DNA from: a virus
Lineage: Duplodnaviria; Caudoviricetes
Reading direction: 5' to 3' (one strand)
DNA: 30,810 nucleotides
IMG/VR virus record: IMGVR_UViG_3300030708_000581
Coordinates: 1-30,810 of that record
Shown here one piece after another: positions 1 to 30,810 of the stretch; the stretch's first letter is position 1; each line of letters starts with the position of its first letter. The translations under genes and the position numbers were made by a program. The notes below the pieces were generated by a model, which made no database searches, was not told where the DNA came from, and worked only from the letters and a program-made list of their open reading frames with translations.

Positions 1-179
1 CTTGGTATGACAATGGCCAGATCAGCGGCATACAGGAAACAAGGCTGCGGGATAGCCAGGATTGGGTCGTTAATACAGCCAAGTTCACTGCTGTAGTAGG
101 CACGGCCCTGCGTGAGGGTGCTGACGTGTCTGTCTACGTCGATTGTGATCCTGCGGAACTGGGCCTGGAGGATCTGTGA
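1..179 (+). CDS. 3' end of a hypothetical protein (truncated by window edge)
   Basis: Open frame from position 3 (WYDNGQISGIQETR...LGLEDL) to TGA 177-179, which overlaps the GTG of the next gene (GTGA). Confidence 0.6.
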   Translation, partial: WYDNGQISGIQETRLRDSQDWVVNTAKFTAVVGTALREGADVSVYVDCDPAELGLEDL

Positions 180-2560
180 CGGCTTCGCCTAGTGCTGGTG
201 AGCAGCGCAAGTTTTTAGCCAACACCATCGACCCGCGCAGTGGTGTTGCGGGTGTGCCTGAGAGCTACTATCGCAAGGCGCTGGATCTGAACCGCTTCAG
301 CAATAGCGTTGCCAATAAGCTGCTGGAGTCTTACCGGCGGCAGATCGTCAAAGCTGTGCGGGAGCTGGAGCGCATCGACAAGATGCCCAGCAGCAGAAAA
401 CCGCAGTTCAAGGCCGCAAGGATGCGGGCCCTGATCAAGCAAAACCTGGACGCTATGAAGAAGTGGTCTGGGCAGAGCGTTGAGGAGCTGATTAAACAGC
501 TAGACGGCTTGGCTGATATTGAAGTTGCGTTTGCCCAGGCAGAGCTACAGCGGGTAGTGCCTGCAGCGGTCAAAACTCAGGTGCGGACTGTTGAGGTCAC
601 AGAATCTTTTGCCAAGGCTGTTGTGAAAGCTGACCCGTTGGATGTGGGCACCAACCTCTTACAGGGCAGTTTCGAGGAGGCCGTGAAGGGGCCAGGCTCA
701 GTGATGAAGCTGACGGCGCGGCAAGGCGCTGTGATCCGGATGCCTGATGGCACCAGCATCGTTAAGGCGTTTCGTGGGCTAGCTGAACGCCAGGGCGAGT
801 TGTTTTCTCGTGCGGTTCTGGATGGCCTGCTTACGGGCGAAAGTACGGAATCAATCGCCCGGTCTCTGTATGGAGAGCTGGGGTTTTCGACTGAGGCCCT
901 GACCCCACGCCAAGTTGCCTTGGCTCAAAAGGGCAACGCCTGGAAGATGGCGAAGCATCAGGTTCGGACGTTGGTGCGGACCAGCGTCAACGCCACGTCA
1001 AACGCCGCAAGCCTGCAGGTTTACAAGGCCAATCCCAAGTTGACGAAGAAGTACAGGTGGATTGCCACGCTGGACAGCAACACCACGGCGATCTGCCGGA
1101 ACCTTGACCAGCAGGAGTTTTTCTACGGCAAGGGGCCGACACCAGCTAATCCGCCACACTTCGGCTGCCGGTCTACGACGGTGCCGGTCATTGATTATGC
1201 GGGCGCATCTAAGAGGTTTGGCGTTGAGATAAAACCGCCTAGCTCCAAGATTGGCTATCGCCCAACAAAGGAGGGCACGCCGGGTAGTAAAGACCCCAAA
1301 GGTGGCCGGGTGCCTGTGGGCACTAGCGCAGCACAGCACCTGTACGACCTGCGGGGCACAACCAAGGCGGGCCGCAAGTCGAGGTTCGAGGCCAGCCCGG
1401 CTCAGGCCCGGATGCTAAACGGTGGCAAGGCAACGCCTGGGGCGTTTGAGAAGGCGCGTTATTTCAACCGCCTGGCTGATCGCTATGGCCCAGAAGGAGC
1501 CATGAAGCGGTTCATGCGTGAGGACGGCTCAGAGGTGAGCCTGAGGGAGCTGCGGTCGCGATATGGACAGCCGGACAAGATCACACGAGGCAAGAAAGCT
1601 GCGGCCCCGAAGCCCAAGCCAAAGCCCAAGGCAAAACCTAAAGCAGCACCGACGCCTAAGCCTGAACAAATCTCGCCTGATGTGCAGCGCAGCTTTATTG
1701 AGGGTCATTTCTTTGGCCAGCGTCAAAAGCTGAGCAATCAAGACGTAGCCGACAGCTTGGAGATCGTGGCAAAAGAAGACTCAGAGGTGGGCCGCAACTT
1801 CACCAAGATGCTTGAGTTTGTGCGTCGTAAGAACATCTCAACCGTTTGGTCAAATGGCCGAGAGAAGGCCTTTGGCCGTGGGCCCAACTTTGACCACTGG
1901 AAAAACGACACGCTGATTCAGTCAATGAAAGACGGCGTTGCGCGGGCACCTGATGAGCGCGGGGCCAGAATTGTTGGCGATGTGGTCAAGGATCTGGAGA
2001 AGGGCCAGGTTTCTACGTTCCTGAATCGCTTCGGATCTGTCAGCAGAGGCGCAGCCGGTCACACGGTCAATGGTGGGGGCTTCATTGTGTTGAAGCAGAC
2101 CAGCCGCCAGGTCAAGATCAAGGCGCGAGAACTGACCAGGACAAAAGAAGCGGTGCTCCGTAGTGTTGAGGATGCAGCTGCAGGCAAACCTAAGTTTGTG
2201 ACCAACTCAGACCTGTACGGCGTGACTGGCAAAACAACCGTGGACACTAAAGACGGATGGTTGGCCACTTTTGTGCATGAGGTTGGCCACCAAGTCCACT
2301 TCAACGCTGGCAAGCCTTCAATCATGCGAAGCCTTATGAAGGAAAACCCAGGCCTTCGTGCTGACAAGCTGTCGAAATTGCAGCTAGAGCTAGAAATCAG
2401 GAAGGCCAACTGGGTGCCGTCTAAATACGGCGCGACAAATGGCATGGAACAGTTTGCCGAAACCTTTGTGCAATACGTCTTTGCTCCGTCAGCACTTAAA
2501 AAAGCCAACCCAGCGGCTTACAGCTGGATCGATGCAGCTTTAGAGGAGGGCCTCAAATGA
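176..2560 (+). CDS. MuF / SPP1 gp7-family minor head protein with C-terminal zincin metallopeptidase-like extension
   Basis: MuF motifs RTLVRT, WIATLDSNTTAICRNLD and PPHFGCRST; Pro/Lys linker; C-terminal HEVGH (2276-2290) and EQFAETF (2447-2467); lies upstream of scaffold and capsid genes. Confidence 0.85.
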   Translation: MTASPSAGEQRKFLANTIDPRSGVAGVPESYYRKALDLNRFSNSVANKLLESYRRQIVKAVRELERIDKMPSSRKPQFKAARMRALIKQNLDAMKKWSGQSVEELIKQLDGLADIEVAFAQAELQRVVPAAVKTQVRTVEVTESFAKAVVKADPLDVGTNLLQGSFEEAVKGPGSVMKLTARQGAVIRMPDGTSIVKAFRGLAERQGELFSRAVLDGLLTGESTESIARSLYGELGFSTEALTPRQVALAQKGNAWKMAKHQVRTLVRTSVNATSNAASLQVYKANPKLTKKYRWIATLDSNTTAICRNLDQQEFFYGKGPTPANPPHFGCRSTTVPVIDYAGASKRFGVEIKPPSSKIGYRPTKEGTPGSKDPKGGRVPVGTSAAQHLYDLRGTTKAGRKSRFEASPAQARMLNGGKATPGAFEKARYFNRLADRYGPEGAMKRFMREDGSEVSLRELRSRYGQPDKITRGKKAAAPKPKPKPKAKPKAAPTPKPEQISPDVQRSFIEGHFFGQRQKLSNQDVADSLEIVAKEDSEVGRNFTKMLEFVRRKNISTVWSNGREKAFGRGPNFDHWKNDTLIQSMKDGVARAPDERGARIVGDVVKDLEKGQVSTFLNRFGSVSRGAAGHTVNGGGFIVLKQTSRQVKIKARELTRTKEAVLRSVEDAAAGKPKFVTNSDLYGVTGKTTVDTKDGWLATFVHEVGHQVHFNAGKPSIMRSLMKENPGLRADKLSKLQLELEIRKANWVPSKYGATNGMEQFAETFVQYVFAPSALKKANPAAYSWIDAALEEGLK

Positions 2561-2748
2561 CCATTGACGAAGCCGTTGAGCTTGTAGGGACGTGGCCTAA
2601 AAACCGCAGCGTTCCTCGCAAGTTGTCGGAAGCGATCTTGAAAGCCAGGGGGATGCAGCGCCTAGAGCTGGGTCTACTCACAGAGGTGCTCATGACTGCA
2701 TCTGTAAAACAGGCAGATTTTGAGCTGATTGAGAAGTATCTGGGCTGA
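2557..2748 (+). CDS. small hypothetical protein, candidate immunity partner of the MuF extension
   Basis: 63 aa; ATGA overlap with the MuF stop; AGAGGAGG upstream. The immunity role is inferred from position only. Confidence 0.6.
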   Translation: MTIDEAVELVGTWPKNRSVPRKLSEAILKARGMQRLELGLLTEVLMTASVKQADFELIEKYLG

Positions 2749-2781
2749 AGTTAGGCTGTAGGTGCTGTTAGGGCCTGTCCC

Positions 2782-2904
2782 ATGCAACTCCACAGCAAAT
2801 TCAAGTTCAAACCGACCACTGAGGAGGCTCCGGCCTGTCCTCCCAAAAAGCCCGCTGCCAAGAAAAAAGCAGCTAAAACAGGGGCATCTAAGGAGGACAG
2901 CTGA
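2782..2904 (+). CDS. 40-aa Lys/Ala-rich micro-protein
   Basis: Hand-translated MQLHSKFKFKPTTEEAPACPPKKPAAKKKAAKTGASKEDS; the stop overlaps the next ATG (TGATG). Not in the ORF track. Confidence 0.65.
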   Translation: MQLHSKFKFKPTTEEAPACPPKKPAAKKKAAKTGASKEDS

Positions 2905-2975
2905 TGCCTGGTTACAAAGGCCCCATGAAGCCCCAGAAACCTGCGGGCAAGAAAAAGCCTAAGAAGAAGAAGTAA
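2904..2975 (+). CDS. 23-aa Lys-rich micro-protein
   Basis: MPGYKGPMKPQKPAGKKKPKKKK; AAGGAGG at 2890-2896; TGATG and TAATG overlaps at the two ends. Confidence 0.65.
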   Translation: MPGYKGPMKPQKPAGKKKPKKKK

Positions 2976-3214
2976 TGGCCCGGAAGATGCGGCGCGTTGC
3001 TAAGGACAAGGCCACTGGCCTGCCGAAGAAGTACCTGTCGGGTGCTAAAAACCGCGCTGCTAAGGCCCGTGAACTGAAGCGCACCGCCGAGGCCTACAAG
3101 CGCGGCGAATACATCGACATTAAAGCCGTTTCCGCATCGAGGGTGAAGCAAGGTGGCACCAAAAAGAAAACCACTAAACGCCGAAACAAAAGCGTCACTA
3201 AGAAAAAAGGCTAA
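2975..3214 (+). CDS. basic hypothetical protein
   Basis: 79 aa, very Lys/Arg-rich, translationally coupled to the upstream ORF (TAATG). Confidence 0.75.
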   Translation: MARKMRRVAKDKATGLPKKYLSGAKNRAAKARELKRTAEAYKRGEYIDIKAVSASRVKQGGTKKKTTKRRNKSVTKKKG

Positions 3215-3446
3215 AAGCTCTGGGTTCTCTTACGAGAAGCTGGAAAAGGTCTACCGTCGCGGCCAAGGCGCTTACTTGGCGGGCGGATCGCGCAACGTGT
3301 CGATGGAGGCCTGGGCCATGGGCCGGGTCAATAGCTTTGTGACTGGCAAGGGCAAGGCGAGACAGGCAGATGCGGACCTGTTGCGGCCAAAATCAAAGGC
3401 CAAGCCCAAGGCAAAAGCTAAAACGCGCACTAGGAAGCGGAAGTAA
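3153..3446 (+). CDS. basic hypothetical protein (resembles DUF5824-like viral proteins)
   Basis: LEKVYRRGQGAY...AWAMGRVNSFV resembles a family seen in marine phages and large DNA viruses (from recall); GTG start; TAATG coupling downstream. Confidence 0.7.
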   Translation: MAPKRKPLNAETKASLRKKAKSSGFSYEKLEKVYRRGQGAYLAGGSRNVSMEAWAMGRVNSFVTGKGKARQADADLLRPKSKAKPKAKAKTRTRKRK

Positions 3447-3724
3447 TGGCCAGCATCGAAAAGGGAGGCCACCGCTTTGAGGGTCTCAACAAACCGATCA
3501 TGACCCCCAACCACCCGAAGTACGCGGCTGCGGTTGTCACCAAGGTGGACGGCAAAGAAAAGCTGCTGAGGTTTGGCCTTCAGGGGGCAAAGCGTTTCCC
3601 AAAACGTGAGGGTGAAAGCAAAGCCGCTGCTGAAGCCCGCAAAAATTGGAAAGCCCGGCACGCGCAAAACATCAAACGTGGGCCAAGTTCAAAGGCTTAC
3701 TGGGCGAACCGTTTTCTTTGGTAG
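3446..3724 (+). CDS. basic hypothetical phage protein
   Basis: 92 aa; KLLRFG...ARKNWKARH...AYWANRFLW pattern typical of a small basic marine-virus family. Confidence 0.75.
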   Translation: MASIEKGGHRFEGLNKPIMTPNHPKYAAAVVTKVDGKEKLLRFGLQGAKRFPKREGESKAAAEARKNWKARHAQNIKRGPSSKAYWANRFLW

Positions 3725-3759
3725 TAAGTTTGGCCAGTAATTAACCTTACGGGTTATTC

Positions 3760-4461
3760 ATGTCTGAAGAACAACTGCAAGAGGCTACGCCAACAGCAGA
3801 CGTCAGTGAACTAGACCTGCTCAGAAGCAGCATTGAGGCATTAGAGCGCAAAAATCACGAACTGATTGGCAAGCTCAAGAAAGCCAAATCAGTGCCCGAT
3901 GGCGTGAATGTCCAGGAGTTAATGGACTTCAAAGCAAAGGCAGAGCAAGAACAGCTGGAGTCACAGGGCAAGTACAGCGAAGCGTTGCAGGCCAGAGAAC
4001 AGCAGTTCCGTGAAAACAGCGCCAAAAAAGATGAGCGCATTGCAGAGCTTGAAGCCCGTGTGCGTGATTTAGAGCTGACTGCCCCAGCTGTTAGTGCCCT
4101 CTCAGACGTTGTGCATGACCCTGATCTAGTCATGCGGAACTTCCTGAAGGACAAAGAAATTCAACAGGGCAACAATGGCCCGGTGGTGGTTGATGGTTAT
4201 GAGCGAATCCCAGTCGCTGACTGGGCTCGTAACAATGTGCCGGACTGGGTGCAAAAGGCTCCCAAGCCCCAGGGCGGTGGCGCACCTGCAGCGCGTAGTG
4301 CATCAAGCGGCGGCCTTGATCCTGATTTGCTGCGTGAATTGACGACTGGGGGGATCAATCGCGGGATTAACCAGAAGGTATTAGGCAGGGTTTATCAATT
4401 ACACCCCGAAAATTGGCAGGATTACAAAGCTGAGGCGGAAAGACGTTTGCGCGAGCGTTAA
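3760..4461 (+). CDS. capsid scaffolding protein
   Basis: Acidic N-terminus, long coiled coil, KPQGGGAP linker and short C-terminal helix; immediately upstream of the capsid gene. Confidence 0.8.
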   Translation: MSEEQLQEATPTADVSELDLLRSSIEALERKNHELIGKLKKAKSVPDGVNVQELMDFKAKAEQEQLESQGKYSEALQAREQQFRENSAKKDERIAELEARVRDLELTAPAVSALSDVVHDPDLVMRNFLKDKEIQQGNNGPVVVDGYERIPVADWARNNVPDWVQKAPKPQGGGAPAARSASSGGLDPDLLRELTTGGINRGINQKVLGRVYQLHPENWQDYKAEAERRLRER

Positions 4462-4534
4462 TATGAAGCAACTGGCAACGCTACGCCGAGCCAATCGGGT
4501 TACGCCCACACCGTAAACACTATTTCAGGAGATC

Positions 4535-5563
4535 ATGGCCACCCTTCGGTCAGACTTGATCATCCCTGAGGTATTCAGCCCCTACGTCATCGAGGAATCA
4601 ACCCGTTCCGACGCATTTTTGCAGTCGGGTGTGGTGCAACCGATGGCCGAGCTGAATACTTCCGGCGATGGCAGCGGAGATTTCGTCTCCGTGCCTTTTT
4701 ATAAGGCGAACCTTTCTGGTGACTTTGAGGTGCTGACCGACAGCACGTCATTGACTCCAGGCAAAATTGAGGCAGACCGTCAGATCGGCGTGCTGCTTCG
4801 GAGAGGCCGGGCCTTTGAGGCACGCGACCTCGCTGCGTTGGCATCTGGCTCGGACCCCATCGGAGCCATTGGCCAGAAAATGGCCAAATACGTCAACCAC
4901 CAAAAGCAGAAAGATCTCATCTCCTGCCTGTCTGGTGTGTTTGGTTCGCTGAACGCCAACGATTCCAACAGCGCCTTCTTCGGCCTTTGCTTGGATTCTG
5001 AATCTGGCGATTCACCCACCTCGCTGACGCCTAGCCACGTTGCACGCGCTAAGAACCTTCTGGGCGACCAGGGCGACAAGCTGACCGCCGTGGTTATGCA
5101 CAGTGCAACGTATTACGAGTTGGTCGAAAGGCGTGCCGTGGATTTCGTCGCAGCAGGCGATACCACTGCAGGCGCAACCGCAAGCGGTGGTTCCTTTGAG
5201 GGTGCCTTTGGTAACCCCACTGTGCCCGTGTTTATGGGCCTTCGGGTTGTGGTTTCAGATGACGTTCAAACCACAGGCAGCGGCGCTTCCACGGAGTATG
5301 CCGTTTACTTCATGACCCAGGGCGCTGTCGGCGGTTCTGAGCACACTGCGCTCACAACCGAAACTGACCGCGATATTTTAGCCCTTTCCGACGCGATGAG
5401 CATTTCGCTCGGGTACTGCTACCACCCGATCGGCGCTAAGTGGGGCGTGACTACGGTCAACCCGACTCGCTCTCAGCTGGAAACCGTGGCCAACTGGTCG
5501 AAGGTGTACGAAACCAAGAACATTGGTATCGTCCGCGCGACCGTTGTGAGTTCCCTTGACTGA
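4535..5563 (+). CDS. major capsid protein
   Basis: 342 aa; DLIIPEVF.PYV...AFLQSGVV N-terminus, MHSATY, ETDRDIL and NWSKVYETKNI; CAGGAG RBS. Confidence 0.9.
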   Translation: MATLRSDLIIPEVFSPYVIEESTRSDAFLQSGVVQPMAELNTSGDGSGDFVSVPFYKANLSGDFEVLTDSTSLTPGKIEADRQIGVLLRRGRAFEARDLAALASGSDPIGAIGQKMAKYVNHQKQKDLISCLSGVFGSLNANDSNSAFFGLCLDSESGDSPTSLTPSHVARAKNLLGDQGDKLTAVVMHSATYYELVERRAVDFVAAGDTTAGATASGGSFEGAFGNPTVPVFMGLRVVVSDDVQTTGSGASTEYAVYFMTQGAVGGSEHTALTTETDRDILALSDAMSISLGYCYHPIGAKWGVTTVNPTRSQLETVANWSKVYETKNIGIVRATVVSSLD

Positions 5564-5581
5564 CCTAGGAGGTAACTAACC

Positions 5582-5947
5582 ATGGCATCCAAGTTTGAGG
5601 CAACGGCGGGCAAACTCATTGGCCCGACCACTGGCGGCACTGTGACCCAGGCCACCAACAAGACAACCGGGGTGACGCTTAACGCTGCATCCGGTCAAAT
5701 CACCATGAACGGCGCTGAGCTTGCTGCTGGCGCTGAAGCCACTTTCGCTGTGACCAACAGCGAGGTGGCGGCAACAGATGTTGTCGTTGCTGTTCACGGC
5801 TCTGCCGGAACTGCTGGCAGCTATCTGGTGCAAGCAAACACGATGGCGGCAGGTTCCTTCAACCTGACCGTTTCCAACGTGTCTGCTGGCGCTCTGTCAG
5901 AGGCCATCGTCATCAACTTTGTTGCCCTTAAAGGCGCTTCTAGCTGA
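5582..5947 (+). CDS. capsid decoration / head spike-like protein
   Basis: 121 aa, Ala/Thr/Gly beta-rich, directly after the capsid gene; AGGAGG RBS; paralogous to 11985-12404. Confidence 0.6.
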   Translation: MASKFEATAGKLIGPTTGGTVTQATNKTTGVTLNAASGQITMNGAELAAGAEATFAVTNSEVAATDVVVAVHGSAGTAGSYLVQANTMAAGSFNLTVSNVSAGALSEAIVINFVALKGASS

Positions 5948-6123
5948 TGGCTTTGTTCGCTTTCAAGCGACTACGGGATCAGAAGGCTGCTGCGGAAGCG
6001 GCGGCCTCTGCCCCTTCTAAGACTGAACCTAAGACCACCACCCGCAAGGCCAATGGCAGTAACAATCGTCGCAACAGCGGGCGGGGCAAGCTCCAACAGC
6101 TACATGACGCTGGCGGAAGCTGA
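5947..6123 (+). CDS. 58-aa hypothetical protein
   Basis: MALFAFKRLRDQKAAAEAAASAPSKTEPK...; TGATG coupling; fills the gap and overlaps the next gene by 71 nt. Not in the ORF track. Confidence 0.6.
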   Translation: MALFAFKRLRDQKAAAEAAASAPSKTEPKTTTRKANGSNNRRNSGRGKLQQLHDAGGS

Positions 6124-6613
6124 TGCCTACGTTGACGCCATGGTTTTGGGCACTGATGCCGCTAAGTGGGGCAGCGCAACAGATGACCAAAAGAACCGGG
6201 CCCTGGCCACGGCTACACAGCGGCTAGACCGGGAAAGATTTTTAGGGGCCAAGGCAACCGACACGCAGGCGCTGGAGTGGCCGCGTACAGGTGTCAGGAA
6301 GCCATCGACGTACATAAACACATACGCAACGGGGTTTCCGTTTCGTATCGCCGACGATTTCTTCACTGATACAGAAATCCCGTCGCAGATTCAACACGCT
6401 CAGATTGAGCTAGCGGTCTACCTGCACAGCAACAAAGACGGCATCAGCCTGGGCGGTCTTGAAGATTTCAAGAGCGTGCAAGTGGGCAGCATTTCAGTTG
6501 TGCCTGATAAGACCGGCTCCGTGGGTGCTGATCGTGTGCCGCCCATGTTTGAAAGGTATCTGCACAGCCTTAGAATCAGTGGACCAGGCAACATCGCTGT
6601 AAAACGGAGCTGA
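6053..6613 (+). CDS. head-tail adaptor protein (DnaT-like/gp15-type)
   Basis: NSYMTLAEADAY...ALATAT..LD...QALEWPR signature; position after the capsid genes. Confidence 0.85.
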   Translation: MAVTIVATAGGASSNSYMTLAEADAYVDAMVLGTDAAKWGSATDDQKNRALATATQRLDRERFLGAKATDTQALEWPRTGVRKPSTYINTYATGFPFRIADDFFTDTEIPSQIQHAQIELAVYLHSNKDGISLGGLEDFKSVQVGSISVVPDKTGSVGADRVPPMFERYLHSLRISGPGNIAVKRS

Positions 6614-6617
6614 TCCA

Positions 6618-6842
6618 ATGCACATGGGATGCCAAGGTGAATCAATCACCGGAACAGATGCGAGGACTGGACGCTTTGGGGCGATCTTGTTCAAAGAAGA
6701 CACGGTGATCGATGCAATTACCGCTGATAGCTATACAGGTGATTCCCTGGCGGGTGAAACCTTTGTGGCCCGTACCGTCATTTACGGCGTGTTCACCAGC
6801 ATCCAGCTGACCAGCGGTGCTGCTATTGCTTACAAGCTCTAA
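6618..6842 (+). CDS. small virion-associated hypothetical protein
   Basis: 74 aa, beta-rich, ends IYGVFTSIQLTSGAAIAYKL; TAATG coupling. Confidence 0.7.
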   Translation: MHMGCQGESITGTDARTGRFGAILFKEDTVIDAITADSYTGDSLAGETFVARTVIYGVFTSIQLTSGAAIAYKL

Positions 6843-7204
6843 TGGCTCTCGGTGACACTCTGGCGGCCAAGCTAGCCCCAATCATTGGAGGAACGGTTCT
6901 CGCTGGGGATGTGACTGTGCGGGTGGTGACAGGTGGCACCTACAACACCACGTCGGGCGAAGTGAACGAATCGGTCTCTGACACGGCGATCAAAGGCGTG
7001 GTGTCTGATGTCAACGTGCGCGAGGCCAACGAACTGATTCAGGCTGGCGACAAAAAGCTAACGATTGCGGCGGCTGACGTAACGGCAGCACCTAAGACAA
7101 AGGATCGCGTGGTGATTAGCAGCGTGGTCTATCAAGTCATCCAGGTGCAGACAGAGCAGCTGAACGGTGTAGACATCTCTTATAACCTGTTCTTGAGGGC
7201 CTGA
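6842..7204 (+). CDS. head closure / head-tail joining protein
   Basis: 120 aa; GTYNTTSGE...LIQAGDKKLTI pattern; synteny. Confidence 0.7.
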   Translation: MALGDTLAAKLAPIIGGTVLAGDVTVRVVTGGTYNTTSGEVNESVSDTAIKGVVSDVNVREANELIQAGDKKLTIAAADVTAAPKTKDRVVISSVVYQVIQVQTEQLNGVDISYNLFLRA

Positions 7205-7206
7205 TC

Positions 7207-7686
7207 ATGTCTAGGTTGCGTGAGCTGGGCTTTGACGACGTTGAGGACTATTTGGAGAACCTGGGCAATCAATACGCTCAGCAGACCGTTTTAGAGGCTG
7301 ACAAATTGCTTAAAGAAGCAACCCCATCAACAACTGGCAGGCTGCGGGTAAGTTGGCAGATCGGTGAAAACGCTATAAGTCGCGCTTCAAAAAAACCCGG
7401 CCAGTATTCGGAAGCTAAAGGACAAAACATTCCTGAACCTAGGGGAATCAACTACAAGCCAGGCACTGAGAGGATCGGCAACGTCTACAACATCCACAAC
7501 GCTGTCGAATACGCCGAGCCGGTCTGCATGGGGACCGCGTTGCCACCTTCATGGGGCGGAAAGTTCAAGACTTTGCAGGCCACAGAGGCAGGCTTCCCAG
7601 AGCGCATCACAAAGGATTTGCAGGTTGATTCACAGAGGCGTTTCAATCAATCTGTGAGAGATGCACAGAGAGGAGGCATCATCTGA
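7207..7686 (+). CDS. neck / tail completion protein (HK97 gp10-like)
   Basis: TPSTTGRLRVSW and NAVEYAEPV motifs. Confidence 0.75.
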   Translation: MSRLRELGFDDVEDYLENLGNQYAQQTVLEADKLLKEATPSTTGRLRVSWQIGENAISRASKKPGQYSEAKGQNIPEPRGINYKPGTERIGNVYNIHNAVEYAEPVCMGTALPPSWGGKFKTLQATEAGFPERITKDLQVDSQRRFNQSVRDAQRGGII

Positions 7687-8111
7687 TGGCTGCAGCTGAT
7701 CTGAACGAAGTGCGTGCCACGATCGAAGGTCGGTTGGCCACTGAGCTGCAAAAAGCCCAACCTGTCCCGGTGGTGTTCCACAACATGGCGTTCGAGCCAA
7801 CACCAAACAGCACCTGGGTCCAGTGCCTGACCTCCTTTGGGACCAACCAATATCTGAGCCACGGTCTGTCCACCAACGCTCGCAACCGGATAACTGGGTT
7901 GCTGCTTATCAACATTTTTTCCGGCAAAGGGGTAGGCCCAGGGGCTAATTACAAGATTGGAAATCGAATCCGTGACCTTTACAATAGGGCCAACGTGTCG
8001 GGGGTTTTCTTCGACGCCCCAATCGGCCCCACGGCACTGGCTTCGCCAGAGCCAGAAGGCTACTTTCAAACTCAGGTCCGTGTGACCTTTGAATTTATCG
8101 AGGAACTCTGA
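7686..8111 (+). CDS. tail terminator protein
   Basis: 141 aa; N..FEP..NSTW...GLLLINIF...G.G...YFQTQV pattern; directly before the tail tube gene. Confidence 0.75.
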   Translation: MAAADLNEVRATIEGRLATELQKAQPVPVVFHNMAFEPTPNSTWVQCLTSFGTNQYLSHGLSTNARNRITGLLLINIFSGKGVGPGANYKIGNRIRDLYNRANVSGVFFDAPIGPTALASPEPEGYFQTQVRVTFEFIEEL

Positions 8112-8113
8112 CC

Positions 8114-8536
8114 ATGGCCACCATTCGCGGCGAAGCTGGTTCAGTTGAATTTGAGACTGGCAGCGACAGCCTTGGCACTGTTGTGGGCACCCGCAGCTGG
8201 AGCCTGTCGATCACCAAGGAAACCCTTGACACCACCGTTCACGGAAACACCTTCCGGCAATTTGTCGGCAGCATGATCAGCGGTTCTGGCACCGTTGAGC
8301 TGGTTTATGACCCTGATGCGACAGGCCAGGCCGGTTTTATTGAAGATGTGATCAAGACTGGCGATGCGGCTGATGCGTCGTTTGAGCTGTTCACCACTGG
8401 CAACACCAACGGCACAGATTCCGTTTCTTTTGGCGGCATCATCACTGACATGGAAATTAGTTCCACAGTTGGTGAATTGGTGATTGTGTCTTGCAACTTC
8501 ATCACCAGCTCTACTATCACTTCTAACCTTGAGTGA
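8114..8536 (+). CDS. major tail tube protein
   Basis: RSWSLSITKETLDTT.HG...GSGTVEL pattern; precedes chaperone and tape measure genes. Confidence 0.85.
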   Translation: MATIRGEAGSVEFETGSDSLGTVVGTRSWSLSITKETLDTTVHGNTFRQFVGSMISGSGTVELVYDPDATGQAGFIEDVIKTGDAADASFELFTTGNTNGTDSVSFGGIITDMEISSTVGELVIVSCNFITSSTITSNLE

Positions 8537-8573
8537 TAAGGCTATAGTTTGGACGTATTGTTCAAGCTATTAA

Positions 8574-8927
8574 ATGCCCGCTTCGACGCGATTTGTGGAC
8601 GAGCTGGTTGGGGCGTTTGACCTCAACCAGCGCCGCAAGTTTGAGATGAAGTTGCCAACAGGCAAAACTGCTGATCTGTATTTTCGGCCAATTACACGGG
8701 CAGATCGCAAGAAAGCACAGCAGCTGGCGGGCACTGAAGAAGCCTTAGACATCTCCACTCAAATGCTTTGCCAGATGGCTGAGCTGGAGGATGGAAGCAA
8801 AGCGTTTGCCGCTGCGGACGTTGCCAAACTGCAACGCAGACTGCCTGAGGCGGTGCTGAATGAGCTTGAGTTGTTCTTGTTTGGGCTTGGCGATGATGCT
8901 GACATGCAAGACGCAAAAAACGACTGA
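8574..8927 (+). CDS. tail assembly chaperone (lambda G-like)
   Basis: 117 aa between the tube and TMP genes; ends ...DAKND with slippery heptamer A AAA AAC at 8915-8921. Confidence 0.8.
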   Translation: MPASTRFVDELVGAFDLNQRRKFEMKLPTGKTADLYFRPITRADRKKAQQLAGTEEALDISTQMLCQMAELEDGSKAFAAADVAKLQRRLPEAVLNELELFLFGLGDDADMQDAKND

Positions 8928-9103
8928 AGCAGGACAGCTGGGCTTATTTTGAGTTCTTCCTGGCCTGCGAATTGGGCATGACCGTAAGCAGGCTCCGCAC
9001 TGAGTTGACAGACGCGGAGCTTATTTATTTTGCTGCCTACCACGAAATCAAAGCCGAAAGAGAGCAGCAGGCAATGGATCGCGCCAAGCTGCAGCGGCGG
9101 TAA
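8915..9103 (+). CDS. -1 frameshift extension of the tail chaperone (lambda GT-like)
   Basis: The -1 frame reads KRLKQDSWAYFEFFLACELGMTVSRLRTELTDAELIYFAAY...LQRR to TAA 9101-9103. Confidence 0.8.
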   Translation, partial: KKRLKQDSWAYFEFFLACELGMTVSRLRTELTDAELIYFAAYHEIKAEREQQAMDRAKLQRR

Positions 9104-9127
9104 GCTGGGACAAGTTATCTGGCTGAC

Positions 9128-11641
9128 GTGACCACCACAGTCCTTACAGCCAAGTTTGATTTTTCCCAGCCGAAGTCTGCAACGAAGCAGACAGCGGCGC
9201 AGATGGATCAGCTGAAAAATAAGGCCAAGGGTGCGCAGGGGCAGTTAGACAACACGGCTGGATCTGCCAAAGGTGCAGGTGCGGCCGCTGCATTTCTTGG
9301 CAAGGCATCAAAAGGTGCGGTGCCTGGAGTCGCGGCCCTGGGCACAGCTTTGAAGGCAGCCCTGGGGCCCATCGCACTGCTCACATCAGCTGCGGGTGTT
9401 CTTACGTCAGCTTTTGCCACCTTGGCCCAGCAGGATTTTGCTGAGGCCAAAGTGCGTTCACTTGGCGTAGACAGCGAAAAGCTGACCAAGCAACTTGCTG
9501 GGGTAAGCCGTGAACTAGCAGGCCAAGCCAGTGTCACTGAACTCACAGGCGCGGCCTATGACGTGGCATCGGCTGGATTCACGGATGCTGCGGCCGCGGC
9601 CAACATTCTTAAGGCAGCAAGCCAGGGCGCAACTGGCGGTTTCAGCGACATCAACACGGTTGGAGATGCCACGACATCTGTCCTGAACGCTTACGGCTTG
9701 GAGGCAGACAAGGCGGCCAAGCTTGTTGATGGTTTCATCCAGACGCAGAACGACGGCAAGATCGTCATTGGTGAATATGCGGCCAACATTGCCAAGGTGG
9801 CCCCTGTGGCGGCTGCTCTGGGTGTGCCACTAGAGGAGGTCAACGCTGCAGTGGCCCAGATCACCGCTGGTGGTCAAGGCGCAGAGGTCACGTTTACGGC
9901 ACTTAAGACAGCTTTTGCCCAGGTTGCTGCGGGCAAGGTTGGCGAGGAGTTCAAAGACCTTGGGATAGAAATAAGCGCGGCCAGCCTTAAATCAGACGGC
10001 CTTGCAGGGACTCTCCAAAAGATCAAGGATTCTGGAGCTGACGCAGGCACCGTTATCAAGGCGTTTGGAACGGAAGCTGGGCCTTCAATCTTGGCTCTCC
10101 TTAACGACACGGAGAAGTTCAACAGGCTCTTAGAGAATCAAAAGAACGCTCAGGGTGCAGCAGCTGCAGCAGCATTTGAGGCCAGCGACACTATCAACGG
10201 GGCTCTTAAGCGTCTGCAGACAGCTTTCACGAATGTCTTTGCTGATGGCGCTGAGCTTGGCTTGCTACTTAAGAGCACGTTCAAAGTGGCTGCCGTCACC
10301 GTTGAGTTTCTCGGAGCAGCACTCAAAGCCACTTTGGCCCCTATCCGTGGCTTAATTGCTGGCGTTCAGGCGTTTTTCCAAGAGTTAGCCCCGTTTGGCG
10401 AAAACATCAACTTGGCCTATGAGCTGGAAAAAGCTTTCCAAGCATTTATGGGAGCCGTCAGTTTTGCCACGGATGCGGTCACTGGGTTGTTTACTGTAAT
10501 TGGTAAAGGCGTCGCCACGGAGATTAGCAAAGTTTTGAATTTGGCAACTTCAATCAAAGAAGGGGTTATAGGAATTTTCAATAATCTTGGCACAACGATT
10601 CGCAATGCTTTGGCGAGTCTTTATGACAACTTGCCTGATCCGATTAAGTTCATCATTGATCAAGCAGGCAAAGGGTTTAAGGCTGTCACAGGTTTCTTGG
10701 GTGAAGCTGTTTCTGGCGTAGTCGGTCAAATCAAAGGCGCAGGGCAAGGCATCGCCCAAGGCGTCAAAGAGCTTGCTGTCATCGGTGGCTTCAATCCAGC
10801 AGCATCAGCACAGACCGCTTCACCCGCTGCGGCTGCAAACTCTATCCAACAGACAGGCGGGGTGCTTGCAAAGGCTGCAGGGGAGACAAAGCCAGAAGGA
10901 AAAACAGAACTGCAAAAGCAGAAGGAGGCTGCCGCAGCATTAGTTCAGCAACTTACTAGAAAAAACGAGCTTGACTCTTTGGCTACTGACGAGGCAAGAA
11001 AATTAAAACAGCTTGAGTTTGACAAAGCAGACATTGCAGCAAAATTCCCATTGCTTAAGCAAAAGGAGATCGAGGCACTGCAGCAGCTACTGCAAGATAA
11101 TTACAACATCACGGAAGAGAAGAGAAAGCAAGCTGAAGCCGACAAGAAAGCAAAAGAAGCTGCAGACAAAATGAAAGCTCTTTACAAGAGCATTGGCGAC
11201 ACAATCAGCACTGGCGTTCACGACGCCATTATGGGCGCAGTTGAGGGGACAAAAACCCTTGGTGAAGTGGCTAGCGGAGTTTTAAGACAAATTAGCAGCC
11301 AGCTTATGAAATTTGCATTGGGCAGCATTGGCGGTGGCGGCATCCTGGGCGCAATCGGAGATTTGTTCAAAGCCAATGGTGGCCCTGTAAGTGCGGGCAA
11401 GCCCTACATCGTCGGTGAGCGTGGGCCTGAAGTTTTTACGCCAAGCCGTAGCGGCACAATCATCCCCAACCATGCAATGGGTGTGGGCGGTGGCACTAGC
11501 ATTGTGGTGAACGTCGATGCCTCAGGTTCGTCTGCTCAAGGCGACGGTCCATCCGCCAATCAACTGGGCAAAGCGATTGGCGCTGCTGTCCAGGCTGAGC
11601 TAATCAAGCAAAAACGACCCGGAGGACTGCTGACACGCTGA
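9128..11641 (+). CDS. tail tape measure protein
   Basis: 837 aa, Ala/Gly-rich helical, TP901-like core; C-terminal ANGGPV...YIVGERGPEVFTP...G.IIPN. At the lambda value of about 0.15 nm per residue this implies a tail of roughly 125 nm. Confidence 0.92.
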   Translation: MTTTVLTAKFDFSQPKSATKQTAAQMDQLKNKAKGAQGQLDNTAGSAKGAGAAAAFLGKASKGAVPGVAALGTALKAALGPIALLTSAAGVLTSAFATLAQQDFAEAKVRSLGVDSEKLTKQLAGVSRELAGQASVTELTGAAYDVASAGFTDAAAAANILKAASQGATGGFSDINTVGDATTSVLNAYGLEADKAAKLVDGFIQTQNDGKIVIGEYAANIAKVAPVAAALGVPLEEVNAAVAQITAGGQGAEVTFTALKTAFAQVAAGKVGEEFKDLGIEISAASLKSDGLAGTLQKIKDSGADAGTVIKAFGTEAGPSILALLNDTEKFNRLLENQKNAQGAAAAAAFEASDTINGALKRLQTAFTNVFADGAELGLLLKSTFKVAAVTVEFLGAALKATLAPIRGLIAGVQAFFQELAPFGENINLAYELEKAFQAFMGAVSFATDAVTGLFTVIGKGVATEISKVLNLATSIKEGVIGIFNNLGTTIRNALASLYDNLPDPIKFIIDQAGKGFKAVTGFLGEAVSGVVGQIKGAGQGIAQGVKELAVIGGFNPAASAQTASPAAAANSIQQTGGVLAKAAGETKPEGKTELQKQKEAAAALVQQLTRKNELDSLATDEARKLKQLEFDKADIAAKFPLLKQKEIEALQQLLQDNYNITEEKRKQAEADKKAKEAADKMKALYKSIGDTISTGVHDAIMGAVEGTKTLGEVASGVLRQISSQLMKFALGSIGGGGILGAIGDLFKANGGPVSAGKPYIVGERGPEVFTPSRSGTIIPNHAMGVGGGTSIVVNVDASGSSAQGDGPSANQLGKAIGAAVQAELIKQKRPGGLLTR

Positions 11642-11985
11642 TGCCTACTTTCCCTTCGATAACGCCAACCTACGGTGTTCAAAAACAGAGCCAGCCGAAC
11701 ACGCGCAATGTTCGCTTTGGTGATGGCTACGAACAATTTCTGACTTTTGGCTTAAATCAAAACCCAAAGACCTTCAGCTTGACGTTTGAGGTGTCAGAGA
11801 CTGACGCGGACACCATCGAAACGTTTTTAGACGAGAGAGCAGCGAACAACATGGAAAGCTTCGATTTCACGCCGCCGGGTGAAAGCAGTAGCTCAAAATT
11901 TGTTTGTGAGAACTGGTCGAAATCGATCCCTTACCTGAACCGGGCTACGATACAAGCAACATTCCGCCAAGTCTTCGTACCGTAA
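11641..11985 (+). CDS. distal tail protein (lambda gpM-like)
   Basis: VRFGDGYEQ...GLN...FL....SFDFTPP...ATFRQVF signature. Confidence 0.88.
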   Translation: MPTFPSITPTYGVQKQSQPNTRNVRFGDGYEQFLTFGLNQNPKTFSLTFEVSETDADTIETFLDERAANNMESFDFTPPGESSSSKFVCENWSKSIPYLNRATIQATFRQVFVP

Positions 11986-12404
11986 TGGCTATCACTACAA
12001 GAGCCACGAAGGGTAGCCCGCTCACCCATACTGAGGTTGACACCAACTTCACGGACCTTCGTGACAACAAAGCTGGCTATGTGACCGGCGATGGTGGAAC
12101 GGTTACGCAGGGAACCTCAAAGAGCACAGGTGTCACGCTCAGCAACAAGTGCGGGCAAATCACCTTGCACGATGCAGCCTTGGCAGCTGACACCACAGTG
12201 TCCTTTACGTTGACGAACACGACGATTGCAGCCACTGACCTTCTCGTCCTCAATCATGTCAGCGGTGGTACGGCTGGTGCTTACTTGTTAAACGCACAGT
12301 GTGCTGCAGGTTCTGCCAGCATTAACGTCCGCAACATCACTGATGGTTCGTTGTCAGAAGACATCGTGATTGGCTTTGCGCTAGTTAAAGCTGTCACCTC
12401 ATAA
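11985..12404 (+). CDS. tail-associated spike/decoration protein
   Basis: N-terminal TRATKGSPLTHTEVDTNF fibre-anchor motif plus a domain paralogous to 5582-5947; inserted between M and L. Confidence 0.65.
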   Translation: MAITTRATKGSPLTHTEVDTNFTDLRDNKAGYVTGDGGTVTQGTSKSTGVTLSNKCGQITLHDAALAADTTVSFTLTNTTIAATDLLVLNHVSGGTAGAYLLNAQCAAGSASINVRNITDGSLSEDIVIGFALVKAVTS

Positions 12405-12406
12405 AC

Positions 12407-13258
12407 ATGGCTTACGTCGTCACCGGCTACTGGAACGCTGGTTATGACGATCAGCAATCCAGTGCGGAACTTATCAGTGAGCTGCAGGCTATTGCGCCTT
12501 CAGAGATTATTGAGCTGTTTCAACTTGAGTTGAATACGGACCAGCACGGCACTGCAACAACCCATTACTTCAGCGGTGCTCGTGAAGGCGGTGCGGGAGG
12601 AATTGTATTTGGCGGCCAAACTTACACGGCCATACCTTTAGAGGCTGATGGTTTTGCGTATAACGGCCAAGGCAGCTTGCCACGCCCAACGTTTCGCATC
12701 AGCAACCTGTTCAGCACCATCACAGCGTTAATTGCAACGCTACCAAACGGGCTTGAAGGCGCAAAGGTAACCCGTTTACGGACGCTGGCAAAGTACATCG
12801 ACTCAGAAAACTTTATCGGGTCGAGTTATGAGACCTACGTCGTTGCTGATTACTGGGAGGTTGGCTACTCGTCAAACAACACCACAGCTGACAGCACGGC
12901 ACTTTTTCCCAAAGAGATTTACTACGTCGATCGCAAGTCAGCTGAAAACCGCAACTTGATTGAGTTTGAGCTGGCGTCTGCCTTTGATCTTGCTGGTGTG
13001 CGGGCGCCAAAGAGGCAGTGCATTAGCCGTTGTCAGTGGGTCTACAAGTCAGCTGAGTGCGGTTATAACCCAACGGATGGACCGGGTAAAAACGTTGACG
13101 GCGTGCAGTTCACACGCTTTAACGCCAGCGATGAGGGAGTGCTTACGGACGCTGAGGATGTTTGCGGCAAAAAGCAAAGCAGTTGTGAGTGCAGATTTGG
13201 CGATGTAAATGAGCTGCCATTTGGCGGCTATCCGGGCATTGGGACGTTCTTTGCATGA
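12407..13258 (+). CDS. minor tail protein (lambda gpL-like)
   Basis: [32 protein letters not shown] and LPFGGYP motifs; C-terminal Cys cluster (Fe-S binding in lambda gpL). Confidence 0.9.
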
Positions 13259-13956
13259 CTTGGCGGGACACAGCACTCAAAGACGCTAAGGATCGTTACC
13301 CGTGGGAAGCGGTTGGTTTGGTTGTTGTGGTTAAGGGCCGCGAGAAATACTGGGCGTGCAGAAATATGGCGCACAACCTGGAGGACATGTTCATCCTTAA
13401 TCCCGAGGATTACGCCGCTGCAGACGATGCAGGCGAAATCATAGGCATTGTGCACAGCCATCCAAAAACGCTGCCAGTTGCAAGTGAGGCTGACAAGGTG
13501 TCGGCAGAAAAGCACGGCTTGCCCTGGTACATCGTCAACCCAAAGACTGAAGCATGGGGTGAATACATGCCATGTGGTTACAAAGCGCCATTGATTGGCC
13601 GCAAGTGGACCTGGGCTGTGAGCGATTGCTGGACACTTGCGCGCGACTGGTACGCAGAGCAGGGCATCAACTTGCGTGATTGGGACAGGCCAGCAACACC
13701 GGAACAGTTTTTAGCCGCTCCAATGTTCGACGGCGCATGGGCTGCAACAGGCTTTCGGGAGCTTGCAGAGGATGAGCCGTTGGAGCGTGGTGATTTGTTG
13801 TTGATGCAGATCAACGGCAACGGCTTAAATCATTGTGCAGTTTTTATTGGTGATGGCATGGTGCTGCATCACCTTTCCGAGAGGTTGTCCTCTAGAGATC
13901 TCTATGGAGGCTGGCTACAATCATGCACAGGGAGGCGGCTGCGTCATGTTGCGTAA
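13255..13956 (+). CDS. tail assembly protein (lambda gpK-like; JAB + NlpC/P60)
   Basis: EAVGLVV...HSHP...SEAD (JAB) and DCWTL...[14 protein letters not shown] (NlpC/P60). Confidence 0.9.
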
Positions 13957-14521
13957 AGTCAGGCTTTACGGGCAGCTAGCTGAGTTTGTTGGCCGCAAGG
14001 TGATTGAGGCTGATCTGTCATCTGCTGCTGAAGCGGTGCGGATGCTGATCGCTAACTTTCCTGGGCTTGACGTCCACATGGCAGACCGCCACTACAAGGT
14101 GCTGGTCGGTGAAAGCGTGTTGACACCAGATGACTTGCATAATCCTGTTGGGCGGGAAGAAATCAAAATCGTGCCGGTAATTGTTGGTGCGGGTGGCGGT
14201 GTTAATCAGATTTTCGCTGGAGTTGCTCTGATTGGTTTGACTTTGATACCGGGTGGTTTGCCTATAGCTGGAACGCTCGCCACAAAAATCGGCTTGCTTG
14301 GTGGAGCGTTAGTCCTTGGAGGTGTTGCACAGTTGATTACACCAACGCCTGAAATCCCGCAAGGCCCAGACACCGTTCAAGATCCACGCAAGTCATTCTC
14401 GTTCTCCGGTATTCAGAACACCTCGCGTGGTGGAACGCCAGTTCCAATCGTCTACGGCAAAACTTTGACCGGCAGTGTTGTCATCTCTGCTGGTATTGAC
14501 ACTGAGCAGGTGCGGGCATGA
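13946..14521 (+). CDS. tail assembly protein (lambda gpI-like)
   Basis: [11 protein letters not shown]...[11 protein letters not shown]...SFSFSG.QNT...PVPIVYG; start reassigned to ATG 13946 behind GGAGG. Confidence 0.88.
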
Positions 14522-17500
14522 CCACGATTATTGGTGCAGGTGGTGGCGGTAGTAAAGGCGGTGGCGGCAGTAGCCGTTCGCCAAGGACAACGCCTGACAG
14601 TCTTGATTCTCGTCAATACGCAACAGTTGTTGACCTGATCTCAGAAGGCGAGATTGAGGGATTGGTTGACGGTAATAAGGGTATCTTTCTGAACGGTACT
14701 GCGCTCCAAAACCCTCAAGGGGGTTTTAACTTTGAAGACGTTACGGTGTACACGCGGAATGGCACCCAGGCGCAAACTTTTATCCCAATCACGTCTGGCT
14801 CAGAGAATATACGGGCAATAAATCGTGGCGTTGTCAAAGATGGCCCTGTCACTGAGTCTATTGTCGATGACGAGGTAGATGCAGTTCGTGTAACCGTTGA
14901 TGTCCCGGCTCTTCAAAGGATTAACAACGAAACTGGCGACACAACAGGTACGAAGATTGAATTAAAAATCCTTGTCAAATATCAAAGTGACAGCGACTTT
15001 GCTGTTTTGATCGAAGACAAAATTAGCGGCCGCACTGCCGACAAGTATCAAAAAGACTACCTCGTAACTTTGAATCGCCCGAATTCAACAGACAACGTAG
15101 ACATTAGGGTTGAGCGAGTCACTAAAGACAGCAACAGTTCTTTGCTTTCAAACGCTTTTAGTTGGAGCAGTTTGACTGAAATAAAATATGCAAAGCTGCG
15201 TTACCCCAACAGCGCACTGGTTGCATTGCGTGTTGATGCTGAACAATTCAGTAGCATCCCGCAGCGCAAGTATTTAGTCAAAGGCGTCAAGGTTGCTATC
15301 CCTGCTGGCGTGACTGTTGACAGTGACACTGGTCGGATCATCTACCCAGAAAATTTTGTTTGGAATGGTACGTTTGCCGCTGCGACCTGGACATCTTGCC
15401 CTGCTTGGATTCTTTACAACTTATTGACCAACACCCGCTACGGATTTGGCAACCACATTGATACAGCCCAGCTGGATAAGTATGCGTTTTTCTCTGCTAG
15501 CAAATACGCTAACCAGCTTGTCGATGATGGTTTCGGCGGCCAAGAAGCGCGGTTTAGCTGCAACACTACGATTCAAACAGCAGAGGAATCATTCAAGCTG
15601 GTCAATGACCTGCTATCGGTAATGCGCTGCCAAGGATTCTGGGCAGCAGGCAGCCTGACGATTGAACAGGACGCGCCAAAGGATGCGGCTTATCTGTTCA
15701 CCACTGCCAATGTCACAGAAGAGGGCTTTACCTACAGCGGCAGCAGTCTTAAGACTCGCCCAACTGTTGTGGTTGTCAGCTACCTAGACATTGATCTGCA
15801 GGATACGGCATACGAGGTCGTCGAAGACCATGACGGTATTGCAAAATATGGCGTGGTGCGTAAAGAGTTCAGCGCTTTTGCTTGCACCAGCCGTGGGCAG
15901 GCAGCACGCATTGGCAAGTGGATTCTGTATTCTGAAAAGTTTGAAAAAGAAGTCGTCAGCTTCACCACAAGTCTTGATGCAGGTCAAGTTGTACGACCTG
16001 GAATGGTCATTCAGATTGCAGATCCTGTGATCTCTGGGGTGCGTAAAGGTGGACGTATTAAATCTGCAACAAGCAACACGATTACTGTTGACGACACGGC
16101 CAACACAGATTTGACTTTTGGTAGTGGTTCAAAGCTATATGTGGTTTTGCCTGACGGAACGGTTGACGGTGAGAATCAAGATCTTACTGTTACTGACATA
16201 ACTAACGGCGTAATTACTGTTGATAGCAATTTTGCAACTACGCCAAATGCAAACAGTGTTTGGATTCTTGAGAGCGATGGTTTAGGAGCCAGCAACGTAC
16301 AGCCTACGACTTGGCGTATTTTGTCGATTGAAGAGCAAGAGGGTTTGCTATATACAATCAGTGCAGTTGCGTATGATGCCAGCAAATACGCGTTTGTTGA
16401 AGATGGCGAAGAACTGCAGCCACGAGATACGACAAATCTTGATGTTATTCCTGAACAGCCAGAAGATCTAGAGGTGTTGGCAACCGTTCCGGTTGGCGGA
16501 ACTGTAGAAACAAAAGAAGTCCAGTTTGTTCAAAACGGTCAAGTAGCCATCAAGATTACATGGCACTGGAATGTTCCAGACGGTCAAATTACCAAAAGGT
16601 TCAGGGTTCGTCATCGCCACGAAGATGACAACTTTATTGAAACGATTGTGCAGGGAACAACGTTTGACATACTCGACGCTAAAAAAGGTCTTTACGAGAT
16701 TCAGGTAAGTGCCATTAACAGCACAGGGCTTCTGTTTAGTAAGCCGACAATCGCCACATACACAGTGAAGGGCCTTGGCACAGCGCCAAATGACATTCTT
16801 GATCTAAGTCTTGTTTCGTCAAGCAATACGATTGCGATGCTTTCGTGGAAAAAAGTAGCTGAGCTTGACGTGCAGCTTGGTGGTCGAATCATTATTAGAC
16901 ATGATCCACGGGCGTTGGCGTCAGCTGAGTGGAAGGCAAGTAATCGAGTTGTTGATGGTGTGTCTGGTGCGTCAACACAAAAGCAAGTGCCGCTGCTTGC
17001 TGGAACGTATTTTGTGAAGGCGGAAGATTTTTTAGGCAATCGCTCTGTCACCGAAACGGCGTTTGAAGCCTCGCTTCCTGAGCCTGATTCTCTACTTACA
17101 ACCAAGACTTATGAAGAGCACAACCTAAGCACAGCTTTCAACGGGACAAAGACTAACTGCAGTGTTGATTCAGGCAACCTTGTGTTGCAGACGGATCTGT
17201 ATGTTGCCTTGGATTATGTCGATAACTTGTATTTTGAAACCGATGGTGGAGCAGAGTATCAGTTTCAAGACACCTTCGATTTTGGGGCTAAGTTTGACTT
17301 CATTATTAGAAGAAGCATTGTCAGCACTCCGCAGCAAGTTTCAGGCACTTTATTTGATTCGCGTGCTGGCTTGTTCGACGATGCAGCCGGTGTTTTCGAC
17401 GGTGAGACTCAAGACGTTGTGAATGTTGTTACTTACGTCAGGACTGCAACGGTTGCCTCTCCGTCTGAATCGGACTACGGCCCTTGGGCTGAATTTGTGG

Positions 17501-17823
17501 CAGCTTCAGTGCAGGGCCGCCATGTGCAAATCAAAGCAGAGCTTGAAACAACTGACGAGCTTACAAAGGTTTCAGTGGACCAGCTCGGCGCAACTCTTGA
17601 GCTAACGCAGCGCACGGAAACTGGCAGTGGAACGTCTGGCAATGCCGTGACATTTGCCAATGCGTTTTACCAAACCCCAGAAGTAGTCATCACGCCAACG
17701 AACCTAGGAGCGGATGGTTTTGTAACTTTGACTAAGAGCACAACAGGCTTCACAGCAACGCTGACAGATGCTTCAGATACTGGTTTCAGTTACACTGCCA
17801 CTGGATTCGGACGCGCTCTCTAA
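14518..17823 (+). CDS. tail tip / host specificity protein (lambda gpJ-like)
   Basis: DLISEGEIEG, YPNSALV, PAWILYNLLTN.RYG, ACTSRGQA.R.GKW and FN3-like region; 1101 aa. Confidence 0.92.
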   Translation: MTTIIGAGGGGSKGGGGSSRSPRTTPDSLDSRQYATVVDLISEGEIEGLVDGNKGIFLNGTALQNPQGGFNFEDVTVYTRNGTQAQTFIPITSGSENIRAINRGVVKDGPVTESIVDDEVDAVRVTVDVPALQRINNETGDTTGTKIELKILVKYQSDSDFAVLIEDKISGRTADKYQKDYLVTLNRPNSTDNVDIRVERVTKDSNSSLLSNAFSWSSLTEIKYAKLRYPNSALVALRVDAEQFSSIPQRKYLVKGVKVAIPAGVTVDSDTGRIIYPENFVWNGTFAAATWTSCPAWILYNLLTNTRYGFGNHIDTAQLDKYAFFSASKYANQLVDDGFGGQEARFSCNTTIQTAEESFKLVNDLLSVMRCQGFWAAGSLTIEQDAPKDAAYLFTTANVTEEGFTYSGSSLKTRPTVVVVSYLDIDLQDTAYEVVEDHDGIAKYGVVRKEFSAFACTSRGQAARIGKWILYSEKFEKEVVSFTTSLDAGQVVRPGMVIQIADPVISGVRKGGRIKSATSNTITVDDTANTDLTFGSGSKLYVVLPDGTVDGENQDLTVTDITNGVITVDSNFATTPNANSVWILESDGLGASNVQPTTWRILSIEEQEGLLYTISAVAYDASKYAFVEDGEELQPRDTTNLDVIPEQPEDLEVLATVPVGGTVETKEVQFVQNGQVAIKITWHWNVPDGQITKRFRVRHRHEDDNFIETIVQGTTFDILDAKKGLYEIQVSAINSTGLLFSKPTIATYTVKGLGTAPNDILDLSLVSSSNTIAMLSWKKVAELDVQLGGRIIIRHDPRALASAEWKASNRVVDGVSGASTQKQVPLLAGTYFVKAEDFLGNRSVTETAFEASLPEPDSLLTTKTYEEHNLSTAFNGTKTNCSVDSGNLVLQTDLYVALDYVDNLYFETDGGAEYQFQDTFDFGAKFDFIIRRSIVSTPQQVSGTLFDSRAGLFDDAAGVFDGETQDVVNVVTYVRTATVASPSESDYGPWAEFVAASVQGRHVQIKAELETTDELTKVSVDQLGATLELTQRTETGSGTSGNAVTFANAFYQTPEVVITPTNLGADGFVTLTKSTTGFTATLTDASDTGFSYTATGFGRAL

Positions 17824-18698
17824 TGGCTCAAGTCAACCGCGACCGTTCTGATCTTATTGAAAACACGACGTTCCCTCTGGTTAGGGAACAGCTCAACGAC
17901 ACGTTAGAAGCGGTATTCACTATTAACTCCGGCAATTCTGCGCCATCAAACGCAGTTGAGCATGAGCCGTTTATCAATACCAGCAACAGCCCAGCAACGC
18001 TTGAGATCAAGACCAGTAGTGGGTACATAACGCTTGGCGTTCTTGACCCAGCAGGCTTCAAGGTAGGTGGCATCACGCCGATTGCTAACGGTGGTACAGG
18101 TCAAACCACTGCCTCTGCTGGTATTGCTGCATTGCTGCCTAGCCAAACAGGCAACGCCGACAAGACGCTAGTCACCGATGGCAGTTCCTTGTCATGGGGA
18201 AATACTGCGGTGTTTGCGAGCTATGCAGTTATTGCAGATGTCAAAACTGCTGGGACGGCTGGAGGAACCTCCGGCTCAGGTTCATTTGAAGATCGTGTAC
18301 TCAATACAATAGACATAGATCCAGACAACTTTGTAACGCTTGTCAATAGCACTGATTCAAACACTCGATTTAAGTTGCCTGCTGGCACCTATTGCATAGA
18401 GGCAGAAGTTCCAATGTTCAGGGTTGGAAGGTTCCAAGCACGTCTTGTAAGTTGGGATGCAGAAACAGACGGCACAGCGACAGTTCTAAAAGCTGGCACG
18501 GGAGCTTTAAGCGCCCCAACTTATGGAGGTGTTACGACTTCAAATATCATCCATCGTGTGACTATTACGAGCGAAACAGTTTTTGGCGTGCAGTCCCGTG
18601 GCAATAGCGGTAACAGTGGCAACGGTTTTGGACAAGCTGCTAACTATGGAGAGGAAGAGCGCTACACCATCGTCAAAATCATGAAAGAGACTGCCTAG
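17823..18698 (+). CDS. tail fibre-like protein
   Basis: 291 aa; PIANGGTG and LPSQTGNADKTLVTDGSSLSW fibre motifs; beta-sandwich-like C-terminus. Confidence 0.7.
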   Translation: MAQVNRDRSDLIENTTFPLVREQLNDTLEAVFTINSGNSAPSNAVEHEPFINTSNSPATLEIKTSSGYITLGVLDPAGFKVGGITPIANGGTGQTTASAGIAALLPSQTGNADKTLVTDGSSLSWGNTAVFASYAVIADVKTAGTAGGTSGSGSFEDRVLNTIDIDPDNFVTLVNSTDSNTRFKLPAGTYCIEAEVPMFRVGRFQARLVSWDAETDGTATVLKAGTGALSAPTYGGVTTSNIIHRVTITSETVFGVQSRGNSGNSGNGFGQAANYGEEERYTIVKIMKETA

Positions 18699-18748
18699 GG
18701 CTAGGCTTAAGGCGGTCTCTAGCTAAGATGGCCTAAGGAGGGTGCGCC

Positions 18749-19090
18749 ATGTCTGTCCAACCTGGGACGTACAGTTTCACGCTTCAGCGGGCCGCTGACT
18801 ACAGCGTTTTGCTGCAATTCAAGGACAGCAATGATGATGCCATTGATCTGACTGGCTACACGGTTTATGCGCAGGCATGGAATAAGGCGCGGACCACCAA
18901 GTCAGCTGATTTTTCTATCGCCTACACAGACAGGAGCGATGGCAAGGTCACGATCAGCTTGACAGATGAGCAGACAGCTGATTTCCCGGATGAGTTGTAC
19001 TACGACGTTTTGCTTGAAGACGGCAACGAGATCCGGGAGTATTACCTAGAAGGCATCATCTTTGTAAGCCAAGGTTACACACGGCCATGA
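18749..19090 (+). CDS. Ig-like fibre attachment protein (BppU-like)
   Basis: GTYSFTLQR...IDLTGYTVYAQ...GKVTISLT..QT...YYDVLL...YYLEG; AAGGAGG RBS. Confidence 0.65.
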   Translation: MSVQPGTYSFTLQRAADYSVLLQFKDSNDDAIDLTGYTVYAQAWNKARTTKSADFSIAYTDRSDGKVTISLTDEQTADFPDELYYDVLLEDGNEIREYYLEGIIFVSQGYTRP

Positions 19091-19317
19091 CTGCAGTTAA
19101 TGTCACCGAGACCAAGAACACGGTCACAGTTTCTGGAGAGGGCGCAGCGACCGTCGTTACGGTGACGACTGCAGGCCCCCAAGGAGCCAAGGGTTTAGAC
19201 CTTGATGATTCGGCTAAAGTAGATCAAAGCGTCGTCTACTACGACTCAGCCTCTGGCAAGTACAAAGCTGACGACACCTGGACCATCAAAACAATCGTCA
19301 AAGGGGGCGACTTCTAA
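19087..19317 (+). CDS. small fibre adaptor protein
   Basis: 76 aa; GPQG motif; ends VKGGDF; ATGA coupling. Confidence 0.65.
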   Translation: MTAVNVTETKNTVTVSGEGAATVVTVTTAGPQGAKGLDLDDSAKVDQSVVYYDSASGKYKADDTWTIKTIVKGGDF

Positions 19318-20622
19318 ATGGCCAACACAATCCGGTTAAAGAAACGGGCTGCGTCGGGCTCAGCTGGAAGCCCAACAACACTCGCCCCGAGTGAAGTTGC
19401 TTTTAATGAGGCGGATCTGAAACTTTACTATGGTTTTGGTGACGATGGCGATGGGACTAGTTCGTCAATCATCACGATTGGTGGTTCTGGCGCATTTTTC
19501 AACAAGACAGACACCCGGTCTGCAAATACCATTTTGTCTGGTCCGACCACGGGTTCAGACGCTGCTCCAACATTTCGCGCTCTAGTCGCGGCTGATATTC
19601 CCAGCATTGCCCATACGAAAATCAGTGATTTTGACACTGGTGTTCAGGCAAACCGCCTTGACCAAATGGCGGCACCAACGGGCGATGTCTCGATTAACAG
19701 CAACAAGCTGACGAACGTCACTGATCCGACTTCAGCTCAGGATGCAGCAACAAAGGCTTATGTCGATGCGGTCAAGACTGGTCTAGATGTCAAAGACTCG
19801 GTGAAGGTTGCCACAACGGCAAACATCACGCTGTCTGGAACGCAAACAATTGATGGCGTTGCTGTTTCTGCTGATGAGCGTGTGCTGGTCAAGAACCAGT
19901 CCACCGGCTCAGAGAATGGCATTTATGACTGCAAGTCTGGTTCCTGGTCCCGCTCCAGCGACTTTGACGCCAACAGCGAAGTTACTGGTGGAGCGTTTGT
20001 TTTTGTTGAGCAGGGTACTGCCAACGCAGATCAAGGCTACGTTCTGACGACCGACGGTTCAATCACTGTTGGCACAACATCGCTTGCGTTTACGCAGTTC
20101 TCTGGCGCAGGAAGCATCACAGCAGGTGATGGCTTAACCAAGTCAGGCAACGAACTTTCTGCAGATCTCAAGGCCAACGGTGGTTTGGTTATTGAGTCTT
20201 CAACGATAGCGGTTGACCTTGCAGCTTCTTCAATCACTGGAACGCTTGCGATTACCGATGGTGGCACGGGTGCAACGTCTGAATCAGCAGCACGAACTGC
20301 ATTAGGTGTTGCGATTGGCAGTGATGTTCAGGCATACGATGCCGATCTGGACAATCTTTCTGGTTGCCAGACTGGCGCTTCAGCTGCTCTTGCTGCGCTG
20401 ACCTCTACAGAGGTTGCAATTCTCGATGGTGCAACAGTTACCACTGCCGAGCTGAACATTATCGATGGTGGAACGTCAGCGACATCAACCACGCTTGCTG
20501 CTGCAGATCGCATGGTGATCAACGATGCTGGAACGATGGTTCAGGTTGCATTGAGTGACCTTGTGACCTTCCTAAATGATGGAACTGCAAGTAGCTTTGA
20601 GCTCGATGGGGGCTCGTTCTGA
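19318..20622 (+). CDS. tail fibre protein with Mtd-N-like N-terminus
   Basis: MANTIRLKKR...L..SEVAFN; DPTSAQDAATKAYVD; VATTANITLSG.QTIDGV; ends LDGGSF. Confidence 0.8.
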   Translation: MANTIRLKKRAASGSAGSPTTLAPSEVAFNEADLKLYYGFGDDGDGTSSSIITIGGSGAFFNKTDTRSANTILSGPTTGSDAAPTFRALVAADIPSIAHTKISDFDTGVQANRLDQMAAPTGDVSINSNKLTNVTDPTSAQDAATKAYVDAVKTGLDVKDSVKVATTANITLSGTQTIDGVAVSADERVLVKNQSTGSENGIYDCKSGSWSRSSDFDANSEVTGGAFVFVEQGTANADQGYVLTTDGSITVGTTSLAFTQFSGAGSITAGDGLTKSGNELSADLKANGGLVIESSTIAVDLAASSITGTLAITDGGTGATSESAARTALGVAIGSDVQAYDADLDNLSGCQTGASAALAALTSTEVAILDGATVTTAELNIIDGGTSATSTTLAAADRMVINDAGTMVQVALSDLVTFLNDGTASSFELDGGSF

Positions 20623-20630
20623 GGTAACTG

Positions 20631-22880
20631 ATGGCAAACACAATCAAGCAGAAGCGTGGCACCACCGATCCTGGTGCCTCTGATCTTGTTGTAGGCGAAC
20701 TCGCCATCAATACCACTGACGGTGGTGTCTTCACCAAGACTGATGGTGGAACGGTTGTTGAGGTCGGGTCTGGTGGTGGTGGAATTGACGACGGCGATAA
20801 AGGCGACATTACTGTGTCAAACAGTGGTGCAACTTTTACCATTGATAATGGTGTCGTAAGCACTGCAAAGATTGCTGACGATGCGGTTACTGCCGCGAAG
20901 CTGGCTGACACTGCTGTAACAGCAGGAAGCTACACGGCTGCAGACATCACTGTTGATGCACAAGGTCGAATTACAGCCGCTAGTTCCGGTTCAATTAGCA
21001 CATCTGAAATTGCTGACGACGCAGTTACCGCCGCGAAATTAGCTGACACTGCTGTTACGGCTGGTAGCTATACAGCCGCAGACATTACAGTTGACGCCCA
21101 GGGTCGGATTACTGCTGCTGCTAATGGATCCGGTGGTGGTGCGTCTGCGATCGATGATCTTTCTGATGCTGTTACTTATGACAGTGGAGTCAGTGTTGGT
21201 CTTGGCACGGGTGCCTTAACTAATAGCAGTGGTACTGATCAGAACAATACGGCGCTTGGCTACAATGCTGGACTAGATTTAACTTCAGGGTCGAAAAATG
21301 TTCTTTTGGGTTATACGGCTGGTCGAGATATAACGACAGCTACCGCAAATATCGCCATCGGGGATACTCTTAACAGCTCTGCTGGTGTAACAGGTGGCTA
21401 CAACGTTGCTATTTCTGGTCATTTTTGTGGCAGGAAATTGACCACTGGAAATAACAACGTATTTATTGGTAGCAATGCCGGGGAAAAGGTAACAACTGGC
21501 GCTAGCAATGTACATATTGGCGATAACGCAGGCAATAGCGCAACCACAACGTCAGAAAATGTCTTTATAGGAAGACAAACTGCAAGATATAACACTGGAG
21601 GCCGTGGCGTCTGCCTTGGTGCCCGTGCGGGCGAGCGTGTGTCAGGCGATTACAACACGGTTATTGGCCATGAGGCTCATTACAACGTAAACCTGTCCGG
21701 CACGAATAACCTTATTCTTGGCGCTAACGCAGACGCAAGTTCAACAAGTGTTTCTAACGAAATCACGCTTGGTGATGCAAATATCACAAGCCTTCGCATC
21801 CCAGGCTTGCAGTCTGGTGCGTCTGACGGTCAGGTTCTGACTTACAACTCGACCAACGGAAACATCACCTTGGCTGATGCAGGTGGTGGTTTGTTGACGG
21901 AAGACGTGAACAATAACATTTATGGAGGGTCACACAGTTTTTCAAACCCAACTCTTACTGGTTCAGATAAAGCAGATAACAACGTTGCGATTGGCGAAAG
22001 AGTCATGATGGATATAACTGGCGGTGATAGAAACGTAGCCTTTGGGCTAAACGCCATGAAAGAAATAACAATGGGCTCCTACAATGTGGGGATTGGAGAC
22101 CACGCATGTGGAGGAAATTCAGCCGCTGCTTTTACCGGCGACGATAACGTCGCCATCGGTCGAGGAGCTTTAGATAGTGTAACTACAGGAGAAGGTAACG
22201 TAGCATTAGGCCTATCTGCTTTAGACAAATGCACTACGGGATCTTACAACATTGCTTTGGGTGAAAATTGTCTAAAAGACACAACAACCGGGGAATACAA
22301 CATTGCGATGGGAGAAGGCTCGCAAAGGTACGCAAGCGGCAGCAATAACATCAGCATGGGCTACAGAACTGCTCATAACATTAGTGGCGACAATAATACG
22401 CTGATTGGGGCCAGCATCCTTACAAGCAGCAGTGATTCTCTGTCTGGAAACGGCAACACTCTCATCGGCAGAGGTGCATCTCCTAGCAGCTCGTCTGTAA
22501 GCAACGAAATAACTTTAGGCAATTCAGGCATAAGCACGCTTCGTTGCAATCAGACATCAATTACCAGCCTTTCTGATGGACGCGACAAAATCAATGTTGC
22601 CGAACTGGGTGAAGGGCTTGATTTTGTTACACGCTTGAAGCCTGTCAAGTTTGAATGGAAAACACGCGACGGAAATATCAAGGACGGCACTTATGAGGCT
22701 GGCTTCATTGCCCAAGACCTGCAACAGCTGCAGAAAGACACTGATACCGACTATCTGAAGCTGGTTATGGATAGCAACCCAGATCGACTTGAGGCTTCTT
22801 ACGGAAAGCTCGTGCCAATTTTGGTACGTGCAATTCAGGAGCTAAAGTCTGAAGTGGAACAGCTCAAAGCAAATGCCTGA
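20631..22880 (+). CDS. receptor-binding tail fibre with C-terminal peptidase S74 intramolecular chaperone
   Basis: Mtd-N-like start, VDAQGRITAA repeats, two blocks of NxA(I/L)G beta-roll repeats, SDGRDK...LKPVKFEW...GFIAQDL and a terminal coiled coil. Confidence 0.88.
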   Translation: MANTIKQKRGTTDPGASDLVVGELAINTTDGGVFTKTDGGTVVEVGSGGGGIDDGDKGDITVSNSGATFTIDNGVVSTAKIADDAVTAAKLADTAVTAGSYTAADITVDAQGRITAASSGSISTSEIADDAVTAAKLADTAVTAGSYTAADITVDAQGRITAAANGSGGGASAIDDLSDAVTYDSGVSVGLGTGALTNSSGTDQNNTALGYNAGLDLTSGSKNVLLGYTAGRDITTATANIAIGDTLNSSAGVTGGYNVAISGHFCGRKLTTGNNNVFIGSNAGEKVTTGASNVHIGDNAGNSATTTSENVFIGRQTARYNTGGRGVCLGARAGERVSGDYNTVIGHEAHYNVNLSGTNNLILGANADASSTSVSNEITLGDANITSLRIPGLQSGASDGQVLTYNSTNGNITLADAGGGLLTEDVNNNIYGGSHSFSNPTLTGSDKADNNVAIGERVMMDITGGDRNVAFGLNAMKEITMGSYNVGIGDHACGGNSAAAFTGDDNVAIGRGALDSVTTGEGNVALGLSALDKCTTGSYNIALGENCLKDTTTGEYNIAMGEGSQRYASGSNNISMGYRTAHNISGDNNTLIGASILTSSSDSLSGNGNTLIGRGASPSSSSVSNEITLGNSGISTLRCNQTSITSLSDGRDKINVAELGEGLDFVTRLKPVKFEWKTRDGNIKDGTYEAGFIAQDLQQLQKDTDTDYLKLVMDSNPDRLEASYGKLVPILVRAIQELKSEVEQLKANA
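20871..21119 (+). repeat. two 111-nt intragenic direct repeats (20871-20981, 21009-21119)
   Basis: Both encode IADDAVTAAKLADTAVTAGSYTAADITVDAQGRITAA; period 138 nt. Confidence 0.9.
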
Positions 22881-23094
22881 CACTTTCACGGCTGATGAGA
22901 TTGCAGAGAATTACTCCGCTGCGATGGACAGCGTGAATCTGATCAATGCTCTGATGGCTCAAGACAGCCGCACCACTGAAGAGCAAGCCACGGTTGCTCG
23001 TAACGTCGAGCATCTGCAGCTAATGGTCGCCCAGGATTATTGGACGACTGAGGATCTGACGCCTTTTAACAACGCAATCACTGCTGGATCCTGA
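22873..23094 (+). CDS. putative fibre assembly chaperone
   Basis: 73 aa, acidic and helical, RNVEHL.LM...YWT..D; overlaps the fibre stop. Function inferred from position. Confidence 0.6.
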   Translation: MPDTFTADEIAENYSAAMDSVNLINALMAQDSRTTEEQATVARNVEHLQLMVAQDYWTTEDLTPFNNAITAGS

Positions 23095-23282
23095 TGCAAC
23101 GCCCTGATCCAATGATTTGCTCTAAGCCTGGGGCGGAGGATGTGATCGCCAACGCAAATCGGGTTGCTTGGATGGCCGCCTTGTTTGAGTTGGATGGGAG
23201 GGATCAGGTTAGTCACCCTATGTATGGCCTCTACACGGGCTTAGCCGCTAAATATCAGAGCTACCAGTCAACCGATGGCTAA
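23094..23282 (+). CDS. hypothetical protein
   Basis: 62 aa; TGATG coupling; LFELDGRD...HP..GLYTGL. Confidence 0.65.
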   Translation: MQRPDPMICSKPGAEDVIANANRVAWMAALFELDGRDQVSHPMYGLYTGLAAKYQSYQSTDG

Positions 23283-23397
23283 ATCTCTAAACGGCGAAAA
23301 CTTCATTTCAAAACACAATAAGCGGACCACTCAAGGTAATGGCCGAAATTCAAGGCCCAAAAGAGGGAAAAAACCTTATCGTGGCCAAGGTAAGTAA
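23275..23397 (+). CDS. 40-aa basic micro-protein ending YRGQGK
   Basis: MAKSLNGENFISKHNKRTTQGNGRNSRPKRGKKPYRGQGK; resembles small cyanophage YRGQG proteins. Not in the ORF track. Confidence 0.7.
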   Translation: MAKSLNGENFISKHNKRTTQGNGRNSRPKRGKKPYRGQGK

Positions 23398-23408
23398 CTC
23401 TCCTCACA

Positions 23409-23753
23409 ATGATCAAATCCTTTGTGACTGGTGCCGCCGCTTTTGCGGTCAGTGCATTGGCCCCCCTGTCTGTCTCCGCCGCTCCGGTTTACTTCAACCC
23501 CGAAGCTAACGTCGGGGCTGGTGAAGATGGGGTAACCGGCGCGACCGTTGACCTGCACCTGGGCGCTAAGGGTGATGGCTTCTTTGCCCAAATCGGTCCC
23601 ATGATTCAGGTTCCTGATACCGGCGACACTGAGGTGGGCGTCAGCGGTAAGGCGGGTTACAGCTTTGGCGCTGGGTACAGCGAGCTGTCTTTCACCAGCA
23701 TCGACTCCGACACCAGCTTTAATTTGAAAGTTGGCAAATCCCTCGACCTTTGA
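23409..23753 (+). CDS. small outer-membrane beta-barrel-like protein (cyanophage OMP-like)
   Basis: Signal peptide ending VSA; amphipathic strands VYFNPEANVG, TVDLHLG, FFAQIGP, VSGKAGYSF and FNLKVGKSL. Confidence 0.75.
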   Translation: MIKSFVTGAAAFAVSALAPLSVSAAPVYFNPEANVGAGEDGVTGATVDLHLGAKGDGFFAQIGPMIQVPDTGDTEVGVSGKAGYSFGAGYSELSFTSIDSDTSFNLKVGKSLDL

Positions 23754-23765
23754 GGTATAACCTAA

Positions 23766-23830
23766 GCGGAAGGGTGTTCCCCGACTCCGTTCCTCACACA
23801 GGCATGAGGCTCCCTAGCGGGGGCCTTTTG
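23766..23830 (+). ncRNA. candidate Yfr1-like small RNA
   Basis: 5' hairpin GCGGA..GGG/CCC..TCCGT, unpaired TCCTCACAC (23791-23799), then an intrinsic terminator; -10-like TATAACCT at 23756-23763. Confidence 0.65.
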
Positions 23831-23837
23831 TTTATTT
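23807..23837 (+). terminator. rho-independent terminator
   Basis: AGGCTCCC-TAGC-GGGGGCCT followed by TTTGTTTATTT. Confidence 0.85.
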
Positions 23838-23845
23838 AGGCAACC

Positions 23846-24076
23846 ATGCAGAAAATCATCAATGCTGTGGCAGCTAGCACCTTTTTGCTGGCTCTAGCAA
23901 ACACTGCGGTAATCGTGTTGGCGGTTACTCGTGGCCCCTCGATGGTCAAAAAGCACATCAACGACATCAAGCTGGAGCTGACGGAGACGCTGACTCAGAT
24001 GCTGCCGGGTGAGATTGAAGGGGCTCTGCCTGAGTTCCCGACTTCAACTGGCCCTGCAATTCCGTTTGGTCAGTAA
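23846..24076 (+). CDS. hypothetical membrane protein
   Basis: 76 aa; N-terminal hydrophobic helix; ends PEFPTSTGPAIPF. Confidence 0.7.
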   Translation: MQKIINAVAASTFLLALANTAVIVLAVTRGPSMVKKHINDIKLELTETLTQMLPGEIEGALPEFPTSTGPAIPFGQ

Positions 24077-24272
24077 ACGCAGCCAACCACTCCCGAATTT
24101 TTTGCCCGGTGGGCGTTGATTTCGGCCACCGGATAAAAGCCAATAAATTTTTGGTGTCCACAAACGATTTGGCCACTGTGCCTGATTTGCAGATATAAAC
24201 CACAGGAGGGCCCTCTCGCATTTGAATCCGCTCAATAATCAGAGACCCAGCGACGAACCGCTCTTGCTTCAT
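23967..24272 (-). CDS. hypothetical protein
   Basis: 101 aa with a globular-looking N-terminal 68 aa (WPKSTPTG..IREWL); fills the otherwise empty 24077-24270 gap. Confidence 0.55.
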   Translation of the reverse strand: MKQERFVAGSLIIERIQMREGPPVVYICKSGTVAKSFVDTKNLLAFIRWPKSTPTGQKIREWLAAFTDQTELQGQLKSGTQAEPLQSHPAASESASPSAPA

Positions 24273-24783
24273 GGATGAGATACCTGAAATTCAAATCCCT
24301 GAGCTTAATGTTGTCGTAGATCTGCCAGAAGTAGCGATACCAGATGTGCCGCCTGTGACGCTGGAGCTTGGCGTGCCAATCATCGATATGCCGTCGTTTA
24401 GTCCGTTGGATTTTGAGCCAGAAGTTGAACCAGTAAAGCCCAAGATTCCACGGATGCCAAAAAAGCCTGATCCAATAGAGGCTGTCAAAAACATCCGACT
24501 GCCTGAAAAGCCTAAGCCTGTGCCTGTGGCAGAAGTTGAGGAAAGCAAGCCGCTGGTGCAACAGGTTATTGAGGCTATCCCTACGCTGCCTCAAGCAACC
24601 ACTGTGGCGGCATCTTCTGTGATTGGTGTATCAGCAGCTCTTGCGACTCCTTTTCTGTTGAGGTTGATCAAGCCAACAGTGAAGAAGGTGGCGAAGAAAC
24701 TGCAGAAGGCGTTGGGCAAAAAACCCAAGGTTGAGTCGGTTATGGAGCGTCGGAAGTTTCAGCGGTCTTTACGACCGAAATAG
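24271..24783 (+). CDS. Pro-rich membrane-anchored hypothetical protein
   Basis: Acidic/Pro-rich N-terminal part, hydrophobic segment VAASSVIGVSAALATPFLL, basic C-terminus. Confidence 0.7.
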   Translation: MDEIPEIQIPELNVVVDLPEVAIPDVPPVTLELGVPIIDMPSFSPLDFEPEVEPVKPKIPRMPKKPDPIEAVKNIRLPEKPKPVPVAEVEESKPLVQQVIEAIPTLPQATTVAASSVIGVSAALATPFLLRLIKPTVKKVAKKLQKALGKKPKVESVMERRKFQRSLRPK

Positions 24784-25540
24784 GGTGTGTGTGGGGCGTT
24801 GGGTGATTGATCACAATATCGGCGCAAACCTTCCTGTAAGGGCTTGATTTGACGAACTGGATTCCTTTGCTTAGCAACTCACCGCATACCCGTGCACGAG
24901 AAAGTTCAAAATCCAGACGCTTGTTGGCTAGCTGTTGTTTTTGCAGATCAAGTTGCAGGTCAACAGCTTTTTTACAACGTGCCTGCAAGCCGCCATCTAG
25001 CGGGATTGTGGCCTGAATCGACAAGCCCAGATTCCAGTTGTGCTGGTCTTTCTGCCCAGTTCTGGTGTCCTTGAAGAACAGGGTGGCCCCAGGATTATCG
25101 AGACGGCCATCCTCGTCTAAATCGCTAAGGTCATACACAGGATCTTGGTAAGAATACTCGTATGGCAACCCCCATGATTTGGTGCGGTTAGCATACGGCG
25201 TAACCGTCAAAGTTGGCCCCTGGCACTGTATAGATCCCCCGTAGGTGTTTGTGATAGCGGAGCCCTGTAAAATTTGCACCGCTTGATTACTAACTGAGCC
25301 TGAACTTGTCGCCGTAGGTGATGCTGTGGCTGAAATTCCCCCTATATCGTTTGCATTTACAGGAGCGCAAAAAATTACTCCGAGAAGGAGGAAACCGTAT
25401 CTACGACGCTTGTCACCTCGGTGACTCTTTGCACCGTTGTTCTGTTGCTGAGACCTGGCCCGCGATACGTTTCCGTGAACTGGAACGATTTGGCAGGATC
25501 GACAACTGACCAGTTCGGTCGTTTTCCTAAGGATGTCCAT
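24740..25540 (-). CDS. exported protein with OEP/TolC-like strand-helix motif (start uncertain)
   Basis: Signal-like KRRRYGFLLLGVIFCAPVNA; mature GGISATASP...NQAVQILQG...CQGPTL; WNLGLSIQATIPLDGG followed by a coiled coil. Confidence 0.7.
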   Translation of the reverse strand: MDILRKTTELVSCRSCQIVPVHGNVSRARSQQQNNGAKSHRGDKRRRYGFLLLGVIFCAPVNANDIGGISATASPTATSSGSVSNQAVQILQGSAITNTYGGSIQCQGPTLTVTPYANRTKSWGLPYEYSYQDPVYDLSDLDEDGRLDNPGATLFFKDTRTGQKDQHNWNLGLSIQATIPLDGGLQARCKKAVDLQLDLQKQQLANKRLDFELSRARVCGELLSKGIQFVKSSPYRKVCADIVINHPTPHTHPISVVKTAETSDAP

Positions 25541-25767
25541 CCGTTGACGGTGGTTTCAGAAATCGGATTGATGTAGGTGTCGGCCTCTACGTTTGTCCCT
25601 GTGGCTGTGTATTCAAAGCCTGTATTAAACTCCTCGCTAACGATTGTCTCAGTTACCTTGCTGGTCGTCTCTTGATGAGACGTAAGCGTACCAGTTTTGA
25701 AATTAGGTATGACCGGCACGCTATGTGCAGCTGGCGCTAACAACAACAGCAGCAATACGGCTTTCAT
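25375..25767 (-). CDS. exported Thr/Ser-rich beta protein
   Basis: Signal peptide MKAVLLLLLLAPAAHS; VPVIPNF..G...FQFTETY.GPGL; TGATG coupling. Confidence 0.8.
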   Translation of the reverse strand: MKAVLLLLLLAPAAHSVPVIPNFKTGTLTSHQETTSKVTETIVSEEFNTGFEYTATGTNVEADTYINPISETTVNGWTSLGKRPNWSVVDPAKSFQFTETYRGPGLSNRTTVQRVTEVTSVVDTVSSFSE

Positions 25768-26273
25768 CAGTTAGCAGTGATTGACGTCACCACTTGACCA
25801 ACGGCCTGAGTCCCGGCCCCGCCTGCGGTTATAGCGAGAGAATGGCCTGAATCGATTGTTCCGGCTAGGGAGCCCGCGACTCCTCCACTCTGAACAACGT
25901 TGATGCCAAGCAATGGCAGTGAACCAGCAACACCGCTGGTGATGGTCACAGTCGAAGGCGTGTCATCACCTTCCATGTAGGTCTCGCTGAAGCTCCAGCT
26001 GCCAGTACCGGACAGTGTTGGAACGGTCCCGGTGTAATCAACAGCTGAACCGCTAGTCAAATCGTCAAGGCTGCCGATCTGGTTTGCAGTGCCACCAGAG
26101 GAAACACTGACGCCCATGCCGCTGACGCTGTAGGAGCTGCCAACACGAGTGGCAGAGGTTGCAGCACCATCCACGGCCAGGCTGACCGAACTCTGGATCT
26201 TATGCGTGATGTCCGCCTTAGCAGGCAAGGCAGCCGCCAATGTGATGCCCAATACCAAAAGTGCGCGGGTCAT
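25767..26273 (-). CDS. exported Ser/Gly/Thr-rich beta protein
   Basis: Signal peptide ending AKA; DITHKIQSSVSL.VD...WSFSETYMEGD...TAGGAGT.A.GQ; ATGA coupling. Confidence 0.8.
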   Translation of the reverse strand: MTRALLVLGITLAAALPAKADITHKIQSSVSLAVDGAATSATRVGSSYSVSGMGVSVSSGGTANQIGSLDDLTSGSAVDYTGTVPTLSGTGSWSFSETYMEGDDTPSTVTITSGVAGSLPLLGINVVQSGGVAGSLAGTIDSGHSLAITAGGAGTQAVGQVVTSITAN

Positions 26274-26551
26274 TTGATGCCGGAGCGAGTGTGGCTGTTA
26301 TCTACGTTAACTCCATTGTCTTCCTTCTTTTTCTTACCAAGTTTCCCCAAGGCTGGCGTGTAAGTCGCCGCCGTCCCTGTCAACAAGCTGGCCGGGAAAG
26401 TTGGATCCACAGACTGCGAAAAGATCCCCAGATAATTCGCTGTGAGGATACCCATCGACCACAGCAGGATGGTCACGCGGACGACATCACCTAGCCATGA
26501 GTGCTGTTGATCATCCTGTTCTTCCGGCTTGGTTTGCGGTGTTTCTGCCAT
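26270..26551 (-). CDS. small membrane protein with two hydrophobic segments
   Basis: VVRVTILLWSMGILTANYLGIF and DPTFPASLLTGTAATY; basic KKKK tail; first gene of the inverted cluster. Confidence 0.75.
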   Translation of the reverse strand: MAETPQTKPEEQDDQQHSWLGDVVRVTILLWSMGILTANYLGIFSQSVDPTFPASLLTGTAATYTPALGKLGKKKKEDNGVNVDNSHTRSGIK

Positions 26552-26595
26552 AGCGCAACAGAGCTACGCTTTAAGGGTAACGATCAGGCCTAACC

Positions 26596-26769
26596 ATGCT
26601 GCTTCTGATCCGCCCAATCCTGTTTCGGTTCTTGCAATCGGAGGGGGTCAAAAAACTTGTGATGGATCTTTTGGAGGCTTATTGCGCTTCGACTGACAAC
26701 ACCATCGACGACCAAGTGTGCGCCTATGTGCGGTCGAACCTGTATCCGGAGACGAGAGTTGAAAAATGA
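26596..26769 (+). CDS. 57-aa holin-like/lysis-associated protein
   Basis: MLLLIRPILFRFLQSEGVKKLVMDLLEAYCASTDNTIDDQV...; the TDNTIDD motif is typical of small cyanophage proteins. Not in the ORF track. Confidence 0.7.
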   Translation: MLLLIRPILFRFLQSEGVKKLVMDLLEAYCASTDNTIDDQVCAYVRSNLYPETRVEK

Positions 26770-26921
26770 AAATGTCCGTCTTTTCTTTGACGGGTTGGAT
26801 CGTTGCAGGCGGCGCGGTCACGCTGCTGTTGTGCAGTTCAATGCTGATTTTCATCGCCGGTTATACAGCTGGCGAGAGCGCATGTGGCCAGGCATCATCG
26901 GGCCGTCTGTCGGTGCCCTGA
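26766..26921 (+). CDS. 51-aa single-TM protein (holin/spanin-like candidate)
   Basis: MKMSVFSLTGWIVAGGAVTLLLCSSMLIFIAGYTAG...; ATGA coupling; stop 2 nt before the peptidase GTG. Not in the ORF track. Confidence 0.6.
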   Translation: MKMSVFSLTGWIVAGGAVTLLLCSSMLIFIAGYTAGESACGQASSGRLSVP

Positions 26922-26923
26922 GC

Positions 26924-27631
26924 GTGCTCAGCCTGCTGCCCTTCTTCCAACATTTCAGGGATGATTCGCCCTATCACCTGGCTGGCGTTGCGGCCCTACA
27001 AGAGGCCATGCCTGCTGAGCTTCTGCAGGAGGACAGTCTCTGGTTCGAGGCGTGGCGTGCTGCAGGGATTGACGAAGAGGTTTACGTTCCCTACTTCAAG
27101 CAAACCGACAACGGCCCCGACGGCTGGCGTGATTGTTTCGCCTCCTCCGCCGCCATGCTCGCAGCCAGCGCCCATCTGGTCGGTAGCGATAACGAGTACA
27201 TCTGGCACCTATCCAAGTTTGGGGACACCACCAGCGTCAACGCGCAGCTCCGCACGCTTCGGTTCCTGGGCCTGGATGTGGAGTTCACTCAGGAGGGCAA
27301 TCCGGAGATGATCGCGGAGGCCATCTCTCGGGGATCGGCGGTCCTCGTGGGTTGGTATCACGAAGGCGATTTGACCAGAGGCGAGCCACCAATGTGCTCC
27401 GGCACCACCTGCGGCCATTGGTCCGTGATCACAGGCGTGCAGGGACGGCACAGCCCCGTCGGCGATCAGTATTACGTCATGCACGATCCGATGGGCTTTC
27501 CGCTCATGGAAAAGGGCGGCCATGACCAATCAAGGTCTGGCAAGTCAGTCCGGGTGCGTCAGTCCGAGTTCAACTACAGGTGGCTGATTGAAGGGCCAGA
27601 TTCCGGTTGGATGATCACTATTAGGCCATAA
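26924..27631 (+). CDS. C39-like cysteine peptidase, probable endolysin
   Basis: VPYFKQ.DN...DCFASSAAM (Q, C), GHWSVITG (H), VMHDP (D). Start likely GTG 26924 (or ATG 26882) rather than 26726. Confidence 0.8.
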   Translation: MLSLLPFFQHFRDDSPYHLAGVAALQEAMPAELLQEDSLWFEAWRAAGIDEEVYVPYFKQTDNGPDGWRDCFASSAAMLAASAHLVGSDNEYIWHLSKFGDTTSVNAQLRTLRFLGLDVEFTQEGNPEMIAEAISRGSAVLVGWYHEGDLTRGEPPMCSGTTCGHWSVITGVQGRHSPVGDQYYVMHDPMGFPLMEKGGHDQSRSGKSVRVRQSEFNYRWLIEGPDSGWMITIRP

Positions 27632-27646
27632 CCATGCGGAGGCCCT

Positions 27647-27859
27647 ATGTCTTTCGACTGGATGATCATCAAGCCATCAGCTGAAGAATCCTTCGAGACT
27701 GAGAAGATGGTGCGATCAATTATGAGCACCGACGACGTGGCAGAGCTTCAGGGCCTCTGTGTGAGCCTTACTCGCCAGAACCGTCAGACGGCGCTTCTTC
27801 TGCAGCAGGCGGTGGGTCGGATCGCTGAGATGGACTGTCAGGGGTTCCGCGGCGTTTGA
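27647..27859 (+). CDS. hypothetical helical protein
   Basis: 70 aa; GGAGG RBS; coiled-coil-like. Confidence 0.7.
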   Translation: MSFDWMIIKPSAEESFETEKMVRSIMSTDDVAELQGLCVSLTRQNRQTALLLQQAVGRIAEMDCQGFRGV

Positions 27860-28001
27860 TGCCCAGGCGGTCGGCCTTAATCGCCGCCAACAGCTTGGTG
27901 TAGTGGTCCTGGCCTGCCAAAAAGGGCGAGAAAAACTCGCCCTCCAAGATCAGCCCCATTTTGTCCAGCTCTCGAAAGGCTTGGAGTTCAGGGCCTGCCA
28001 T
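27768..28001 (-). CDS. hypothetical protein
   Basis: 77 aa; TGATG coupling to the SSB-like gene. Confidence 0.6.
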   Translation of the reverse strand: MAGPELQAFRELDKMGLILEGEFFSPFLAGQDHYTKLLAAIKADRLGIKRRGTPDSPSQRSDPPPAAEEAPSDGSGE

Positions 28002-28351
28002 CAGAACGGGATGTCGTCGCTGACGGGCTGCGTGGCTTTGGCCTTATGTACCGGGGGGCAAATAGTGCCGTACCACCCGTCATCGTCTTCTTTGCCAGGC
28101 TTGGCATTGAACCCAGCTGCGATGGCGGTATAGGTTTTGTTTTCTTTGGTGTCAAAGTCCCAAACCTGCATTTCTTTGTGCATGTCGGGATCATCAGCAA
28201 GGTTCATCAGGTGTTGGCAGAAAGCCGGGACTGATTCAAGGGGAATCCTGAGCACCAACCTTTTGCCGCCAGGGTTGTACTTGTGGTCTGCGTCGTTTTC
28301 ATAAATGCTCCATTTGCCGGAGACGGGCAGAGCAGGGTTGAAATCAGCCAT
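28001..28351 (-). CDS. putative single-stranded DNA-binding protein
   Basis: 116 aa from MADFNPALP; acidic C-terminal SDDIPF tail as in bacterial SSB; downstream of the recombinase. Confidence 0.55.
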   Translation of the reverse strand: MADFNPALPVSGKWSIYENDADHKYNPGGKRLVLRIPLESVPAFCQHLMNLADDPDMHKEMQVWDFDTKENKTYTAIAAGFNAKPGKEDDDGWYGTICPPVHKAKATQPVSDDIPF

Positions 28352-28595
28352 TGATTTTGTCGGGGGTGATGGAGTGTTCCAGCTCAAAGGCCAAAACGTC
28401 ATGGAGCTTGTATCGGACCAAAGGGATCCGGGGGCCAAAGGCCAGCCGGGGCACCTTGTAGAAAACAGGGCCTGTGCCGTGCCTGCGATACCGGGCCAGC
28501 GTCTGGGGGTGTTTCCCCCAGCGTTGCGCTAGCTGCTGTTCAGTGAAAAAGGGGCCGGCGTACTCCGGGTCATATTTGGCCTCATTCATGGTCAT
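28344..28595 (-). CDS. MerR/AlpA-type HTH protein (excisionase-like)
   Basis: FTEQQLAQRWGKHPQTLARYR..GTGP.FYK...VRY...DV..FE. Confidence 0.8.
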   Translation of the reverse strand: MTMNEAKYDPEYAGPFFTEQQLAQRWGKHPQTLARYRRHGTGPVFYKVPRLAFGPRIPLVRYKLHDVLAFELEHSITPDKING

Positions 28596-29284
28596 GCGGT
28601 TGCAGCGTTCTCAAAATGTTGTTGACGTTCCTGCAGCAACTTGAGGAGATCAGCTTTCTGAACATCGTTCAGCTTCATCTTTTGACCTTTGCTGTTGATG
28701 CCTTGACGAATCCTTGCTGCTGAAGCCACCCAATCGGTTTTTGGCCCAGCGTTCATAAGCGCGGTTTTAGTCGTCCAGAAGTCGCCTGATTGAACTTCTT
28801 CTTTCAGTAGCTTTTCCGTGCGCTTGTACTCCGGGCTAGGGCTTGGCCGCGGCGTTGGTGCAGGCTCTGAGCCACGGGTCAGGTTCTCGGCGTTCTCTTC
28901 CTTGTCATACAAGGGCAAGCCGAACTGATTGCCAAATGTCCGCAAGGCCCGTTTGATGGCGTCGGTTTCTGCGCTCTTGACGGCGTTTTCGTGGTCGTTG
29001 CCGTTGTCACCACCCCAGCCCTCACGGGTCACACCACCGGCACGAATACGAACGCGGGCGATGTAGGTGATGGGTTGTTCCTTCACACATTCCATGTGAA
29101 CGGTTTCGCAGCTCCAGCCATCGAAGCCAAAAATTCGGTTTGCCTCAGCAATGGCGTGTTCACCGGAGATGTAGTCAAGCTTGCGACCACCGGCACCTTT
29201 GCGCTGTTTGACGTTGTTGAGGTCAAGCGGCGCAGACAGGGCATCTTTGGCGGCTTGATCCAGAAGGATTGTTGACATGTCCAT
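28592..29284 (-). CDS. Rad52/Sak-family single-strand annealing protein
   Basis: LDYISG..AIAEANRIFGFDGWS...REGWG...AVKSAETDAIKRALRTFGNQFGL.LYDK. Confidence 0.92.
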   Translation of the reverse strand: MDMSTILLDQAAKDALSAPLDLNNVKQRKGAGGRKLDYISGEHAIAEANRIFGFDGWSCETVHMECVKEQPITYIARVRIRAGGVTREGWGGDNGNDHENAVKSAETDAIKRALRTFGNQFGLPLYDKEENAENLTRGSEPAPTPRPSPSPEYKRTEKLLKEEVQSGDFWTTKTALMNAGPKTDWVASAARIRQGINSKGQKMKLNDVQKADLLKLLQERQQHFENAATA

Positions 29285-30057
29285 CAGTTGAAAGCCCAGG
29301 AGGGCAGTGAAAGGGTTTGAGGTTCAAGCGGGGTGTAACCCGGCCAGTCGTTGAAAACTTGACAGTTGGCGATCAGGTCCAGGGCCTTGCGGCGTAGGTA
29401 ACGGCCTTCTGCGATTGCGTCGTCGTCGAGTTCATAAACGCCGATCTGGAAAGGCGGCTCACGTTCAACAACGACAAAAACAAACCGCTGCATCCCGGAC
29501 ATTTCCAGATAGTGAGCGGCCTGCAGGTGATACGAAAAATTGGCCACCTGTTTGGCAAAGTTGGCCGGACTTGCTCCACCAGCGGCCACCGTCTTCAGAT
29601 CGACGATGGTGTCGTTTTCGGTGATCCAATCCAGTCGAGCCTTCATCGGCAAGGCTGTTCGGTCGTCTTCACTGAAGAAAGACTGCTCAGCCAAGCCATC
29701 AACAAAGAGGCTGTTGCACAGAAGATTGCCGCTGACGGCGTGATTCATGCCCAGGGCCTTTTCGTACTGGGCCAGGGTGATGGGTTGCCGCCCGCTTTCA
29801 ATGGCTTCTTTGGCCTCTTCCTTGCCTGCTTTGGTGTTGCGTGGGCCGCACACCTTGTAGGTGCTGTTGAACTTGTCAGGTTCAAGGATGAAAGCATGAG
29901 CCAAGGTGCCTTCGATCATCTGAGGGCTGGGCTTCCGTTCAGCCCGCCCGCCCTGGTGCTTCATCCAGTGGAGAAGCTCAGGGGACTCCAGGGCCTGCTT
30001 CATGTCGCTCTGGCTGTAGCCAGGGTTGCTGAAGTATTCGGCTTCAGAGACGTTCAT
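29284..30057 (-). CDS. RecE/exonuclease VIII-like PD-(D/E)xK nuclease (DUF3799-like)
   Basis: GTLAHAFILEP, KARLDW...IVDLKT, YHLQAAHY, FVFVVVEREPP and WPGY; start reassigned to ATG 30057 (TGATG coupling). Confidence 0.9.
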   Translation of the reverse strand: MNVSEAEYFSNPGYSQSDMKQALESPELLHWMKHQGGRAERKPSPQMIEGTLAHAFILEPDKFNSTYKVCGPRNTKAGKEEAKEAIESGRQPITLAQYEKALGMNHAVSGNLLCNSLFVDGLAEQSFFSEDDRTALPMKARLDWITENDTIVDLKTVAAGGASPANFAKQVANFSYHLQAAHYLEMSGMQRFVFVVVEREPPFQIGVYELDDDAIAEGRYLRRKALDLIANCQVFNDWPGYTPLEPQTLSLPSWAFN

Positions 30058-30305
30058 CAGACGTCCCCCCGGTCCCAATGGATTGAGCCAGGGCCATACA
30101 TGCCCTGAAGCTCAGGCCAGGTGCGCAGGATCTTGCCCACGTTGTCCGGGTCAGCAATCAGGCCAGCGGTGGCCAGCTTCTGCATGAAACTGCCGCCGTG
30201 GACCTGGGCGATCTGGAACATGCGATAAATTTCGCTTTGGGTCATTTCGGGCTTAGAGTCTGATTGGGCAGATTCCAGCAGCAATGCCAGGGGTGGTTGT
30301 CGCAC
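30057..30305 (-). CDS. hypothetical protein
   Basis: GGSFMQKLA.A...AD..N...I...WPE motif; AGGAGG upstream of GTG 30305 (alternative ATG 30245). Confidence 0.7.
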   Translation of the reverse strand: MRQPPLALLLESAQSDSKPEMTQSEIYRMFQIAQVHGGSFMQKLATAGLIADPDNVGKILRTWPELQGMYGPGSIHWDRGDV

Positions 30306-30319
30306 TGGGGTTTGTCCTC

Positions 30320-30583
30320 CTATTTGAAAATCAGTTGGTCTAAGCCGGTGCGTTCTGCGGCATCAAAAAAAATCCGCCGGAACGTAGCCGAAGTTGAAAC
30401 TGTTGGGTTGGCAGGATCGGGACTGACTGTCATCCCCAATCGTTCGCTGATGATTTCCTGCGATTGCAGATAGTTCAAAGGGGTTATGGGATCTAGGTCA
30501 GAGCAATGCTCAGCCCTAATCAGCTCCATGGTCGCCATTAGTTTCTCCATAAATGTCGGAGGTATTTCCAGCTGATCGGTCAT
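30320..30583 (-). CDS. hypothetical protein
   Basis: 87 aa from MTDQLEIPP; ATGA coupling with the upstream gene. Confidence 0.6.
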   Translation of the reverse strand: MTDQLEIPPTFMEKLMATMELIRAEHCSDLDPITPLNYLQSQEIISERLGMTVSPDPANPTVSTSATFRRIFFDAAERTGLDQLIFK

Positions 30584-30780
30584 CGCTGCAGCTCCTCGCA
30601 GGCGGCCTGCACGCCTAGGCGGCAATCGCGTTCCGTCATCTGGTCAAGGGTGCCTGTGATGGACACCCAGAAGGCACCGCCGAACAGCAGGCAGAACAGA
30701 ACGGTGAAGACTGGACCGAACCACTGCGGGCTCTGGGGCCGGGCGTAGAGCCGGGCGGTTTCGTAGCGGAGTTGTTTCAT
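30580..30780 (-). CDS. small membrane protein
   Basis: 66 aa; TM segment VFTVLFCLLFGGAFWVSI; C-terminal DC..G...AC. Confidence 0.7.
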   Translation of the reverse strand: MKQLRYETARLYARPQSPQWFGPVFTVLFCLLFGGAFWVSITGTLDQMTERDCRLGVQAACEELQR

Positions 30781-30791
30781 GGGATTAGGGG

Positions 30792-30810
30792 AAAAGGCCC
30801 CCGAAGGGGC
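30792..30810 (-). terminator. terminator-like UUCG hairpin (cut by window edge)
   Basis: Minus strand reads GCCCC-TTCG-GGGGC-CTTTT. Confidence 0.55.

Follow-up and report, generated by a model that had tools for sequence, protein, structure and literature searches.

A conserved Yfr1-seed RNA element behind the outer-membrane protein gene of a cyanosiphovirus group and its predicted pairing with host porin messages

The locus and its outer-membrane protein

The stretch of DNA analysed in this study, here called the window, is a virus record of 30,810 nt with an estimated completeness of 80%. Matches to PHROG and Pfam profiles describe its genes as of the siphovirus type, with lambda-like tail tip proteins and a central fibre J, and they include several gene families typical of cyanophages. 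Since 126 of the 128 records that match its outer-membrane protein (OMP) are named Synechococcus phage, Prochlorococcus phage or Cyanophage, the host is presumably a marine picocyanobacterium. A blastn search with the RNA of a relative against 50,697 phage records returned short chance matches only, and we thus found no cultured member of this siphovirus group. The locus comprises the following features:

20631..22880, + strand: last tail fibre/spike gene with an intramolecular chaperone (PHROG tail spike, E 6e-63; Pfam Peptidase_S74)
23275..23397, + strand: 40-aa basic peptide, phrog_516 (E 2e-6), the usual upstream neighbour of the OMP slot
23409..23753, + strand: Phage_OMP (PF24653, phrog_417, DUF680/PhCOG173), 114 aa, from Pfam, PHROG and AlphaFold2
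23754..23761, + strand: predicted -10 element, G-n-TATAAC, directly 3' of the OMP stop, with a geometry conserved in relatives
23768..23833, + strand: predicted small RNA of about 65 nt with a Yfr1-like layout of 5' hairpin, single-stranded seed and terminator, placed by the +1 purine of the relatives and the fold
23790..23801, + strand: seed UUCCUCACACAG, containing CCUCACACA, the exact complement of UGUGUGAGG in som 5' UTRs
23806..23833, + strand: intrinsic terminator hairpin (23806-23827) and U tract, shared by the OMP message and the RNA
23846..24076, + strand: 76-aa protein, phrog_568 (labelled 'plasmid stability'), the usual downstream neighbour of OMP and RNA, used as an independent anchor

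A first, sequence-only reading of this DNA had placed the OMP gene directly behind the receptor-binding fibre genes, which was not borne out, as three small ORFs of 73, 62 and 40 aa are located between the end of the fibre gene at 22880 and the OMP start at 23409. At most loci with a called upstream ORF, the phrog_516 peptide directly precedes the OMP gene. This peptide is very basic, ends in YRGQGK and is kept before the OMP in many relatives, and its high charge suggests nucleic-acid binding. Its length was insufficient for use as a search anchor. At two loci (L505 and L507), a DNA-methyltransferase-like gene takes the place of peptide, OMP and RNA in front of the phrog_568 gene. Further downstream, the reverse strand of the window (24740-26551) carries four small genes of unassigned function (phrog_848, 650, 564 and 721), three of which have signal-peptide-like starts. 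This block, which is also present in the complete relative G001 (where three of the four genes were scanned), is possibly a further surface module.

The 114-residue protein was assigned to the Phage_OMP family by a score of 42.4 bits with the profile PF24653, compared to a cut-off of 27, in an alignment that covers profile positions 1-117 of 122, and by its PHROG match to phrog_417. As judged from the sequence, the N-terminus resembles a signal peptide, which leaves a mature part of about 90 residues, as had been proposed, and A24 is nearly invariant among the aligned homologues. Of the six to seven strands suggested for the mature protein, AlphaFold2, supplied with 39 sequences, predicts six, preceded by a low-confidence N-terminal helix (mean pLDDT 82), and the monomer model, which had been put forward as a check, thus takes the shape of a six-stranded half barrel. 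In a structural comparison (VIA), the top matches are transmembrane barrels with Z-scores of 8.4-9.0, close to the background of 7-8, namely a designed barrel (Z 9.0, rmsd 3.4, 87 aligned), OprF (Z 8.7, rmsd 3.9, 87 aligned) and PagL (Z 8.4, rmsd 3.9, 90 aligned), and a Foldseek search with the model gave no match at E ≤ 0.001. Barrel assembly usually involves an aromatic residue at the C-terminus; of the 39 aligned homologues, 26 end in Phe and 13 in Leu, and the window protein ends in Leu, which would count against its assembly as a barrel.

Six-stranded OMPs related to IPR056410/DUF680 have been described in a preprint as incomplete barrels and modelled as a flattened 12-stranded dimer (bioRxiv 10.64898/2026.10.24.761521). 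Based on the matching name, IPR056410 would be the InterPro counterpart of PF24653. The window protein is a member of this cyanophage Phage_OMP family (PF24653, DUF680, PhCOG173, IPR056410), and the protein half of our finding, comprising the family, the six strands and the modelled dimer, is already known, whereas the novelty lies in the RNA. In cultured phages the homologues bear the annotation DUF680, a protein that was reported not to be particle-associated in S-TIM4 and to have been lost through mutations in every population that was grown on WH8102 (Enav et al., PMC6224464). A member of the OMP family was detected in one virion preparation (PMC9146016), which weighs against the explanation that we favour below. 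When host copies of the gene were sought in genome-collection contigs with two short peptide patterns, seven loci were found on phage-like contigs, none of them titled as a cyanobacterium, which is weak evidence of absence.

The RNA element and its linkage to the OMP gene

Behind the OMP stop codon follow, in this order, a -10-like box, a 6-nt spacer, a purine start at 23768, the Yfr1 seed CCUCACAC and a terminator. The Yfr1-like element that had been recognised next to the OMP gene was thus confirmed, with TCCTCACA at 23791-23798 preceding the hairpin at 23806-23827. The region 23760-23835 folds with a z-score of -2.8 and the seed of the window is predicted to be 0.84 unpaired. Because the window alone does not exceed chance, with three copies of the 8-mer TCCTCACA compared to 1.06 expected and 10 of 100 shuffles reaching the same number, the support for the element comes from its relatives.

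These relatives were collected with three anchors. A protein-first search gave 52 loci, 49 of which extend for at least 75 nt behind the OMP stop; YTCACAC is found within 70 nt of the stop in 46 and YYCACAC in 48 of these 49, compared to a background for YTCACAC of 63 in 5174 bins of 70 nt, true sites included. A motif-first search used a pattern of seed and terminator with no protein information, which was tailored to a single type of terminator and would overlook others. It gave at least 119 loci; among the matches listed, 89 have an OMP stop 18-40 nt upstream, seven are too short and 23 lack an OMP, which amounts to 89 of 112 with an OMP once the short loci are excluded. Since two pyrimidines precede TCACACA in four of the 23 OMP-less loci, which is about the chance rate, we read the latter as chance matches. 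Finally, a neighbour-first search covered the best 80 of 462 loci of the downstream phrog_568 gene, of which 76 contain an OMP, two contain neither OMP nor seed and two are too short, and all 76 OMP genes found by profile carry the seed within 75 nt of their stop. The seed stays behind the OMP stop where an extra gene sits before the phrog_568 neighbour. The three sets overlap and reduce to 118 distinct downstream sequences, and since the relatives are phylogenetically linked, their counts do not represent independent events. Together, these searches support a conserved Yfr1-seed RNA element in close association with the OMP gene of these siphoviruses.

Upon alignment on the first TA after the stop, 117 of the 118 sequences line up, the remaining one being a frameshifted call that was left out, with the TA at a fixed offset and a G at -14 in 109 of them. 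The hexamer is TATAAC in 80 copies, and TAGTCT, TAGAAC, TAGCCT, TAACTT and others are found at the same place; its -7 position is occupied by C in 88 and T in 28 of the 117 relatives, and 28 copies show the canonical TAnnnT. The hexamer is followed by a six-base spacer of variable sequence, with a pyrimidine at -1 in 84 copies and a purine at +1 in 116 of 117, and the hairpins begin at +1 or one base later. Such a spacing and box correspond to sigma-70-type promoter geometry, although the C at -7 is atypical for a sigma-70 promoter, and a scan of the site with the sigma-70 consensus did not call it. The sequence-only reading had proposed that gene and RNA share a terminator. One terminator indeed appears to serve both, and none was found between the OMP gene and the element; however, the conserved geometry suggests that the RNA probably also has a promoter of its own. 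In one metatranscriptome 4% of the words were present, and its contigs cover parts of the gene and its flanks and carry no start or level information.

The seed is predicted to be unpaired (at least 0.7) in 116 of the 117 relatives and it is presented in three folds, residing in the loop of the 5' hairpin in 79, in the terminator loop in 25 and between two stems in 13, latter of which includes the window. In the 4-bp 5' stem, 92% of the positions are paired, a value reached by none of 500 shuffles and no slid control, and three of its four pairs show compensatory changes; the comparison comprised 13 of 25 distinct short 5' variants that were chosen for one loop register and whose structure was derived from the same sequences, which favours it. 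The two variable positions of the seed are each occupied by C or U in 116 of 118 sequences.

The comparison with host RNAs points to a likeness in action. Yfr1 carries ACUCCUCACAC (PMC2518516), which is located between two stems in Yfr1 and in a loop in Yfr10 (PMC6778093). The phage element shares the seed core CCUCACAC and the size of Yfr1 (RF01116) and of Yfr10, Yfr12 and Yfr18 (RF02362), with a single-stranded, Yfr1-like seed between two stems in the window and the other relatives of its form and a Yfr10-like hairpin loop in most relatives. It differs in being phage-borne and tied to an OMP gene, and it is flanked by PF24653 and phrog_568, whereas Yfr1 sits between guaB and trxA. The full 11-mer is not kept: the window has GUUCCUCACAC, with 9 of 11 positions, the relatives vary at the 5' side, and in the phage seeds the AC at the 5' end of ACUCCUCACAC is missing, as is its last C in most of them. 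The Yfr1 model RF01116 (threshold 38 bits) gave no match on the window record at E ≤ 10, the Yfr10 model RF02362 (threshold 43 bits) none in the window at E ≤ 10 and none in the loci of eight relatives at E ≤ 1, and Rfam scans of the window, a 700-bp region and 14 loci gave nothing near a gathering score. We have thus rejected membership in either Rfam family, and from its seed we expect the element to work like Yfr1 and Yfr10 while belonging to neither.

The pairing of gene and RNA has its limits in other phages. From this group, an OMP homologue is matched by 466 phage records, with mostly myoviruses and some podoviruses among the best 60 of the 466. No seed tail follows the stop in 12 homologues from nine cultured myo- and podoviruses, where the gene precedes glutaredoxin, psbA, hli or a paralogue with pstS, or in eight OMP genes on seven genome-collection contigs. 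In five whole cultured phage genomes, the 22 matches to YYTCACACA all lie inside open frames of at least 72 codons and none is element-like. The co-occurrence across cyanophages that had been anticipated thus holds within the siphovirus group (46/49, 89/112 listed, 76/76) but not in these cultured viruses, and the pair of OMP and RNA is not a universal cyanophage cassette. An independent occurrence of the two, which had been named as an argument against a joint function, is found in one direction, and the protein is not dependent on the RNA, given that it is encoded alone in the cultured myo- and podoviruses. In a tree of 57 mature proteins (100 columns, with many forks open), the 39 seed-bearing OMPs do not form one group; it contains four label changes, at least two of them forced by well-supported branches, and one locus, L130, is placed inside a myovirus clade. 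The simplest reading of this tree is that OMP alleles move between phage types while the RNA stays with the siphovirus slot.

Several observations concern the family outside of this group. Four myovirus OMP-family genes (L056:1370-1428, L057:1380-1431, L059:1380-1431, L208:585-634) share a conserved leader with a hairpin and then TCATCTGCGGGTAAYCATTCCGCAAGTAA just before the start; Rfam gave no match for the leaders of L056, L057 and L059, and it is possible that they represent a cis-regulatory RNA of the same gene family. A second, divergent OMP paralogue is found directly before pstS in three myoviruses (L056:1983-2351, L058:2001-2360, L210:1252-1608), a position that suggests a phosphate pore for that branch. 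In L184 (1112-1180) and L185 (4342-4410), a podovirus-type OMP gene located in front of psbA has a hairpin behind it whose loop contains GTGAG, which is part of the target and not of the seed. Since its OMP and the DNA that follows appear identical to those of cyanophage P-TIM40, the 188-kb contig L182 from a Nonlabens isolate assembly is probably a cyanomyovirus genome inside a bacterial assembly.

Predicted pairing with host Som porin messages

In E. coli, Yfr1 lowers the translation of the porin genes PMM1119 and PMM1121 3.0- and 2.7-fold, an effect that is abolished in seed mutants (PMC2796815), and the leaders of both genes contain TGTGTGAGG just before the start (PMC2796815 supplement). 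The CCUCACACA of the window is the exact complement of TGTGTGAGG in som leaders, which agrees with the proposed silencing of host porins, as the seed would pair with the validated Yfr1 site. The changes in the phage seeds are compatible with G-U pairs to GUGUGAGG, the proven target of Yfr1 where the Som porin genes of the host begin, and the restriction of this variation to C and U implies that pairing with GG is kept. By sequence and predicted fold, the phage seed is thus exposed and complementary to the ribosome-binding site of som messages.

A metagenome scan for the target site followed by the first four codons covered 127 loci of an estimated 2300 and gave 132 pattern matches, of which 114 begin Som-like by a simple pattern, with some duplicates and at least one false positive (L273). 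An OprB porin domain was found in six of eight tested site-bearing proteins, the other two being shorter, from low-GC contigs and without a Pfam match. The site precedes Som-like starts in both low- and high-GC contigs, with 25 of 89 distinct leaders located on contigs of at least 50% GC, the range of Synechococcus and Cyanobium, and TGTGAG was found in none of 89 control starts of the same contigs. The pairing energy of -18.6 compared to -7.6 kcal/mol shows a gap that is partly circular, since the porin set was selected for the target site; for the same reason, this set gives no fraction of porin genes that bear the site, and one unselected paralogue has just CTGAGG. As Yfr1 and Yfr10 pull down 206 and 253 mRNAs, respectively (PMC6778093), porins need not be the target that matters.

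The phage itself appears to be spared from this interaction. No GTGAGG target site is contained in the ribosome-binding region of the window OMP, the som-type site is found in 0 of 65 phage OMP leaders, and in the window no TGTGAGR or GTGTGAR lies at a listed gene start on the coding strand. A seed-like copy of TCCTCACA in the window's own OMP leader (23401-23408) was set aside because it is not conserved, with CTCACA in just 4 of 65 leaders. Among 43 matches in viral contigs, none begins Som-like, and we thus found no phage-borne porin gene with the target site. Some host picocyanobacterial porin genes show the same order of barrel gene, stop, seed and terminator, and 12 of 36 complete genes contain a wobble-compatible seed within 80 nt behind the stop, compared to 58 of 2930 bins. 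Low-GC host porin genes of 345-415 aa (L259, L265, L272, L280, L284, L295, L300, L302, L310, L328) have CTTACAC(A)C or CTACACAC between stop and terminator, and the high-GC porin tails L271 and L274 have CCTCACAC, with a second partial copy in L271. Since the host porin messages also bear the target site, their tails would form a feedback loop, whereas the phage RNA would act one-way, as the phage OMP gene lacks the site and would thus be immune to its own RNA.

Proposed function and alternative explanations

The arrangement has a counterpart in IpeX of the coliphage porin locus and the cryptic prophage DLP12, where a phage outer-membrane pore gene is followed by a small RNA that lowers OmpC and OmpF (PMC12197685, PMC5069750), and in the group described here a small RNA element similarly lies directly downstream of the OMP gene. 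IpeX is processed from the porin transcript (PMC12197685), requires Hfq for at least some targets and resides in a prophage, whereas the RNA of the window has a predicted promoter of its own and no integrase was found in five long relatives. According to one review IpeX does not rely on complementarity alone, whereas the window RNA carries the host Yfr1 seed with perfect complementarity, and its partner is a predicted six-stranded half barrel. The likeness is thus one of layout and logic, and Rfam gave no match for the window element. A search by titles and abstract openings, with most subscription journals outside its scope, found no report of a phage-borne RNA with a Yfr1 motif; the available passages of PMC12873609, PMC10811720 and PMC5069720 contain nothing on the subject, and those of a 2025 review name just CfrI, abiF, wcaG, manA and glnA for cyanophages.

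In the explanation that we favour with moderate confidence, the RNA would repress the translation of host porins and thereby create space for the phage pore in the lytic cycle. Transcription from the predicted promoter 3' of the OMP stop would yield a separate small RNA that occupies the ribosome-binding site of host Som porin mRNAs and reduces their translation. The six-stranded phage protein, likely as a dimer, would meanwhile enter the outer membrane. Most likely, this exchange would serve to relieve the machinery for export and barrel assembly and to alter the permeability of the membrane in lytic growth. We read it as a balancing of outer-membrane protein synthesis rather than a removal of receptors because a third of the host porin tails examined carry the same layout.

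The same molecular action could instead serve superinfection exclusion, as suggested in the sequence-only reading, with fewer or masked Som porins leaving fewer receptors for later phages. The position of the locus behind fibre genes in a genome that encodes a lambda-like central fibre J would fit this purpose, and the preprint cited above, which refers to the block of LamB by lambda Lom, raises the idea for phage OMPs in general (bioRxiv 10.64898/2026.10.24.761521). We regard it as unlikely, since a block of translation within one lytic cycle would leave existing porins in place, and no porin is named as a marine cyanophage receptor in the titles and abstract openings searched. Moreover, no tyrosine or serine integrase (PF00589, PF00239) was found in five long relatives, four of which are at least 90% complete, and no integrase or repressor label among the 32 of 61 ORFs scanned in the complete relative; the window contains a weak excisionase-like match (E 2e-4). 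Lysogenic conversion and a lysogenic form of exclusion are thus unsupported.

If anything slightly less probable is a role of the RNA as decoy for host Yfr2 RNAs, or as an additional Yfr1 or Yfr10 acting on carbon and energy genes, whose place beside the OMP would be historical. The binding of Yfr2 to Yfr1 and Yfr10 is stronger than that of the mRNA ppa, and both RNAs have many metabolic targets (PMC6778093). The commonest phage fold, with the seed in a loop, is the arrangement of Yfr10. However, for 115 of 118 phage seeds the som sites are the better pairing partner compared to the 11-nt 5' motif of Yfr2, as judged with one published Prochlorococcus motif, and the seeds have lost the ends of ACUCCUCACAC described above; in addition, the element tracks the OMP stop even where another gene is inserted downstream.

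Our preferred account assumes a separate RNA. We consider it quite improbable that the element instead lacks a promoter and constitutes the 3' tail of the OMP or a late message, acting there, after processing as in IpeX (PMC12197685), or just in cis on stability. The continuity between gene and element would agree with such a tail, as would short RNA-library contigs of relatives that span the end of the OMP gene into the element, with DNA contamination possible, and the unusual C at -7. It would not account for the fixed 6-nt spacer of variable sequence, the +1 purine, the start of the hairpins at or one base behind this position and the 28 copies of TAnnnT, and a role in cis leaves the C/U-only variation of the exposed loop unexplained. 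That the motif is a neutral relic or a part of the terminator carried by descent, as might be suspected from related phages and a window that by itself is not above chance, is very improbable and already largely refuted by the conservation of a seed that moves between three folds while spacer, stems, terminator and protein (31-88% identity to the window OMP) change.

Taken further, and with less than even confidence in the full picture, a widespread group of apparently non-integrating marine cyanosiphoviruses would have captured the seed of Yfr1, the most conserved cyanobacterial regulatory RNA, placed it in at least three folds under a promoter of its own, and would use it to stop the synthesis of host Som porins, in whose place a half barrel of 90 residues would be installed that forms a replacement pore as a dimer. 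In this role it would be an auxiliary regulatory RNA through which the outer membrane of picocyanobacteria is remodelled upon infection. Host metabolic proteins are known from cyanophages, and with a host regulatory RNA copied as well, their take-over of the cell would extend to a second level. The tie to porin control would also offer a first concrete approach to DUF680/PhCOG173, a gene present in nearly all cyanophages. Som porins are major routes by which nutrients enter the most abundant marine phototrophs, and their swap during infection, if true, could change the uptake and leakage of infected cells.

Follow-up and report, generated by a model that had tools for sequence, protein, structure and literature searches.

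Yfr1 (RF01116; PMC2190773, PMC2796815) is a host small RNA of 54–69 nt with an intrinsic terminator, encoded between guaB and trxA, in which an unpaired linker of 16–20 nt separates two stem-loops. Its seed is the 11-mer ACUCCUCACAC; it represses som porins via this seed in a reporter system and requires UCCU (PMC2796815). Yfr10 and Yfr10-like RNAs (RF02362; PMC2518516, PMC6778093), also host-encoded, carry the full 11-mer in variable scaffolds and place it in the loop that caps a stem; how seed presentation relates to target choice is a question raised for Yfr1 versus Yfr10 (PMC6778093). On the phage side, IpeX of phage PA-2 and prophage DLP12 (PMC12197685, PMC10690425) is described as an RNA of 167 nt that follows the gene of a phage outer-membrane protein; it is processed from the porin transcript, lowers a host porin and is reported to lack complementarity to ompC. 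AgvB (PMC12197685) plugs into the host small RNA network by mimicking GcvB targets.

The locus described here lies in a virus record of 30.8 kb, about 80% complete, whose head and tail genes are of the siphovirus type; the whole 30,810-nt stretch is called the window below. Its major capsid protein is 67–70% identical to those of the cyanosiphoviruses KBS-S-2A, S-H1, MED4-184 and MED4-117, from which we infer a picocyanobacterial host, and the GC content of 53% suggests Synechococcus. On the plus strand, a gene at 23409..23753 encodes a small outer-membrane-type protein (OMP) of 114 aa (Pfam PF24653 Phage_OMP, E 1e-10; phrog_417). It is modelled by AlphaFold2 as an N-terminal helix with six β-strands (mean pLDDT 80), fewer than the eight of the smallest classical barrels, and may oligomerise. 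The same module continues downstream with a phrog_568 gene labelled 'plasmid stability' (23846..24076, plus strand), which adjoins the element in most relatives. Between the two genes lies the 92-nt gap (23754–23845) in which a preliminary description had noted a -10-like TATAAC; both are present, with the hexamer at 23756–23761 of the plus strand and the element beginning directly after the OMP stop codon. A blastn search of the element region against cultured phages matched nothing.

The proposed role of the hexamer as a -10 box was supported in part. It starts 1–2 nt after the stop codon, where all but one of 128 relatives (127) likewise have TA; 72 boxes read TATAAC and 54 of the 55 others TAnnnT with a variable middle. 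A kept TA and T6 around a variable middle is the predicted pattern of a -10 box. The usual T6, however, is absent from 72 of the 127 boxes, a promoter scan of the window did not list the TATAAC site among its predictions, and no conserved -35 was found across the relatives. The stop codon and the box together form a near-palindrome (23751–23764), perfect in the relative L015 (TGAGTTATAACTCA), which could be an operator.

Counting from the -10 spacing, the small RNA would start at 23767 and reach 23830 on the plus strand, about 64 nt to the U-tract. The unit folds better than its shuffles (z -2.5; 2 of 200 shuffles), and a covariance model built from 37 relatives with the window left out finds the window at E 2e-4. 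Its 5' part is predicted to form a weak hairpin (23768..23793) of which four outer pairs are retained in the alignment of the window's subfamily, one of them with compensatory changes in 3 of 12 rows. At the 3' end follows an intrinsic terminator-like hairpin with a U-tract (23806..23832, stem 23806–23827), with 99.3% of the helix cells paired in the 37 relatives. In between, TCCTCACAC at 23791–23799 provides the 9 of 11 Yfr1 motif letters that had been announced; the exact 11-mer does not occur in the window, which reads GUUCCUCACAC instead. This motif is part of an antisense stretch, GUUCCUCACACAGG (23789..23802), complementary to porin leaders and with a conserved core CUCACAC (23793–23799) common to Yfr1 and Yfr10. 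Both stems of the preliminary description are predicted, whereas its 'unpaired UCCUCACAC' was not confirmed: UUCC (23790–23793) lies in the 3' arm of the first hairpin, predicted to pair with a 5' GGAA (unpaired probability 0.02–0.03), and only UCACACA is largely open. The minus strand as a sponge is disfavoured, the plus strand folding better and the stems using G-U pairs. TCCTCACA occurs three times in the window, a count reached by 10 of 100 shuffles and weak by itself; of these three, a second copy lies at 23401–23408, directly 5' of the OMP start codon, and is not kept in relatives.

The suggested search with the Rfam Yfr1 model came out negative: RF01116 gave no match at E<=10 in the window or genome-wide while the S. 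elongatus control matched, RF02362 (Yfr10) gave none at E<=10 in the window's record, and searches of 20 and 9 related loci likewise gave no Yfr1 or Yfr10 match. By these sequence criteria the phage unit is a member of neither Rfam family and no Yfr1 orthologue.

Conservation behind OMP homologues is nevertheless clear. In a set collected with the window OMP, blind to the motif, 52 viral loci were obtained, of which 3 end too early; CTCACAC follows the OMP stop codon in 42 of the 49 usable loci and the other 7 keep CACAC. Two further scans (best 80 of 530 and best 80 of 176 loci) used OMP alignments from motif-selected loci and are not fully blind; with four loci added by a genome scan, all from non-cyanobacterial records, the pooled set comprises 216 loci, 4 of which ran off their contigs. 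Where the neighbour gene is of the window type, CTCACAC is present in 107 of 133 distinct 90-nt regions and CACAC in 128, as against a mean of 0.68 regions with CTCACAC, and a maximum of 3, in shuffles of the 133. OMP loci lacking such a neighbour had CTCACAC in 0 of 38 cases, those of named cultured myo- and podoviruses had the motif in 0 of 12, and the element is missing from the four cultured siphovirus relatives. Upstream of myovirus OMP genes (L054, L055, L058, L060–L064) we observed a different conserved leader, CATCTGCGGGTAAnCATTCCGCAAGTAA after a small hairpin, which had no match in an Rfam search. For the window and its relatives, these data point to an uncatalogued RNA unit, conserved among phages and likely to be the gene of a small RNA.

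The predicted RNAs of the relatives measure 37–67 nt (median 48) and present the motif in different ways. Among 107 distinct RNAs it occupies the loop of a short hairpin before the terminator in 53, the terminator loop in 39 and a linker in 11, and is partly paired in 4. The window copy belongs to the linker type, and the Yfr1-like two-hairpin layout that it had suggested did not hold up as the general form, 92 of the 107 having a loop on a stem as Yfr10 does. Throughout the three scaffolds CACAC is predicted to be unpaired (>=0.8) in 104 of 107 RNAs. Stem covariation, which the preliminary description had named as a check, was found as well. In 37 selected rows of type A, none of 500 shuffles reaches the combined pairing and covariation score, while the number of covarying pairs is ordinary (205 of 500 shuffles), and relatedness inflates such scores; 34 selected rows of type B, the terminator-loop form, show compensatory changes in 6 of 8 pairs. 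A second recurring word, GCAGAG(A/C), is seen near the 5' end in type B (e.g. L272, L311) and also in the terminator loop of some long type A elements (e.g. L012, L033); we found no target for it.

These observations bear on the simplest alternative, an ordinary terminator region holding the motif by chance or by shared descent. The 8-mer count in the window alone is insignificant and many relatives are close kin, so the case against chance is built on the relatives' CTCACAC, not on the window count. Across those relatives the motif is retained although its scaffold, its spacing and the OMP sequence all vary (their OMPs are 31–94% identical to that of the window, median 38%, with 91 of 127 below 45%), and it moves between linker, hairpin loop and terminator loop. 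This alternative is largely refuted and is the least credible of those considered here.

Porin leaders were collected with a porin-start pattern, which returned 119 metagenome stretches; the 116 loci analysed held 123 matches, 104 of them porin-like, with 71 distinct leaders, and the SLH-OprB assignment was confirmed in 3 of 3 tested. GTGTGAG, the complement of the core, stands 4–11 nt 5' of the ATG in all 71 leaders, compared with 1 of 152 background ORF starts. To these sampled leaders, which may not include those of the true host, the window RNA is perfectly complementary over 14 nt in 3 of 71 cases and over at least 12 nt in 22, and the two letters in which it differs from Yfr1 themselves pair with the porin leader, extending the duplex rather than weakening it. 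Including unfolding costs, its predicted binding has a median of -12.3 kcal/mol for 58 porin regions versus -4.6 for the background (AUC 0.96), while seed shuffles of the window RNA reach AUC 0.32–0.64. No single porin beat every background start, because the background also contains antisense shadow ORFs. Five type A RNAs gave AUC 0.87–0.98 in the same cofolding; two type B RNAs gave 0.65 and 0.45 with this method, which omits loop-loop pairing.

Beyond the core, the flanks of the element mirror porin leaders across 128 elements. Two bases behind the core, 93 elements have G and 4 have C, at a position that faces a pyrimidine in 66 of 71 porin leaders; in the window's own linker scaffold this base is G in 2, C in 4 and A in 5 of 11. 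Where the two C positions of the element change, they mostly become U and can still pair with G. Contiguous pairing comes to 10.3 bp at porin leaders compared with 8.8 and 9.7 at other GTGTGAG sites, a weak margin with controls that contain porin-related sites. A second pairing site, between the 5' end of the window RNA and porin codons 1–5, can be drawn and was rejected by a background test: among the 55 RNAs whose 5' segment is long, none had a median porin score that ranked in the top 5% of the 152 background starts, and only 2 beat their own shuffles. We also considered targets within the phage. Five near-complete relatives hold 13 GTGTGAG sites, five of which are the element's own reverse strand, and neither these nor the window's plus-strand site lie within 28 nt 5' of an ATG ORF of at least 50 codons.

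An RNA with this seed could instead act mainly by titrating host Yfr2, thereby freeing Yfr1 and Yfr10 and altering Yfr2 targets, with only indirect effects on porins. Yfr2 is a binding partner of both Yfr1 and Yfr10, which bind it more tightly than they do the mRNA target ppa (PMC6778093). The 5' end of Yfr2 is complementary to the seed, the Rfam Cyano-1 consensus beginning with UGUGUGAGGAG, and 98 of the 107 RNAs bind a Synechocystis-type Yfr2 end slightly more strongly than a median porin target of 12 nt (-14.7 against -13.8), the window RNA included (-17.6 against -16.8 for 12-nt targets); among linker-scaffold RNAs the seed is extended as ACACAC in 4 of 11. The result depends on the Yfr2 chosen: with a MED4-type end, binding is worse than to porin for 102 of the 107 RNAs (-13.1 for the predicted duplex with the window RNA), the comparison covering these two types of Yfr2 end. 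The variable positions argue for porins, since the Rfam Yfr2 consensus has a G where porin leaders have the pyrimidine, so that the common G after the core mismatches Yfr2 and fits the leaders, a preference seen in the family as a whole and not in the window's own scaffold. Similarly, 33 of 39 terminator-loop RNAs have a G two bases before the CCUCACAC register, again mismatching Yfr2 and fitting the leaders. We regard titration of Yfr2 as the main function as rather unlikely, and porin repression and Yfr2 binding may coexist.

Low-GC viral contigs provide a separate observation: they carry an RNA resembling Yfr2, together with a -10-like box and a terminator (L626:297-365, L660:275-341, L636:297-361, L687:277-339; also L627 and L666). 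The Rfam Cyano-1 scores are 42.9 and 42.3 bits (cut-off 41), and 37.3 and 36.5; these RNAs are possibly phage-encoded Yfr2, or host contamination.

The position of the element immediately behind the OMP gene raises a further question, namely whether it is a free RNA at all or a cis element of the OMP mRNA 3' end that binds a protein or an RNA for stability or termination. That it begins at the stop codon without a -35 would fit such a role, and so would the CTCACAC found in 7 of 30 3' regions of host som porins, some twice (L351, L352, L374, L418, L422, L425 and L426, behind the stop codons), where it complements the gene's own leader box. The layout of an OMP gene followed by the seed may even be borrowed from the host. 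In the phage, by contrast, a complementary box is found in 0 of 118 OMP leaders, and the outer letters of TAnnnT are kept while the middle varies. A lineage with the unit and no co-oriented upstream gene also speaks against a cis element. A scan for the full 11-mer with a terminator end yielded 91 loci, 33 of which (22 distinct) are on contigs of 36–39% GC and combine a TAATTT box, a hairpin whose loop holds the 11-mer, and a terminator. They have no OMP gene, the upstream gene is divergent and a small terminase gene is nearby; the unit can therefore stand without an upstream mRNA. We consider a cis function improbable, and a 3'-derived RNA acting in trans would be a case of the porin-repressing small RNA, not of a cis element.

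Outside the motif, the comparison of the low-GC element with type A gave no support for homology (E 0.36–0.78). In some low-GC contigs (L478, L488, L490, L502, L519) a long inverted repeat upstream of a small terminase gene encloses the full 11-mer, and another contig, with phrog_568, phrog_570 and phrog_848, has a Yfr1-like hairpin, 11-mer and terminator at a different position (L470:1501-1534, minus strand).

The loop YUCACAC is also that of a tRNA-Val(CAC) anticodon arm, and the RNA might act as a decoy, either for an anticodon nuclease or for myovirus RNAs reading GUGUGAAGG. A 7-nt loop is present in 32 of 107 RNAs, on a 5-bp stem in 22, and late-promoter RNAs with the head ACCGUGUGAAGGAAG do exist in S-RIM2 and S-CAM9. 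The geometry is nevertheless absent from 75 of the 107, the window among them, the loop begins with C in 109 of 128 elements where the myovirus head calls for U, and porin leaders outbind that head for 88 of the 107 RNAs; mimicry of this kind seems very improbable. The myovirus units themselves (L590:1501 in S-RIM2, L595:1501 in S-CAM9) are tiny, consisting of an TATAAATA late promoter, a head ACCGTGTGAAGGAAGTG and a terminator, and the head is one letter off the porin leader box.

Conservation of the unit, covariation of its scaffolds, the target box in porin leaders and the complementarity between them are given by the analysis itself. On this basis we put at roughly 0.6 the probability that the unit encodes a small RNA whose CUCACAC seed is exposed, pairs with som porin leaders and blocks their translation as host Yfr1 does. 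The RNA would be transcribed by the host polymerase from the -10 promoter or released from the 3' end of the OMP mRNA. Its seed would pair with the GUGUGAGG box that, in host som (SLH-OprB) porin mRNAs, lies immediately 5' of the start codon, nucleating at UCACACA; the weak 5' stem would then open to give a duplex of 9–14 bp, and porin translation would be repressed. As to the benefit, one may speculate that the phage gains from fewer host porins or from freed envelope-assembly capacity while it makes its own OMP, and that entry of competing phages is possibly limited. No tyrosine integrase was found in five near-complete relatives, which leaves a long-term lysogenic exclusion unsupported; the benefit would more probably, if speculatively, fall within the lytic cycle or a carrier state. 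A search for porins as cyanophage receptors returned no usable literature support, so a link to receptors is likewise unsupported. Host Yfr1 is described as already abundant (PMC2796815), which puts the gain from a phage copy in doubt.

A wider proposition is that siphoviruses of picocyanobacteria, joined by a low-GC lineage that perhaps came to it independently, encode RNAs of their own with the Yfr1/Yfr10 seed, re-tuned to the porin ribosome-binding box, to shut off host porins while installing a phage OMP, and that other phages appear to carry Yfr2-like RNAs. We hold this tentatively, at slightly less than even odds. With Yfr1-seed RNAs in some phages and Yfr2-like RNAs in others, viruses would be vying for control of the Yfr1–Yfr2–porin circuit from its two sides. 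If true, a phage would be copying the seed of the host's most conserved small RNA to remodel the outer membrane of phototrophs that abound in the ocean. The same seed, set in three scaffolds and with varying flanks, would also be a natural series for testing how seed presentation governs the choice between porin mRNAs and Yfr2. The preliminary description knew of no phage Yfr1, and the literature searched, with most subscription papers outside its scope, contained no report of a phage-encoded RNA with a Yfr1 or Yfr10 seed.

Compared with Yfr1, the window RNA shares 9 of 11 seed letters, a similar size, a 5' hairpin followed by a terminator and the predicted pairing to som porin leaders. It differs in its genomic place, with a phage OMP gene on one side and phrog_568 on the other, in a linker of 6–12 nt between its two stems, in the predicted pairing of UUCC and in flanks that extend the pairing with porin leaders; most relatives use other scaffolds, and 1 of 133 related regions has the full 11-mer. 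A Yfr1-like regulator made by the phage, as originally proposed, hence stands as a conserved unit with the seed and predicted porin complementarity, not as an orthologue. Yfr10 resembles the relatives more than the window copy, in the variable scaffolds and in the loop on a stem, and is set apart by its full 11-mer. AgvB offers a model for the titration of Yfr2, although it imitates the targets of a regulator where the phage unit reproduces a regulator's seed. In function, IpeX is the nearest precedent, with which the element shares its position directly behind a phage OMP gene and, as a prediction, the lowering of host porin. In contrast to IpeX, the phage unit is about 50–65 nt long, has a predicted -10 box of its own and a complement of 9–14 nt that includes a host small RNA seed. 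It would thus be a trans-acting counterpart of IpeX with the Yfr1/Yfr10 seed, and would carry that principle over to cyanophages, with base pairing as a direct mechanism that can be tested.
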